Made by a program: the position numbers and the translations under genes
In this document: piece by piece, positions 1-64,000 of the stretch
Position numbering within the stretch: position 1 is the stretch's first letter
Layout: every line of letters starts with the position of its first letter
Notes under the pieces: model-generated
Told to the model about the DNA's origin: nothing
Databases searched by the model: none
What the model saw: only the letters and a program-made list of their open reading frames with translations
NCBI GenBank assembly: GCA_048885925.1
Contig: JBHLLG010000002.1
Coordinates: 1-64,000 of the forward strand
Length of the DNA: 64,000 nt
Direction: 5' to 3'
From: Candidatus Hermodarchaeota archaeon
GTDB lineage: Archaea; Asgardarchaeota; Lokiarchaeia; Sigyniarchaeales; SOKP01

Positions 1-12
1 TTTATCATTCTA

Positions 13-64
13 ACTCGATGATTTATGAAAATATATCTAAAATTAAATATATTTGAATGAGTGT
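13..64 (+). promoter_or_regulatory. Putative tandem kink-turn (L7Ae-binding) element in the l7ae 5' leader, overlapping the RBS
   Basis: 8-bp stem AAAUAUAU(29-36)/AUAUAUUU(47-54) closed by tandem sheared GA pairs (27-28/55-56) after an N-R-U bulge (UAU 24-26); second GA/GA tandem (20-21/59-60) after bulge GAU (17-19) with U22.U58 and U23-A57, as in C/D-type k-turns; the 3' strand includes the SD-like GAGTGTGA (59-66). Confidence 0.55.
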
Positions 65-72
65 GATTAAAA

Positions 73-444
73 ATTTCGTATGTTAAAATTAAAATTCCTG
101 ACAAATTAAAAAGCCAAATTAAAACGACATTAAGTCAAATTGCCGAAACTAGAGATTCCAAAATTAGGAAAGGTATGAATGAAGTGACTAAATCAATTGA
201 ACGAGTTCAAGCGAAGTTTGTAGTGATGGCTGAGGATGTTAGTCCACCAGAGATATTATTCCATATTCCGCTCTTGTGTGAAGAAAAAGGTATCCCTTAT
301 GGTTATCTAACTACTAAAAAAGAGTTAGGAAACACAGTAAGAATTAATGTACCTGCAAGTGCAATTGCTATTGAAAACGTTGGTACTGGAAATGAAGGCA
401 TAATGAATGACGTAATTAAGAATTTAAAAGAAATTAAGAAATAA
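73..444 (+). CDS. rpl7ae: 50S ribosomal protein L7Ae (eL8), probable ATT start
   Basis: KIRKGMNEVTKSIER...AEDVSPPEILFHIPLLCEEKGIPY is the L7Ae signature. The frame is open upstream of the ATG at 175 to a TGA at 64-66 and encodes the conserved N-terminus (I/M)SYVKIKIPDKL; no ATG/GTG/TTG lies between 67 and 174, and ATT at 73 is 6 nt after GTGTGA. Confidence 0.93.
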   Translation: MSYVKIKIPDKLKSQIKTTLSQIAETRDSKIRKGMNEVTKSIERVQAKFVVMAEDVSPPEILFHIPLLCEEKGIPYGYLTTKKELGNTVRINVPASAIAIENVGTGNEGIMNDVIKNLKEIKK

Positions 445-463
445 ATTATATTGGTGAAATTTA

Positions 464-709
464 TTGGTAAAGTTGGATAAAGGTAAAGGAGTTTCTGTGG
501 ATGATCAGTCGATACCTGCTCAAGTTATTCAAGTAATTGGACGTACAGGTCTTACTGGAGAAATTACCCAAATCAAAGTTCGCATTCTGGAGGGACCTGA
601 TAAGAATCGTATCTTAACTCGAAATGTAAAAGGACCTATTAGAATGGATGATATTGTTATTTTACGGGAAGTAGAAAGAGAAGCACGTAAGATTCGAGGA
701 CGTAGATAA
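464..709 (+). CDS. rps28e: 30S ribosomal protein S28e
   Basis: [60 protein letters not shown]; TTG start 6 nt after GGTGA; follows l7ae as in other archaea. Confidence 0.96.
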
Positions 710-780
710 ATATCTTTTCTTTTCTAAATTATAGAAATGAAAGTTGTAATTTTTTAATCTATCAAACTATTTTCAATTAT

Positions 781-1602
781 TTAGATCTTAAATTTGATTA
801 AATGATTTTTCAAGTCCTCTGCCAGAGTCCCTAATTTATGAGCCGTTGTTGAAACTTCCTCCATTGAAGCCGTCTGTTGAATAGTAGAAGCATTTATGCC
901 AGAAATTGAACTGGAGGTTGAATTCATTATATTTATGATCCCACCAACTTTCTCTTTAGTTACATCAACTGCATTTCTTGATTCCTCAGCGAGTTTTCGA
1001 ACTTCATCTGCCACAACTGCGAATCCACGACCATGATCACCTGCTCTTCCTGCTTCGATACTTGCGTTTAAGGCTAGTAGATTAATTTGCTCTGCAATAT
1101 TAGTAATTAGATCTATTATCTGCTGAATTTCATGTGATGATACTATCATTAATTGACTTTCTTTATCAACTTCCTGTGTTGTTAATGCGATTTCCTCTGT
1201 AGTGGCATTTACTTCACTAGCGCTTGCTGCAAGTTCTGATGCAATATTAGCAACCTGTATTGAACTCTCAGATGATTTTTGAATAACTTCCATTAGATTT
1301 TTCTGAGAAGTTGTGATAATCCTTAAAGCATAATTTATTGACAAAACTGTAACAATAATTAAGGCAGGATATACTATAATATTAGTAAACCATGAATTAT
1401 TGAAAATTGCTGATTGAAGACAAACAATAACAGCGATGAAAATTATCGTAGAAACCATTATAAAGGATACTTTAAATTGAATATTTTTACTAGTTTTTCC
1501 TAATTTTAAAAAGTAAATTAATGAAAGTAATAACCAACATACAAAAAGTAAAACAAAATTAAGATTATTATTATAATTTGCTTGAAATATCAATTTTCTC
1601 AC
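781..1602 (-). CDS. Methyl-accepting chemotaxis-like protein (3 TM segments + MCP signalling hairpin)
   Basis: [38 protein letters not shown] is the MCP signalling motif; hydrophobic N-terminus; start uncertain. Confidence 0.85.
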
Positions 1603-1820
1603 ATACGTATGTAATTCTATAAATATGTTTTTTGAAAAGAATTATGTAATTCTAAAAAAAAATACACATTTCTTTCTAATTAGTAATTAAATCTCTTTTT
1701 AAAGATACTTATTCTCTTTTTTGTTAGTAATAAGGTCACAAAAAATTAGACACAATATTTTTTCGAATTTCAAAATTTTAAACAATGATGGATTTCTGGA
1801 CCAATTTTTAATGAATTCTC

Positions 1821-2093
1821 TTAAGAATCAGATTTTTTCAATTGTCTCATCATTTTTCGATGATCCTTAATAATAACAAGGATACTTACTAAATATGCAA
1901 ATACAATAAGAATTACCCCAAATATCGTCATTAAGAGATTCCATATATCTAAAGCAGTGATTGATGAAACAAGTAATAAAATTCCAATAAACGTAAAAAA
2001 TCCGATAAAAATTAATATTCCTTGATATAATCTCAATTTTTCAATTAAAATATTTTTATATTTCGCAGATGGATCATTTTCAGTTTCGTTGAT
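1821..2093 (-). CDS. Small 2-TM membrane protein, possible ATC start
   Basis: ORF 1821-2036 has two hydrophobic helices; the frame is open to 2114, and GAGGTG (2107-2102) lies just upstream of an in-frame ATC at 2093. Confidence 0.55.
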   Translation of the reverse strand: MNETENDPSAKYKNILIEKLRLYQGILIFIGFFTFIGILLLVSSITALDIWNLLMTIFGVILIVFAYLVSILVIIKDHRKMMRQLKKSDS

Positions 2094-2294
2094 AAACTCA
2101 GCACCTCGTATTTTTTAAGATTTCTCCTTCTTTTATTTTACAGATTAATTCATATAAAATAAATCTTTTCACATTGGTTTGTATTTTATTAAAGATATTT
2201 GTTTTTAAAATTCAAAATTCATGAAAACATTTAAATAGATAATTTCATATATTGTAATTGGTTTACAAGATTCAAAAGTTGTGAAATATATAAA

Positions 2295-4061
2295 TTGATG
2301 ATGATGAATATGATCTCAAAGAAAGAATCAACTGTTTTAGAGGAATCAGAAGAGTACATAATAATTGGTGAAATGACGCATAAGGATCATCATCATCTTA
2401 GAAAATTATTAATTTTCATAATGATCTTAATTATTACTTTAACCTGCCTCCAATTCAACAAAACACAAAGTTATAATCATTATGAAAGGGTTCAGTTTGA
2501 ATCATCTGGGTCCCTTCTATATGCTAACTTATATTATCCCTCAAAAACTCTTGATTTTCAAGAAAGGCGCCCTTTAATAATTTATTGCCATGGAATCGGC
2601 TCTAAAAGGGATTTTGATCTTAGAATTCCCATCGAATTCACAAAAAGGGGTTTTTATGTTGCTGCTCTTGATTATCAAGGCCATGGCGAGAGTGGTGGAA
2701 ATATTAACAATATAGATCCTATAACGGGTATTCCTGCTTTAGCTCAAGATTGTACTAATTTATTAGATAAATTAGAAACAATGTCCTTTTACTTTGATGT
2801 TAATCTCTCTCAGATTGGATTAATCGGACATTCACTTGGAGGGATGATTGTTTTGATGAATCAAGCATTAGACTCCCGATTTAAAGTAACAGTTGCATTA
2901 GCTCCACTTGTTAATTTCAATCCACCAAGGTTTGGTTTTGTTTATAATGAAAATCTAATTTATTATATACCTGTTAATTTGCTTAATGAGGAAAATACTG
3001 AAAATTTATTGATAATACACCATGAAAATGATGAGATATTAGATTTTACTGAAAATGCGTTAAGGGCTCAGGAGTTAACGAATTGTACTGTTATTAAAAT
3101 TTCAGGGTTTCTACTTGGAGGAGCTCATCAATTATTTTCAGATAGTGTTCTTATTAAATCGATCGAATGGTTTGAGTGGCACTTTTTCAATTCCACTACT
3201 ATAAATGGACCTATTGATATTACGTTTTACTTCAATTATATATTAATTTTCATAAATATTCTAATAATTTTCATAACTATCATATCCTTAATATCTGTAT
3301 CAGCTAGTTTATTCTTCAGAAACAATAACAAGATTGATAAGCTTTATTCACTTAATTATAGAAAATTTGATAATTCAAATAAGAGAAGGCAAGTTATTAA
3401 ACCGATCGCTTATACTGGAGCGTTCTTACTAAATTGGATCTTATTTGAAAGAATTTTTGGTATGGTTGGAATTATTTATGGTTCAATTGGTATGATTTTA
3501 TTTTTTGCAGTAATTAAATTAGCGTTATATTTTAAAGAATCTAAAAATATAAGGTTCAATTTTATATTAAAAGAGAAAATTAAGTTGGAATTTAAGTTAA
3601 AGTATTCAATTTTTACAGCAATATGTGCAGCTTACTTTATTGGAATATATATGTTATTCTCATTTTATTACCCCTTCGGATTCATTTGGCCTTCTAATTT
3701 CGTTGTAGAATTTATATTAGGTTATTTAGCATTCCCTGTGTTTTTATCAGTAGAAATTTTGCTACGAAAATTAATTTATCCGAATTTAAAATTTTTAAAA
3801 TCAGAAAGTTCAAAGAATAGAATACTAATAATTACTTCTATTATAGTAACGGTAAGTTTGATGGGATTAATGCGAAAATTTTCATACTTTCCTTCTGTCT
3901 TATTCATGTACATAATATTCTTATTAGTAATTATTCAAAATACCAAAATATTTCAAAATGTGAATTCATTTTATCCGGTGGTCATAATTTCCTTTAGCAT
4001 TATTCAAATATTCTTTGCTACTGTACTATCTAATGCAATTGGAATCAGTATGGTTCTATAA
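2295..4061 (+). CDS. Alpha/beta-hydrolase with C-terminal multi-TM domain
   Basis: HGIG oxyanion motif, DYQGHGES, nucleophile elbow GHSLGG, followed by about 8 hydrophobic helices. Confidence 0.8.
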   Translation: MMMMNMISKKESTVLEESEEYIIIGEMTHKDHHHLRKLLIFIMILIITLTCLQFNKTQSYNHYERVQFESSGSLLYANLYYPSKTLDFQERRPLIIYCHGIGSKRDFDLRIPIEFTKRGFYVAALDYQGHGESGGNINNIDPITGIPALAQDCTNLLDKLETMSFYFDVNLSQIGLIGHSLGGMIVLMNQALDSRFKVTVALAPLVNFNPPRFGFVYNENLIYYIPVNLLNEENTENLLIIHHENDEILDFTENALRAQELTNCTVIKISGFLLGGAHQLFSDSVLIKSIEWFEWHFFNSTTINGPIDITFYFNYILIFINILIIFITIISLISVSASLFFRNNNKIDKLYSLNYRKFDNSNKRRQVIKPIAYTGAFLLNWILFERIFGMVGIIYGSIGMILFFAVIKLALYFKESKNIRFNFILKEKIKLEFKLKYSIFTAICAAYFIGIYMLFSFYYPFGFIWPSNFVVEFILGYLAFPVFLSVEILLRKLIYPNLKFLKSESSKNRILIITSIIVTVSLMGLMRKFSYFPSVLFMYIIFLLVIIQNTKIFQNVNSFYPVVIISFSIIQIFFATVLSNAIGISMVL

Positions 4062-4109
4062 ATTAAGAATTTTATTGTACTTTAAAAAGTTGTCCTAAGA
4101 TACATTTAT

Positions 4110-4622
4110 ATGTTTTACACGATTCTCGATGATTTAATTCTCTATCAGTTCTTACATTTTATTAAGAGATATTCCAATTATGAAATTAAACTATATAATT
4201 ACTTTTTTAAAAAAACACAAATAAATCCATACGTCATAATTCCTATTAGAATCGCGGATACTAATTATATATTTTTTTTTATTGATCAAAATAACTACTT
4301 TCAAGCAAAAACGTATTTGAACTCTATAAGACATGAAATTCGGAATAAAAAGATCTTGATAATTAGATTTGATAATATTCTAATAAATCTAATCTTCAAC
4401 TTTTTTCCTGATTTATGTATTCATGACATTAATATTAATGTGAATAATAAAGAAGGAAAATATGAAATTTCAATCTGCTTCTTAAGAAAATTAAATGCAT
4501 ATCACATAGCTATAGGTCAAGGAGGAAGTTATATAAAAGCGATCAATGAATTATTTGAAAGATATATTAATTTATATAATTATAATGTACCATTAACCAT
4601 CAAATGCAAAAAGGTTGATTAG
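4110..4622 (+). CDS. Divergent KH-domain protein, archaeal NusA-like
   Basis: C-terminal IAIGQGGSYIKAINELF resembles the KH GxxG loop of archaeal NusA; the rest is divergent. Confidence 0.45.
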   Translation: MFYTILDDLILYQFLHFIKRYSNYEIKLYNYFFKKTQINPYVIIPIRIADTNYIFFFIDQNNYFQAKTYLNSIRHEIRNKKILIIRFDNILINLIFNFFPDLCIHDININVNNKEGKYEISICFLRKLNAYHIAIGQGGSYIKAINELFERYINLYNYNVPLTIKCKKVD

Positions 4623-4623
4623 T

Positions 4624-5211
4624 TTAAAATTTAATGTCTCTAAGTTTGCTTAATTCAGCAATTAACCAACAGAGCTCGTCATAACTAGAGGAGGATTTAT
4701 ATATTTCCTCTGTTTTTTTCTTTATATCTTGTTCTGTAGGATTGTTCTTTAAAAGAGATAACTGTAATTCAGCTAGTTTTTTACATAAATCTTCATATAA
4801 GTGGTTTTCTTGTGATAAGTTATGAGCAGCTAACGTTATTTCAGCTTCTAAGTCAGGATCAATCCCTGCCTCAATCAGTTCCATTGTATCAACAATTTCT
4901 ATTTCTAGTTCAGGCCTTCTTTCAGAAGAAATATCTCCGGTTATACCTTTTCTTAAAATATCCATAATTGCTAAAAAAGAGCCGTATTCCTTATTTTGAT
5001 TATTAATTTGGATTTTTATGGATTTATTCCGATCATTTTTCATTTTTTCTGCTTTTTTTACACTTAATTCTTTCTTTTTTTTAGATGCTTTTGAGCCAAT
5101 CCATAAATAGATTATTTTAAAATCGTCTATTAAAAATACTTTATTTTCATTAAAATCAACTTTATTTGTCTTTCTTAAAGCACCAGTTTCAGTAATATTA
5201 TAGAAAAGCAT
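4624..5211 (-). CDS. Gelsolin-domain protein with C-terminal helical domain (Asgard 1DGelX-like)
   Basis: KVFLIDDFKIIYLWIGSKASKKKKELSVKKA matches the gelsolin repeat core; the C-terminus has two YE/DxLCxxxAEL repeats. Confidence 0.75.
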   Translation of the reverse strand: MLFYNITETGALRKTNKVDFNENKVFLIDDFKIIYLWIGSKASKKKKELSVKKAEKMKNDRNKSIKIQINNQNKEYGSFLAIMDILRKGITGDISSERRPELEIEIVDTMELIEAGIDPDLEAEITLAAHNLSQENHLYEDLCKKLAELQLSLLKNNPTEQDIKKKTEEIYKSSSSYDELCWLIAELSKLRDIKF

Positions 5212-5297
5212 GATTTTTCTTTAAAACTATAATATAGTACAAGTAAGTAAATTAGAGTTATAAATGTTAATTATTAGAAAAAGATGCAATAAAATGG

Positions 5298-5510
5298 TTA
5301 GGAACTTTCCTCAAAATATCCCAACAATTTAAGATTACTATATTCATTATGCAAAAAATCTCGTAGAGCCGTTCTTATTGCTTCAGACCTGCTGGCTACT
5401 ATCTTCATACCAATTAATTTTTTAATATTCTCATCATAAATATTGGGTAAATTAATCGTAATGTTTACCATTTTAGATTTCTTTTTTGACTCATTTTCTT
5501 CTTCTGCCAT
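5298..5510 (-). CDS. Ribbon-helix-helix (CopG/Arc/MetJ) transcriptional regulator
   Basis: MVNITINLPNIYDENIKKLIGMKIVASRSEAIRTALRDFL; probable ATG at 5510. Confidence 0.88.
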   Translation of the reverse strand: MAEEENESKKKSKMVNITINLPNIYDENIKKLIGMKIVASRSEAIRTALRDFLHNEYSNLKLLGYFEESS

Positions 5511-5777
5511 ATCTAAATCTCCAAGAAACTTCAAGTCTGAAATGATTTTATATTTGACAATATAGGTGAATCAGAATGTAGATAAGTTCCCTTCCCTTAA
5601 TCTTTCACTCTTTTTCAATATAGTATTATAAGTAAGTTATATTTTTAAAGTTGTTGAGTATTTAAAGCATTCAAAATCAGATATAAATTATTTTTATTGT
5701 TTAATTATATTGATGAACATTTCATATAATCAATTAATAGTATAGTTGAAAATATTTTAGTACATACGTAATATTTC

Positions 5778-6458
5778 TTAAGGGAAAAGTCTTTCTTCTG
5801 ATTTTACATATCTTCCACGGCTTTCGATGGCATTAATGTTTTTAATGATTTCATAGCATTCGATGGAATTCATTTTTTCATATTCTGATCTATAACCTTC
5901 GAGAAAGGCTTTAAAGCAGTTTTTATATTTCTTTCCATGAGATGATATTAATACTCTTTTAAATAAATGTATATCAACGCTTTTATCTTCTATTGTGTCT
6001 GAATAATCATGTAAACCAAAGTCAATTATAAAGATATCTTCGTTTTTTGTTATGATAATATTACTTGTAGTAATATCGCCATGAATATGCCCATTTATGT
6101 GAAGTTTAGCAATGTAATATCCAATTCTTTTAAAATATTCTTTGATCTTTTTCTCATTTAATGTATCCACAATATCTCTTAATTTCTGTCCTTTAACATA
6201 TTTCATTACTATTGTAGCATTTTGAGTGTCAATCTCGAATACTTGAGGGACTAAAAGACCATAATTTTTTACTTTAATCAATGCTTTTGCTTCGTTTAGT
6301 GTTCTTTCATTCCTTATTTTCAGATCCAATTCTTCTATCCGATATTGTTTTGGAATACGATGTTTGATGATAACTTCTTTATCAAACCAATTTCCATAAA
6401 AGAGACTCGCCTCAGCACCTTTATTAATTAATCTTTGTTTTTTAATATTGGAATTCAA
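5778..6458 (-). CDS. bud32: KEOPS complex kinase Bud32
   Basis: KGAEA, IIKHRIPKQYR, HGDITTSNII, IDFGL, EDKSVD motifs; directly downstream of kae1. Real start is probably TTG 6458 (or ATT 6464) rather than 6527. Confidence 0.93.
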   Translation of the reverse strand: MNSNIKKQRLINKGAEASLFYGNWFDKEVIIKHRIPKQYRIEELDLKIRNERTLNEAKALIKVKNYGLLVPQVFEIDTQNATIVMKYVKGQKLRDIVDTLNEKKIKEYFKRIGYYIAKLHINGHIHGDITTSNIIITKNEDIFIIDFGLHDYSDTIEDKSVDIHLFKRVLISSHGKKYKNCFKAFLEGYRSEYEKMNSIECYEIIKNINAIESRGRYVKSEERLFP

Positions 6459-6459
6459 T

Positions 6460-7470
6460 TTAATTTTCAGACCTCCATGGAATAGTGATTTGATCCATCC
6501 TCTCCTTCGGTTTAATAATCGTTTCAAAGATATTTTGTCCTCCTTCTGATAGATATCTTAAAATGCCCGTCCATCCAATCATTGCACCATTATCGCCAGC
6601 ATACTTTAAGGGTACAACCTCGAATTTAGCATCATGTTCATTACTAATATATTCAATCATTTGTTGGAGTCTTTTATTAGCCGCTACACCTCCAGTTAAA
6701 AGAACTTCATTTTTTTCAGTGTGAGCAAGTGCTCTTTCTGTAACCTCTGTCAACATACTAAAAGCTGTCTCTTGTAATGAATATGCAATATCGTTTAAGT
6801 TATATTTTTTATTATATTTCTCTGATTCTAACAGCCGTTTTGTTGCCGTATATAAACCTGAAAATGATAAATCCATCCCCTTAACAACGTAAGGTAATGG
6901 TAAATATTTTTTTGATTCTAATGCTAATTTTTCTATTTTTGGACCTCCTGGATGTTGTAGCCCAGCATCTCGGGCAAAAGAATCAATCATATTTCCTATC
7001 GGCAAATCTAAAGTTTCACCAAAAATTTGATATTTCTGTGATTCAAAAGCACTAACAATGGTATTTCCACCAGAAACGTATAAGGTTAATGGGTCAGTAA
7101 TATTACACATTAAACGCCCTATTTCAACATGTGCTATACAATGATTCACTCCTACTATTGGAATTTCCAATAAAAGGCTTAATGATCGTGCAACCCAAGC
7201 ACCAATTTTTAAAACAGGTCCTAAACCTGGACTTTGACTGAATGCAATTAAATTTAAATTCTTTATTGAGATTTTTGCTTCATTAAGAGCTTTATTAACA
7301 ATCTTCATAAAATTGTTTAAATGTTGCTCTCTAATTAGAGCAGGATGAAGCCCCCCCTCTTCAGGTATAAAAATATGATTTATTAAACTATATACGTTCC
7401 CATCAAAATCGAGAATTCCGACTGAAAATGTATGAGCTGTAGATTCAATACCTAAACATAATTTCTTCAT
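6460..7470 (-). CDS. kae1: tRNA N6-threonylcarbamoyladenosine synthase Kae1 (TsaD)
   Basis: LGIESTAHT, VNHCIAHVEIG, LYVSGGNT, GGVAAN, DNGAMI motifs. Confidence 0.97.
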   Translation of the reverse strand: MKKLCLGIESTAHTFSVGILDFDGNVYSLINHIFIPEEGGLHPALIREQHLNNFMKIVNKALNEAKISIKNLNLIAFSQSPGLGPVLKIGAWVARSLSLLLEIPIVGVNHCIAHVEIGRLMCNITDPLTLYVSGGNTIVSAFESQKYQIFGETLDLPIGNMIDSFARDAGLQHPGGPKIEKLALESKKYLPLPYVVKGMDLSFSGLYTATKRLLESEKYNKKYNLNDIAYSLQETAFSMLTEVTERALAHTEKNEVLLTGGVAANKRLQQMIEYISNEHDAKFEVVPLKYAGDNGAMIGWTGILRYLSEGGQNIFETIIKPKERMDQITIPWRSEN

Positions 7471-7584
7471 TCATTTCGCCAAATTTTCAATTCGCAATGG
7501 TGATTTTTAAGGGAAAAAAAGATTTTTTCAATAAAAAATGTATAGCTTTATTATTTCAGGTAAAGGATAACTCTATTACCTAAT

Positions 7585-7800
7585 TTAACCATCTATACTT
7601 TTAGTGCGTTTTCTAGGAGTCCTTCTTGTAGTTTTGCTCTTTGCAGCACCCTTTCTTTTAAATATAGTATACCCACAATTTCCACAAGACCATCTATCAT
7701 AATGATTAGCAAGGAAGAAACTTGGACCACATTTAGGACACGACCTATGAGTCCTCACTAACTTATTTTCTTCAATTTTATAATATTTTGATGAATCCAT
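7585..7800 (-). CDS. rps27ae: 30S ribosomal protein S27ae (eS31)
   Basis: YYKIE...CPKCGPSFFLANHYDRWSCGNCGYT zinc ribbon; conserved position after S24e. Confidence 0.95.
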   Translation of the reverse strand: MDSSKYYKIEENKLVRTHRSCPKCGPSFFLANHYDRWSCGNCGYTIFKRKGAAKSKTTRRTPRKRTKSIDG

Positions 7801-7824
7801 TTTAATCTTTATTTTAATTTATAA

Positions 7825-8178
7825 TTAATATTCAAATAGATGTTTATAAGGTTCTTTTCTTTTTTTTAATTGAATGATTTCTGTTCTCTTTTCTTTTTCA
7901 AGATTTCGTACTTGAATGTGAAATGGTTCGAAGTATTGGAGCTCTTTTGCATCTTTGTATATATATGCTTTACCAATAGTATAAGATGCTCCAAAATGGG
8001 TTTTAAGATTTCTTACAATAGTAAGCTTTTCATTACTACCTTGAAGCGCCGCAATTTTTTTCTTGACTTCCAATCTATTTGGAGAGCTAGCTCCAAAATG
8101 ATCAATTCTAAATGTGATTTCTGTTCGATCAATTAACGGGTTCTTTTTCTCTTCCGTTATTTCAATATTTAATGACAT
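7825..8178 (-). CDS. rps24e: 30S ribosomal protein S24e
   Basis: EEKKNPLIDRTEI...SPNRLEVKKKIAA...TIVRNLKTHFG...GKAYIY. Confidence 0.95.
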   Translation of the reverse strand: MSLNIEITEEKKNPLIDRTEITFRIDHFGASSPNRLEVKKKIAALQGSNEKLTIVRNLKTHFGASYTIGKAYIYKDAKELQYFEPFHIQVRNLEKEKRTEIIQLKKRKEPYKHLFEY

Positions 8179-8328
8179 TTTTGCTGTACTTCCTTTTTAA
8201 AGTCAATTGTCTCTACTGAATAAAGATTTTTACAATATTATAACAATCAAAAGTATAGATAAAAAATAAAATTTTGGTTTTTAATGGAATTGAGACTTAT
8301 ATCTAAAGAAAAAAATGTTATCAAATCC

Positions 8329-8916
8329 TTAGAACTGGTCCATTATTGAAATGACTCTTTTAACCTTTTCTTGAATATTTTTATCAACATCAACAATTAC
8401 AATTCCTTCGGGAATAACAAAATTAGAATCAGTGATAGGAGGTTGACCATAAAATGCAAAATTTTTTACTCCTTTCAATATAGGAATTTCAAGTATAAGT
8501 GGGAGTATTAACAAATCTTCTTCTCCATTAATTATTTTAATTAATGTTTTTTTCTGAGATCTAATAATTTCTCTAAAGAGTTGCCAACAATCCTTGTTTA
8601 TGGTTCCCTCGGGGTTTTGAAATTCGATAGTTTGTTCAAAAAATTCCTCAAATTCTAAATTAATTTGATTTCTTTGGGTTTTTTCATCTATAATACAGAC
8701 TCTAATAAAGCTTTTCAAGAAATCATTAGAAAGAAAATCTTTAGCTACAATATCTCCTACAATGTAAAAATTTATAATGTTATTGGATTTTACACAATCT
8801 TGAAAGATATTTTTTACTTGAATAATTGTTTCCTCTCGAGAACCAGCTATTAAAATATCAAGGGGTTCTGTAAATAAATGTCTTTTATCATAAGGAATTC
8901 GTAAATTGTAATCCAT
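8329..8916 (-). CDS. DUF359 family GTP-dependent dephospho-CoA kinase
   Basis: VGDIV, IIDEKTQR, NPEGTI, NGEEDLL, YGQP motifs; conserved position between spt4 and rps24e. Confidence 0.88.
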   Translation of the reverse strand: MDYNLRIPYDKRHLFTEPLDILIAGSREETIIQVKNIFQDCVKSNNIINFYIVGDIVAKDFLSNDFLKSFIRVCIIDEKTQRNQINLEFEEFFEQTIEFQNPEGTINKDCWQLFREIIRSQKKTLIKIINGEEDLLILPLILEIPILKGVKNFAFYGQPPITDSNFVIPEGIVIVDVDKNIQEKVKRVISIMDQF

Positions 8917-9007
8917 TTAAATCAAGAATATTAAGACAGAGTTTTATATAATGTTTACTAAGAAATTAAGATAAGGAAAAATATAACGAGTAATGTAGCG
9001 CTTTTTT

Positions 9008-9196
9008 TTAGCGTACTCTTAAGGCGTATTTCCCTGGGTAATGGATCTTAAGATATTCAGCAAACTTAGATTCTTGAGGATTAATAATAATAACCTCTCC
9101 AGTAAAATCTTCGCTAAGAGTATGCGTCTTACACTTAGGGCAAATTGTTTCGTTCTTGGTTATTAAATGGCAAGTTTTACATGCTTTTTCTTTTAT
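9008..9196 (-). CDS. spt4: Transcription elongation factor Spt4 (RpoE''), ATA start, absent from the ORF track
   Basis: Manual translation: (M)KEKACKTCHLITKNETICPKCKTHTLSEDFTGEVIIINPQESKFAEYLKIHYPGKYALRVR*. In-frame TGA at 9205-9203, no ATG/GTG/TTG available; ATA 9196 is 6 nt after AGGTGA. Confidence 0.93.
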   Translation of the reverse strand: MKEKACKTCHLITKNETICPKCKTHTLSEDFTGEVIIINPQESKFAEYLKIHYPGKYALRVR

Positions 9197-9222
9197 AATT
9201 ACTCACCTATTATTCAAATTCA

Positions 9223-9825
9223 TTATTCTGAATTCCCTTCCACTTCACTATTTTCTGATTTTTTTCCTTCTTTTTCGGCATAAGCGTCTTCAATATCATT
9301 TTCAATCCATTCCTCTTTTCCTAAAAATTTTTGTCTCATTGTTAATCCAAGTTTACCACTTCTGCCTGTACCTAAGGAAACTGCAATTATTCTTGCTCTT
9401 ACTTGATCATTAACTTCAAGGATTTTTCCTGTTTCTTTTCCTATAAATCTATTTCCAACTTGTTCATACGAGATATAATCATCACAGATCTGTGATACAT
9501 GAACTAATCCATCTAATGGTCCTAGACGAACGAATGAACCAAAATCAACAATTTCAACTACAGTTCCTTCCACAATCTCCGAAACAGTTGGTTTAAATGT
9601 AAGAATAGTAAATTCTACCTCATGGAATGTATTTGCATTACCTGGTATGATAATACCTTTTCCAACGTTAAGAACATCTACAACTGAAATTATAAAACCA
9701 TAATCTCTTGTAATAATTCCTTCATAATCTTCTGAAAGAATAATCCTTGCACTTACAGTTTTTTCTTGGTCAAATAAGAACGGTGGTATCTCAATCTTCC
9801 CTTCGATGGTGTAAAGCTTAAACAT
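9223..9825 (-). CDS. rpoE1: DNA-directed RNA polymerase subunit E' (Rpo7)
   Basis: EIVEGTVVEIVDFGSFVRLGPLDGLVHVSQI S1 domain, GLTMRQKFLGKEEWI. Confidence 0.96.
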   Translation of the reverse strand: MFKLYTIEGKIEIPPFLFDQEKTVSARIILSEDYEGIITRDYGFIISVVDVLNVGKGIIIPGNANTFHEVEFTILTFKPTVSEIVEGTVVEIVDFGSFVRLGPLDGLVHVSQICDDYISYEQVGNRFIGKETGKILEVNDQVRARIIAVSLGTGRSGKLGLTMRQKFLGKEEWIENDIEDAYAEKEGKKSENSEVEGNSE

Positions 9826-9961
9826 CTGAGTGTACCCGTTAAATAATTGAACTTTAATGAAGTTTAGTGATTTATGAAATGAATTGAAAAATTAATAGTT
9901 TGTGGTTTTATTATCATAAAATTAGTAAATATTAAGATGCAAGCACTTTTTCTTAGATTCG

Positions 9962-10270
9962 TTATTTTCTTATTAGTGAGAGTCGAATAGGTCTAAAATC
10001 TACTATTTTTTGAATTCCAGCTCTAACTGAAGGATCTTTTTCAAGTATTTCTCTTGCATCTTTTTCATTTTCTGCTTCAAGGATTATAAGTCCAAATGGA
10101 TCTTCAAGAATTAATGTTGGACCCGCGAGAACTAATCTTTCTTGATTAAGTAAAGATTTTAAGTACTGAAAATGATCAGACATAATTTTATCTTCTTCCT
10201 CATTTGGATTTGTGATGAAATCTTGACGATAAGGCTTTATAATTGCATAATAATGATTATTTTTAGACAT
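9962..10270 (-). CDS. YciI family protein
   Basis: HFQYLKSL...LVLAGP...GLIILEAENEKDAREILEKDP. Confidence 0.85.
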   Translation of the reverse strand: MSKNNHYYAIIKPYRQDFITNPNEEEDKIMSDHFQYLKSLLNQERLVLAGPTLILEDPFGLIILEAENEKDAREILEKDPSVRAGIQKIVDFRPIRLSLIRK

Positions 10271-10436
10271 AATATAAGCTAACTCACTATAATTTTTAAA
10301 AAATCTTTAATCCTTTTACACGTTAAATCAATGAAAAGAAAGTATTAAATATTCTTGATTAAATTTCAATTTATTAGAAATAAAATATGTAAATGATAAT
10401 TAGAAGAAATTTTTTCAAAATGCAAGGTGTTTAAAA

Positions 10437-11438
10437 ATGAGTAGTACTGAATTACCTAAAGACTTGAGTTCTGATGATTTGATTAATCTTTATAAAAAGA
10501 TGTTATTGATTCGTAAATTTGAACAGAGAATTTCAAAAGATACAGGTAAAATCAAATCGCCTTTAGTACATGCATATGTTGGTGAAGAAGCTATATCTGT
10601 TGGAGCATGTGCGGCAATTAATGATAATGATTATATTACTTCTACCCACAGAGGTCATGGTCATTTTATTGCTAAAGGTGGTAATGTTAATTCGCTAATG
10701 GCAGAGATATATGGAAAAGAAGGAGGAATATGCAAGGGACGCGGTGGTTCGATGCATGTTGCTGATTTTTCTAAAAACATGCTAGGGGCAAATGGAATTG
10801 TTGGGGCAGGACCACCTTTAGCACTTGGAGTTGCCTTAGCCTCAAAAATGAGAAATGAGGGGAAGGTAGTTCTTACTTTCTTTGGCGATGGTGCTGCAAA
10901 CCAAGGAATGCTCCACGAATCCATGAATCTTGCTGCAATATGGAAACTTCCTATAATTTTCGTTTTAGAGAATAACATGTATGGTTGGAGCACCCCAGTT
11001 CATTATGCAAGTGGAATTAAAGATCTTTCACTCCGAGCTCAAGGATATGGGATGAAAGGTCTTACTATTGATGGTAATGACGTAATTGAGGTATACATAA
11101 CTATTAAAGAAGCTGTTGAGTTCGCAAGAAAGGATGGTGGTCCTACATTAATTGAATGCAAGACTTATAGGTGGGGGGGTCAAATGACTATAGATGCTGA
11201 TAAATATCGATCAACTGAAGAAAAAGAAGAATGGAAAAAAAAATGTCCAATTGAAGCTTATAAACTGAAACTTATCAAAAATGAACTTATCGATCGAGCT
11301 CTTATTCAAGAAATTGAAGAAGATACTTTAGCACAAATAGAGTTAAGTGTTAAATTAGCTAAAAAAAGTCCAAAACCAGACACTATTACTGTTCTAGATG
11401 ATTTATATAAAAATCCAATTAAGTTAGGGGGTAATTAA
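10437..11438 (+). CDS. TPP-dependent 2-oxoacid/acetoin dehydrogenase E1 alpha subunit
   Basis: STHRGHGH, GRGGSMH, FFGDGAANQG...ENN TPP-binding motif; SD AAGGTG. Confidence 0.93.
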   Translation: MSSTELPKDLSSDDLINLYKKMLLIRKFEQRISKDTGKIKSPLVHAYVGEEAISVGACAAINDNDYITSTHRGHGHFIAKGGNVNSLMAEIYGKEGGICKGRGGSMHVADFSKNMLGANGIVGAGPPLALGVALASKMRNEGKVVLTFFGDGAANQGMLHESMNLAAIWKLPIIFVLENNMYGWSTPVHYASGIKDLSLRAQGYGMKGLTIDGNDVIEVYITIKEAVEFARKDGGPTLIECKTYRWGGQMTIDADKYRSTEEKEEWKKKCPIEAYKLKLIKNELIDRALIQEIEEDTLAQIELSVKLAKKSPKPDTITVLDDLYKNPIKLGGN

Positions 11439-11439
11439 A

Positions 11440-12426
11440 GTGACGGAAGAAACTAAAACTATGAAGGGTTTAGAGGCTATTAGGTTAGCTATTGAAGAAG
11501 AGATGGAACGGGATAAATCCGTATTCTTAATAGGAGAAGATATAGGTAAGTTTGGAGGCCCTTTTTTTGTAACAGAAGGTTTATTAGAAAAATTTGGTCC
11601 AGAAAGAATTCGTGAAACACCGATTAGTGAAAATGCGATTTTGGGTTGTGCTATTGGAGCTGCTATGGTTGGAATGCGTCCTATTGCAGAAATTATGTTT
11701 GCAGACTTTTTAACTGTATGTATGGATATGATAGTGAATCAAGCCGCAAAAGCAAGATATATGTATGGAGGTCAAATTTCCGTCCCTGTTACTATAAGAA
11801 CTCCATTTGGAACTGGTATAATGGGTGCCTCGCAGCATTCACAGTCTTTTGAGTCATGGTTTATGCATGTACCAGGTTTAAAAGTCGTAGTGCCATCTAA
11901 TGGACGAGATTTTAAAGGATTATTGAAGAACGCCATAAGAGAAGATGATCCTGTAATCTTTTTTGAGAATAAGAGAGTTTATTACCTAACTGGAGAGGTA
12001 CCATTGGATAAAGATTTCACGATACCATTTGGAAAAGCAAGGAAATGTATTGAAGGTGATGATGTAACTATTGTTGCTACTGGAGCAATGGTCCAAGAAT
12101 GTATTATAACTGCTAATAAATTAAAAGAAGATAATATCCATTGTGAAGTTATTGATCCAAGGACTTTAGTTCCAATGGATAAAGAAACAATTCTTAATTC
12201 TGTTGAGAAAACAGGAAAATTGATTATCGTGGATGAAGGCTGTAAAACATGTTCAGTAAGCGCAGAGATTGCTGCGTTTGTAGCAGAAGAGGGTTTTCAT
12301 TATTTAAAGAAACCAATCTTAAGAATTAACACTCCTGATATTCCAATTCCCTATGCACCAAATTTAGAGAATGCAATTGTTCCGAATGCGAAGTTAATTC
12401 AAGAAAATATTAAGAAAATAATTTAA
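11440..12426 (+). CDS. 2-oxoacid/acetoin dehydrogenase E1 beta subunit
   Basis: GEDIG, ETPISE, GMRPIAEIMFADF, QHSQS, EVIDPRTLVP. Confidence 0.93.
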   Translation: MTEETKTMKGLEAIRLAIEEEMERDKSVFLIGEDIGKFGGPFFVTEGLLEKFGPERIRETPISENAILGCAIGAAMVGMRPIAEIMFADFLTVCMDMIVNQAAKARYMYGGQISVPVTIRTPFGTGIMGASQHSQSFESWFMHVPGLKVVVPSNGRDFKGLLKNAIREDDPVIFFENKRVYYLTGEVPLDKDFTIPFGKARKCIEGDDVTIVATGAMVQECIITANKLKEDNIHCEVIDPRTLVPMDKETILNSVEKTGKLIIVDEGCKTCSVSAEIAAFVAEEGFHYLKKPILRINTPDIPIPYAPNLENAIVPNAKLIQENIKKII

Positions 12427-12448
12427 ATGATTGTAGGGTTCATTCGAA

Positions 12449-13234
12449 ATGGGAACTATCATTCGAGATATGACTAAAGATGATGAATATTATGTTGGTA
12501 CCTGTACTCATGTAAATGAAAATAACATCGAATATGAAATGTCTGCTCCACGCCGTATATCTTGGCTTAGGAATATGGAACATCATGGATTGAGAGTTAA
12601 AGTTGCTCTTTTAAATAATATTCATGCTGGATTTTTATATATTATGCCAATTGAGATAAATCCCTGGTCGATTGAAGGTAAAGAATTAATGGTATTTCCT
12701 TGCTTAGTTTCGCATTCAAAATTTGCTAAGAAAGGGATTGGAAAAGAGTTAATTAAAGCTGCAGAAGAAGAAACTTATAAACAAAATCGTAAAGGAATTG
12801 CTACAATTGCTTATTTTTGGGATTTTTGGTTTATGCCTGCTGAATATTTTTTAAAATTAGGATTTAAAATTGCAGAAAAACAAGGTGAAGAAGCAATTTT
12901 TTGGAAACAATTAGATAAGAGTGCCAACCCACCATATTTCAGAAAAAAAAAGTATGAATTTAAACCAGAAAAAGGAAAAATTATAGTAGATTTGTTTTGG
13001 AATAGATTCTGCTTAACAAGTGATGTTGAGGCACAACGAGTGCGAGACGTACTTTCAGAATTTGGTAATAATGTTGTTCTCAATGAATTTTCTGCAATTG
13101 ACAAACCAATTCTACAGCGATATGGTATTTCTCGAGGAATCTATGTTAATGGTCAAAGGATGGAAATTGGACCAGAAATAGAAAAAACAAAACTTAGAGA
13201 AGTAATTAATAACGCCTTAGTTAAGTTGAATTAA
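12449..13234 (+). CDS. GNAT acetyltransferase with C-terminal thioredoxin-like (YoaP-like) domain
   Basis: KKGIGKELIKAAEE acetyl-CoA-binding motif; C-terminal FWNRFC...YGISRGIYVNG. Confidence 0.7.
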   Translation: MGTIIRDMTKDDEYYVGTCTHVNENNIEYEMSAPRRISWLRNMEHHGLRVKVALLNNIHAGFLYIMPIEINPWSIEGKELMVFPCLVSHSKFAKKGIGKELIKAAEEETYKQNRKGIATIAYFWDFWFMPAEYFLKLGFKIAEKQGEEAIFWKQLDKSANPPYFRKKKYEFKPEKGKIIVDLFWNRFCLTSDVEAQRVRDVLSEFGNNVVLNEFSAIDKPILQRYGISRGIYVNGQRMEIGPEIEKTKLREVINNALVKLN

Positions 13235-13611
13235 TTTTTTTTTAACTTTTTTAAAAAATCCTTCCTTATAGGATAAAAAACGTCTAGCATGACAAAAGGT
13301 TCATCACCGATACATATATCGCTATGAGGAGTATTTGCTGGAATACAATAAAAGTCTCCTTTCTTAACATGTCGCTCTTCATCTCCAATTCTTAGCTTTG
13401 CTTGACCAGCATAAATTATGCCTACTTGTTCATGTTTATGAGAATGTAAAGGAACTGAATGACCCGGCAATGTAGCATTGAGTGCCATCATCATTTTTTC
13501 ACCTTGTAATCCCGTGAGAATGGTTGTTTCAAGTCCTTCCATTTGTATAAATTTGGGAGTATCTTTTAGATCTATAAAATATGAACTTTTTTCATTTTGA
13601 ATTTTAATCAT
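13231..13611 (-). CDS. Cupin domain protein
   Basis: PLHSHKHEQ...GDFYCIPANTPH...DVFYPIR. Confidence 0.9.
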   Translation of the reverse strand: MIKIQNEKSSYFIDLKDTPKFIQMEGLETTILTGLQGEKMMMALNATLPGHSVPLHSHKHEQVGIIYAGQAKLRIGDEERHVKKGDFYCIPANTPHSDICIGDEPFVMLDVFYPIRKDFLKKLKKN

Positions 13612-13646
13612 CTCTTAATGTTTTTTTTAGAATTTATTATATTAAT

Positions 13647-14036
13647 TTATTTCATAATTGGTTTTTTATAGAAAATTGTGGCGGGACAACAACAATATTT
13701 ATCCATACTTGGACATTTTTTACAATTTGCTCCACATGGACTAATATTTGTTACTTTTTTGGGGATTCGGAGTTTTAATTCTTTAGGATAATAAACATTA
13801 TCTAAAAAAGTAACTTTGGCACTTTTTAAACTAAATGTATTGCTTGGATATTTTTCAATTGATTCGATCCACCATTTTTGCCTTTCAGGGAGAAAAAATA
13901 ACGCATAAAGTTGATTTTTTATAGTGGTCATGATGTTTATATAAGGACAATTTTTATAACTAGAAGCAATCTCGATAACTTGTTTTTCAGTTTCTGATTC
14001 TCCATATAATAACGCACATATTAATTTTTCTTTTAT
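13647..14036 (-). CDS. Hypothetical protein with Cys-rich C-terminus, possible ATA start
   Basis: SPCGANCKKCPSMDKYCCCPAT Cys cluster; frame open upstream of the ATG at 13931 to 14039, with AAGGTGG upstream of ATA 14036. Confidence 0.6.
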   Translation of the reverse strand: MKEKLICALLYGESETEKQVIEIASSYKNCPYINIMTTIKNQLYALFFLPERQKWWIESIEKYPSNTFSLKSAKVTFLDNVYYPKELKLRIPKKVTNISPCGANCKKCPSMDKYCCCPATIFYKKPIMK

Positions 14037-14172
14037 GCTTCATCCACCTTTATAATCGAATTTATTTTTTAACCAAAAAAATATTGTAATAATTAAATTT
14101 TCTATTTTGTCTCTATTTACATTTAAATATTTAGTGTTTTAATAGAATTTAATAATATTGCGCTTTATTATC

Positions 14173-15438
14173 TTATTGCGAATCAACAGATTTTAAGAAT
14201 TCTAGACATATGGCAACGAATTGTCCTAAGGCTTCTTTTTCAATAACTTCAGGGGTATCTAGTCTTGTATGATAATAGGGAACTAGTTCATCTTTTAAAT
14301 TAAGTGAACCCATTGAAACCGCAGCTATCTTTTTTTTACTAAATGCAGCACCATCTGTGGCTCCAAATGCTAGAGGAGATATCTTTGCATTAGGATTTAC
14401 TTTTTTAGCGATTTCAAATAATGGTTTATATAACTTTGGATCATGTTTTGCTCCTATTCCAGGCTCTCTATCATGTATAACTACAATTTCTTTTTTTCCT
14501 ATACTATCCATGTTGATAACTATAGTCTCCTCCTCTTTCAAGTTTTTAAAATGTGTAGTAATATATCGTTTTGACCCTCTTAATCCTGCTTCCTCCCCCG
14601 CAAAAGAAATTAGATAAATTTTAGTATGTTTAGGGAAAATATTTGGATTATCTTTATTTTCTGTCAAATATTTACCTATTCCTAAGATAACTGAAACTCC
14701 AGATAAATTATCAAATGCTCCCAGGACTGGATGATATGTGTGAAATAATATATAAACTAATCCTATGGGACTAAAAATGATGAATAAAACTCCAAAGGAT
14801 AAATATAATATCGGTAATTCAATTGAAAGCAATTGAAGAATTATTTTTAATATAACTACAATAAAGATTATTACCACAATAAGATATCCAACATTAATTA
14901 TTATTTGTCCAAATCTTTTTAGATAATAAAATGTATTGAACTCAAATGCAGAATCATGATGTGCCGAAAAAATTATACTATGCTTTAAATTCCCTGAAGG
15001 ATTTATAGTTCCAATAACATTTTTTGAATGTTTTTTAGGAAAAAGAAAATCAAATACTTCATGGTATTTCATTACTTCCAATATAAAATAACTAATGGAA
15101 ATGATTATAAAAATAATAGCTATAATCATGAAAATAAAACTATAAATTTCGATAATTAGCAATATTTTAATATCAACTAATAAAGAAAGCCAATAAAAAA
15201 GTATTGACACTAAAACCAGTGAAGCAGCATATTTTATTCCTCCGAGAAATGCATGAGGACTACTAATATATTCTTCTTGATGAATTTCATCACAAAATTT
15301 TTTCAATTCTTCTTCTATTATATTTCCTGCGAGTATTTCTTGTTCAGTACCCGATTCTCTTGGTCCTACTTCATTACAAATTCTATCTATGAATTGATAC
15401 ATGTAATTATTTAAGTTTTCATCAATCATTTTAACCAA
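14173..15438 (-). CDS. Membrane-embedded M28 family metallopeptidase
   Basis: SAHHDS, GAFDNLSG, GEEAGLRGS, NMDSIG, TDG, YHTRLD; four TM segments inserted. Confidence 0.88.
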   Translation of the reverse strand: MVKMIDENLNNYMYQFIDRICNEVGPRESGTEQEILAGNIIEEELKKFCDEIHQEEYISSPHAFLGGIKYAASLVLVSILFYWLSLLVDIKILLIIEIYSFIFMIIAIIFIIISISYFILEVMKYHEVFDFLFPKKHSKNVIGTINPSGNLKHSIIFSAHHDSAFEFNTFYYLKRFGQIIINVGYLIVVIIFIVVILKIILQLLSIELPILYLSFGVLFIIFSPIGLVYILFHTYHPVLGAFDNLSGVSVILGIGKYLTENKDNPNIFPKHTKIYLISFAGEEAGLRGSKRYITTHFKNLKEEETIVINMDSIGKKEIVVIHDREPGIGAKHDPKLYKPLFEIAKKVNPNAKISPLAFGATDGAAFSKKKIAAVSMGSLNLKDELVPYYHTRLDTPEVIEKEALGQFVAICLEFLKSVDSQ

Positions 15439-15593
15439 ATATTTTACTTCATTAACTTTTTTTTCTAAGAAAAGAAATAATTAATATTAATTTCGTTAAT
15501 TCTAATTATAAATCTTTAATTTCAAAAATACCTAAAGGAATAGAGAGATTATATCTAGAAATTCAAAAAAAACAAGAATGGTTAATACTATAA

Positions 15594-15971
15594 TTATATT
15601 AATTTAGCTATCCTTTCGCAAGTTCGCTTACAATCCAAAAAGATTAATCCTAATCTCACATCTTTCGTAGTAGAAACAGTTAACACGGCATTGGGGCCAG
15701 CTTGTAAGACTAATAAATAACCGTCGCTTCCCTTCACATATAATTGGTCAAATTCCCCTTTCTCCATCTCAATAACAGATCTTTCGGCTAGGGAGAGTAA
15801 CGCTGCGGTCATTGCGGCAATCCTAGTTTCATCTACTCCTTGCGGAAGTGCGGAAGCGATCGGTAGACCTTCAGCAGATACAATTGCAGCAGCTTTTACT
15901 TCTGGGATGGCTGCTAACAATTTTTTTAAGATATCATCTAAAGATTCGCTAGTTTGCTCCATAGAACTCAT
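15594..15971 (-). CDS. Roadblock/LC7 (MglB-like) protein
   Basis: AAIVSAEGLPIASAL...RIAAMTAALLSLAER...LGLIFLD. Confidence 0.93.
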   Translation of the reverse strand: MSSMEQTSESLDDILKKLLAAIPEVKAAAIVSAEGLPIASALPQGVDETRIAAMTAALLSLAERSVIEMEKGEFDQLYVKGSDGYLLVLQAGPNAVLTVSTTKDVRLGLIFLDCKRTCERIAKLI

Positions 15972-16208
15972 TTATTTTTTGATTTATAATTAGGATATAT
16001 TTTTAGGAATATGATTTGTGAAATAATCTTACTATAATAGATATAATTTACTTATTTTAATTTTATTTATTTTTTTGTATTACTTATAGTCTAATAAATT
16101 ATATTATTACTTCGTTATTAATTAATTTTCGAAATTTTTGTAAAAATTCCTTAAACGCTGTTATTATTTTTTAAAGCATATATTTGTAGTAAATATCTAA
16201 ATTATTAT

Positions 16209-17255
16209 TTAAATATTTATTGTAGTTTCTATCATTGCATTAATATTTTCTGGGATACAACTTGAGTTAATTTGTTGCGTGGGTGATATTACTAAATGAC
16301 AATTATATTTTCTTGCTTTTTGAATTAATTTAACAACATAATCTTTTATTTGTAAAGGAGTTCCAAAAGATAAGAAAGAGATATCTATATTACCAATAAA
16401 GCAAATTTGATCTTGATATTTTTTAAAGAGGGCAAAGATATTTACTCCTGCATTAGGCTCTAAGCTTTGAATTCCATCAAAACCTAACTCAATAAAAATG
16501 TTGATCATATTGGAAATATAACCATCAGAATGGATTATTATTTTCTGGTTCCTTTTATGGATGAAATTAATAATCTCTGTATATTCTTCATAAAATAGCT
16601 TCTTCCAAACGCTCTTAGCAATAAAAGTTCGATTCTTGTAGCCATAGTCATCGGCTATCAGAAATATAGTTGCTCCAGTGTTCTGAAGAACTTCAATTAA
16701 TGTTTTTAAGTAATCTGAGAAAAATTTAGTAACTGTAGTCACTAAATCAATATTTTTTTTTAAAGATTTAGCGAAATAAAAAAAGCCCATAGATTGCCAA
16801 GTTTTTTCAAACAAACCAGGTAAAGAAATTACATAATCTAAATTATTGTTAACATTATTTAGAAAATCTTTTAACAGCTTTAAATTATCTTCTGAAGGAA
16901 GATTTAAGTGGCTCCAATTTTGAACAATATTAGAATCTTTAAAGACTCCATCCCACATATACCAATCTCCTTTATAGATGCGACCCCATCCATCTACTCT
17001 TCTTTGGTCATTTAAAATATAGCCTCCTTTTCCTTTTCGGAAATCCCATAAAGAAATAGCGTCAAAACCCATTTTTTCGATGAGATAATAACTTTTATTA
17101 TTTAAAATCAATTTCTTTTTGTTAGGATCAAGATTATAAGATTTAATATAATTATAAATAAAATTTTCTTCAGGATATCCGGGGCAATATAGTGGAATTT
17201 TACTTGTTGATTCTTTAGATAGGAGTTTAAGAAAATTACTTTTATGGTAATTCAT
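16209..17255 (-). CDS. Uroporphyrinogen decarboxylase / MtaA-CmuA family protein
   Basis: VDGWGR, IADDYG, IHSDG, GIQSLEP, FIGNID, PENINAM. Confidence 0.8.
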   Translation of the reverse strand: MNYHKSNFLKLLSKESTSKIPLYCPGYPEENFIYNYIKSYNLDPNKKKLILNNKSYYLIEKMGFDAISLWDFRKGKGGYILNDQRRVDGWGRIYKGDWYMWDGVFKDSNIVQNWSHLNLPSEDNLKLLKDFLNNVNNNLDYVISLPGLFEKTWQSMGFFYFAKSLKKNIDLVTTVTKFFSDYLKTLIEVLQNTGATIFLIADDYGYKNRTFIAKSVWKKLFYEEYTEIINFIHKRNQKIIIHSDGYISNMINIFIELGFDGIQSLEPNAGVNIFALFKKYQDQICFIGNIDISFLSFGTPLQIKDYVVKLIQKARKYNCHLVISPTQQINSSCIPENINAMIETTINI

Positions 17256-17326
17256 AATTAAGGGGAAATTAATTATTATGTTATTAATTATTAAAATAAT
17301 TAATATAATTCTCTATCAATATAATT

Positions 17327-18469
17327 ATGACATATTGGACTGCTGTTGATATTATATATAATATAGCGTTATCATTCTGTTTTTTTATATTAACATTTCT
17401 AATGCTTTTTATTGGACGAAGAGGAATTAAAGGTAATAATAAGTATGGAGGGACATCAACAATTGTTTGTGGAGTTTGTTTCTTCATTTTTGGATTTTAT
17501 AATTTAATTTTTAGATTTTTTGATTATCCTTATAATGGTTTTATGATGTGGTGGATTGGAATGAATTTAGGTATTGCTCTGATTTTTTCTTTTTTGATTA
17601 AAAGAGAAAAAAAGAAAATAAAATTAGAGAATGAAAATCTAGTAAATAAGATTAAAAAAAAATCAATTTTAAGAAGATATGTTGAAAGATTAACTAGAGA
17701 GAATCCATATCAGAAAGATATTCCATTTAAAATGGAAGTAATTAGAAAGAGTTTTCATTTAATGGGATTTTTATTAGTATTTGGATATTTTGGGTTTTTC
17801 ATTGTCCCACCGCTTATCCAATTAATAAGCGATGGTGTAGTTAGGCTTATTAATGATATAACGCCTGCTTATGAATTTACTTGGGGGGATTTATCTTTGT
17901 ATCCATATTATATTGGAGATCCTCTCGGTCTTAAATATCTAACCATGATGGGATTAATAGGAGCTTTAATGTTTGCGATAATATCTGATTTAATTAGAAT
18001 AATATGGGGTCCTGAATATTCAATTTTTAATTTTTTAACAAGATCGATGTTAAGGAACAAAGAAATCAATGCAACAGGTCCACAAATTTATATTATTACT
18101 GGATTTGTCTTTTCTTATATGTTGTATATGGCAGGAATTATCCATATTTTAGCATTTTTTACAGGAATCCTTATCGCATGTCTTTCAGATGCAGCAGCGG
18201 CATTAATTGGAAGAAAGTATGGAAAACATAAAGTTAAGGTAAGAAGTAAAGATACCAAATCAGTAGAAGGATTCCTTGCGGGAATTATAGTAGCGTATAT
18301 TATTGGATTAATTCTTGTAGGACCTATTTATGCAATAATTGGAGCAATAATATTCTTTCTCACAGACTATTTTCCAATTTATACTGCAGATAATATTTTG
18401 AATCCAATATTTATTCCAATCGGAATTCAGTTAATGATAATTTTATTAGGGTTACCAATCGGTTGGTAA
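17327..18469 (+). CDS. Polyprenol (dolichol/phytol) kinase-like membrane protein
   Basis: EVIRKSFH, SDAAAALIGRKYGKHK...KSVEG, DNIL motifs of CTP-dependent isoprenoid kinases. Confidence 0.82.
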   Translation: MTYWTAVDIIYNIALSFCFFILTFLMLFIGRRGIKGNNKYGGTSTIVCGVCFFIFGFYNLIFRFFDYPYNGFMMWWIGMNLGIALIFSFLIKREKKKIKLENENLVNKIKKKSILRRYVERLTRENPYQKDIPFKMEVIRKSFHLMGFLLVFGYFGFFIVPPLIQLISDGVVRLINDITPAYEFTWGDLSLYPYYIGDPLGLKYLTMMGLIGALMFAIISDLIRIIWGPEYSIFNFLTRSMLRNKEINATGPQIYIITGFVFSYMLYMAGIIHILAFFTGILIACLSDAAAALIGRKYGKHKVKVRSKDTKSVEGFLAGIIVAYIIGLILVGPIYAIIGAIIFFLTDYFPIYTADNILNPIFIPIGIQLMIILLGLPIGW

Positions 18470-18476
18470 TAACAAG

Positions 18477-19325
18477 ATGAAAGAGTTAATCGATGAGTTA
18501 AAAAGTATTAAATTAGCTATATTTGATTTAGATGGGGTAATATATCGTGGAAATACATTAATTCCCAATGTAGATGAAGTTATAAAGGAATTAAAAAATA
18601 AATCCATTAAAATTATATATAATTCTAATAATTCTACAGCAACTAGACAAAATTACCTAAATAAATTGAAAGAATTTAATATTTCCAGTGAAATATCTGA
18701 TTTTTACACAAGTGCGTCAATTACATCAGTAGAAATTACAAAATTAAAGAAAAATGCTAATATATTTGTAATAGGGGAAGCAGGTTTAAGAAAAGAGCTA
18801 CAATCCTTAGGTCATAAAATAATTACTGAACCTAAAAATATTGAAGATATAGATTTTGTAATTGTTGGTTTAGACAGAGATTTTAATTATAGTAAATTAG
18901 CTTTAGCTCAAAAATGTATTTTAGAAGGAAAAGCTCAGTTTTATGCCACAAATGCGGACTCTACATTACCTGTTGCCAGAGGGTTTAAACCAGGTGCTGG
19001 AGTAATGGTAAATGCTTTAATTACTTGTACTGATAGAAAGCCTATTAGAATTTTTGGAAAACCAGAGCCATTTGGAATAAAAATGATATTAGATGATTAT
19101 AAAATCTCTCCTGAAAATGTATGTATTTTTGGTGATCGATTAAATACAGATATATTAGCAGGTAATCGTGCAGGGATAAAAACTATAGTAGTTTTAACCG
19201 GAGTATCAACGAGAGAAATAGTGGAGAATATAAAGGAAAAAGTAAAAAATTCAGATGAAATTGATAAAAATTTAATCCCAGATTTGGTACTGAATAAGTT
19301 AGATGAAATTTTTATAATTGAGTAG
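18477..19325 (+). CDS. HAD-IIA family hydrolase (NagD-like)
   Basis: FDLDGVIY, SNNS, ATNAD, GKPE, GDRLNTDI. Confidence 0.92.
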   Translation: MKELIDELKSIKLAIFDLDGVIYRGNTLIPNVDEVIKELKNKSIKIIYNSNNSTATRQNYLNKLKEFNISSEISDFYTSASITSVEITKLKKNANIFVIGEAGLRKELQSLGHKIITEPKNIEDIDFVIVGLDRDFNYSKLALAQKCILEGKAQFYATNADSTLPVARGFKPGAGVMVNALITCTDRKPIRIFGKPEPFGIKMILDDYKISPENVCIFGDRLNTDILAGNRAGIKTIVVLTGVSTREIVENIKEKVKNSDEIDKNLIPDLVLNKLDEIFIIE

Positions 19326-19887
19326 TCTGATTTTTATTGTTAATATTATTTTCCATAAGCTCCGCTTTTCTCATCATTAATCGACCAATCTCAATGAAAA
19401 TCTCTTCAACATTTTGTCCATCTCTAGCTGAACACTCAATATAACTACTTAAATTATTTTCCTCAGCCAATTTAAGAGCATCTTCTCTAGAAACAGTTCT
19501 TTTATATTCTAGATCTAGTTTTCCTCCTACCATAATAATAGGAATTCGAGGTTCTTGACTTTGGTTCCCCATTTTAAAAATACCTAACCAATCTTCAAAA
19601 TTTTTAAGACTAGTATATCTAGTTATGTCGAACATAAAAATACCGCCTGAAGATCCAATTGAATAACTAGGCATAAGGAATCTAAACCGGTCTTCCCCCG
19701 CAAAATCCCAGATTTGCAAACTTACTCGCTTTCCCTCGATTTCTATTTTCTTTACATGAAAATCTACTCCGATAGTTATTTGTGAATCGCTTTTAAATAC
19801 ACCTGTGAGATATCGATTCACTAAAGTAGTTTTGCCGACACCCCCATCTCCGAAAATGCAAACTTTAAATAAATTATCTAATGACAT
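19312..19887 (-). CDS. Rab-like small GTPase
   Basis: GDGGVGKTT, TIGVDF, WDFAGE, GGKLD, ECSAR; probable ATG at 19887; no C-terminal Cys. Confidence 0.92.
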   Translation of the reverse strand: MSLDNLFKVCIFGDGGVGKTTLVNRYLTGVFKSDSQITIGVDFHVKKIEIEGKRVSLQIWDFAGEDRFRFLMPSYSIGSSGGIFMFDITRYTSLKNFEDWLGIFKMGNQSQEPRIPIIMVGGKLDLEYKRTVSREDALKLAEENNLSSYIECSARDGQNVEEIFIEIGRLMMRKAELMENNINNKNQTTQL

Positions 19888-20136
19888 TTTCTCTAAACTT
19901 TTGAGTTTTATTGTAATTATACAAACTATCTTATAAAATAATATATTAAATTTATAAAAATTTAATTTAATCAATAAATATATTTAAAAAATTACGAAAT
20001 TAAAATTCTTAACTATATCATATAACTATAATTTTTTCTAGGAAAAAATGTATTTCCTGTTTGTGTTGTATGGAATTATGTCCTGAAAACGCTATAAAAT
20101 CAAGAAGTAGGGGGATTATAGGATTATTTGATTACT

Positions 20137-21552
20137 TTAATCTTTTTGTTTCATTAATTTTGAATAATTTTTTAAAAAATAATAATAAGATAATCTAGTA
20201 TTAATTATTGATTTATATTGAATAAATTCATTTGCAGAATGAGCAAATCCCCCAATTCCCAAACCTCCTGTTATGAAATCTAATCCTAAAATTTTCTGAA
20301 TTCTACTTAATGGAGCCGCTGCAGCGCTTAATGGCCAAATTTCAGTTGTAAATCCTAAAACCTCAGCACTTTTTACCAAACTCTTAACTAAGATTGAATC
20401 TGCTCTAATTCGTGAACTTTCATAACCTAAATTTTTCTTAATTTCAACTTCATTTTTAGTCATTTTAGAAAAATAATTAATCTTTTCATCAATCTCTTTC
20501 AATATATCTTCATTTGAAACATTATGAGCGAATCTAATGTCAATATTGCATATAGCTTGGTTAGGTACATAATTTTTTATGCCATTCTCTAAAAAGCCTG
20601 ATTTTAATGTTGAAATATTAAAAGTAGGTCTATAGAGATAATTAATAAATAGTTCTTGAGGGTCTTCTTCTATTGTTTGTTCAATTCCAGCTTTTTCTTT
20701 TAATTTATCAATATCAAATTCTTTCATAAGAATCTGGATAATAGATTTTTCTTCATTTGTTAATTTATATGAACGTTTCAGACTTTTTATATGAAATTCA
20801 TTATTTGAATATATTAGATTAAGGAAGGAAACTAAGTCAGACGCGGGATTAGGAATCATTCCACTGAAAGCAGAATGAGGTTCTTTATTTTTTGATGAAA
20901 TTTTAATTGTTAATGATAAAATTCCTCTATATCCTAGTTTTATAACGGATTTTTGATTTAAATCTTGTTTTGTTGAGGGATAATAAGCATCTATACAATT
21001 TTCGAATAATTTTCTGTTATTTGAATCTTCAAGGAATTTTAATAATGAAAGCGAACCTTTTTCCTCATCGCCATCAAATAAAAGAAGTAATGAAATCGGA
21101 AGCTTTTCTTCTTTTTTTAAAATTTTTACTATATTCAAAAAACAGACCAGGGGTGTTTTTGAATTGTAAGCTCCTCTGGCTATTATACAATGACCTAATT
21201 TATCGAGTGGTGGAGGAAGAGTCTTAACTTCAGCTCCAAATGGATTATTAATCCATTTGTTTTTTTCACTAATAGGTTGAGTATCGTACATCATATAAAT
21301 TAATAAAGCTTTCTTGATTTTTCCCTCCACTTCAGCAATTATTAAAGGATTTATTTCACCTTTATACTCATTTGTTTTTTTACTAAATTTAGAAATGTAT
21401 GAAATAAGATAATTTTTAGCTTGTATAATTCCTTCATAATTAAGAGTATGACATGGAATTCTTAAAAATGGTTTTAATTCATTTTCAATAAAATCTTCAT
21501 TTGAATTTTTTATTATATCAATAATTCTTGCTTCGGAATTCGCGTTAATCAT
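20137..21552 (-). CDS. M20/M25/M40 family metallohydrolase (degenerate metal site)
   Basis: YDTQP, ARGA, GDEEKGS, GYRG, AHSANE; the first His ligand is replaced by Met. Confidence 0.8.
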   Translation of the reverse strand: MINANSEARIIDIIKNSNEDFIENELKPFLRIPCHTLNYEGIIQAKNYLISYISKFSKKTNEYKGEINPLIIAEVEGKIKKALLIYMMYDTQPISEKNKWINNPFGAEVKTLPPPLDKLGHCIIARGAYNSKTPLVCFLNIVKILKKEEKLPISLLLLFDGDEEKGSLSLLKFLEDSNNRKLFENCIDAYYPSTKQDLNQKSVIKLGYRGILSLTIKISSKNKEPHSAFSGMIPNPASDLVSFLNLIYSNNEFHIKSLKRSYKLTNEEKSIIQILMKEFDIDKLKEKAGIEQTIEEDPQELFINYLYRPTFNISTLKSGFLENGIKNYVPNQAICNIDIRFAHNVSNEDILKEIDEKINYFSKMTKNEVEIKKNLGYESSRIRADSILVKSLVKSAEVLGFTTEIWPLSAAAAPLSRIQKILGLDFITGGLGIGGFAHSANEFIQYKSIINTRLSYYYFLKNYSKLMKQKD

Positions 21553-21620
21553 ATATAATATATTAATTAAATAGTTTTAATTAATTGTCCATATTTATAA
21601 AAACTGAAATATATAATTTA

Positions 21621-22019
21621 ATGAATTATATGAATGATTCTGATTTACAAAAAGTTGATGGATTATACCAATATCTTGATGATATAAAAAATCAAAGTAA
21701 CTTAGAAGGAATTATTTTTGCTCATCGGGATGGAGGGCTCATAATTGAGAATTTAAAGAATGAATTTGATAGTAAGAGTTTTACTTCTATGTGTGCTTCT
21801 GTGTTAGAAAGTGCAGTAGGGATTGGTGAAACAATTGGTGAACAAGAGATTAATAAAATAATTGCTGAAGTAGCAGAAAAAACAATTCTTATTTTTAAAT
21901 GTGATAATAAAACATTTTTAATTATGATTGTAAATAGAGAGTCTAATGCTAATCTAATATTCGAAACATTTAATGAAATAATTCATAAAGTTGTTAAAAT
22001 GCATTCATTTTTAATTTAG
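21621..22019 (+). CDS. Roadblock/LC7 domain protein
   Basis: LEGIIFAHRDGGLI...FTSMCASVLESAVGIG; start uncertain. Confidence 0.8.
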   Translation: MNYMNDSDLQKVDGLYQYLDDIKNQSNLEGIIFAHRDGGLIIENLKNEFDSKSFTSMCASVLESAVGIGETIGEQEINKIIAEVAEKTILIFKCDNKTFLIMIVNRESNANLIFETFNEIIHKVVKMHSFLI

Positions 22020-22021
22020 AG

Positions 22022-23692
22022 CTATAAATTATTCATCCAATCTGGATCAATTTGGTTCAAAGCATTCTCTATTTCTTTTCTTACGTCCCAGTTATCATCT
22101 CCTAAAGCCTCAATTAGAGAACTAATAGCATCTTTATTTCCAATCTCACCCAATGCTTTAGCTGCAGATATTCGAATTTTATCATCTTTTTCTTTTAATA
22201 ATTGAGTAAAAGGTTCAATATTGTCAATATTTTTAAGTTTTCCTAATGCCATAGCAGCCCAACTTTTAATATATACATCATCATCATTTAAACACGTAAT
22301 AAGAGAGTTTAATGATTCATTATTCCCACTACTTAAAAATAATCTAACTGCAGATCTACGGAACTTCCAATTAGAGCTATTTAATAATTCCTTTGCAAAA
22401 TTTATAATTTTATCACTTTCAAATTTAGCTAAAGCATCTACAGCTGCTTTTCTTACACTTCCATTTTCATCTTCAATTAGATTAATAAGAATATTAATAA
22501 TACTAGAATCTCTGATCTCACCTAATATTTTTGTACAATACATTCTAATCTGCCAAGATTTATCGGATAATGCGGTTAAAATTTTATCATTAAGTTTATT
22601 ATCTAATATTTTTAATAGAGATTTATATGCAGATCTTCTTATGCTAGCTACTTTACTATTAAGAGTTGGTATTAGGATGTCAATCGCATTATAATCCCTT
22701 AATATACCCAATAATTTTATTGCTGCTTTTCTTGCATTAATATTTCTTCCTTTTGCGACTTCATAGAGAACTTCATAAGATTTAGTTTTGCTAAGAATTT
22801 TGTTAAGAGCGTTTTTAGCAAGATTTCTGATTTTTAAATCATTTTCTTTTAGCAACTCTAAAAGAGGTTTAATTGATCTTTTACTTTCAAGAGTTCCCAA
22901 AATACGAATTACTTCTTTTTTTACCTCAATATTCTTATCTTCTAACAATTCTAAAATATATCTTATATTTTTTAATTCAATTATGTGTTCCAATGCATAT
23001 ACTGAATTTTTTCGTATTATAGGATTTTGATCTTTTAAGAATTCAATTAAAATTTTTTCACTTTCTTTGCTACCTATTTTACCAAGGATTATAGGTAATT
23101 CTCGCTTTATGTTAGGATCATCTGTATTAATATATTCATGAATAAGGTGTAAATTTCCTTTTCTACCAATATTTACAATAGCTTTAATTAGAGAGTCATA
23201 AATCTCAACATTTCTGAAATGGAGCATCTCAATTAAAGGTTTTAATGCTTCAATTATAAGCCCTTTTCCTAATAGTTTTATTGCTTCTTTTTTAGCATCA
23301 AAATCAGAATCGTTTAATGCATCAATAAGGAATTGCTTTGAATTAATTAGATCTTTTTGTCCAACTTTTTCAATAAGATATTTTCTTACTGTTCCGTCTT
23401 TACAATTTTTGTATTGTTCTTTTAAGAAGACAAAACCTTCTTTTTGATAATTATCTGTCAATATCTCGATTAATTTTAACCTTATTTGAGGATAATGATC
23501 GTTTTGGAAAATTGTTTTTATATCTTGAAAATATTTATTTCCAATATTGTCATATTGATTTAAAAGATCAGCTGCTTTTACTTTAATTTCCACATTTGTT
23601 GAGGTAGTTAATATAGAAAAAAGCATGTCAATTGCTTCATTTTGTTCCATTCCTTTGATCTTTTCGGCTAATTGTTCACTATCAAGACTCAA
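22022..23692 (-). CDS. HEAT-repeat (PBS lyase-type) protein
   Basis: About 15 repeats of the L.D....VR..A..ALG.IG type. Confidence 0.9.
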   Translation of the reverse strand: MSLDSEQLAEKIKGMEQNEAIDMLFSILTTSTNVEIKVKAADLLNQYDNIGNKYFQDIKTIFQNDHYPQIRLKLIEILTDNYQKEGFVFLKEQYKNCKDGTVRKYLIEKVGQKDLINSKQFLIDALNDSDFDAKKEAIKLLGKGLIIEALKPLIEMLHFRNVEIYDSLIKAIVNIGRKGNLHLIHEYINTDDPNIKRELPIILGKIGSKESEKILIEFLKDQNPIIRKNSVYALEHIIELKNIRYILELLEDKNIEVKKEVIRILGTLESKRSIKPLLELLKENDLKIRNLAKNALNKILSKTKSYEVLYEVAKGRNINARKAAIKLLGILRDYNAIDILIPTLNSKVASIRRSAYKSLLKILDNKLNDKILTALSDKSWQIRMYCTKILGEIRDSSIINILINLIEDENGSVRKAAVDALAKFESDKIINFAKELLNSSNWKFRRSAVRLFLSSGNNESLNSLITCLNDDDVYIKSWAAMALGKLKNIDNIEPFTQLLKEKDDKIRISAAKALGEIGNKDAISSLIEALGDDNWDVRKEIENALNQIDPDWMNNL

Positions 23693-23901
23693 TTTTAAAA
23701 CCTTATTATTTATAGAATGAATAAAAAGTAAAGAAAAATCAAAAATCTCTGAAATAATAAAAAAAAATGGAGTTATTTATTTTTATTCATTTAAAAAAAG
23801 TGGAATAATGTATTTTTATAAATTTTGAATTATTATGAAGAAAAAAATTATTTCCATCATGGATTTAGTTTAAAATAAATCAAAGAATATTAAAAATTGA
23901 C

Positions 23902-24744
23902 ATGCTAAACTTTAGTATTAGAAAACCAACTAATAAAGAAATTATCGATTGTATAAATGTATTATATTCATCTTTTAGAAGACCTTCGCCAGAAGATATT
24001 AAAGAAGAAGAAAGAATATGGAAAGCTTTAATTGAAAATAAAATTGGAGAGTTTCTTATTTCTGAAGATGATAGGAAAATCTTCGGCATTGGTGGTGTCT
24101 TTTTATTTGGAAAAGTTAGTAGTTTTGGTTATATGGCTGTGTTACCAGATTACAGAGGTAAAGGAGTAGGAACAGAGATTTTTAGGAATTTGTTAAAAAT
24201 TGCAAAGGATAAGAATTGTGAATCAATGATTCTTTATGCATCAGAATTAGGAAAACCAATTTATGAGAAGTTTGGTTTTAAGAGTAGGTTTTATGGAATA
24301 ATGTGCCAATTACCAATGCATATACAAGAGTTTAGATTTCAAAATAAGGATGTAAAAGTTATAGAAAATCTTCCAGAATGGTTATTAACTCTTGATGAAA
24401 ATACAATGGGATTTAATCGAAAAAGGTATTTAAACTTGAAAGTTGAGTTGGGAGCTAAGATTTTAGTTGTAGAGAATGAAGGGTATGGATTATTGGTAAA
24501 TAAGCGATTGGGACCTTTAATAGCAGTAAATCAGGATTCTGCTTTAAGGATTATTAAGGCAAGTATAGATTTAGGCGCAAATCATCTTATTATTGCGAAC
24601 CATAAACATTTCCCAAAAAGAATTATTAAATCAATGAACTTAATAAAAAATGAAGATACTTCTAGCGTAAAGATGGTATATGGAAAAGAACTCTCAGAAA
24701 ATTTAGATTTATTATATTGTATTGGTACTTACGCGAAAGGTTAA
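23902..24744 (+). CDS. GNAT family N-acetyltransferase
   Basis: MAVLPDYRGKGVG...ASELGKPIYEKFGF. Confidence 0.88.
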   Translation: MLNFSIRKPTNKEIIDCINVLYSSFRRPSPEDIKEEERIWKALIENKIGEFLISEDDRKIFGIGGVFLFGKVSSFGYMAVLPDYRGKGVGTEIFRNLLKIAKDKNCESMILYASELGKPIYEKFGFKSRFYGIMCQLPMHIQEFRFQNKDVKVIENLPEWLLTLDENTMGFNRKRYLNLKVELGAKILVVENEGYGLLVNKRLGPLIAVNQDSALRIIKASIDLGANHLIIANHKHFPKRIIKSMNLIKNEDTSSVKMVYGKELSENLDLLYCIGTYAKG

Positions 24745-24950
24745 TCCTGCTCAAGTGAATGTATTTTTTATAAACAATAAAATACTATGAATATAAGTTC
24801 CAGATTCTAATGCTTTAAAGATTAGAGTTATAAAAATATAAAATATTATTTGTTGAGTTGCCTTTTTATTAATTATTCATAGAACTTAATATTAGATATT
24901 CAAGTATGAAATTCATTAGAAAATCTATTATAATAAATATATAGGGTTAT

Positions 24951-26843
24951 TTGAAGAAAGTGAAAAGCAATAAACCATCTCAAAATTTAGGTAATATTGA
25001 TAAACTGATTTTAAATAGTATTACATTAGTAAAAGCGAGAGAATTTAACAAAGCTTTATCAATACTTGACGATTTATTAAAGGAGAAAGCAATCCAGATG
25101 AATTTAATCCAAGAATTTGGTGTGAGAATAGCAAAATTAGTATCTCTAATGGCCTTAAAAAAATATGAACAAGTTAATCAAGAAATTAAACTTTCTGAAG
25201 AAATTATAAACCAAATGGATGAAAAAGTTAAAGAGAATTCCCTAGTAAAGGATGGAATTGGTAGATTATTTTCTATAAAAGGTGGTTTTTATTCTATTCA
25301 AGGGGATCTTGAAAATGCTATAGTTAATTTAAATCATAGCATAGCAGTTTATGAAGCTTTGAACGATAAAAAATCTATATTTTATCAGCTTGAAGCACTA
25401 GGTTGGGTTAAACGAGCTCAAGGCAAATTGGATGAAGCTTTAATTTATTTCCATAAAATGTTAGATCTTGCCAAAGAAATTTCTAGCGAAAGACACATCG
25501 CACGAGCAGAATTCTCAGTAGCATTTACTAATTTTTATAAAGGAGATTTAGATCAAGCAACCGAATATGCCCAACAATGTTTAGTTCTTTATAAAAAGTT
25601 AAATCATTTTAGAGGGCTTTTATCTGTATATTCTACTTTTGGATCAATTTATCGTGGAAAGGGTGAATTTGAAAAAAGTTTAGAATGTTATCATAAAGTA
25701 TTAACTATTCACAATAAAAATTTAAATATTCAACAAGGCGTATCGCATTTTTATTGTTATGCTCATAGAAATATTGGGTGGATATACTATTATAAAAATA
25801 AAATAGAAAAATCAATTGAATACCTAAGAGAAGCAGCAAAAGCACATAGAACTTTATGTGAATCGAATAATACTATCTTTGATTACGATCTGATAATAAT
25901 TTACTTATTATTGGTACAATCTGCCATTGAAGCTAAAGATTTTAATCAAATTGAGGATTCAATGAAGGAGATTTCAGAATTTGCAAGTAAGTGGCCTTGG
26001 ATAAATTTCTTTAAGAGATTTGGGGAAGCTATTATATTAAAAAGTAAACAAAGAGCGAAATATCGATTTCAAGCTCAACAAATTTTTGAAGAAATACTTG
26101 AAACAAAATTTGATTATCAAATAGAATTTATGATCCGGACAAATCTCTGCGATCTTTTACTAGATGAGTTAAAATATTCTGGAGACGAAGAGATATTGTC
26201 AGAAATTCAAGATTTACTTAATAAGATTTCTGATATCGCTACAAAGCAACGTTCTATTACCACTTTAATTGATGCTTATTCTCTCCAAGCAAAATTGGCT
26301 TTAATTGAGGGAAATGCTGAACTTTCAAGGAAATTATTAACTAATGCTCTCAAAATTGCTGAAAATAAAGGATTAGAGTTATTAACAAAAAAATTAATAA
26401 TTCAGCAAAATCAACTTTTCAATCAATTAGAGGAATGGAGAGCGTTATTTATTCGTAATTCCAAACTACAAGAAAGAATTGAGTTTTTAAATTTAAAAAG
26501 ATATGTAACAAAAGCAATAAATGAGGTTCTAGAGAAGAAATTTACACCTCAAATGGTAGAAGAAAAAGTTACAGTTCATAAAGAGATAAAAAGTTGTTTA
26601 GTTTGCAAAGGTGAAGTTGAACGGTTTAATATTTATATATGCCCAAAATGCAATTCGATCTATTGCAATAATTGTGCCCAAACTTTAACTAATTTAGAAA
26701 ACGCATGTTGGGTGTGCAACGCGCCAATAGATGCCTTAAAACCCATAATACCTATTAAGAAAGAAGGACAAGAACTAAATATTAAAATCTCAAAAAAGCC
26801 TGAGAAACCATCCAAAAAAGATAAAAGTTTATCTAAGGAGTAA
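24951..26843 (+). CDS. TPR-repeat protein with C-terminal C4C4 zinc finger
   Basis: Repeated G..Y...G....A....... TPR units; terminal CxxC-x11-CxxC-x4-CxxC-x10-CxxC. Confidence 0.85.
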   Translation: MKKVKSNKPSQNLGNIDKLILNSITLVKAREFNKALSILDDLLKEKAIQMNLIQEFGVRIAKLVSLMALKKYEQVNQEIKLSEEIINQMDEKVKENSLVKDGIGRLFSIKGGFYSIQGDLENAIVNLNHSIAVYEALNDKKSIFYQLEALGWVKRAQGKLDEALIYFHKMLDLAKEISSERHIARAEFSVAFTNFYKGDLDQATEYAQQCLVLYKKLNHFRGLLSVYSTFGSIYRGKGEFEKSLECYHKVLTIHNKNLNIQQGVSHFYCYAHRNIGWIYYYKNKIEKSIEYLREAAKAHRTLCESNNTIFDYDLIIIYLLLVQSAIEAKDFNQIEDSMKEISEFASKWPWINFFKRFGEAIILKSKQRAKYRFQAQQIFEEILETKFDYQIEFMIRTNLCDLLLDELKYSGDEEILSEIQDLLNKISDIATKQRSITTLIDAYSLQAKLALIEGNAELSRKLLTNALKIAENKGLELLTKKLIIQQNQLFNQLEEWRALFIRNSKLQERIEFLNLKRYVTKAINEVLEKKFTPQMVEEKVTVHKEIKSCLVCKGEVERFNIYICPKCNSIYCNNCAQTLTNLENACWVCNAPIDALKPIIPIKKEGQELNIKISKKPEKPSKKDKSLSKE

Positions 26844-27087
26844 TTCTTCTTTAAGAATTTATAAATACATATTAGAAAAATTCGGTTGACAAAACTAAAT
26901 CAATTTATTGTCGAATAAACATTCTAATAATTTAGATTAATTAACTAATTTTCCATTTTTTTATAATTAAAAATAGAAATTTACTGACCAAATTGTAGAA
27001 ATATATTGAAATGAAACAAAAACTAAAAATTTAAGAAAAGATGAAGTTAAAAAAAAACAATTAAAAAATGAAAAGAAAATATATAAT

Positions 27088-28101
27088 GTGAAAGTTATGG
27101 CTGAAGTTGAAATATGGCAACTTTATCGCAGTATGTTGCATAGTCGCTTTTTTGAGAATGCTGTACAGGAATTATGGGAAAAAGGAAAGATTTCAGGTGA
27201 AATGCATCTTGGAACTGGAGAGGAAGCAATTATAGCTGGTATAATTTCACAATTAGAACAAGGAGATGCTATAGCAGTTGATCATCGAAGTACAATCCCA
27301 TTTTTAATGCGAGGTATAGATCCAACTTTATTATTATTAGAATTTTTAGGGCATCCTAAAGGGCTCTGTTCTGGACAAGGAGGTCATATGCATCTTTTTT
27401 CAAAAGAACATTTAATCGCATCTTCAGGCATAGTGGGTTCATCAGGTCCGGCAGCTACAGGTTTTGGTTTAGCCTTAAAACAGAAAAAACAGAACAATAT
27501 TGCTGTTGCATTCTTTGGAGAGGGGGCAATTAATCAAGGTATGATGCTTGAATCATTGAATTTGGCATCTGTTTGGAGTTTACCTGTTCTATTCGTTTGT
27601 AAAGATAACGGTTGGGCTGTTTCTACAATTACAGATGATGTTACAGGAGGAAATTTAATAGAAAGAGCAAAAGGCTTTGGAATTGAGGGATATGAAGTTG
27701 ACGGTACGGATGTAGAGGCGGTTTGGAAAGTAGCAAACGAAGTGATATCAAAAATCCGTAGCGATAATGGACCTCAATTTATTCATGCAAGCTGTGTTCA
27801 TACAGAAGGTCATTTCCTTGGAGACCCTCTACTCAGATATCAGCGAAATCCAAATTTATTAGCTGAAGTTGTCGAACCTCTCAAAGAATACCCAGGTAAA
27901 AGTCTAGATGAGATTCTTCTGCTTTTTCGGAAAATTGGTGGTCAAACAAAGAAAAAAACAGATCCAATAGTTATTATTCAGAAAAAATTAAAAAGCGACC
28001 CAGATCGTCTTAAACAAATAGAAGAAGAGGTAGTACGCGAAATAGAGCAATCAATTAATAAAACATTAGAAATTTTCGAAGGAGGGATGAAAAATGCCTA
28101 A
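27088..28101 (+). CDS. TPP-dependent 2-oxoacid dehydrogenase E1 alpha subunit (second copy)
   Basis: HLGTGEEA, GQGGHMH, FFGEGAINQG...KDN, EGHFLGD. Confidence 0.9.
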   Translation: MKVMAEVEIWQLYRSMLHSRFFENAVQELWEKGKISGEMHLGTGEEAIIAGIISQLEQGDAIAVDHRSTIPFLMRGIDPTLLLLEFLGHPKGLCSGQGGHMHLFSKEHLIASSGIVGSSGPAATGFGLALKQKKQNNIAVAFFGEGAINQGMMLESLNLASVWSLPVLFVCKDNGWAVSTITDDVTGGNLIERAKGFGIEGYEVDGTDVEAVWKVANEVISKIRSDNGPQFIHASCVHTEGHFLGDPLLRYQRNPNLLAEVVEPLKEYPGKSLDEILLLFRKIGGQTKKKTDPIVIIQKKLKSDPDRLKQIEEEVVREIEQSINKTLEIFEGGMKNA

Positions 28102-29107
28102 ACTAGGATTCGCCCAAGCAATTGAAAGTGCCATAATTAAAGCTATGGAAGAAGATGAAAATATTATTATTTTGGGAGAAGATGTACATGGATTGCGACC
28201 AACTCTTTTTGCCCGTTTTGGTAAAAAGAGGGTTATGCCTACACCTATAAGTGAGAGTGCTTTTGTTGGTGCTGCAGTTACAGCTGCAATGGCAGGATTA
28301 CGTCCTATTGTAGAAATAATGTTAGTAGATTTCATTGGTGTAACAATGGATGCCATCTTGAATCATGCAGCGAAAATATTTTACTTTTCTGGAAATAAAT
28401 GGAACGTTCCTCTTGTTATAAGAACAGCATGTGGTGGTGGTTATGGTGATGCTGGACAACATGAACAGAGTCTATGGGGATGGCTAGCTCATATACCAGG
28501 ACTAAATATTGTTGTTCCATCTAATCCAGCCGATGCGGGTGGGTTGATGCTCTCATCTATATATGAAAATAATCCAGTGATTTATTTTGAACACAAATTA
28601 CTGTCAGATTACTGGTTAGATTTCATGGGGAGTGGTGGAAGAACAACAGTTTCTTTTGATGTTCCGGAAAAAGGGCTAGAAGGAGAAGTACCTGATAAAT
28701 GGGCACCAATTCCTTTAGGTAAACTGAATCGAATGAGAGAAGGAAGTGATATCACATTAGTTAGTGTTGGTGTTGGTGTTCATCGCTCCATTGAAACTGC
28801 TAACCTCTTGGAAGGAAAAGGTATTTCAGCTGAAGTGTTGGATCTAAGGTGCGTAACTCCTCTAGATGTAGAAGGATTGAAAAGTTCTGTAGGTAAAACA
28901 GGAGCCCTCCTAGTGGTTGATGAAGATTACAAGAATTTCGGCCTTTCAGGTGAAATATCAGCATTGCTTTTAGAAAATGAAATGTCATTCAAATTTGGTC
29001 GTGTTTGTACTGAAACTACCATCCCTTATTCAAGAGAATTAGAAGACCAAGTTCTGCCGAATACAAAAAGGATTGTAAATGAAGCTCTTAAAGTTCTAAA
29101 GATATGA
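28094..29107 (+). CDS. 2-oxoacid dehydrogenase E1 beta subunit (second copy)
   Basis: GEDV, PTPISE, GLRPIVEIMLVDF, GQHEQS, EVLDLR. Confidence 0.9.
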   Translation: MPKLGFAQAIESAIIKAMEEDENIIILGEDVHGLRPTLFARFGKKRVMPTPISESAFVGAAVTAAMAGLRPIVEIMLVDFIGVTMDAILNHAAKIFYFSGNKWNVPLVIRTACGGGYGDAGQHEQSLWGWLAHIPGLNIVVPSNPADAGGLMLSSIYENNPVIYFEHKLLSDYWLDFMGSGGRTTVSFDVPEKGLEGEVPDKWAPIPLGKLNRMREGSDITLVSVGVGVHRSIETANLLEGKGISAEVLDLRCVTPLDVEGLKSSVGKTGALLVVDEDYKNFGLSGEISALLLENEMSFKFGRVCTETTIPYSRELEDQVLPNTKRIVNEALKVLKI

Positions 29108-29130
29108 AGGATTTTAAAAGTATAATTAAA

Positions 29131-30522
29131 TTAATCTTTTTTCTTAATTTTAACGATTTTATTTGAAATGATAATTGTACTCACTATAGTTACTACTGTT
29201 ATAATTATAAGTGAAAATCCATCTATTTTAAATCCATTTTTTTCAAACTCTTCAAAATTTAAAATAGCATTGCCTTGGAAACTTCCCTCAACCGCAGCGA
29301 TTCCCCCATCAAATAACATTATATCTGGAGTACCATTACCATTAATATCTGGAACAACATACATCTCTTCAGCACCCTGGAAATATGTTCCAATAATCGA
29401 AATTAATTGAGAACCATTATTTCCTGAAAAAACTTCATGGGGGTAAAAATCTCCATAAATTCCATAGTCATCGTATCCATCAGCATTCACATCACCACAA
29501 TATATTACTCCATGCATATAATTTAATAGGGTTTGAGCAGTATGATTGCGTATTAAAGTTCCATCCATTCCTGAACAAACTCCGACTTTATCACCTATAG
29601 GGTATAAACCACCAAAATCTCCAAATCCATCATTATTTATATCTCCCACATAATGCAATGAATGCATATTTAATAAATTCGACCAGATAATTGTATTATC
29701 AGATGCATTTATTAAAGTAATTCCAGCTCCTGTATTAGTTATAATTGCATCAGAGCCAAAACCAGCACCGTTTGGTATGACATCGAGCCCCCATCCAACT
29801 CCAGATCTATTCCAGACTTCGATACCATTATGTGTTAATACTTGTAAAAAACCTGAAATTATTAAAATATGCTGTGTTGAATTTATGTTTATAGATCGAA
29901 TACCGTTTGAAACTTGTGAAAGCTCAAATTCCCAAATCACCGATGCATTTATACTTTCAATACACTGAACAATAGCTTTTGGAGTAAAATTTATCCCTGT
30001 AATGACATAATCATGAACACCATTACTATTTACATCGTGATCTAAACCGAATCCACAATCAATAATTGGCCAATAAAATCCATATCTTCTATTTTCTTCA
30101 TCGGGACTATCTAATGCAACTCCATTCTGCCCATTAAGTAGATAATGATTATTCCAAACAGCTTCAAATACTAACTGTTCCGTAATACCATCTCCATTTG
30201 CATCAATTCCAGAATCGCAACCCCAAAGAACTTCATGATGTAATCCCCATTGACTCCATATCTCTTTTGGACCCCCATGTGCAGGATTTACATCAAGAGC
30301 TTTCGTATAAATAGCACCACATATACCTATTTCGCGCCATCCATCACCATTAATATCATCCATAACCCAGGCTCCCCATGTTCTTCCCTCTATTTCCTTA
30401 TATGCAAATAAGACACCTGTATTTGTTGCTGTTATACCAATTGGTGTATAAGTAAGTAAAAGAGAAATAGGTATAAATAATAAAAGGAGAATTACTAGAG
30501 ATTGTTTTACTTTTAAATTCAT
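29131..30522 (-). CDS. Secreted FG-GAP/beta-propeller surface protein with C-terminal membrane anchor
   Basis: Signal peptide; repeated DINGDG/DANGDG/DVNSNG/DINNDG/DVNADG/DINGNG Ca-binding loops; ends IDGF + TM + basic tail. Confidence 0.8.
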   Translation of the reverse strand: MNLKVKQSLVILLLLFIPISLLLTYTPIGITATNTGVLFAYKEIEGRTWGAWVMDDINGDGWREIGICGAIYTKALDVNPAHGGPKEIWSQWGLHHEVLWGCDSGIDANGDGITEQLVFEAVWNNHYLLNGQNGVALDSPDEENRRYGFYWPIIDCGFGLDHDVNSNGVHDYVITGINFTPKAIVQCIESINASVIWEFELSQVSNGIRSININSTQHILIISGFLQVLTHNGIEVWNRSGVGWGLDVIPNGAGFGSDAIITNTGAGITLINASDNTIIWSNLLNMHSLHYVGDINNDGFGDFGGLYPIGDKVGVCSGMDGTLIRNHTAQTLLNYMHGVIYCGDVNADGYDDYGIYGDFYPHEVFSGNNGSQLISIIGTYFQGAEEMYVVPDINGNGTPDIMLFDGGIAAVEGSFQGNAILNFEEFEKNGFKIDGFSLIIITVVTIVSTIIISNKIVKIKKKD

Positions 30523-30702
30523 ATTTAATATTATTTCTTTTTTAGATATTTAAGCATTTTGCACTATTTTTGCTAACAATCTTAAATTTAACGTGGATTT
30601 ATTAATTTTTTTAACAGGTACCTTAAAAAGAATTTAAAAGTTTACAGTTCGCTTTATTTTAGATATAGCGAGACTATTTTAGAAAAAATTAATAAAAAAA
30701 AT

Positions 30703-32682
30703 TTAATCTATTTCAACATCCATTTTTTTTCGTTCTTCTAATAACTGTTCTACTATCTCAGGATTCGCTAAAGTGGTTATATTACCTATATCTCCTCCAG
30801 AAGCAATTGCTTTCAAAATTCGTCTCATAATTTTACCACTTCGAGTTTTAGGTAAGTCATCAGCAAATTGAATAACATCTGGTTGAAAAACAGGACCTAT
30901 TTCTTGTCTAACATGCATTCTTATTTCCTTAGATAACTTTGCAGATCTTTCAACTCCTTGAATTAATGTAACAAAAGCCCAAATTGCTTGACCCTTAATT
31001 TTATGAGGAAAGGGTGCAACAGCAGCTTCAGCAACTTTTGGATGGCTAACAAGAGCAGATTCTACTTCCATAGTCCCAATTCTATGTCCAGATACTTTAA
31101 TAACATCATCCAATCTTCCAAGAATCCAATAATATCCATCCTCATCTCGTCGTGCTCCATCACCCGTATAGTAATATCCAGGATATCTTTCAAGATAAGT
31201 GGATTTAAATCTTTCTGTATCGCCCCAAACATCTCTTAAAATACCTGGCCAAGGGTTTGCCATTGCAAAATAACCACCTTCATCTGCTTCTGTTACTTCA
31301 TCACCTTCCAAATCGAAAATGACTGGTTTTATACCTAAGAAGGGCATACAACACGACCCTGGTTTTGTGGGAGTAGCCGTAGCTATTGGAGTCATAATAA
31401 AACCTCCAGTTTCAGTTTGCCAGTAAGTATCAACAATCGGACATTTTTCTTTCCCAACAATCCTATGATACCAAGTCCAAGCTTCAGGGTTTATAGGTTC
31501 CCCGACTGTTCCTAAAACTTTTAAAGAACTTAAATCATGTTTTTTAACTGGTTCTTCACCATATCTCATTAGTGCTCTTATTGCAGTAGGTGCTGTATAG
31601 AAGTGAGTTACCCTATGTCTTTCTACGATATCCCAGAAACGATCAACCTCGGGATAAGTTGGAACTCCCTCAAACATTAATGTCGTGGCACCATTAGCTA
31701 ATGGTCCATATACTATATATGAATGCCCTGTAATCCATCCAATATCGGCAGTGCAATACCAGATATCATTATCTTTATAATTAAATACAACTCTATGAGT
31801 TAAAGCAGTATACAATAAATAACCTGCAGTTGTATGCTTAACTCCTTTAGGTTTTCCCGTAGTTCCACTTGTGTATAATATAAATAAGGTATCTTCAGAA
31901 TCCATAACTTCAGGCTCACAAACATCATTGACATTAGCAATGAATTCTTCATACCAAATATCTTTATCTGTATGAGGGACTTCATTTCCAGATCGTTTTA
32001 CAACAATAACATGCTCAATTGTTGGAACATCATCAATTATTTGAACCACATCTGCCATTTTAGGATAGGTTTTTCCTGCTCTTAAAGTTTCATCACTCGT
32101 AAATAAAAGACGTGAATTTGAATCTTCAATTCTATCTTTTACTGCTTCCTTTGAAAAGCCTCCAAATACAATTGAGTGGATTATTCCAAGTCGAGCACAA
32201 GCTAACATAATTATTGCTAATTCTGGTATCATTGGTAGCCATATTGTTACTCTATCTCCTTTTTTTAGACCTAATTTTTTCATACCGTTAGCGCATTTAG
32301 ATACTTCTTTTAGTAGTTCATTGTATGAGAATGTTCTAACCTGTTCAGGTTCATCAGCTTCCCAAATTAGAGCGATTTTATCTCCTTTTCCAGCTTTTAC
32401 ATGTCTATCGATACAATTATAACTAACATTAAGTTTTCCTCCTACAAACCATTTTCCAGGGAAGAGGTCGGTTTTTTCCCAGACTTTGTTATAAGGTTGT
32501 ATCCAATCGATAGTTTTTGCTTGTTCAGCCCAGAAGCCTTCCATATCATCTATAGATTGTTTGTAAAGTTTTTTATATTCTTCTAGTGACATTCCGGACT
32601 TTGCGAATTCGGGATTAAGATCAATTGGATTAAAAATTCGATTTTCTACAAGAATACTTTCCATTCTTTCTTCTTTTGACAT
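30703..32682 (-). CDS. acs: Acetyl-CoA synthetase (AMP-forming)
   Basis: YTSGTTGKPKG, CTADIGWITGHSY, DTYWQTETGG, LPKTRSGKIMRR. Confidence 0.97.
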   Translation of the reverse strand: MSKEERMESILVENRIFNPIDLNPEFAKSGMSLEEYKKLYKQSIDDMEGFWAEQAKTIDWIQPYNKVWEKTDLFPGKWFVGGKLNVSYNCIDRHVKAGKGDKIALIWEADEPEQVRTFSYNELLKEVSKCANGMKKLGLKKGDRVTIWLPMIPELAIIMLACARLGIIHSIVFGGFSKEAVKDRIEDSNSRLLFTSDETLRAGKTYPKMADVVQIIDDVPTIEHVIVVKRSGNEVPHTDKDIWYEEFIANVNDVCEPEVMDSEDTLFILYTSGTTGKPKGVKHTTAGYLLYTALTHRVVFNYKDNDIWYCTADIGWITGHSYIVYGPLANGATTLMFEGVPTYPEVDRFWDIVERHRVTHFYTAPTAIRALMRYGEEPVKKHDLSSLKVLGTVGEPINPEAWTWYHRIVGKEKCPIVDTYWQTETGGFIMTPIATATPTKPGSCCMPFLGIKPVIFDLEGDEVTEADEGGYFAMANPWPGILRDVWGDTERFKSTYLERYPGYYYTGDGARRDEDGYYWILGRLDDVIKVSGHRIGTMEVESALVSHPKVAEAAVAPFPHKIKGQAIWAFVTLIQGVERSAKLSKEIRMHVRQEIGPVFQPDVIQFADDLPKTRSGKIMRRILKAIASGGDIGNITTLANPEIVEQLLEERKKMDVEID

Positions 32683-32948
32683 ATTTTTTCACATTTTTGA
32701 ATCTTATAAATTTAGAAGTTCATTTAATTTACTTTTAATTTTTATTTAATATTAACAATTAATATATATGATTTTTAAATGAAATTTTCTAAATCAAAAA
32801 AGAGATGAATGAAATTTAAAGATTTTATTTATAATTTCAAAAATATTATTTGAATGGAAATAGAAATAATAGTTTAATTAGATATAAAATTAATCAATAA
32901 TAAAAGTAAAATTGGGATTAAGCCTTTTCAATGGAGTGAATAATTGCA

Positions 32949-34841
32949 ATGGATTTTAATTGGAAAGAAAGTTGGAAAGAAAAGGAAATTACAGCCCAAC
33001 AAGCAATAGAAGAAATTATCCCAGGGAATAGAGTCTTTATTGACTCAGGATGCTCTGAGCCTCAACTCTTAACCTCAGAATTAATAAAGAATTCAGAAAA
33101 GTTAATAGATACTGAAATTCTTCATTTTCTAACAATAGGTTCTGAAAAATATTTTAAAGATAAAGCGGAGGATCTTTTTAGACATAATGCTTTTTTTATT
33201 GGGAGGACTCTCCGTGAAGAAATCAACAAAGGTCAAGCAGATTATACACCAATATATGCTAGTGAAATTCCATCGTTATTTTTGACAGGTCGGAAACATA
33301 TTGATGTTGCTCTCATCCAAGTTTCTCCTCCTGATCCTTATGGTTTTTGTTCTTTAGGAATTAATGTAGACATTGCCAAACCAATAGCACAATCATCTTA
33401 TATGACTATTGCTGAAATTAACCCTCAAATGCCTCGAACTCTAGGAAATAGTTTTATTCATATGAAAGAAATAGATTATTTTGTATACAATGATAGCCCG
33501 TTGTTAGAGTTTCAATTTGATGAACCAGATGAAATTGCAGATAGAATAGGGCGAAATTTAATAAATCTTATAGAAAATAAATCTACTATTCATGTAGGGT
33601 TTGGCGATCTTCCAAATGCTGCATTAAAATTTCTAGGAGATAAAAAAAATTTAGGAATGCATTCTCACTATATTACGGATAACATTATACCACTTATAGA
33701 AAACGGCGTATTAACTTGTCGAAAAAAAAATTATCATCCTGAAAAAATTATTACCAGTTTTGCTTTGGGGACAAGAAAATTATATAAGTTTGTAGATAAC
33801 AATCCTTTCATTGAATTTCATCCATCTGATTATGTATGCAATCCTCAAAATATTGGAATGAATAAGAAGATGGTTTCTATAAATTCTGCGCGACAGATTG
33901 ATTTAACTGGACAAGTAAATGCAGCAACGGAGGGTTATCGTTTCTATTCTGGACTTGGTGAGACCATTGATTTTATGAGAGGAGCAGCATTTTCTAAGGG
34001 AGGTAAACCAATCATAATTATACCCTCTACTTCACGAGATGGCAAAAAATCACGAATTGTACCTCATTTAGATGAAGGAGCGGGGATAATGTTGTCTCGT
34101 GGAGATGTGCATTATGTAGTAACGGAATGGGGCGTTGCTTATCTTCATGGAAAAAGTATTCGTGAAAGAGTAATTGAATTGATATGTATAGCCCATCCTA
34201 AATTTAGACAATTATTATTAGATGCTGCCAAAAAGTTGAAATATATTTATTCTGATCAAGTATTACCTTGTGATGAGAAAGGTCGAATTTGTATATATCC
34301 TTCAGAATATGAGACTTTTTATACTACAACAAGTAAGGAAAAAATAAGAATTCGTCCTGTGAAAACAACTGATGAGCCATTATTAAAAGATTTATATTAT
34401 TCATTAAGTGAGAGAGATAGATATTTAAGATTCTTTGAATTAAAAAAAGAGTTCACTCACTCCAAAACTCAATTCGAGGTAAACATTGATTATAGCAACA
34501 CTTTTTCAATTGGTGCATTTATTGGCGAAATCGGGCATGAAAAAATGATTGGTAATGCAACTTATTATTTAAATCCTAAATTAAATATGGGAGAGTATAG
34601 TTTCATTGTAAGAGAAGATTATAGAGGGAAAGGGATTGGTGGTTTTTTATATCAACATATAATTATTATTGCAAAAGAGAAAGGATTAAAAGGATTATAT
34701 GGCAATATTCACATTCAAAATAAAAGTGCTGTTCGTATTATTCAAACAGGGGGATATACAAAAATAACTCCTCCCTCTTCACCTGAAGAAAAAGAATTAT
34801 TTTATGAAGTTTTTTTTGATAAAGAAAATTCTATGGAATAA
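32949..34841 (+). CDS. Acetyl-CoA hydrolase/CoA-transferase domain fused to Pat-type GNAT domain
   Basis: VSPPDPYGFCSLG, IDLTGQVNA, HYVVTEWG, IAHPKFR, followed by IRIRPVK..DE..L...YYSLS...Y.RFF and DYRGKGIG. Confidence 0.88.
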   Translation: MDFNWKESWKEKEITAQQAIEEIIPGNRVFIDSGCSEPQLLTSELIKNSEKLIDTEILHFLTIGSEKYFKDKAEDLFRHNAFFIGRTLREEINKGQADYTPIYASEIPSLFLTGRKHIDVALIQVSPPDPYGFCSLGINVDIAKPIAQSSYMTIAEINPQMPRTLGNSFIHMKEIDYFVYNDSPLLEFQFDEPDEIADRIGRNLINLIENKSTIHVGFGDLPNAALKFLGDKKNLGMHSHYITDNIIPLIENGVLTCRKKNYHPEKIITSFALGTRKLYKFVDNNPFIEFHPSDYVCNPQNIGMNKKMVSINSARQIDLTGQVNAATEGYRFYSGLGETIDFMRGAAFSKGGKPIIIIPSTSRDGKKSRIVPHLDEGAGIMLSRGDVHYVVTEWGVAYLHGKSIRERVIELICIAHPKFRQLLLDAAKKLKYIYSDQVLPCDEKGRICIYPSEYETFYTTTSKEKIRIRPVKTTDEPLLKDLYYSLSERDRYLRFFELKKEFTHSKTQFEVNIDYSNTFSIGAFIGEIGHEKMIGNATYYLNPKLNMGEYSFIVREDYRGKGIGGFLYQHIIIIAKEKGLKGLYGNIHIQNKSAVRIIQTGGYTKITPPSSPEEKELFYEVFFDKENSME

Positions 34842-34890
34842 TTCTCCAAAATTTTTATTTTTCTCTCTTAATTATTTAATTTGTTTGTTT

Positions 34891-35691
34891 ATGAGGTTCA
34901 AATTTACAGATTTTCATGTTCATACCAGACCTTGGAGCGTAGATGTAGCAGAAGATGGTCCTACTTTTGAGGATTATCTAAAAATTGCAGAAGAATATCA
35001 GATTAATGTTTGTTTTTTAGATCATTTTGAACTCCACTATGTTGAAAAAGATAAAAGCAATCCTTTTCATAATGGAAAGATTAATGATTATCTGGAAGAA
35101 ATTGATATATGGAAGGAAACGTATGATTTTATACTCAGCGGTTTAGAAGTTGAATATTATGAGGATAAAGAAATTCAATTAATTGAATTTATGGATGATT
35201 ATGGAAAAGAATTGAATTTTATCGCAGGATCTATTCATGAATGGATTATTGGATATCCGATTACGACAAAAAATGGTTTATTGAGATTATTAGAAAAAAA
35301 ACCTATGAAAAAAATTATTGATGAATATTTTGAAATTAGTAAGAAGATGATCGATTCAAAAATCTTTAAAAATATTTGTCATATTGATACAATTTTTCGA
35401 TATATTAATGATAATGATTTATATCCACCAAGTGATTGTAACATTTCTGAAAGTCGTACAATAGAATTAGGACGTTCATGTATTAAAAATAATATAAACA
35501 TAGAGTTCAATTTATCTGGATATAAATTTCCAATAAATAGACCATTTCCTTCTCTACATATTGCTGAGCTACTAAAGAAGGAAGGAGCTAAATTCTTTAT
35601 AGGATCAGATTCACATGATTTAAATTATTTCAAAAATCAAATCTCTAAAGTAAAAGAAGCAAGCTTAATTTTGAAATCCCATTTAAATTAG
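34891..35691 (+). CDS. PHP-domain phosphoesterase (histidinol-phosphatase HisJ/HisK-like)
   Basis: DFHVHT, LDH, GLEVE, GSIH, CHID, GSDSH; ATG at 34891. Confidence 0.85.
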   Translation: MRFKFTDFHVHTRPWSVDVAEDGPTFEDYLKIAEEYQINVCFLDHFELHYVEKDKSNPFHNGKINDYLEEIDIWKETYDFILSGLEVEYYEDKEIQLIEFMDDYGKELNFIAGSIHEWIIGYPITTKNGLLRLLEKKPMKKIIDEYFEISKKMIDSKIFKNICHIDTIFRYINDNDLYPPSDCNISESRTIELGRSCIKNNINIEFNLSGYKFPINRPFPSLHIAELLKKEGAKFFIGSDSHDLNYFKNQISKVKEASLILKSHLN

Positions 35692-35700
35692 TTCTATACA

Positions 35701-36429
35701 TTGATTCCTATGTCCTTAAAAGATATTTTAAATATAATTGATAACTGGGATGTTAGATTACTCTTAAAATATAATGGTTCAGGAGGCAAACTAATCACAT
35801 ATATTTTGAAAATAATTTCTTTTCTTGGAAGAGAAACTTTATGGATTCTCTTAATTGTTTTTTATTTATTAATTTGGTATGATCCATTTCTATTATCATA
35901 TATTTCTGCAACATTTCTAACAGGATTAGTTTTAATTTTAACATTAAAATTGATTGTTAAAAGAACAAGGCCATATGAAAGGTTTAAAGAAGGTGAAATT
36001 ATTATACTTGAACGAAAACCATCTTCAAGAAGTTTTCCATCTTGGCATTCTTATAATATTATGTCACAAGGATTGTTGATCGGAATTTTCTTTTTAAAAT
36101 CACCAATTTTAACAATATTAATGATGATACTAACATTTATAGTTTCATATTCAAGAGTTCAACTTGGCGTACATTATCCGACAGATGTAATTTTCGGTTG
36201 TATTTTTGGGATAATAGGTTTTTTAATAGCAATTTCTTTCATTAGTCCGCTTATTATTAAAATGATTATTTTTATAGAACAGTTTATTGTTCATGAAATT
36301 CAATATCGGCAATTCAATTCATTAATCTATCAAAATATAGGATATTTGATATTTTGTTTTATTATTTTCTTTATTATTTTTTTGTTATCAATCAATAAAA
36401 CAATAAAAGAGTATTTTAAAAAAGAATAA
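35701..36429 (+). CDS. PAP2 family membrane phosphatase
   Basis: KLIVKRTRP, SFPSWH, SRVQLGVHYPTDV. Confidence 0.9.
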   Translation: MIPMSLKDILNIIDNWDVRLLLKYNGSGGKLITYILKIISFLGRETLWILLIVFYLLIWYDPFLLSYISATFLTGLVLILTLKLIVKRTRPYERFKEGEIIILERKPSSRSFPSWHSYNIMSQGLLIGIFFLKSPILTILMMILTFIVSYSRVQLGVHYPTDVIFGCIFGIIGFLIAISFISPLIIKMIIFIEQFIVHEIQYRQFNSLIYQNIGYLIFCFIIFFIIFLLSINKTIKEYFKKE

Positions 36430-36440
36430 GTTAGAAAAGG

Positions 36441-37688
36441 CTAAATATTAAGACTTTTTCTTTTACTAAATAAATCTTTTAGTTCATTAAGAACATTTAA
36501 TCTCGTATTTTCTTGAGCTCGTATAGGGCTTTGGGAAGGATTAGCAATTTCAATTGGAACGCCACTTTGTGCAACTTGGAATGCTCCTGATTCTATTGCT
36601 CGAAGTCGACTGTCAAGATCATTGAGTTGCATAGAAATGCTTTCTGATAAACGGATTACAGCATTAAGAGTTTCTTCTAAAGTTTTTCCAAGTCCTTCTA
36701 CTTTTCTTACTGTTGGGTCTGTAAGTGAATAATTTGCACTCATTAAATTTTTAATATATTTTGCAAATTGAGGTTCACGTGATATTAAAGAATAAATAGA
36801 TGTTAAATAAATTTCTGTATTGAAATCAAAATTATTATTTTTAAATAATTCACTTATATTATCTTTTATTAATTCAACATTTAAGAGAATTTTTGGGTCG
36901 TTCTTAAGGTCTGGGTCAAATTTATGTATGAATATTAAAATATAGGGATTTTCTTCCAGAAGAATGATTGAATGTAGAATCTTTTCAAAATATTCAAGAG
37001 ATTCATCAAATCTGTCAGGATCTTGCACATCAATTACATAAATAAATAAATCAAGTTCAATGAAATACTGCTCTGGATTATTTAAATATCTTTCTCGATA
37101 TTCCTTCTGTCCTCCTAAATCCCAAATAAATAAGTTTACTTTTGAATCTCCAAATTTCATTCTAACTACACCCTTGGTTGGATGTGTTGAGATCATATCG
37201 CTAATTCCTAATCTTCCTCCAAATTTTGATAATACTGAAGTTTTACCAGCAGCATCCAAACCAGCTACCAATACCTTCTGCCCTGTTGTTTTAATACCTT
37301 CTTGTTCATCTTTTATACTGGCAATTAGAGAGCTAATAGTAATAGTCTTTTTTAACTTTTCTTCAAGATTTGGAAATTTTTCTTTCAATTCCTCTATTTT
37401 TTTCTTTAAATTTATTGCCAATTCGATCGAATCTTCCGATTCTTCAATTTCAGTTAGACTTTCAAATGGGTTTTCTTTATTTAATTTGGAAGCTTCACCA
37501 ATTGTTGAAATTTCTAACAATTGTTTCATTAATTTAGATTCTTCTTTATCTATAAATTTATAGATATGAATTGGTAAACTTAAAATATCATCTAACTCTT
37601 TGACTTTATCTATCTTCCGAGATTTGGGATCAAAAAATTTTGAAAGAATTTTAATAATGTTAGAGACTTCTGAGGACATTACATTCAT
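36441..37688 (-). CDS. Arf/Rag-like small GTPase with N- and C-terminal helical extensions
   Basis: GLDAAGKTS, PTKG, WDLGGQ, HKFD, TSI. Confidence 0.88.
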   Translation of the reverse strand: MNVMSSEVSNIIKILSKFFDPKSRKIDKVKELDDILSLPIHIYKFIDKEESKLMKQLLEISTIGEASKLNKENPFESLTEIEESEDSIELAINLKKKIEELKEKFPNLEEKLKKTITISSLIASIKDEQEGIKTTGQKVLVAGLDAAGKTSVLSKFGGRLGISDMISTHPTKGVVRMKFGDSKVNLFIWDLGGQKEYRERYLNNPEQYFIELDLFIYVIDVQDPDRFDESLEYFEKILHSIILLEENPYILIFIHKFDPDLKNDPKILLNVELIKDNISELFKNNNFDFNTEIYLTSIYSLISREPQFAKYIKNLMSANYSLTDPTVRKVEGLGKTLEETLNAVIRLSESISMQLNDLDSRLRAIESGAFQVAQSGVPIEIANPSQSPIRAQENTRLNVLNELKDLFSKRKSLNI

Positions 37689-37885
37689 CGCTTTTTCTTT
37701 ATTATTTATAGGTTGATATACTTTTTATTATTATTTGTTAAACTTTTAAGATACTAGTTAAAAAGATTAAGATTTAAATTTTCTTAAGTCAATTTTCAAT
37801 AGATCAAACTTATATATTAAGAAATTTATGTATTTCTAGGGAAAAAATTAAGAATTCGAATACTATCCTTTTGTATATTAAAAAA

Positions 37886-37972
37886 ATGCCAGCCCATTTT
37901 GAAAACGATGATTTTTTTGAGGAAAATATAGAGGAGGGTATCAAATTATATATTTTTAAGAAGGTAAATTAG
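37886..37972 (+). other. 28-codon upstream ORF in frame with tfb
   Basis: ATG 37886 to TAG 37970-37972, MPAHFENDDFFEENIEEGIKLYIFKKVN*, two codons before the tfb ATG and in the same frame. Confidence 0.4.
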
Positions 37973-38008
37973 CGAATCATGTCTGGTGATGATGATTTTT
38001 TTGAGGAA
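37907..38008 (+). repeat. 18-bp perfect direct repeat GATGATTTTTTTGAGGAA
   Basis: Copies at 37907-37924 and 37991-38008, both read as DDFFEE in the same frame. Confidence 0.9.
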
Positions 38009-38893
38009 GATAGCAATGAGACTCCATCCTGTTGCGACAGTCCGAAGGTCTCGCAAGAAGATGGTTTCTATGTTTGTTTGAATTGTGGGTTTGTTTATTC
38101 TCGAATTCTTGATGATAGTCCTCGAAGAGCTTTTACACAGGAAGAAATACAAAAAAGAAAAAGTAGTGAAAGAGTATACAGTCCAATTGGGCCTAGAACA
38201 ATAATCCGAGGATCTAGAGACGCGAGAGGTACATTATTGAGCCCAAAATATAAATCAAAATTTAATAGATTAGCTAAGATTCATCGATCACTTACAACTA
38301 GCTATGAAAGAAACTTGTGGATTGCTTTACCAAATTTACAGCGACTACAAAAGAGATTAGGAATTCCTGATGCTGTAGCAGAAGATGCACTTCGGATCTA
38401 TACTCAAACTGTAAAAAAGAAATTAACTATGGGTCGGAGTATAGATACTTTATTATCAGCTTCTATTTTCGCTGCTTTACGTGTTCACGGTATACCAAGA
38501 ACTGCTGAAGAAGTAACTAAGGTAGCACAAATTCCAAAAAAAAAAGTAATTAAAAGTTATCGCTTGATATTAATGGAAGTTTTACCTAAATTAGGATTGA
38601 AAGTGACTCATTTCAGTAGTGAACGGTATGTCGATAAATTCAATGAAGAGTTAAAGCTTTCAATGAAATGTAGAAATATTGCTGTTAAACTGATTGAAAA
38701 AGCGAGAGAAAGTGGTTTTAATTCAGCAGGTAAAGATCCGAAAGGTATAGCAGCAGCGGCGATTTATATCGGTTCTAAAATCTGTAATGAAAATCGCACC
38801 CAAAAAGAGATAAGTAAATTAGCCAAGGTGACTGAGGTTACTTTAAGAATGCGTGTAAAAGATTTACAGAAATATGCTAATATGGTTGATTAG
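37979..38893 (+). CDS. tfb: Transcription initiation factor IIB
   Basis: Zn ribbon (CC...VCLNCG), ERNL, two cyclin repeats with GRS..., GKDPKGIAAAAIY, TQKEISKLAKVTEVTLR. Confidence 0.95.
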   Translation: MSGDDDFFEEDSNETPSCCDSPKVSQEDGFYVCLNCGFVYSRILDDSPRRAFTQEEIQKRKSSERVYSPIGPRTIIRGSRDARGTLLSPKYKSKFNRLAKIHRSLTTSYERNLWIALPNLQRLQKRLGIPDAVAEDALRIYTQTVKKKLTMGRSIDTLLSASIFAALRVHGIPRTAEEVTKVAQIPKKKVIKSYRLILMEVLPKLGLKVTHFSSERYVDKFNEELKLSMKCRNIAVKLIEKARESGFNSAGKDPKGIAAAAIYIGSKICNENRTQKEISKLAKVTEVTLRMRVKDLQKYANMVD

Positions 38894-38913
38894 CTAAAAA
38901 TTATAAAAAATGA

Positions 38914-41900
38914 TTATGTAATATCAATTAATATTTTTTCCTTTTCGAATAATGGGAGAAATTCTAACATTCCCTTAATTTCTGGTAAATATTTAGAAAG
39001 ATTTTTTAGTTTAATATCGATCAGGAAAAGAATGAGCATCATATAAAATATTTCTTCAACCGATCTTCTATTAATCCCAAGGGTGTTTAAAAATTCATTA
39101 ACATTATTTTTAATCAATTTTAATGGATCGCCTGCTTTTAAAAGAGATAATCCGTGTAAAAGTATCATTAAGGTACCTGCTTCAAGATCTTTTCTTTTAG
39201 AGAAATTATATGCTAATTCTAAATATTTATTTGCCACTTCTTTAAATTTTTGTGATTTCAACAACTCTAATATTTCAGAATAATATCTTTTTCTCATTGC
39301 ATCTCTTTTTTTCTTAGAATCTTCCTTACCACTTTTAATATCACCTATTTTTGATTGAATTTTACCAAATTTCTGGTCTATTTCTATAATTTCTTCTTCT
39401 TTCAAATGTACAACTGCTTTAATTTCCGTTTCTAGAACTTCTTCTTTTTTATATTCTTCACCTAAAATATCAGATATTAACATCATTTCCTCTTCAAATA
39501 ATGGGAGGCTTTCAAAAAAAGCTAATGATTCTTTAGAAGGTAGTTCATTATGAAGAGTTTTCATATCTAATATATATTCTATTAAAGTAACCGGAAAAGT
39601 ATTAGAAAATAATTCTGCTAAACCAGATAATTTTGTTTTTGTCTCATCCAACAATTTTTTAATCTCGTCAAATTTTCCTTCTCTCATTAAAATTAAACTT
39701 GCCACAGCTAAAGAAACTCCTGCTAGGTTATATTTGTTTTGTAAATTTAGATTATTAATATCACTTTTATATATTTCAAGAGCTTGATTATAATGGTGGT
39801 TTTTTAAATGGATTAAAGCATCCTTACAATAAACAGTTCTTTCTCTCTTTTGTTTTTCTTTATCTAAGAGTGCTTCCCGTGCTCGATTTTCTAAAATTGA
39901 TGGCATTTCTTTTATCTCTTCTCCTTTGCGAGATTCTTTAGCTTTCTTAGATCTAATTTCGCTCTTTTTAGCTTCAATTTTTTCTATTTGTCCATGAATT
40001 TCAGCTTTATAGCCCTTATCTTCAATTTTATCATTATAAACTTGGGCTAAATGCAAATCATCCAGTTTAATATAAATATTAGCGATTTTATAATTGATTT
40101 CATCAAAAATATTTTGTTTAATTTCTTCCTTTTCTAAATATTTTGATCCTATATTTAGAACTTTTTTTACTAATTCTTCTGCTTTATTAACTCCAGACGG
40201 ATCTGATTCTTTGTCCAAAATTCTTAATGCTTCATTTATAATTACTTCGATAAAAATTAAACTAATTTCTTTTGATTGATCATAAAGTATTTCTTTTCGA
40301 TATATATTAATAGAATTTTCAAAAACTAGTTCAGACCATTTATAATCATTTAAATCCATGACATCTTTTAATTTTTGGAAATATTTAGGAAAAATTCTGG
40401 TTAAATACTTTGATTTCATATCTATTGATAATTCATTGAAGATTAAAAAAAACGCTTCAAATTCTAGGCCCTCTAATAATATATCTAAAGATTTTGTTAG
40501 AATTTGATCTCTAATCTCTTCTTTTCCAATCTTTTTAAGGTATTCACCATGTTTTCTTAAGTGATTTGCTGCCTTTAAATAATTACCTTGTTTAGAAAGT
40601 TCATTAGCTTCATTAATTTTTTGAGTATTTAACTCAATAATGATCATTCTTTCGTTTTCAACAAAATCCCTTATTACTTCGATTCCCCTGTTCAGATAAT
40701 CTTCAACCTCTTTCTTCTTTATAGTTTTATATCTATCTTCAAATTCATCTCTAATTTTAGCTAATTTTTGCTTTAATTTGCTTGAGTTTAACTTATTTAT
40801 AAGAATTGTGGCTACTGCAAAAAGATCTTCTTCTAAAAATTGGTTAATAAGACCTTCTAAAGTTGAATCCAAATTCAATCTTTTTACATTATATGAATCC
40901 CACATGTTTTCAATTTCATCATAAGTATTTCTAGCATCAGAATTTTTTTTCTGATTTACTTGTTGTTTAAAAAGTGTAATTAAAATTTCATTCAATTTAT
41001 TAGTCAAATCTTTTAATTCGTCAAAAAGAGCCCCACGCTGATATTTATCAATAGCTAGATATAATTGGCTTTTGGCTAAACTAAAATCACTTTTTTTAAC
41101 TAAAAAATCAGCAGAAGCACAAATTTTATCTGAAATTTCTTTTAATAATGCAATTACTGCTTGATGAGGTAAACTCTCAAGTATTCTAAAAGCGTCTTCA
41201 ACTCTACAAGCAGAAATCCATGAATTTATTGCTGAGCGAAAAGCTTCATGAGTTAATTCTTTATCTAAAAATTCTAAACTTGCCCAATGAGCTGCTATTT
41301 CATAATTTCTTGCTGCGCGTTCAAATTCATTCCTATTGAAATAAAGATTGCCTTCTCTTATAATAGCATCTGCGTATAATCTTTTAAAATTCTTCGATTT
41401 TCGATTATCTACATCTTCTAATATTTTACTTGCTTCTAAATATAAATTAATTTTAGAATAAAGATACGCTGCTTGTTCACAAATTATAAAAAATTCTTCT
41501 TTATTATAGATATCAGCAATTTGGGCAGCTTTTCTTACAGCTTGGGCAGCATATAAATAATTTTGGTTATTAAAATAAATATTCGCCATTTGTATAAATA
41601 TAGGAAATCGCATCCAGGCATTCTCTATGTTTAATGGAGTATCACTATTAATCATAGCTAAGCATAAAGATTGAAGTGCTTGATGAAAATCATGAGGAGC
41701 AAGATTTGCAAATGCTTCTAAACTAGGGAAATTAACCCAAATATGTGTTAATAATTCATTTACAGATATTGGGAGAATTCCATTTCGATCATAAAATAAT
41801 ATAATTGTTGGGATATCGCGTTTTATAGAAAAAATATCTGGAAGAATCATTTCAAATAATTCTGATTCTTCTTGTACAATTGGATTTAAAAAGTAAATGA

Positions 41901-42120
41901 TTCCATCCGCAGTTGATATAATTTCATCTAAATCAGCAGAAATGCTTGTAAGAGCGTCAATTTCTAACTCACAAATATTATCTAAAACCTTGATTTCCTT
42001 ATACCAAGAAACATAAGTGTCTTTATCCTCACCAGGTTCTCCAAATGCTCTTGAGATAAAAAAGTGAATTGCATCAAGATCTGAACCGAGAATTAGAGTT
42101 CTAAAATGAAATATTGACAT
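38914..42120 (-). CDS. Large alpha-solenoid (TPR/SNAP-like) protein with N-terminal degenerate small-GTPase-like domain
   Basis: 1068 aa, predominantly helical repeats; the N-terminus FRTLILG...ELEIDA...ADGIIYFLNP...IPTIILF follows small-GTPase strand order but lacks GKT. Confidence 0.65.
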   Translation of the reverse strand: MSIFHFRTLILGSDLDAIHFFISRAFGEPGEDKDTYVSWYKEIKVLDNICELEIDALTSISADLDEIISTADGIIYFLNPIVQEESELFEMILPDIFSIKRDIPTIILFYDRNGILPISVNELLTHIWVNFPSLEAFANLAPHDFHQALQSLCLAMINSDTPLNIENAWMRFPIFIQMANIYFNNQNYLYAAQAVRKAAQIADIYNKEEFFIICEQAAYLYSKINLYLEASKILEDVDNRKSKNFKRLYADAIIREGNLYFNRNEFERAARNYEIAAHWASLEFLDKELTHEAFRSAINSWISACRVEDAFRILESLPHQAVIALLKEISDKICASADFLVKKSDFSLAKSQLYLAIDKYQRGALFDELKDLTNKLNEILITLFKQQVNQKKNSDARNTYDEIENMWDSYNVKRLNLDSTLEGLINQFLEEDLFAVATILINKLNSSKLKQKLAKIRDEFEDRYKTIKKKEVEDYLNRGIEVIRDFVENERMIIIELNTQKINEANELSKQGNYLKAANHLRKHGEYLKKIGKEEIRDQILTKSLDILLEGLEFEAFFLIFNELSIDMKSKYLTRIFPKYFQKLKDVMDLNDYKWSELVFENSINIYRKEILYDQSKEISLIFIEVIINEALRILDKESDPSGVNKAEELVKKVLNIGSKYLEKEEIKQNIFDEINYKIANIYIKLDDLHLAQVYNDKIEDKGYKAEIHGQIEKIEAKKSEIRSKKAKESRKGEEIKEMPSILENRAREALLDKEKQKRERTVYCKDALIHLKNHHYNQALEIYKSDINNLNLQNKYNLAGVSLAVASLILMREGKFDEIKKLLDETKTKLSGLAELFSNTFPVTLIEYILDMKTLHNELPSKESLAFFESLPLFEEEMMLISDILGEEYKKEEVLETEIKAVVHLKEEEIIEIDQKFGKIQSKIGDIKSGKEDSKKKRDAMRKRYYSEILELLKSQKFKEVANKYLELAYNFSKRKDLEAGTLMILLHGLSLLKAGDPLKLIKNNVNEFLNTLGINRRSVEEIFYMMLILFLIDIKLKNLSKYLPEIKGMLEFLPLFEKEKILIDIT

Positions 42121-42315
42121 GCGTTATATAGATTAATTATTCTTTTAAATTTCTACTGATTGATTGATTTTATTTCAATTATAAAGATTTTTAAACACAT
42201 AAAATTAATATTATAATTCTTATGAAATTATTTTAAAATAATAGAAATCATTTAATAATAATTAATTGAGTTTGAGAATTTATATTTTTGTTTTGATTTA
42301 TCTGGAGAATAAACA

Positions 42316-42978
42316 TTGAATTACTTAGAAAGAAATTACAATCTTATAAAAGAACGAATGATTCAGCAAATGGAAAATTCATTTATACTAGGAAGAAAGC
42401 TTATTGATTCAGAAGTAGATACAGGATTATTAAATTTTATTGTTAAACCATTAATTAAAACTTTTTATGACTATTGGTCTAAAAATGAAGCGAAATCTGG
42501 AACCTTAAAACAAATTCGAATTACATTAGATTGTGGAAAAGAAATATTACTTAATGGAAAAACTGACCAAAGTTTTAATAAAACAATTGATGATAATTTT
42601 CTAAAGTATCTAGCCAATGATCAAACGTATCTTCAGTGTTCAAAATCGCATAAAAATTATGAAAAATTAAAAAATGTTGCTAAAAGTACTTTTAAAAATT
42701 ATTTAAAAGAAGTAGTAAAGCTATTAGAAGTTAAAGATGAAATTGAAAATTATGGAGATTTATGTAGAGTGGCTTTTCCCTCGAAAGATATAGCGAAGCA
42801 AAATTTAATGAATCAATTAGAATATACAGATAAAGGTATTCAAATCGTTGAAGAAGATCCTTCTATTCTTAAAGTTCCCGTTGGAAGAAAGATTATCGTA
42901 AAAGCATTAAGAAAAGGGTTTGAAGAGACTAAAGCAGAATTCATTAAAGCTCTTGATGAAACATATAATCAAAAATAA
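42316..42978 (+). CDS. Hypothetical protein, paralog A of tandem pair
   Basis: Collinear similarity to 43036-43695 (ERNY..., DTG.LN..VKP..K.FY.YWS, GTLKQIR.TLD, LRKGFE). Confidence 0.85.
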   Translation: MNYLERNYNLIKERMIQQMENSFILGRKLIDSEVDTGLLNFIVKPLIKTFYDYWSKNEAKSGTLKQIRITLDCGKEILLNGKTDQSFNKTIDDNFLKYLANDQTYLQCSKSHKNYEKLKNVAKSTFKNYLKEVVKLLEVKDEIENYGDLCRVAFPSKDIAKQNLMNQLEYTDKGIQIVEEDPSILKVPVGRKIIVKALRKGFEETKAEFIKALDETYNQK

Positions 42979-43035
42979 TTAATTTCATGAATAATTTTAA
43001 CATTTATTTATACATCTAATTTTAGGGAAATTAAT

Positions 43036-43695
43036 ATGGATTTTATCGAAAGAAACTATGGAATTTTAGAAAAAAGGATGATCGAGCAAATGGAAACATC
43101 TCTTAATTACGGTAAAGAATTAATTGATTCTGAATTAGATACGGGTGCGTTAAACGTAGTAGTTAAGCCCATTGTCAAATCTTTTTATAATTATTGGTCA
43201 GATAAAGATGCCAAAGTGGGAACATTGAAACAAATTCGAGTCACTCTAGATTCCGCTAAAGAATTTTTAATGAATGGAGATGGTTTAAAAGAACGTTTGG
43301 ATAGAATTATTAATAGAAATTTCCCTATTTACCTAAAACATGACCAGACGGATAAACAATGTAAAAAAAATCACCATAATTACCATAAACTGAAGGAAGT
43401 AACAAAAAAATGCTTTATTACTCAGGTTGAAGAAACTTTATTATTTCTGAAAGTTAATGAGGATATTAAAAATTATAGTGATTTATCAAGAGCCGCATTT
43501 AAATCAAAGGAAAAAGCATACCAAGCATTAAAACGTCAATTGGATTATAATGAGGAAGGTATAGCAATTGTAGAAAAGGATGATAGCATTTTAAAAGTAC
43601 CGACTGGAAAGAAAATTATTTTAAAAGTTCTTAGAAAAGGTTTTGAGTTAACGAAACAGAAATTACTTGAAGAACTTGATCAAATTTTTAATTAA
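43036..43695 (+). CDS. Hypothetical protein, paralog B of tandem pair
   Basis: See paralog A. Confidence 0.85.
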   Translation: MDFIERNYGILEKRMIEQMETSLNYGKELIDSELDTGALNVVVKPIVKSFYNYWSDKDAKVGTLKQIRVTLDSAKEFLMNGDGLKERLDRIINRNFPIYLKHDQTDKQCKKNHHNYHKLKEVTKKCFITQVEETLLFLKVNEDIKNYSDLSRAAFKSKEKAYQALKRQLDYNEEGIAIVEKDDSILKVPTGKKIILKVLRKGFELTKQKLLEELDQIFN

Positions 43696-43743
43696 TATTT
43701 AATCTTGTTTAAAATTAAAATATAGAGCGCGTTATTATTCACA

Positions 43744-44790
43744 TTGAATGAAATTCCTAAAGATATAGAAAGAAAAAATTATTTGCGATTTATATTTTTA
43801 AATTTATTAATCATTGCTTTTATTATAATCTCTTACGTATATATTTCTGAACCTTTTGGCTCAATATCTAGTATTTTTGTAAACAATCAAGAGTTTTCAA
43901 TTCAATTTGGTACAACTCTTCTAATATTCACCTTTTTCTCTATATTAGCAGGACCAATTCATGGATTAATTACTGGATTTTTAGGAGAACTACTTTTTCA
44001 ATTAGCATTTTATGAAACTCTATATTTTGAATGGTGTTTTATTGTTGCTTTATTAGGATTTTTATTAGGAATCTACAAATACAGTCCATTAAAATATCAT
44101 GAAGGGATTAAGGTATATTATACTTTTATAATTCTAATGATTATTTCTTTAACAATTTCAGGTTTAATTATTGCAATTCAATTTTTCCTTTATGCAGACC
44201 AACAATCACTTGAAATAATTGTTATCAATTATGGGTTTAAATTTTTTCTTATAGCCCTTATTTCAATTATATTTATAATTCCTATATTATTGTTTATATA
44301 TGATAGAATTTTTGCTAAAGAGGAACAAAATTTATATTACTTATTTTTAACCCACCATCCTCTTTCTGCAATTGATCACACCTTTTTTCTTCAATTTGGT
44401 CGAACTAAAATATATTTCTGTACAAGATGCTCGGGAGTCATAATCGGAGGGTTGATAGCGTTATTTTCAACATATTTATTACAGAAAATTTATCAAGTGG
44501 AATTTGGTGCTGAAATTGCTTTACTTCTTTGTATTATCCTCCCTATCCCAGGAATAATTGACTGGGGAACTCAAAGACTTTTATTAAGAAAAAGTACCAC
44601 AGAATCTAGAATATTTACAGGATTTATTATAGGAACTGCTCTACATTTCATGTCTTACACGTATAAATATTATTTTTATACATTATTAATCCTAATAATT
44701 TATTTTTCAATATTTGGACTTTTTGTGTATTTTGGTCATAGAAAAGAAATGCAACTTTTAAGAGAAGATGTAGATAAGATTCCTATTTAA
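43744..44790 (+). CDS. Membrane protein: ECF S-component-like N-terminal domain + DUF2085-like domain
   Basis: FSILAGPIHGLITGFLGELL resembles S-components; YFCTRCSG...IDWGTQ...RIFTG resembles DUF2085. Confidence 0.6.
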   Translation: MNEIPKDIERKNYLRFIFLNLLIIAFIIISYVYISEPFGSISSIFVNNQEFSIQFGTTLLIFTFFSILAGPIHGLITGFLGELLFQLAFYETLYFEWCFIVALLGFLLGIYKYSPLKYHEGIKVYYTFIILMIISLTISGLIIAIQFFLYADQQSLEIIVINYGFKFFLIALISIIFIIPILLFIYDRIFAKEEQNLYYLFLTHHPLSAIDHTFFLQFGRTKIYFCTRCSGVIIGGLIALFSTYLLQKIYQVEFGAEIALLLCIILPIPGIIDWGTQRLLLRKSTTESRIFTGFIIGTALHFMSYTYKYYFYTLLILIIYFSIFGLFVYFGHRKEMQLLREDVDKIPI

Positions 44791-44807
44791 GAATAATTGT
44801 ATAGATC

Positions 44808-45323
44808 ATGAAAAAAATACAGAATGTAATTTTTATTCACGGACTTGAAAGTTCAGGAAAAGGATTCAAAGGCAGGCTACTTCAAAAAGAAATAATTGAA
44901 TGCATTACTCCAGATTTTGAAGTATATGACCCTAATATATCAATGGAAAGATTATTAAAAATTAGAATGGAACAATTATATACAATTTTAAGAGATAAAG
45001 AACCATGGATTATTATAGGGAGTAGTTTTGGTGGCTTGATGGCAACATTATATACTCTAAAAAATCCTGATAAAGTTTCTAAATTAATTTTATTAGCACC
45101 TTATTTGTTAATTCCCGAATTAATCAATAAAACTTATTCTCCAATAAATGTTCCTGTAATTATATTTCATGGTAAGTATGATAGAGTTGTCTCGTTACGC
45201 CAATCTCGTAAGTATGCTGAAAAATTATTTACTAATCTCACATACAATATAGTGGATGACGACCACTTTCTTCATAAAATGGTTGTATCTATTGATTGGA
45301 AGCTTTTAATTGAAAGATTCTGA
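44808..45323 (+). CDS. Small alpha/beta-hydrolase (YqiA/UPF0227-like esterase)
   Basis: FIHGLESS, GSSFGG, HGKYDRVV, DDH. Confidence 0.88.
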   Translation: MKKIQNVIFIHGLESSGKGFKGRLLQKEIIECITPDFEVYDPNISMERLLKIRMEQLYTILRDKEPWIIIGSSFGGLMATLYTLKNPDKVSKLILLAPYLLIPELINKTYSPINVPVIIFHGKYDRVVSLRQSRKYAEKLFTNLTYNIVDDDHFLHKMVVSIDWKLLIERF

Positions 45324-45437
45324 CTCAAACTGAATTTATATAATATAACATATCAAAAATTGGACTCCATTTTTTTTTTAATCAGTTAATCACATCTTTT
45401 TATTAAAAAAAATAAGAAAATAAAAAGTTGATAAATT

Positions 45438-45923
45438 TTGAATTGGGAGAATTTTTTTAATGATATTAATATGTGGTATAATATTTTTATCGACTGGTAT
45501 TTAGAGCAACCGATTTATGGCCAAGTGTTTGCTTTGATAGGAATAATTGCTCTTATAGCTTTATTGATTACACTTATCTATTTTATTATAAAAGGAATTG
45601 CTTATTTAGTATATTATATTTTTAAAGGATTATACTATCTTCTTAGATATATAGGTTATGGATTCTATAAACTGTTCGAAGGATTCTACTACTTAGTTTC
45701 AGGAAAATCAAAATCTTCAAATCAAATAGATCTCCAGGCAAATATTAATGAAAATTTTACTAGTGAATATCATTATAATTTAGAATATTGTAGTGAATGC
45801 GGGAGGAAATTTTCTGAAAAAATGAAATATAGCTTGGAAAGAAATGGGATGGTTTTTTGTGTGAATTGTGGAAAAAAATTCATCAGAAATAATAATCTAA
45901 AATCTATTACCCTTTCTCATTAA
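45438..45923 (+). CDS. Membrane protein with C-terminal zinc ribbon
   Basis: TM helix, Tyr/Gly-rich repeats, YCSECG...FCVNCG. Confidence 0.75.
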   Translation: MNWENFFNDINMWYNIFIDWYLEQPIYGQVFALIGIIALIALLITLIYFIIKGIAYLVYYIFKGLYYLLRYIGYGFYKLFEGFYYLVSGKSKSSNQIDLQANINENFTSEYHYNLEYCSECGRKFSEKMKYSLERNGMVFCVNCGKKFIRNNNLKSITLSH

Positions 45924-46002
45924 TGAAAATTTATATCTGTTTAAAGAAAAAAAATTAAAGTAAAGGAACAAAAATATATTTATAAAGGTGTAGTTAAAAA
46001 AT

Positions 46003-47592
46003 ATGGCTGTTTATATTTGTAGAACATGCAATTATGCATTTCCAGATGAACTTTCACATTTAATAGAAAATAATATTCAAGTATATTGTGAAAGGTGTGG
46101 TTCACCTTTTAATTTAGAAGGAGTTAAATTTAGACCTGCTCCAACTCCATATATAAGAGATAAAAAGCCATATCGTACTTTATCTGAAAGTAAATCATCT
46201 AATTTAGAAAAAGTTATTCGTAGTTTGGATAAAATATCCCTTATTCCAATAATTATATTTACTATTATTAGTTTTATTTGGATTTTTGAGATCTTTTTTG
46301 ATCCAAGCAATTGGTTTGATATTCTTTTTAGATATGGACTTCAAGGATTTATTGGATTTTTCATCATAATATATGATAGTTCTTATATTTCATCTAAAAT
46401 AAAAGAAAAAAATTATAACGTCATATTTCTTGATGCCTTCTGTTGGGGAATTTTAGGTTGTGTCCTGTACGGTACTGGCGTAATTCTTCTTATTAAAGGA
46501 ATATTTATAATTCTCTATGTAATAACTGATAAAAAGAATAATTCCTTAAAGATTTATGACTTTGGATTACTAATTAAGAATTCTCTAAATTATTTTTCAG
46601 CTAAAGCTGGCTTTTTAATTATATTATTCGGAATTTATGGGATTTATTTAGGAGATAATTATTTATTAGGATATGATACTTTAACAACTTTAAGAATATT
46701 CGATTTCTCTTTTGACATATCTGATTACTTTTTAACTTTAGCTATTTTGTTTATAATATCATTCATAGCTCTTATAATAGATTTTAAATCAAGAGGCAAA
46801 CTTAAAGAGAAAAATGAATTTAAAGTAGGAAACGCAGTTCCAATAATTATTAGAGGAATTTTAGGAGTTATATTTTTCGCTGCCGGAATTTTTATATTAT
46901 TAAAAGGAATTGTTGTTATTTTCTTATCTTTTGGAAAACCTTCTGAAATAATAAGCACCACTCCTGTAGAGGAAAAACCAGTATATTATATTCCATCTCC
47001 TCCAAGCCCTCCAAAACCTCCAGCGCCACCTATAGTTCCATATAGAGAAGTAGTGCCGTCCCAGGAAATTACTTTGAAAGATGAACAACAAAAAATTAAA
47101 GAAGTTGAACAACCAATTAGAAAAGAGCCAGAAAAGATTGAAACTCTTATAGCTAAAGAACTTGAAGAAATTCCTATTAAAGTAGATAAAGAAGAAAAAG
47201 CAAAAAGGGAAGAAGAATTTGAATTAAAATTGCATGATTCTCTTTTACCTGTTAAAGATGAAAAAGATAAGAAATTAGTTAAAGAATATTTCTCAAAAAT
47301 ATTTGCTGTACTTTCAAAGGAATTAAGGAATCAAATAAATGATTTAAAAATTTCTAAAAAAGAGAAGAAGGAATTATTAGAAGAGCTAGCCTTCTTAACA
47401 AAAGAGGAGCAAGTAAAATATATTGCTGCTTTAGTTGATTTATACAAAGAAATACCCAAAAAATTAATTAACAGGATTCGTAAGCTTCCTAATGTTAAAC
47501 CTAAACATTATGATAAGATTGTAGAACAACTGAAATATATGGATTATGAGGAACAAATAAAGTTCATTCAATTTTTAGAGGAAAACGCCTAA
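46003..47592 (+). CDS. Zinc-ribbon multi-TM protein with proline-rich linker and helical C-terminal domain
   Basis: CRTC...CERCG; about 8 TM helices; PSPPSPPKPPAPP. Confidence 0.75.
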   Translation: MAVYICRTCNYAFPDELSHLIENNIQVYCERCGSPFNLEGVKFRPAPTPYIRDKKPYRTLSESKSSNLEKVIRSLDKISLIPIIIFTIISFIWIFEIFFDPSNWFDILFRYGLQGFIGFFIIIYDSSYISSKIKEKNYNVIFLDAFCWGILGCVLYGTGVILLIKGIFIILYVITDKKNNSLKIYDFGLLIKNSLNYFSAKAGFLIILFGIYGIYLGDNYLLGYDTLTTLRIFDFSFDISDYFLTLAILFIISFIALIIDFKSRGKLKEKNEFKVGNAVPIIIRGILGVIFFAAGIFILLKGIVVIFLSFGKPSEIISTTPVEEKPVYYIPSPPSPPKPPAPPIVPYREVVPSQEITLKDEQQKIKEVEQPIRKEPEKIETLIAKELEEIPIKVDKEEKAKREEEFELKLHDSLLPVKDEKDKKLVKEYFSKIFAVLSKELRNQINDLKISKKEKKELLEELAFLTKEEQVKYIAALVDLYKEIPKKLINRIRKLPNVKPKHYDKIVEQLKYMDYEEQIKFIQFLEENA

Positions 47593-47594
47593 AA

Positions 47595-48488
47595 ATGTCT
47601 TTAGAAAAAAAAAGAGAACCTAGAGGAACTAAAGAGAAAGAAGAGCTCCAAGAGAGTTCATTTAGGCGACTTGATTTTAAACCATTACAAGAAGTAGTCG
47701 AACTAGAAGAGAAAAAATTAGATAAAGAGGAAATAGTTGAAGAATTAACTGAAATAGAAAAGGATGTATTAGAAATTGCTAAAGATATCTTAAAATTAAA
47801 GCGTTATGGTACTGAGTTTGAAATTGAATCGGAAAGTCAAATCCAAAAATATCCAATAATTGAGAAGTTATATGCTAAATGTATTGCTAAACTTTCTTAT
47901 AAGAAAGGATATAGTAAAGAAGAAATTTTTCTAGGCATAAGAAGTTTAGAGGCGAAAAATTGGATCGTAACAAATGAGAGACGTACTAAATTAGAGATCC
48001 TTAGTAATGAAAAATTGGTAAAAATACTTGATTTCATTAAAAATAACCCGGGAATCCATGCTAGAGATGATAAAATCGAGGAAGAATTAGAAATAACCAG
48101 AACTCCTTTTTTAAAACACGTAATGACACTTGAAAGATTTAATCTGATAAGATCTAAAAAAATAGGAAAAACTCTTCATTATTTTTTAAGTGATATGCCA
48201 GATGATTATGATAAATTTAAAGTTATTTTTCTAAATCCTTTAATTCCCAAAATTTTAGAAGAATTATTTAAAGATGAAGAAATTTCAGTTTCTCAGATTG
48301 GAGAAAATTTAGATATGTATTCTGGTACAATTTTATACCATATTAAAAAATTAAAAGAACTTAATCTTATAAGAACTACAAGAAATAAATCTAACAACAA
48401 AATATTTTTGGTAAATTTTGAGCTTCTCAAAAAATATAATACCTTTTTTGATGAACCCGATTTTAGTCAGCTGCTAAAAGGATTTTAA
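47595..48488 (+). CDS. Double winged-helix-turn-helix regulator
   Basis: ILDFIKNNPGIH...KHVMTLERFNLI and ISVSQIGENLDMYSGTILYHIKKLKELNLI. Confidence 0.8.
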   Translation: MSLEKKREPRGTKEKEELQESSFRRLDFKPLQEVVELEEKKLDKEEIVEELTEIEKDVLEIAKDILKLKRYGTEFEIESESQIQKYPIIEKLYAKCIAKLSYKKGYSKEEIFLGIRSLEAKNWIVTNERRTKLEILSNEKLVKILDFIKNNPGIHARDDKIEEELEITRTPFLKHVMTLERFNLIRSKKIGKTLHYFLSDMPDDYDKFKVIFLNPLIPKILEELFKDEEISVSQIGENLDMYSGTILYHIKKLKELNLIRTTRNKSNNKIFLVNFELLKKYNTFFDEPDFSQLLKGF

Positions 48489-48503
48489 TTAAAGAATTTT
48501 AGA

Positions 48504-49388
48504 TTATAATAATTCGTTTTTAATTTTTGGTAAATTATTTATCACAAGTTTAATTGCATTATTAATACCAGTTTCCATATCTGGATGGATTTCATTTGAA
48601 TTAAGTAAATCGTATTTTGGATGACCTGGTAAATCTGAAACTGAAAGAATTGATATTGTTTTTAAATTATAGATTTTACCCAGTAAAAACAATATAGAGG
48701 ATTCCATATCAATAGATTGAACATTAATTGAACTTAATGCTCTAATAAAATCTAAACTCTCACAGAATAAAGCATCAGTAGTCCATAAGTTGGTTTCTTT
48801 AACTCTATTTTTAACAGATATTGAATCATTTCCTATAAAGAGTCGTTTTAACATTTCATGTGGTCTAGAGATGAAGACAGTCTGATTACCAGTAAAAATG
48901 TTTTGAAATCTTGCTATAGGATTTAAAATTGACTCTAATTCATTTACTAGAGAAGGATTTTCCCTTATATAATTAGGACTTGTACCATCATCACAATAAG
49001 CTAGTTTTGGGACTAAAATGTCACCAATATTTATTGGAAAATTCTCACTTTCTATTCCTCCGCACACATCGATTCTAATGATTATTTTTGTTTTACATCG
49101 TTTTAATGCTTCTATCGCCATTGCACAATTCGGAGCACCAATTAAGGAACGGACAATACTCACTCGGGTATTGCTTAATTCCCCATTGTATACTCTTCCA
49201 AAATTACGTTTATTTTGTAATTTCTGCAATAATTTTTTCATAACAATTTTAATGGCAGGGAGGATTACTATTTCATTTACATTTGAGGGACTCGTTTCAA
49301 GAAGCATCCGTACAATTTTTTCATCAATACTAATAAATTTCAATCCTATATTTAACAACTCACTTTTTATTCTATTCAACATTTTCAA
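48504..49388 (-). CDS. Nucleoside phosphorylase (PNP/UDP family 1)
   Basis: IGAPNCAMAIEAL, IGDILVP...DDGTS, WTTDALF, IDMESS, SVSD. Confidence 0.82.
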   Translation of the reverse strand: MKMLNRIKSELLNIGLKFISIDEKIVRMLLETSPSNVNEIVILPAIKIVMKKLLQKLQNKRNFGRVYNGELSNTRVSIVRSLIGAPNCAMAIEALKRCKTKIIIRIDVCGGIESENFPINIGDILVPKLAYCDDGTSPNYIRENPSLVNELESILNPIARFQNIFTGNQTVFISRPHEMLKRLFIGNDSISVKNRVKETNLWTTDALFCESLDFIRALSSINVQSIDMESSILFLLGKIYNLKTISILSVSDLPGHPKYDLLNSNEIHPDMETGINNAIKLVINNLPKIKNELL

Positions 49389-49560
49389 TCTTACTCTTGA
49401 TTTATTCTAATTAACCAAAATTGAATTTTTAGTTATAATCTAAAAGTTCTACACTAATTATTTATCTACTTATAATTTTTAAGAAAATAATTTAATATCT
49501 TATTAAAATACATTTATTTATATAAACTAGTGTGAATTTTGCGTTTAAAGTGGTTCTTTA

Positions 49561-50853
49561 ATGAATAATAGATTTATAGTAGATAGCAAAATTACAAACG
49601 ATTTTGTTGAGGCCTACACAAAAACAACCTATAGAATAGTTGGAGAAAATAAGCATTCATCCACCAAACCATGTCATTGGCTTGAACAACGATTAATGAC
49701 TGGAAGAAATAATCGTAATTGTTATAAAGATATTTTTGGTATCCAAAGTCATAGATGTTTACAAAATACTCCTTCATTACCCTTTTGTAATCATCAGTGT
49801 ACTTTTTGTTGGAGGGATATAGAATCAGGATCCCTTGGGAGTGAATTTATTGTTGAACCAGATGATCCGAAGTTACTTGTTGATGAAATGTTAAGACACC
49901 ATAAAGATATTATTGAAAACCATTTGCCATTGAGACGTTATCTTGATAATTATGAAATAATGATTGATATTCTGTATTATATGCTTTTAAATAGTCGTCA
50001 AAACTTTAATATAAATTCATTAGCTAACAAAATTCACGTTTCAAAAAATAAAATTGAACGGGCAATCATACTTCTAAAAAATCAAGAATTTATTAAGTTA
50101 ATCAATCAATCATCTAATGAATTTGGATTGGATGATGATATCAAATGTTGCATTGGTTCTAAGGAGGAATTAGAAGTATTAATCAAAAGATCATTAACTA
50201 CACCTGATGAGATAATGCAGGCTCATAGTGAAGCAATGATCCCAAATCATGCAGCAATTTCACTCGATGGCGAACCCCTTTTATACCCAAGAATTTCTGA
50301 ATTTGTACAAGAATTTAAGAATCGTCAAATGACAACATTCATAGTCACTAATGGTACATTACCAGAAAAAATAGAAAGCTTAGATCCTAGCCCTTCGCAG
50401 TTGTATATAACTCTAGCTGCTCCGAATGAAGAAATATATAAAAAAATTTGTCGTCCGATGATTAAAAATGGTTGGGATAAAATCATGAATAGTTTAGATT
50501 TAATTAATTCTTTATCTTTTAGAACAGTTGTACGATTGACTGCTGTAAAGAATCTTACGATAAATGAACATTTTATTAATGATTACGCTAAAATAATAGA
50601 AAAAGCAAATCCTAACTTTTTTGAAATTAAAGGATTTACATTGCAAGCAAAAGCACTGTTAATAAAGGAAAGATTGAAGAGTGAGAAACAGATTCAATAT
50701 TATTTCCCTGAATATGATTATTTGGAAGATTTAGTACTGAAATTTGAAGAAAAGAGTGGTTTTCCACTTATCTATAAAAATAAAGCTAGTAGAGATTTTT
50801 TATTTGCTGTTAATTGGGATAGAAGCAAAAATCCTAAAATAAGCCATCCTTAA
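49561..50853 (+). CDS. taw1: 4-demethylwyosine synthase Taw1/TYW1 (radical SAM) with internal insertion
   Basis: HSSTKPCHW, CYKDIFGIQSHRCLQNTP, CNHQCTFCWR, HAAISLDGEP, VTNGT, QLYITL. Confidence 0.93.
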   Translation: MNNRFIVDSKITNDFVEAYTKTTYRIVGENKHSSTKPCHWLEQRLMTGRNNRNCYKDIFGIQSHRCLQNTPSLPFCNHQCTFCWRDIESGSLGSEFIVEPDDPKLLVDEMLRHHKDIIENHLPLRRYLDNYEIMIDILYYMLLNSRQNFNINSLANKIHVSKNKIERAIILLKNQEFIKLINQSSNEFGLDDDIKCCIGSKEELEVLIKRSLTTPDEIMQAHSEAMIPNHAAISLDGEPLLYPRISEFVQEFKNRQMTTFIVTNGTLPEKIESLDPSPSQLYITLAAPNEEIYKKICRPMIKNGWDKIMNSLDLINSLSFRTVVRLTAVKNLTINEHFINDYAKIIEKANPNFFEIKGFTLQAKALLIKERLKSEKQIQYYFPEYDYLEDLVLKFEEKSGFPLIYKNKASRDFLFAVNWDRSKNPKISHP

Positions 50854-50859
50854 AAATTA

Positions 50860-51495
50860 TTAAATTTTCTCTAAATAATATTTTCGTATAATTCGATTTA
50901 ACTGTGTTAAATTTATTTTTTTTAATGCTGAAAATTCTAAATATGGTAAATTCAACTTATCTTGAAACTTAAAATCATTTAAATGAATTAAGTTCAAACC
51001 AAATTCTTTTGCTGATTCAACAAATAAAGAGATTATTTTTTTTTTATCAAAATTGGATACTTTATCGATTTTATTAAATAAAATAAGAAGAGGAATACTA
51101 AATTCATTTAGAAATTGAATCAATTCAAAACTTAAAGGCATTTTTTTCTTATTTTGAAGGAAATGTTTCTTTAGCTCATCTTCAATTCGAAGAATATTTA
51201 TAACTACTAGTCCAAAAAAATACTCGTCATGGTGCTTTTCAATATGAATAACTATTTGATTCTTAATGTGTTCTTCTCTTCGATGGCTTGTTTTCTTCAT
51301 AAAACCAAATCCAGGTAAATCTACTATTTGATATGATAAATTAGGCTGCGAAATAGGTTTTATCAATAAAGTACTACCCGGAATTTTGCCAGTTTTACCT
51401 TTAAATTTTCTAGGATTTGGTAAAAGTAAACGAGTTATTGAAGATTTCCCCACATTTGAATTTCCTATTATTAGCAAGGAAGGTTTTTTTTTCAT
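50860..51495 (-). CDS. EngB/YihA-like GTP-binding protein
   Basis: GNSNVGKSS, PGST, DLPGFG, NKIDK, FSALKKIN. Confidence 0.88.
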   Translation of the reverse strand: MKKKPSLLIIGNSNVGKSSITRLLLPNPRKFKGKTGKIPGSTLLIKPISQPNLSYQIVDLPGFGFMKKTSHRREEHIKNQIVIHIEKHHDEYFFGLVVINILRIEDELKKHFLQNKKKMPLSFELIQFLNEFSIPLLILFNKIDKVSNFDKKKIISLFVESAKEFGLNLIHLNDFKFQDKLNLPYLEFSALKKINLTQLNRIIRKYYLEKI

Positions 51496-51520
51496 TTTTT
51501 AGATCTAATATATAAAAAAT

Positions 51521-52411
51521 TTAGATATCAAGAAAATTTTCATCAAGAAAATCTCTAAACATTTTTTTTTGCTCTTTTTCTTCAATTATTGGTCTTGTGC
51601 TAATCGGCTCTCCCGCTTCTTGAAGGATATCTTTTAAAATATCAATTTTAACATTAATTTTAAACACACCGTCTCTTAGAAATCTTACAATTTGCTTATT
51701 ATTTACATTTAATCTTAGAAGATAACCAAGACCAAAATAAAATTGATGTTCAGGGATAGGATCAATTGGTGATTTACTTGTTACTTCTTTTAAGATATCA
51801 TATAATAATGCTTTTGATGCTGTGTGATCTTCAACATTAAAAACCAAATAATATAGTGCATGATACCAGATCTTTTCGCGTTTGTTTTTAACATAATCTA
51901 AAAACAATTCTGGAGTAACTATTTCCTCTTCTTCTTCCTCTTTTCTTTTTAGGAGTTCTTCTTTAATTCGTTGCTCAAGTTCACTTGAAACTTCCGGAAT
52001 TGATAGAATTTTACCTTCTTGTTCACCTGATATTTCAAAATCCTCATGTTTTACTGTTTCGATAGCTTCTTTCATATCTCTTAATTCATCAAAGTCAATT
52101 TCGTCAAGATCTGAAAAATCTGAAATCAGTTCCTCTTTAATTTCTTTTTGTTTTTCGAGTTCGTTAAAAGCTTTTTTTTGTGGCAAAATTTCATTCTTCA
52201 ATAGTTTATCTTCAGGTAATACTACACCTTCCTTGACCTTTTCAATGGCTTCTTGAATTTCTTGAAGTTCCTCGAAATCTAAATCTTCTAAATCAGAAAA
52301 ATCAGTTTCAAGTGCTTTCATTTCGCTAAGATAGACTTGCAAATCATCTCCTTCTACTTCTTCCTCAAAATCATCCCTTTTATCATCATTTTCTTCTTCG
52401 TTTTCATTCAT
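51521..52411 (-). CDS. Acidic hypothetical protein with two internal 25-aa repeats
   Basis: TDFSDLEDLDFEELQEIQEAIEKVK and SDFSDLDEIDFDELRDMKEAIETVK. Confidence 0.75.
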   Translation of the reverse strand: MNENEEENDDKRDDFEEEVEGDDLQVYLSEMKALETDFSDLEDLDFEELQEIQEAIEKVKEGVVLPEDKLLKNEILPQKKAFNELEKQKEIKEELISDFSDLDEIDFDELRDMKEAIETVKHEDFEISGEQEGKILSIPEVSSELEQRIKEELLKRKEEEEEEIVTPELFLDYVKNKREKIWYHALYYLVFNVEDHTASKALLYDILKEVTSKSPIDPIPEHQFYFGLGYLLRLNVNNKQIVRFLRDGVFKINVKIDILKDILQEAGEPISTRPIIEEKEQKKMFRDFLDENFLDI

Positions 52412-52535
52412 AATATCTTCTATTTTATTAACAAGCGTTTTATTCGATTCTGTTTATATTATAATTAGTTCTCTACTTCTTTAAATATTGATATTCGTAT
52501 AATTAAAATTATTCTAAATATTATTAGACTTTAAT

Positions 52536-53249
52536 ATGGAAAAAATTAACTTAACTAATATTAAAGGGATAATTTTTGATTTAGACGGTGTTATTTATGA
52601 TATTACTGAATCAATTAAGAAAGCTGTTGATGATGGAATTGAAAAATATCAGCTACACAATATTAATCGCGATGATGTTATGGAAGAAATCGCCCATTTA
52701 ATTGAAGAAATTCAGAATTATCCTGTACCTAAAATTCTTTTAAATTCTTATGAATTACTAAAAGTAAATTTCTTAGAAGGAATTAGCTTTTTCAAGAAAT
52801 TACGTATAGCAATTTTCCTATTTAATCAATTCAATAAATACAAAGAAGCAGAATCGACAATTTTTAAGGACGTTGATAAATTAATCTCAAAATTGGTTAA
52901 ACATGTAAAATTGGCAATATTAACGAACAATAAAAGTCAATATGCAGAAGAAGTCCTAGATAAATTTAATCTTACAGAATATTTTGAAACAATTATCGGT
53001 TTTAACGATGTAACAGAAGTAAAACCAAATCCTGAAGGTATTCTAAAAATCCTTGATAAGTGGAAATTGAAACCTTCAGAGGCAATTTTTATTGGAGATA
53101 TGACTACGGATATCGAAGCAGGTAAAGCTGCAAATGTTAAAATGATCTGTGTAGCAAGTGGACTTGCTCGAAAAGAGATCTTACTTAAACATCAACCAGA
53201 TATTTTGGTAGATAGTACTGACCAATTGATTAAGCTTTTCAATTTTTAA
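52536..53249 (+). CDS. HAD-IA hydrolase (phosphoglycolate phosphatase-like)
   Basis: FDLDGVI, LTNN, KPNPEG, IGDMTTDIEAGKAA. Confidence 0.9.
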   Translation: MEKINLTNIKGIIFDLDGVIYDITESIKKAVDDGIEKYQLHNINRDDVMEEIAHLIEEIQNYPVPKILLNSYELLKVNFLEGISFFKKLRIAIFLFNQFNKYKEAESTIFKDVDKLISKLVKHVKLAILTNNKSQYAEEVLDKFNLTEYFETIIGFNDVTEVKPNPEGILKILDKWKLKPSEAIFIGDMTTDIEAGKAANVKMICVASGLARKEILLKHQPDILVDSTDQLIKLFNF

Positions 53250-53428
53250 TTTACAAATATAAAAAAAATGATGATTTCTAAAAAGATTTTAATCATTAAG
53301 TCTAAAAAATAAGTTTTTATAAAGACTGAAATTCCTTTTAGAAAATAATATTATTGATTTAGCAAGGCTTAAAAAATCTTATTTATATTATTAGGAAAAT
53401 AATAAAAACTATATTTTTTATTTAAACG

Positions 53429-53983
53429 ATGAGTGATAAAGCGTTTGGATTTAAAATAGTTGTTGTAGGAGATGCTGCTGTTGGTAAAACTTCATTAATT
53501 AAAAGATATACCACAAATACATTTCAAAAAAATTACATATCTACATTAGGTATGCAATTTTCGAGATATGAAGAATTTGTAAATGAAGAAATGGTTGAAT
53601 TATTTTTATGGGATTTGGCAGGTCAAGAATCGTTCAACACTCTACGAGATAGATTTTATAAAGGAAGTAGTGGTGCAATTATAGTTTTTTCTCTTGCTCC
53701 TGATGAAATTGAAACATATCATCATATCGATAAATGGAGAACCCATATAAAAGATGGCTGTGGGAGTATACCTATAGTATTACTTGGTAACAAAGCAGAT
53801 TTAGTTGATCAAGATGCAATAGCTACAAGCCCAAATTATGAAACTTCAGATGTTTATGTGAATAAACTTGCCCAAGATCATAATATTATGAAATATTTTA
53901 GAACAAGTGCTTTAACAGGTCAAGGTGTCAAAGAAGCGTTTCAAACATTAGTATTTAAACTATATCAAAGAGCTACCATTTGA
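53429..53983 (+). CDS. Ras-superfamily small GTPase (tandem copy 1)
   Basis: GDAAVGKTS, YISTLG, WDLAGQE, NKAD, TSALTG. Confidence 0.93.
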   Translation: MSDKAFGFKIVVVGDAAVGKTSLIKRYTTNTFQKNYISTLGMQFSRYEEFVNEEMVELFLWDLAGQESFNTLRDRFYKGSSGAIIVFSLAPDEIETYHHIDKWRTHIKDGCGSIPIVLLGNKADLVDQDAIATSPNYETSDVYVNKLAQDHNIMKYFRTSALTGQGVKEAFQTLVFKLYQRATI

Positions 53984-54166
53984 ATTTCTTTTATATCCTG
54001 CTTTAAATAACTTTTTTGAAATATAGAGATATTATATTTCTTTTAATTTTAGATATTCGATTGGATTTATTAAAAGTTAATGATATATTGTTTTGTAAAA
54101 ATTTAAAATAATTAACTTTTACTATTTAAGAAAGGGACATTAAACTTAAATTAGTAATTCATTAAT

Positions 54167-54739
54167 ATGTGTGCCGAAGAGAAGGGCTACGGGTTCAAAA
54201 TTACAGTCATTGGAGATGGAGCGGTAGGAAAAACATCCCTAATTAAAAAATATACGCAGGGATCCTTTCGAGAAGAATATATCGCAACATTAGGCACGCA
54301 ATTTTCCAAATATGAAGAAAAAATTGATGGAGAAAAAGTTGAGTTGTTTTTATGGGATATTGCAGGACAAGATCAATTTCAAGCATTACGACAAAGGTTC
54401 TATATAGGGAGCAGTGGAGCTATCATCGTTTTTTCTCATGATCCAGCACAACTAAGATCTTATGAACATGTTCCTAAATGGCTTGATGATCTTAAAAAGC
54501 ATTGTGGAAATATACCAATAATTTTATTTGGAAATAAAATTGATTTGGTAGATGATGGAAAATTAGAATCAAATCCAAATATACCCACTTCAGATATAAA
54601 TGTTGAAACTTTTGCAAAAGAAAATAGATTTATTGGATATTATAAAACAAGTGCATTAACTGGTCAAGGAGTGACTGATGCCTTTGAAGTACTTGTTAAA
54701 AAACTATATATGATCGCTAAAATTTCAAGTTTTACTTAA
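54167..54739 (+). CDS. Ras-superfamily small GTPase (tandem copy 2)
   Basis: GDGAVGKTS, YIATLG, WDIAGQD, NKID, TSALTG. Confidence 0.93.
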   Translation: MCAEEKGYGFKITVIGDGAVGKTSLIKKYTQGSFREEYIATLGTQFSKYEEKIDGEKVELFLWDIAGQDQFQALRQRFYIGSSGAIIVFSHDPAQLRSYEHVPKWLDDLKKHCGNIPIILFGNKIDLVDDGKLESNPNIPTSDINVETFAKENRFIGYYKTSALTGQGVTDAFEVLVKKLYMIAKISSFT

Positions 54740-54786
54740 ACTACATCCAAAATTTCAATTATATTAAAAAAAGAAATTTAAAAAAA

Positions 54787-57069
54787 TTACGTACGTTTAT
54801 AGATAAATCTTTCCCAACTCTTCTTACTTGGCGCTTCTAATGGCATATTTTTACGCTTGCGAATATCCATAATGATACTTTCTTCTAATTGAGGAGGAAC
54901 TTTCTCAAATCCTAAAAATTCATATCCAAAAAATGCCCGTCCCGCTGTTGAGCCCCTAATATCGTCAGCAAGTCCTATAGTTTCTGCAGCAGGAATTTGA
55001 CCTTGAATTCTTACATATTCTCCCTCAGGAATAACGTTAGTAATTCGACCTCTTCTTCTAGTTATAATACTAGAAACTGATCCTTCTGTACCCTGTGGTG
55101 ATTTCACATCTATCTTCTGTATTGGCTCAAAAAGGTGTGGATTTGCATCCAACATAGCCAAGGATACAGCAGAGAAGAACATACCAGCAATCTGCCCATA
55201 TTGCGTATGTCTGGGGTCTTCATGGATTGTCATATCAGTAAAAACGACTTTGATTCCAGCAGCAGGTTCTTTTGCTAGGATACAATTGCCAAGCCAATCC
55301 CTAAATGCAGCACTTAAATATGATCTTACACGATCAAATCTCTGTAATCCTGAGGTACCATTTACAAGAACACTTCCATGATAGAGATCAACAATTCTTC
55401 TTGCTTCTTTAGCGTCCCATCCAGCTTCTTCTCTAAGAATTTGAGCTCGATCTTTCTCATTTTGCAGATCATTCACTTTACCGGTTTCTATCAAACGTTC
55501 AGTTTTTTCATCTAAGGGTTCTATATATAATAAAACACGATTATGCGTGTTTGCTGATTTAGTATAATAATCAGGACTTTTTTGAGTAATTTTTTCCCTA
55601 TATACGATTATTGGTTCTCCAATATTAATTTGCACTTGATTATTTATACGTTTTACTAAAATTTCTATCTGTAATGGGTCGATTCCAGATAAAATAAATT
55701 CTCCTGATTCTTGATCTCTTCTATATTCTGCTGTTGGATCTGCTTTTAACCATTTACTTACAACCTCATCCAGTTTATCTATATCATGTGGATCTTTTGG
55801 TTTAATGCTTCTCGAGACAACAGCTTCACATGCATAATGGATTTTTTCAAAGGCGGGTATTCTTTTCCTTTCTTCCTTATCTTTAGGGACATCATTTGCG
55901 TTAATAAAGGTTTCTCCTGATGGAGAAATGAATCCATACAATGCAAATAAATTGCCAGCAGGAACTTTAGGAATATCTAAAATATCTGTAATTTCCATCA
56001 CTCCAAGTCTTTTCACTCGAGTTTGTGAATCACTATTAACAAGATAAAGTGTATCACTTTGATCAAAGGTACCCGAAAAAACACGACCGATAAGTGTGGC
56101 CTGATAATTTCTTTTAGGATCAAGGAAAATCTTAGTAATCATACCATAAAGAGGTCCTTTAGGGTCGCTTTTAACAAGAGCTTGACCAAGTTCCGATTTT
56201 AAGTCACCTCCCCAAATGTGGGGAATTCTATACTTTGAAGCAGTAACTGGATCTGGTAAATGATCTACAATCATTCTTAGCATAGGTTCATCTAGAGGTA
56301 GATTGTCCCTTAACCACTGAATATCACCTTCATTATATTTAGCAAAAACATCTTGGGGTTTCAAACCTTTTTCCAATAAAATCTCGTAAGTAAAACCCCA
56401 ACCATGTTTTGCTGAACCAACTGCCACAGAATTTTTCGCAAAATCAATACTCCAATCTGAGCCTTCTGGTCTAACCTTCTTGATCAGATCATTTACTTCT
56501 CTAGTGATTTTATCAATCTTAGCAAAGGTTTGTTGTGGGGTTAATTTAAGCTCACTAATAAGGCGGTCAACTTTATTAATGAAAAGAACGGGTTTGCAGT
56601 ATTCCTCACCGACAGACAATCTAATATTAGTTTCTGTTTGTGTCATAACGCCCTCAAGAGCATCCACCAATATAATAGCACCATCACTGCCTCGAAGAGC
56701 TCTTGAGACCTCTCCGGTAAAACTGATATGACCGGGGGTATCATTGAGCTGAATAATATAAGATTCATCATCTTCTGGCTTTCTAGGGTCATTAAATGCA
56801 AGAAGAACTACACTTGTGAATATAGTAATGCCCCGTTCCTGCTCCTCGTCTTTCAGTAGATCAAGTAAATCTTAATCTAAATCTGAATCTGTCATTTGGA
56901 GCTGTCCGGCATCCTCGGGTCGCATGAGACCAGCTCTGCGTAGTAAGTAATCAGTAGCTGTAGTTTTGCCATGATCAATATGAGCTGTGATTGAAAACAA
57001 CCTTTTCTTTTTATATGAACCTTCTGTAACCAATTTTGCTATAGTCTCAGGGTTCTTTACTTTAACCAT
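54787..57069 (-). CDS. fusA: Translation elongation factor EF-2, split: join(57069-56881, 56850-54787), 750 aa after removal of a 30-nt insert
   Basis: Exon 1 (63 codons) has G1 AHIDHGKTT; the same frame continues after the insert with DEEQERGITIF...NDTPGHISFTGEVSRALRGSDGAIILVDA into ORF 54787-56670 (NKVD, domains II-V). Confidence 0.93.
56851..56880 (-). other. Putative bulge-helix-bulge/loop (EndA-type) mRNA intron in EF-2
   Basis: Sense sequence TCAG-AT^T-TAGATTAAG-ATTTA-CTTGATCTA-CTGA-AA^G: 4-bp central helix, two 3-nt bulges, 9-bp intron stem; canonical cuts excise exactly 30 nt containing the in-frame TAA. Confidence 0.82.
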
Positions 57070-57134
57070 TATAAGTTCACATCGTATAAATTATAGTTAG
57101 TTATTATGTTATAATTGAAGAAAAGAATACTGGA

Positions 57135-57155
57135 AATCATAAAAGTTTTATGATT
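57135..57155. promoter_or_regulatory. Perfect inverted repeat (operator-like) between divergent EF-2 and histidine kinase genes
   Basis: AATCATAAAA-G-TTTTATGATT, 10-bp arms with a 1-nt spacer. Confidence 0.5.
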
Positions 57156-57290
57156 CAAATATAAAGCCTCAGAAGTTATTATTAAACTCATTAATAAAAG
57201 AAAAGAAAGGAATTCATATTCATTTAAAATATCGTACTCTATTATAATTTTAATTAGTTAAAAAAAATAGCTAAGTTGAGGATTTAGATT

Positions 57291-58619
57291 TTGAGTGATT
57301 ATTTTACTATTAGACTTTCAATCACAGTAATGTTTATTTTTGCTGCTCTTGTTTTTACAGTGGTATGTTCTAAAAGACGTGATTTGATTTCTTGGCTTTT
57401 TGCTTATATAGCAGGTTCAATATCAGAAATTTTTAGACTAATATCTCAAGAAGATTATGATGTTCCTTATCTAATAGGTCTTGTTTTTTCTACTCTCACC
57501 TTATTGTTGATAATTTTTGCAGTATCTCGGGAATATTATCAGACGTTTTACCAATCTCTAAAAACGCAAGCACCTTCTACTGTTTTATTATTAATTATGC
57601 AACAATTTGTGTCAATCAGCTTACAAGTAATAATCGGGATCCTACTCTTTATAGCATTGTTTTTAATCTTAAGAATTTATTTGAAGAAGAAAACACCAAC
57701 ACATGCATTTTTATTTTTTATTTTAATTTGTGGCATTCTGAATTTAGTAGCTATTGCTTTAAGAGATGTGGGTATTAGTGGGGCAGAAGAATTTTACTTA
57801 TTTTCTTCGATAGTAATGGGTACAATTATGCTTTTGACTGGAATAGTTGCGCTAATTGAAGAAAGGTTAGTAAAATCTGAAAAGAAGCATCGGCTAGCAT
57901 ATAATAGAGCTGAATTTTATAAAGATTTGTTTGTTCATGATATTAATAATATTCTTCAAAATTTGCAATTTTCATTAGAAATTATTTCCCAAAACATTAA
58001 AATTTATGAGAATAAAGAAAATCTTGATGAGTTAATTAATATTGCAAAAGGTCAAGTAATTAGAGGCGCAGAATTGGGTTTAAATGTGAAAAAACTTTCT
58101 GATTTAGAGATAGGAGCAATTAAAAATGAAGCAATAGAGCTTTTTAATATATTAGAATGCGTTATAAGTGAGACTAAGAAAAAGTTTCCTGAAGAAGAAA
58201 TAGAGATTGAGATTGAAAGTATAACAAATAAGATTTTTGTTTTTGCTAATATACTTTTAAAAGATATTTTTAGAATCATATTGAATAATGCTATAAAATA
58301 TAATGAAAGTCCTGTTAAAGAAATCCTCATAAGAATTTCTAAGGAGACGCGAGATTTCGGCTCTAATATAAAATTGGAATTTATTGACAATGGTGTTGGA
58401 ATACCGGATGCTATGAAAAATGATATACTTCAGCCCGTCTATAAGAATATAAAAGATTTTAAGAGAATTGGATTAGGTTTACTTCTTGTGAATGAAGTAA
58501 TTAATAGTTTTTCTGGTAAAATTTGGGTAGAAGATAAAGTTATAGGTGATTATACAAAAGGTAGTAATATTGTTCTCTTAATCCCTGAAGCTTATGGAAT
58601 ATTAGATGTAGAAAGGTAA
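57291..58619 (+). CDS. Membrane-bound sensor histidine kinase
   Basis: About 6-7 TM helices; H-box FVHDINNILQ, N-box ILNNAIKY, G1 DNGVGIP, G2 GLGLLLV. Confidence 0.92.
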   Translation: MSDYFTIRLSITVMFIFAALVFTVVCSKRRDLISWLFAYIAGSISEIFRLISQEDYDVPYLIGLVFSTLTLLLIIFAVSREYYQTFYQSLKTQAPSTVLLLIMQQFVSISLQVIIGILLFIALFLILRIYLKKKTPTHAFLFFILICGILNLVAIALRDVGISGAEEFYLFSSIVMGTIMLLTGIVALIEERLVKSEKKHRLAYNRAEFYKDLFVHDINNILQNLQFSLEIISQNIKIYENKENLDELINIAKGQVIRGAELGLNVKKLSDLEIGAIKNEAIELFNILECVISETKKKFPEEEIEIEIESITNKIFVFANILLKDIFRIILNNAIKYNESPVKEILIRISKETRDFGSNIKLEFIDNGVGIPDAMKNDILQPVYKNIKDFKRIGLGLLLVNEVINSFSGKIWVEDKVIGDYTKGSNIVLLIPEAYGILDVER

Positions 58620-60059
58620 TATCATATTTTTTAGAACATATACTGCCTTTCTCCCGGATGATGTATGAGTTTTAAATGATATTGAAATATTTATAAATTG
58701 CAAATTATCAGCGATTCTATCTTTTATAAAATGCTTAATAAAATTCAAAAAATCAGTAAATTCTCTAGTGGTTTCTACCCAAAGGTAACCTTGTTTTTCA
58801 AAAAAATTTGGATTTTTCCTTTTAAAATTATCAACATGTTTTCTTTCTGTTAGAGGTGGTCCTTTACGAATATATGTTTGTGAGATTTGAGGGTGTTCAC
58901 AATAAATTACTAAAGAATATACATTCTTTTCATTTTCAAAATAGACTTCGAATATAATTTTACCAAAGCGTTCTATATGAGAAAATTCTTTTTCTCCATT
59001 GGTTTTAATGCTTTCTCCTAATGAATACAATTTATCTCTATTAATTGTGTAATGTATTTCCTTACTGGTAGTTTGCAATTCGACAATAAAGATATGTGAA
59101 AGGAGGGGGTCTTCCTTATAAGATAAAATTACTTCTGGAATAGGGAGAATTTTAAAAAATTCTATAGCAGGTTTTTTTAAAAATTCGCTAATTTGATAAT
59201 TACAAAATTTATAAGCTCTTTCAGAAATTGCCGAAGCAACATTACGATTTTTATCAATTGGATCAATGATAATGAGATAATCATCTTGAAAATGTAGAAT
59301 TTTCTTTAATTCTGATTCATTTCTCTGGTAAAAATCCAGAGGCTTTTTCTCTAAATTATGAAAATTTGTAAAAAGCTTTTGAATATTACCAAAATAGTAG
59401 ATCAATAGTTCAGCACTATAGCCAATAAAGCCTACTTTTCCAACTGCACTTGTATCACCATAACTGTGACAAGATTTAAAAAACTGTTTTAAAAGTCTTA
59501 CATCATCTTTTTGTTTATAGGTTAATTCATCTCTTATGAATCGTCCATGCCAAGGAGACCTATCGACTGCTGTTATTGGTCCGTTCTTTTCTATGAATTT
59601 TTTATCTAAATCAAAATATAAGACAATATCGATTTTAATTTTAATTCTATCGACAATATAATCAACTGTTACATAAGGATGTTCAGCATATAAAAGGCGA
59701 GGATTAGAAAATTCTTTTAAAGTCAATGATTTAAGAATCCAATTTTTACATAAATCCAAAAAGTCTTTTTTCGATTCTTTCTTTAACTTACTTTTACTTA
59801 AACCTTCATATTTTGACTTATATAAGTTATAATCTAAACCGATAAATAAATCGATATCAAAATCATTTTTTAACTGAGTTTTTTTAATTCCAGTTGATCC
59901 CTGTGGTTCAATTTTAGTATAGCTTATTTTTTTTTCTTTAGCCTTTTTATCTAGTAATAATTCCAATCGTGTTGTAATGTCATTGATTAGATTAATTTCT
60001 TGTGTTGTTGGTTTAATTTCCTTCAATACTTCAGTTAAAATATGGTCTATATTGGTCAT
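58602..60059 (-). CDS. cca: Archaeal (class I) CCA-adding tRNA nucleotidyltransferase
   Basis: QGS...DFDIDLF, YAEHPYV, TAVDRSPWH, DVRLLKQF, GFIGYSAELLI, IDPIDKNRNVASA, GPP. Confidence 0.93.
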   Translation of the reverse strand: MTNIDHILTEVLKEIKPTTQEINLINDITTRLELLLDKKAKEKKISYTKIEPQGSTGIKKTQLKNDFDIDLFIGLDYNLYKSKYEGLSKSKLKKESKKDFLDLCKNWILKSLTLKEFSNPRLLYAEHPYVTVDYIVDRIKIKIDIVLYFDLDKKFIEKNGPITAVDRSPWHGRFIRDELTYKQKDDVRLLKQFFKSCHSYGDTSAVGKVGFIGYSAELLIYYFGNIQKLFTNFHNLEKKPLDFYQRNESELKKILHFQDDYLIIIDPIDKNRNVASAISERAYKFCNYQISEFLKKPAIEFFKILPIPEVILSYKEDPLLSHIFIVELQTTSKEIHYTINRDKLYSLGESIKTNGEKEFSHIERFGKIIFEVYFENEKNVYSLVIYCEHPQISQTYIRKGPPLTERKHVDNFKRKNPNFFEKQGYLWVETTREFTDFLNFIKHFIKDRIADNLQFINISISFKTHTSSGRKAVYVLKNMILPFYI

Positions 60060-60136
60060 AAATAAATAATAAAAACTTTTTTTCAAAATCTCATAAAATT
60101 TTTAATGTTTCAATGTAATAAAATAACACTTTTTGA

Positions 60137-61942
60137 TCAAAATCCCCACCAAGGATGAATTGCTTTTCGCATTAAAGTCACATACTCTCTTAAAGCTTGT
60201 TTTTGATCAGTGGTTAATTCATTAACAAACTTTCCCATTAGCTGCCTCACGTGAGATTCGGGAATACTTACATAGAAAGTTTCATCTTTTCCTATATCCC
60301 GTCCGATTTCAATTCCTCGAATTGAAATTGCGACTTCTGAATCTTTGGATGCTTTTTCTAATGTTTGACCTTTATCTTGAATTTGATGAACTCTTCTTAC
60401 TCTTTTTCCTTTATCATTTATTAAGGGTACCTTTGGAAATAAAGTCCCAGCCTCAATATGAACTCCAAATACTGCAGGATCTGAATTTCTAAATATAAAA
60501 TCTGGAAGCATTTTTACTTTTGCAGGTAAGATTAGTTCACTTAACCCTTTGGCTGTATCTTCTGCCTTTCTAGTTTCAGCGTATTCAATATAATCTTCTA
60601 ATAATCGATAAATAACATCATTAGTAAATATTCTAATATTATCAATAGTCGCTTGTTCTTTAGCTTCAGGTAATATTTCAACATTGAATCCTAAAACAGC
60701 AGCGGAATAAGGATCTAACTGTCTAACAATATATGCATTAATGATATCTTCTTTCTTTATTGGTCCTACATCAGCAACACTGATTTTTACACCACTTTTC
60801 GTAAAGTGATTTTCTAATGCTTCAAGTGAACCCAAAGTATCTGCTTTTAAAACTACTCCTGCTTTATCAGTTTTTATCCTAATACTTTCAACTTCCGATT
60901 CAATTTGATTATATACAATTTCTTCTTCAGAATGGTCTTTTATGCTTCTAAATGGAGACCCTGCAACAACATCATCAATATTTGGAGCAAGGATTTTAAT
61001 ACCTACTGCAGCACTTACCATCTCAACTGAGTCAAATCTTTGTCTAGGATCCCTGATTTCATCTAATGGTTTAGGAAGTAGTAAGGCTCTCACTTTTGAC
61101 TTAATAGGTTTTTCTAATCCTCCAACTATGAATTCATCACCTTTGTTAATAATCCCATCGTAAATAAGAACATCCATAGTTTTCCCCTGGCCCTTTTCTT
61201 TTTTGACTTCTAAAACAACACCTTTAGCTGCTCCTTCAGAAAATTTTAGATTCTTGGTTAAGTATTGTTGAACTAAGCCCATTAAAATCAATAGGAGGGT
61301 TGATATTCCTTCGCCTGTTTTACCACTTGTGGGTACAATAGCAATCTTTTTGGTAAAATCTTTAATCTTATCATACCGATCAATACCTTTAAATCCTTCT
61401 TCTAAAAAATTACCCATTATCTGTAAAACTTTTTCATCTAAGAAATCTTTAACATGAGGTTTTTGAGAATTATAAGAATCTAGAAAATCAGCATCTTTTT
61501 TTGATTTCCATCCAGAAAGTCTATCTATTTTATTAGCAGCAATGATAAAAGGTGTTTTTCTTTCTCTTAAAATTCTAACAGATTCCCATGTAATAGGCAT
61601 CGTTCCAGCAGTGACATCAATGACCAAAATAGCAATGTCGGCAACTGCTCCACCTCTTTTTCGAAGATTAAGAAAAGCAGCATGACCTGGAGTATCAATA
61701 ACTAAAATACCTGGAAGTTTAAGTTCTTTTTCAGCAAATTCTTGTTTAGATTTTCTTAAAAATTCCCTTATATCATTGGTTGGAAAATAAGATGCACCTA
61801 TATGTTGCGTGATTCCAGCAGCTTCTCTTTGTTGAACGACTGTACCTCTGATATAATCTAATATAGTTGTCTTTCCATGGTCTATATGGCCAAGAATGCA
61901 AACAATTGGAGCTCTGATTATCTTATTTTCACTTTCAGTCAT
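60137..61942 (-). CDS. infB: Translation initiation factor aIF5B (IF-2)
   Basis: RAPIVCILGHIDHGKTT, EAAGITQHIGA, DTPGH, NKID, KADTLGSLEAL. Confidence 0.97.
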   Translation of the reverse strand: MTESENKIIRAPIVCILGHIDHGKTTILDYIRGTVVQQREAAGITQHIGASYFPTNDIREFLRKSKQEFAEKELKLPGILVIDTPGHAAFLNLRKRGGAVADIAILVIDVTAGTMPITWESVRILRERKTPFIIAANKIDRLSGWKSKKDADFLDSYNSQKPHVKDFLDEKVLQIMGNFLEEGFKGIDRYDKIKDFTKKIAIVPTSGKTGEGISTLLLILMGLVQQYLTKNLKFSEGAAKGVVLEVKKEKGQGKTMDVLIYDGIINKGDEFIVGGLEKPIKSKVRALLLPKPLDEIRDPRQRFDSVEMVSAAVGIKILAPNIDDVVAGSPFRSIKDHSEEEIVYNQIESEVESIRIKTDKAGVVLKADTLGSLEALENHFTKSGVKISVADVGPIKKEDIINAYIVRQLDPYSAAVLGFNVEILPEAKEQATIDNIRIFTNDVIYRLLEDYIEYAETRKAEDTAKGLSELILPAKVKMLPDFIFRNSDPAVFGVHIEAGTLFPKVPLINDKGKRVRRVHQIQDKGQTLEKASKDSEVAISIRGIEIGRDIGKDETFYVSIPESHVRQLMGKFVNELTTDQKQALREYVTLMRKAIHPWWGF

Positions 61943-62066
61943 ATTTTATCACGAATCTCATTAATAATTTCAAAATATTTTTACTAATACTTATAATATA
62001 AAAATATTTAATATACGTTTAGAAGTTTATTCTGTAATTTTGGAAATAATGAGTGAAAAGTGATAA

Positions 62067-64000
62067 TTATTTAGTATTAAGATATTTGCCTAAATACTGC
62101 CCAGTAAAAGAATTATGTTCTTTAATAATTTCTTCAGGAGTTCCAATTGTTACGATATTACCGCCTTTTTCTCCTCCTTCAGGTCCAAGATCGATAATAT
62201 AATCAACAGATTTTATAATATCCATATTATGTTCAATAATAATTACAGTATTACCTTTATCAACTAACTTTTGAAGAACCTTTAGTAAAAAATTAATATC
62301 ATAGGATGATAATCCTGTTGTAGGCTCATCTAAGATATAAAGTGTGTTTCCCGTACTTGTTTTTCTCAATTCTCTTGCAATTTTTAATCGTTGTGATTCT
62401 CCTCCACTTAAAGTAGTCGAGGATTGACCTAATTCTAAATAACCCAACCCTACATCTACTACAGTTTTAATAGTTCTTTTTAATTTTGGAAAACTATCAA
62501 AAAATTCTAAGGCTTGATGAAAAGTCATTTTTAGAACATCGTAGATTGATTTTTCACGATATTTAATCTCCAGTGTTTCAGAATTATATCTTTTTCCTTT
62601 ACATAAATCGCATTTTATATAAACATCTGGTAAGAAATACATTTCTTTAAGAATATAACCAGTTCCTTTACATTTCTTACAGTGACCTGATGTTGTATTA
62701 AAGCTAAACCTTCCCTTTTTATATCCTCTCTCTCTTGATTCAGGTAATCCTGCAAAAATTTCTCTAATATAGTCTAAAGCTTTCGTATAAGTAGCAGGGA
62801 CCGATCTGGGAGTTCTTCCAATTGGAGATTGATCAATATTTATAATTTTATCTATCTTCTCAAAACCATTAATCGAACCAAACTTCCCTTCTTTAACTTG
62901 TGAACTTCGAATATTTACTAAATTATGAAGACCTTTATATAAACAATCAATAATCAAACTAGTTTTGCCAGCACCAGATACTCCTGTTATACAAGTAAAA
63001 ACTCCTAATGGAATTTTTACATCGATATTTTTTAAATTATTCTCTTCTGCTCCTTTAATTTCGATAAAATCTCCATTGATTTTTCTTCTACTTTTTGGGA
63101 TTTTAATTTTTTTTTTTCCTGATAAATATTCTCCTGTTAATGTATTCGAATTGAGAATAATTTCTATTGGACCTTCAGCTACTATTTCTCCTCCTCGTTC
63201 TCCTGCTAATGGTCCTAAATCAATAATATGATCTGCATTACGCATTATTGCTTCATCATGTTCTACCACTATAACAGTATTTCCCAAATCTCTTAATTTT
63301 TTTAACATATTTACAAGGCGATTGATATCTCTTTGATGTAGACCTATACTGGGTTCATCCAAAACATATAAAACGCCTACTAAACTAGAACCTAATTGTG
63401 TAGCTAATCTAATCCTTTCTGCTTCTCCGACTGATAATGTATCTGAACGACGATTTAATGAAATATAATCTAATCCAACATTTTCAAGGAAAGATAACCG
63501 ATTTAATATCTCTTTTAAGACTTCTTTTACTATTGTCTTTTCTAACTCACTTAATTGTAATTCTTGAAAATATTTTAAGGAATCTTTAACAGATAAAGAT
63601 GAGAGTTCAGCAATATTAAGATTGTTTATTGTTACCGCTAAACTTTCTGGTTTTAATCGCTTTCCATTACATTGAGGACAATCTATTCGATTCATAAAAC
63701 TTTCATAAATTTCACGAGCCCATTCTGAACGAGTTTCCATATACCTTCTATGCAATAATGGAATTATTCCCTCAAAAGGTCGTACTACTTGCCAAGATGA
63801 TCTAAATTCACCATTATAATTATTAATTTCATTACTATCACTTTTAAAATGGAATTCAATTGATTCATTTTCAGTTCCATAAAGAATTTTATGGAGATAT
63901 TTTGGATCAATATCTTTAATTGGAGTTTTATTTGTATTGAATCCATAATGCTTTGCTACTTGAATTATAGTTTGCCAAGAATATCCATTTTCCGATCCAA
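62067..64000 (-). CDS. uvrA: Excinuclease ABC subunit UvrA (5' part lies outside the window)
   Basis: CPQCNGKRL, LATQLGS...LDEPSIGLH, GVSGAGKT, DQSPIGRTPRS, LSGGE, LDEPTTGL; frame stays open to the window edge. Confidence 0.96.
   Translation of the reverse strand, partial: GSENGYSWQTIIQVAKHYGFNTNKTPIKDIDPKYLHKILYGTENESIEFHFKSDSNEINNYNGEFRSSWQVVRPFEGIIPLLHRRYMETRSEWAREIYESFMNRIDCPQCNGKRLKPESLAVTINNLNIAELSSLSVKDSLKYFQELQLSELEKTIVKEVLKEILNRLSFLENVGLDYISLNRRSDTLSVGEAERIRLATQLGSSLVGVLYVLDEPSIGLHQRDINRLVNMLKKLRDLGNTVIVVEHDEAIMRNADHIIDLGPLAGERGGEIVAEGPIEIILNSNTLTGEYLSGKKKIKIPKSRRKINGDFIEIKGAEENNLKNIDVKIPLGVFTCITGVSGAGKTSLIIDCLYKGLHNLVNIRSSQVKEGKFGSINGFEKIDKIINIDQSPIGRTPRSVPATYTKALDYIREIFAGLPESRERGYKKGRFSFNTTSGHCKKCKGTGYILKEMYFLPDVYIKCDLCKGKRYNSETLEIKYREKSIYDVLKMTFHQALEFFDSFPKLKRTIKTVVDVGLGYLELGQSSTTLSGGESQRLKIARELRKTSTGNTLYILDEPTTGLSSYDINFLLKVLQKLVDKGNTVIIIEHNMDIIKSVDYIIDLGPEGGEKGGNIVTIGTPEEIIKEHNSFTGQYLGKYLNTK

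What the first reader, a model, noticed from the sequence alone, without database searches (positions are those of the whole stretch)
56851..56880. Candidate tRNA-endonuclease-type (BHB/BHL) intron inside the EF-2 mRNA
Seen in sequence: the two EF-2 ORF pieces share one frame, reading ...Q M T D S D [L D * D L L D L L K] D E E Q E R G I T I. The bracketed 30 nt (sense TTAGATTAAGATTTACTTGATCTACTGAAA) contain the only stop. The junction folds as UCAG/CUGA (4-bp helix), flanked by the 3-nt bulges AUU and AAG, with a 9-bp intron stem UAGAUUAAG/CUUGAUCUA (one U.G pair) and a 5-nt loop. On the exon side only one U-A pair closes the second bulge, so the motif is a relaxed BHB/BHL. Established knowledge: archaeal splicing endonuclease EndA cuts after the second nucleotide of each bulge, and RtcB ligates the ends. 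Applying that rule gives AU^U and AA^G, which removes exactly 56880-56851 and yields TDSDDEEQERGITI, the same spacing as eEF2 TDTRKDEQERGITI. The main precedent I know for BHB introns in archaeal protein-coding genes is crenarchaeal cbf5. Inference: this Asgard archaeon must splice a core translation-factor mRNA with tRNA-splicing machinery. The unspliced RNA gives a 65-aa fragment, so EF-2 output could be gated by EndA/RtcB activity, conceptually like non-spliceosomal XBP1/HAC1 splicing. Automatic annotation would call this gene a pseudogene.
Basis: partly seen in the sequence, partly recalled or inferred. Interest (0 to 1): 0.96.

Follow-up and report, generated by a model that had tools for sequence, protein, structure and literature searches.

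The report
Mini-intron splitting archaeal EF-2 gene
A 30-base stop-containing insert in the elongation factor 2 gene of an Asgard (Promethearchaeota) archaeon looks like a tRNA-type intron, one of a family of similar mini-introns that interrupt many protein genes in this group.

Summary
Window 56851-56880 (- strand) is a 30-nt insert with an in-frame TAA in the bona fide aEF-2 gene, and removing it restores the aEF-2 profile exactly. It is not an artefact or a pseudogene. The same insert sits at the same site in 9 of 34 informative congeneric genomes and is precisely absent from the rest. Exon dN/dS is 0.04-0.09 with or without it.

It folds as exon UCAG paired with intron CUGA (4 bp), a 3-nt bulge, a 9-bp intron stem and a 5-nt loop. 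That is a relaxed (HBh'-type) bulge-helix-bulge motif whose predicted cuts are exactly the frame-restoring ones.

The same design (30-34 nt) interrupts at least seven more genes of this genome: AMP phosphorylase, CdhA, CdhC, FwdA, a JAMM protein, a ferredoxin and IorB. It also occupies at least five sites in aEF-2 and three in CdhC across relatives. In the AMP phosphorylase intron the exon-intron helix covaries.

EndA and RtcB genes are present. No RNA data could be obtained, so splicing is inferred, not shown. The EF-2-specific gating idea has no support. I found no published report of such introns in Asgard protein genes.

The parts
56881..57069 (-). aEF-2 exon 1 (63 codons, ATG at 57069-57067), ending ...TDSD
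   Evidence: It matches aEF-2 profile positions 15-60.
56851..56880 (-). 30-nt intervening sequence (candidate HBh'-type BHB mini-intron): 1 nt + 9-nt stem arm + 5-nt loop + 9-nt stem arm + 4-nt central-helix strand + 2 nt
   Evidence: It is present at the same site in 9 congeneric genomes and absent in 25. It is also found in metagenome and named MAG contigs.
54787..56850 (-). aEF-2 exon 2 (687 codons plus the stop at 54787-54789), starting DEEQERGITI
   Evidence: It matches aEF-2 profile positions 62-720. dN/dS is 0.04-0.09 between intron-bearing alleles.
56872..56874 (-). In-frame TAA inside the intron; the unspliced message would give a 65-aa fragment
56883..56886 (-). Exon strand (UCAG) of the 4-bp central helix H
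   Evidence: TCAGAT is invariant in all 14 distinct intron-bearing sequences but varies in intron-less alleles.
56880..56882 (-). 5' splice-site bulge A-U|U; the predicted cut lies between 56881 and 56880
   Evidence: The geometry equals tRNA positions 36, 37 and intron nt 1 (PMC4090602 passages).
56857..56879 (-). Intron helix h': arms 56879-56871 (UAGAUUAAG) and 56865-56857 (CUUGAUCUA), with loop 56870-56866 (AUUUA)
   Evidence: 90.5% of cells are paired over 14 distinct sequences and 2 pairs show changes on both sides.
56853..56856 (-). Intron strand (CUGA) of central helix H
56850..56852 (-). 3' splice-site trinucleotide A-A|G; the predicted cut lies between 56851 and 56850. Only one adjacent exon pair (U56887-A56849) closes it.
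   Evidence: This is the only register that restores TDSDDEEQ as read in intron-less orthologues.
56898..56902 (-). Exon-1 GCUCC, complementary to exon-2 GGAGC (56845-56841). Tentatively a distal exon-exon closing helix.
   Evidence: It is in the MFE fold of the 91-nt stretch. All 8 intron-bearing alleles with enough flank have CAGCTCC; 7 of those 8 have GAGGAGC and G023 has GAGGAAC. Linkage could also explain this pattern.

Best explanation
Window 56851-56880 is a genuine, heritable 30-nt intron in the single bona fide aEF-2 gene of a Promethearchaeota (Lokiarchaeia-type Asgard) archaeon. In the pre-mRNA, the exon bases UCAG pair with the intron bases CUGA. This forms the 4-bp central helix of a relaxed bulge-helix-bulge motif (the HBh' form: central helix, a well-formed 5' bulge and a 9-bp intron helix). 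The 3' site lies in an A-rich trinucleotide next to the helix and has almost no adjacent exon helix. The tRNA-splicing endonuclease EndA cuts after the second base of each trinucleotide, and RtcB joins the exons. The result is a 750-aa aEF-2 reading ...TDSDDEEQERGITI. Shown: the insert, its conservation, its precise absence in sister species, the constraint on the exons, the conserved or compensated pairing, and further copies of the same design elsewhere. Inferred: removal at the RNA level, and the identity of the enzymes. The element belongs to a family of 30-34-nt mini-introns in protein-coding genes of this clade. The family shows repeated gain and/or loss, and its insertion sites match the intron's 4-nt pairing strand.
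For: (1) Removal restores profile collinearity exactly.

(2) Nine of 34 informative genomes of the genus carry a 30-nt insert at this site, always with a stop, and 25 lack it precisely. The 22 informative genomes of other genera are uninterrupted there.

(3) dN/dS of exon 2 is 0.041-0.089 for intron+/intron+ pairs and 0.048 for an intron-/intron- pair.

(4) Site-1 alignment (14 distinct sequences): 93.4% of cells are paired against 27.5-46.7% when the partners are slid. Two pairs show changes on both sides (27 of 500 shuffles). Covariation was reached by 8 of 500 shuffles.

(5) The exon bases TCAGAT are invariant only where the intron is present.

(6) The same 1+9+5+9+4+2 design occurs in the P-loop of the same gene in G016.

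(7) Seven more introns are in this genome. AMP phosphorylase, CdhC and CdhA each show an exact one-codon gap in their profiles. The ferredoxin is exact on 3 profiles. FwdA restores GPWEFALHH as read in 5 relatives. The JAMM motif HxHx7Sx2D is restored. IorB is continuous to within one position. Lengths are 30, 30, 34, 32, 30, 31 and 31 nt, so a frame-preserving readthrough cannot explain them.

(8) AMP phosphorylase intron in 11 sequences (10 distinct): 98.5% of cells are paired. Five pairs show changes on both sides (2 of 500 shuffles). Covariation was reached by 0 of 500 shuffles. The exon-intron helix itself covaries: UAGC/GUUA, UAGC/GCUA, CAGU/GCUG and CAGC/GCUG. The in-frame stops vary among TAA, TAG and TGA.

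(9) Homology-defined inserts in aEF-2 of environmental and named contigs: 28 of 33 fit the design by script, against 2681 of 20000 random windows. The 5 misses are all site-2 rows where the aligner misplaced the gap. Of these, L149 fits by a separate script and L031 by my reading of its sequence. L209, L224 and L232 were not re-checked.

(10) EndA (198 aa, N and C domains) and RtcB genes are present. ARAGORN of 31 tRNA genes as intron-bearing.

(11) Published work describes Asgard EndA as (alpha-beta)2 with the L1 loop linked to broad specificity (PMC5829648 passages). The crenarchaeal cbf5 mRNA intron often uses a relaxed motif (PMC2738675 passages).
Against: No RNA was seen: no RNA run holds the stretch, and the one read-laying run was lost.

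The canonical hBHBh' motif is not met. Only one adjacent exon pair closes the 3' site.

The MFE prefers a 5-bp helix, which would imply a 31-nt, frame-breaking excision.

Only one EndA subunit gene was found in this 95%-complete genome and no beta paralogue. A broad-specificity enzyme is therefore assumed from the literature.

At site 1 the central helix never varies, which says nothing either way. The two middle stem pairs are unpaired in 4 and 6 of 14 sequences, and the covariation is modest.

Several sister introns have only 3 of 4 central pairs: CdhC in G027 and G004 (my reading of the sequences printed, where the strict 4/4 scan found none) and aEF-2 sites 3 and 5.

The intron differs by 2 of 30 bases between G000 and G015, whose exon dS is 1.1. 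That is more conserved than structure alone needs. It could mean another function or recent lateral spread.
Confidence: 0.78

Rival explanations
1. The insert is removed from the RNA, but by machinery other than EndA/RtcB. An unknown endonuclease or ligase, or a guide-RNA system, would recognise the hairpin and the 4-bp exon-intron helix.
For: The 3' site is not a closed bulge. Only one EndA subunit was found. The uniform 30-34-nt size and the R-N-U-U-H-like 5-nt loops are not requirements of EndA as I know them. The intron is more conserved than synonymous sites.
Against: The 3-nt / 4-bp / 3-nt spacing, with the last two exon bases plus the first intron base in the 5' bulge, is exactly the pre-tRNA geometry (PMC4090602 passages). 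It recurs in every copy examined. No other candidate system is known to me.
Confidence: 0.08
2. Programmed translational bypassing: ribosomes hop over the 30 nt, as in phage T4 gene 60 or the mitochondrial byp elements (both recalled, not from a call). The hairpin and the early stop would serve as take-off signals.
For: There is a stop two codons after the junction, a stable hairpin at the start of the gap, and short gaps of about 30 nt. Gaps that are not multiples of three are also compatible with hopping.
Against: Hopping needs matching take-off and landing codons. In aEF-2 a GAU-to-GAC hop would give TDSDEEQ, one Asp short of the TDSDDEEQ read in 20 of the 21 intron-less orthologues read (G033 reads TDSDEEEQ). 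In AMP phosphorylase the would-be landing codon is AAA while take-off is ACA. In CdhA it is AAU against AUA. The covarying exon-intron 4-bp helix has no role in hopping.
Confidence: 0.05
3. The insert is translated: stop-codon readthrough or recoding adds ten residues to switch I of aEF-2.
For: The length is a multiple of three. The insert peptide is loosely similar among species (LD*DLLDLLK, LN*DILSLLK).
Against: Sister introns are 31, 32, 33 and 34 nt and shift the frame. Some carry two or three stops. The stops are TAA, TAG or TGA within one intron family. Changes are compensatory at the RNA level. The sites lie inside invariant motifs: the P-loop, DKHS|TGG and CxxCxxC|xxxC.
Confidence: 0.02
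4. It is an assembly artefact or a decaying pseudogene, or a small DNA insertion that inactivates the gene.
For: An in-frame stop in a MAG is often an error. The genome has a second EF-2-like gene.
Against: The same insert is in 9 species-level genomes, and in-frame interruptions occur in 12 of 73 readable metagenome loci and 13 of 78 readable named-record loci. dN/dS is 0.04-0.09. The other gene is the aEF-2p paralogue, which lacks the domain-IV His loop (PMC6143161 passages), so it cannot replace the translocase.
Confidence: 0.01

Closest known systems
Crenarchaeal cbf5 pre-mRNA intron (Watanabe 2002, seen only in reference lists; Yokobori 2009, PMC2738675, abstract and passages read)
   Same: It is a BHB-type intron in an archaeal protein-coding gene. 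It often has a relaxed cleavage motif, shows gain and loss among related species, and is linked to hetero-oligomeric broad-specificity EndA.
   Different: cbf5 is one gene with one site in Desulfurococcales and Sulfolobales. Here at least eight genes in one genome are affected, with several sites per gene (5 or more in aEF-2, 3 in CdhC). The design is uniform at 30-34 nt, and the host is an Asgard lineage. Splicing of cbf5 was shown experimentally; here it is inferred.
Non-canonical archaeal tRNA introns with HBh' motifs (Marck and Grosjean 2003, cited in PMC4090602 and preprint 10.64898/2026.10.13.758758; passages read)
   Same: It shares the 4-bp central helix, partly made of exon, the 3-nt 5' bulge and the intron helix h'. 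The exon helix h is weak or missing. The cuts lie after the second bulge base.
   Different: The host RNA is an mRNA with no tRNA body to help recognition. The introns sit in codons of conserved protein motifs.
Intron-rich tRNA genes of Asgard archaea (PMC11291895 passages; preprint 10.64898/2026.10.13.758758 passages)
   Same: The same superphylum, the same presumed enzyme, and many independent gains.
   Different: Those reports concern tRNA genes. In the passages I read, protein-coding genes appear only as synteny markers.
IRE1-dependent XBP1/HAC1 unconventional mRNA splicing (recalled)
   Same: Non-spliceosomal excision of a short mRNA segment, with ligation by a tRNA ligase (RtcB in animals).
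   Different: That system is cut by IRE1 at two 7-nt loops, is stress-regulated, and is a single dedicated target. Nothing here points to regulation or to an IRE1-like nuclease. I did not search for one.
Translational bypass elements (T4 gene 60; yeast mitochondrial byps) (recalled)
   Same: Short stop-containing gaps with a hairpin inside essential genes.
   Different: The rule of matching take-off and landing codons was tested here and not met.

Membership tests
Canonical archaeal BHB (hBHBh') intron | [quoted passage not shown] | tested here: not met
   The central helix (UCAG/CUGA), the 5' bulge (AUU) and h' (9 bp) are present. The 3' trinucleotide AAG is closed by only one adjacent exon pair. 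A distal GCUCC/GGAGC helix exists, but it is separated by an 11/4-nt internal loop.
Relaxed BHB intron (HBh' type) | Central helix H, one well-formed bulge and helix h'; the second site is next to H without h | tested here: met
   for this intron. Searches cover the sister introns, some of which have only 3 of 4 pairs in H.
Relaxed BHB intron (HBh' type) | Cuts after the second base of each bulge give the functional exon junction | tested here: met
   In silico only. The rule removes 56880-56851 and yields TDSDDEEQ, as in the intron-less orthologues. Shifts of one base either way give SEDE or SDYE by my reading. The same holds for AMP phosphorylase, CdhC, CdhA, the ferredoxin and FwdA.
Relaxed BHB intron (HBh' type) | Helices maintained by compensatory change | tested here: met
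   Strong for the AMP phosphorylase intron, including the exon-intron helix. Modest for the aEF-2 site-1 intron.
EndA/RtcB-spliced RNA | Splicing endonuclease and RtcB ligase encoded by the host | tested here: met
   EndA is at G000:C22:7621-8214 (PF01974 101.7 bits in the genome search; 101.1 bits plus PF02778 on the translated ORF). RtcB is at G000:C12:26362-27669 (569.6 bits).
EndA/RtcB-spliced RNA | Endonuclease of a broad-specificity type ((alpha-beta)2 with L1 loop, or epsilon2) | tested here: inconclusive
   Only one 198-aa subunit was found. No second paralogue appeared at E up to 10. The genome is 95% complete. The L1 loop was not examined.
EndA/RtcB-spliced RNA | A spliced mRNA and an excised (often circular) intron observed | not testable with these tools
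cbf5-type archaeal pre-mRNA intron | Located in the cbf5 gene of Crenarchaeota | tested here: not met
   The host gene is aEF-2. The relatives are titled Promethearchaeota. It works like the cbf5 intron but is not a member of that family.
Translational bypass element | Matching take-off and landing codons that give the conserved protein | tested here: not met
   (see the rivals).
IRE1-type unconventional splicing | An IRE1 kinase-endonuclease and twin stem-loops with 7-nt loops | not tested
   The structure here is a single hairpin with a 5-nt loop. No IRE1 search was run.

The most novel reading that the evidence does not exclude
Promethearchaeia harbour a proliferating family of ~30-nt BHB mini-introns. 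The introns colonise protein-coding genes at sites chosen by pairing between a 4-nt intron strand and the exon, for example by reversal of the EndA/RtcB reaction on mRNA followed by reverse transcription or recombination. Routine, essential mRNA splicing by tRNA-splicing enzymes would then already exist in the closest archaeal relatives of eukaryotes. In favour: site 5 in aEF-2 carries a near-copy of the site-1 intron with the same CUGA strand, 6 nt upstream, at ACAGAU instead of UCAGAU. Presence of the site-1 intron needs at least 6-7 changes on the gene tree. FwdA carries an intron only in this genome out of 31 matched.
Probability: 0.45. Interest if true: 0.95.

Novelty: new variant of a known kind. 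Interest (0 to 1): 0.88.

Why it matters
In the literature I could read, BHB introns in archaeal protein-coding genes are known only from cbf5 of Crenarchaeota. If these elements are spliced, three things follow.

1. An Asgard lineage depends on tRNA-splicing enzymes to express its only translocase and key Wood-Ljungdahl enzymes (CdhA, CdhC, FwdA).
2. Gene callers are systematically splitting or discarding such genes in Promethearchaeota MAGs. That distorts metabolic reconstructions and pseudogene counts.
3. There is a living system of intron gain and loss in the mRNAs of the closest prokaryotic relatives of eukaryotes, with dozens of presence/absence polymorphisms. How introns arrive, and how cells cope with interrupted messages when transcription and translation are coupled, becomes directly testable.

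Tried and rejected
Nothing about expression can be said either way.

Covariance model. R1, built from the AMP phosphorylase intron, was too sequence-specific. aEF-2 introns scored 8.9-14.2 bits among noise. Its best new hits (L028 4368-4415, L031 4401-4448) lie in an uninterrupted radical-SAM-like reading frame. I dropped the model approach and used a descriptor scan.

MAFFT could not align introns from different genes without gaps.

False positives of the scans:
- C5:49821-49850 is a TGA selenocysteine codon in HdrA (TFPTDDCSI*ILGP against DCSLCILAP in a paralogue; my reading).
- C11:58405-58434 is the junction of adjacent HdrA- and MvhD-like genes.
- Hits in C13, C15 (-33988), C7 (+828) and C137 are ordinary coding sequence read in another frame.
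- Most other hits are AT-rich intergenic spacers.

Of 250 same-frame interruptions with at least 100 open codons on each side, about 5 would fit the design with up to 2 mismatches by chance (my estimate). Counts alone therefore prove nothing. Each accepted intron rests on profile continuity or on intron-less orthologues.

The in-frame TAA flags in third EF-2 paralogues of G054 and G041 were just terminal stops.

ARAGORN tRNA introns do not share the 30-nt design in any obvious way, and their boundaries are rough.

blastn-short found no sequence paralogues of the eight introns in the genome. The family is defined by design, not by repeated sequence.

No EndA beta subunit was found.

None of the metagenome loci compared (L107-L149) was near-identical to the window. 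The best exon-2 identity was 86%, so polymorphism within the population could not be tested.

Literature. Eight searches found no paper on BHB introns in Asgard protein-coding genes. Subscription journals and supplements are outside what I could see. The supplements of PMC6143161, PMC11291895 and the 2026 preprint might bear on this.
Full report
**What is in the window.** On the - strand, 57069-54787 holds one EF-2 reading frame broken by a single in-frame TAA. The frame reads ...QMTDSD[LD*DLLDLLK]DEEQERGITI, and the bracketed 30 nt lie at 56880-56851. The upstream piece matches NCBIfam aEF-2 (TIGR00490) up to profile position 60. The downstream piece starts at 62, its first residue taking position 61, so deleting exactly these ten codons restores collinearity. 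The genome has a second EF-2-like gene (G000:C14, 33% identity). That copy lacks the domain-IV His loop, reading ...ELKIENINEENAF... where the window gene reads ...IHEDPRHTQYGQ.... Following Narrowe et al. (PMC6143161, passages read), the window gene is the bona fide translocase aEF-2 and the other is the paralogue aEF-2p.

**The fold.** A 66-nt stretch folds with a 3-nt bulge (AUU), a 9-bp stem with one U-G pair, a 5-nt loop and a UUCAG/CUGAA helix (-12.4 kcal/mol, z -2.26). A 91-nt stretch adds the exon-exon helices GCUCC/GGAGC and GAUGCC/GGCAUU (-25.9 kcal/mol, z -5.2, 0 of 200 shuffles). In the BHB register the central helix is UCAG/CUGA. The 5' bulge is the last two exon bases plus the first intron base. 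This matches positions 36, 37 and intron base 1 of a pre-tRNA, where 32-35 pair with the intron (my numbering; PMC4090602 passages say only that the first two anticodon bases pair with the intron). The 3' trinucleotide AAG follows the helix directly. Cutting after the second base of each removes 56880-56851. Only one adjacent exon pair closes the 3' site. The motif is therefore the relaxed HBh' form, not the canonical hBHBh'. The design alone is not rare: it hits 855 of about 7.8 million positions in this 29% G+C genome.

**Comparative test at this site.**
- Sixty relatives were searched. Thirty-five genomes of the genus have the orthologue. One (G017) is cut off before the site.
- Nine have an open frame of exactly 694 codons: G000, G001, G007, G013, G015, G016, G021, G023 and G030. 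I read a 30-nt stop-containing insert after TCAGAT in all nine.
- Twenty-one others read TDSDDEEQ (G033 reads TDSDEEEQ) without interruption. Four more are uninterrupted by frame length alone.
- All 22 informative genomes of other genera are uninterrupted there.
- On a tree of exon 2 (first 150 nt left out; 30 rows; G024 misaligned and on a long branch), presence of the intron needs 7 changes, 6 of them forced by supported branches. It is no more clustered than shuffled labels (158 of 500).
- Exon dN/dS is 0.041-0.089 between intron-bearing pairs and 0.048 between an intron-less pair.

The gene is therefore functional in carriers, and the insert has been lost and/or gained repeatedly and precisely.

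**Pairing at this site.** Over 17 sequences (14 distinct; genomes plus environmental contigs), 93.4% of cells pair, against 27.5-46.7% for slid partners. Two stem pairs change on both sides (27 of 500 shuffles). The covariation score was reached by 8 of 500 shuffles. Against this, the central helix is invariant and therefore uninformative, and the two middle stem pairs are unpaired in 4 and 6 of 14 sequences. The exon hexamer TCAGAT is invariant in carriers but varies at synonymous sites in non-carriers (GACTCAGAT, GATTCGGAT, GACAGTGAT, GATTCTGAT, GATTCAGAC). That is what an exon strand of the helix predicts. G000 and G015 differ at only 2 of the 30 intron bases, although their exon dS is 1.1. 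The L108 intron is identical to G000's, although their exon-2 DNA is 84% alike.

**The same design elsewhere.**
- In G016 the same gene has a second 30-nt insert inside the P-loop: AH[LY*VFLIIA*]IDHGKT. Its parts are GCGC/GCGU, the bulge AU|C, a 9-bp stem with one U-U, the loop UUUUC, and a final AA.
- Scans of the whole genome for the design, combined with an open-frame test and checked gene by gene, gave seven more introns in G000.
  - AMP phosphorylase, C5:45896-45925, 30 nt, restores DKHS|TGG; profile 165 to 167.
  - CdhC, C16:1810-1839, 30 nt, GGG|KQ; profile 323 to 325.
  - CdhA, C6:5548-5581, 34 nt, YMP|ICDMCC; profile 61 to 63.
  - A 4Fe-4S protein, C31:18957-18988, 32 nt, CNGCAFC|IRAC; exact on three profiles.
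  - FwdA, C7:85463-85492, 30 nt; the five relatives I read give GPWEFALHH uninterrupted, and G000 is the only full-length match of 31 matched genomes with a shortened frame.
  - A JAMM protein, C15:18539-18569, 31 nt, restores HSHPGF|KVMMSHID.
  - IorB, C78:5060-5090, 31 nt; continuous to within one position.
  - Sources for these.
- A class-level relative (G059) has a 31-nt copy in its aEF-2p-type gene at DTPGH|VD.
- CdhC has three sites in the genus: G000/G027, G004 and G016, all 30 nt.
- In aEF-2, 12 of 73 readable metagenome loci and 13 of 78 readable named loci are interrupted within the first 65 codons. At least five sites are used, and three contigs carry two introns.
- In a script test, 28 of 33 homology-defined inserts fit the design, against 13.4% of random windows. 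The five misses are all site-2 rows where the aligner put the gap 7 nt off. Of these, L149 fits by a separate script and L031 by my reading of its sequence. L209, L224 and L232 were not re-checked.

**The strongest single result.** The AMP phosphorylase intron is present in 13 of the 36 matched genomes of the genus. Its distribution differs from that of the aEF-2 intron. In 11 sequences (10 distinct), 98.5% of cells pair. Five pairs change on both sides (2 of 500 shuffles), and the covariation score was reached by no shuffle. The exon-intron central helix itself covaries with synonymous codon changes: UAGC/GUUA, UAGC/GCUA, CAGU/GCUG and CAGC/GCUG. The in-frame stops are TAA, TAG or TGA. This rules out a reassigned stop codon. 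It shows selection on an RNA structure that includes exon bases.

**Mechanism.**
- Shown: a conserved, precisely delimited intervening sequence with a relaxed BHB design, inside genes that remain under purifying selection.
- Inferred: excision by EndA and ligation by RtcB.
- The genome encodes one EndA (198 aa, with both domains) and RtcB. ARAGORN calls introns in 19 of 31 tRNA genes. No beta subunit was found.
- Published work describes Asgard EndA as (alpha-beta)2 with the L1 loop tied to broad specificity (PMC5829648). A 2026 preprint finds two paralogues in 44 of 60 Asgard genomes.
- Translational hopping fails the matching-codon test in aEF-2, AMP phosphorylase and CdhA.
- Readthrough fails on the introns that shift the frame.
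- Artefact and pseudogene readings fail on recurrence and dN/dS.

**What is not supported.** Nothing supports a regulatory XBP1/HAC1-like role for the aEF-2 intron. The element is optional among sister species and is shared with metabolic genes.

**Novelty.** Eight full-text searches found BHB introns in Asgard tRNA genes and the crenarchaeal cbf5 case, but nothing on Asgard protein-coding genes. One paper states in its abstract, as shown in the search listing, that all known archaeal introns are BHB introns apart from a few group II introns (PMC6125680). I rate the finding as a new variant of a known kind. The enzyme logic is known. New here are the host RNA class, the uniform mini-intron design, the multiplicity of sites and the lineage.

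Noticed in passing
G000:C5:45896-45925 (-), C16:1810-1839 (-), C7:85463-85492 (+), C15:18539-18569 (-), C31:18957-18988 (-), C6:5548-5581 (+), C78:5060-5090 (-): Seven further 30-34-nt stop- or frameshift-containing mini-introns of the same design in this genome. They lie in AMP phosphorylase, CdhC, FwdA, a JAMM protein, a 4Fe-4S protein, CdhA and IorB. Each sits inside a conserved motif.
   Followed up: yes
L031 (G016), locus - strand 3683-3732; also L149, L209, L224, L232: A second 30-nt intron inside the P-loop codons (AH|IDHGKT) of aEF-2. Some contigs carry two introns in the first 65 codons.
   Followed up: yes
L128 and L225 (aEF-2 site QMTD|SD): An intron closely resembling the site-1 intron sits 6 nt upstream, at ACAGAU instead of UCAGAU. 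In L128 the 4-nt strand is the same CUGA as at site 1; in L225 it is CUGU. This looks like sliding or re-insertion guided by pairing.
   Followed up: partly
G000:C5, about 49821-49850 (-): An HdrA-like gene with an in-frame TGA at the Cys position of the DCS-x-C-ILAP motif. It is most likely a selenocysteine codon, not an intron.
   Followed up: partly
G000:C14:44377-46371 (-), L002: A second EF-2 family gene (33% identity) that lacks the domain-IV His loop. It is the aEF-2p paralogue described for dph-lacking Asgard archaea.
   Followed up: partly
window 56898-56902 and 56841-56845 (-): GCUCC in exon 1 is complementary to GGAGC in exon 2. All 8 intron-bearing alleles with enough flank keep CAGCTCC; 7 of the 8 keep GAGGAGC and G023 has GAGGAAC. 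Most intron-less alleles read CAACTT and GAAGAA. This is either a distal closing helix or linkage of the flanks with the intron.
   Followed up: partly
window 54167-54739 (+): A 190-aa small GTPase with a Ras/Rab-like P-loop (GDGAVGKT) and DIAGQ lies immediately downstream of aEF-2. I named it by eye only.
   Followed up: no
L233, L203, L208, L219, L238, L239, L244 (genome contigs): These records are titled Nanopelagicaceae bacterium, Thorarchaeota, Odinarchaeota or Hodarchaeota, yet they carry an aEF-2 that is 86-96% identical to the window's. They are probably mislabelled or misbinned contigs.
   Followed up: no
L253, L246, L130 (aEF-2 site AHID|HG): Introns of quite different sequence, and of 30 versus 31 nt, occupy the same codon boundary in different lineages. 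This means either independent insertions at one site or fast divergence.
   Followed up: no
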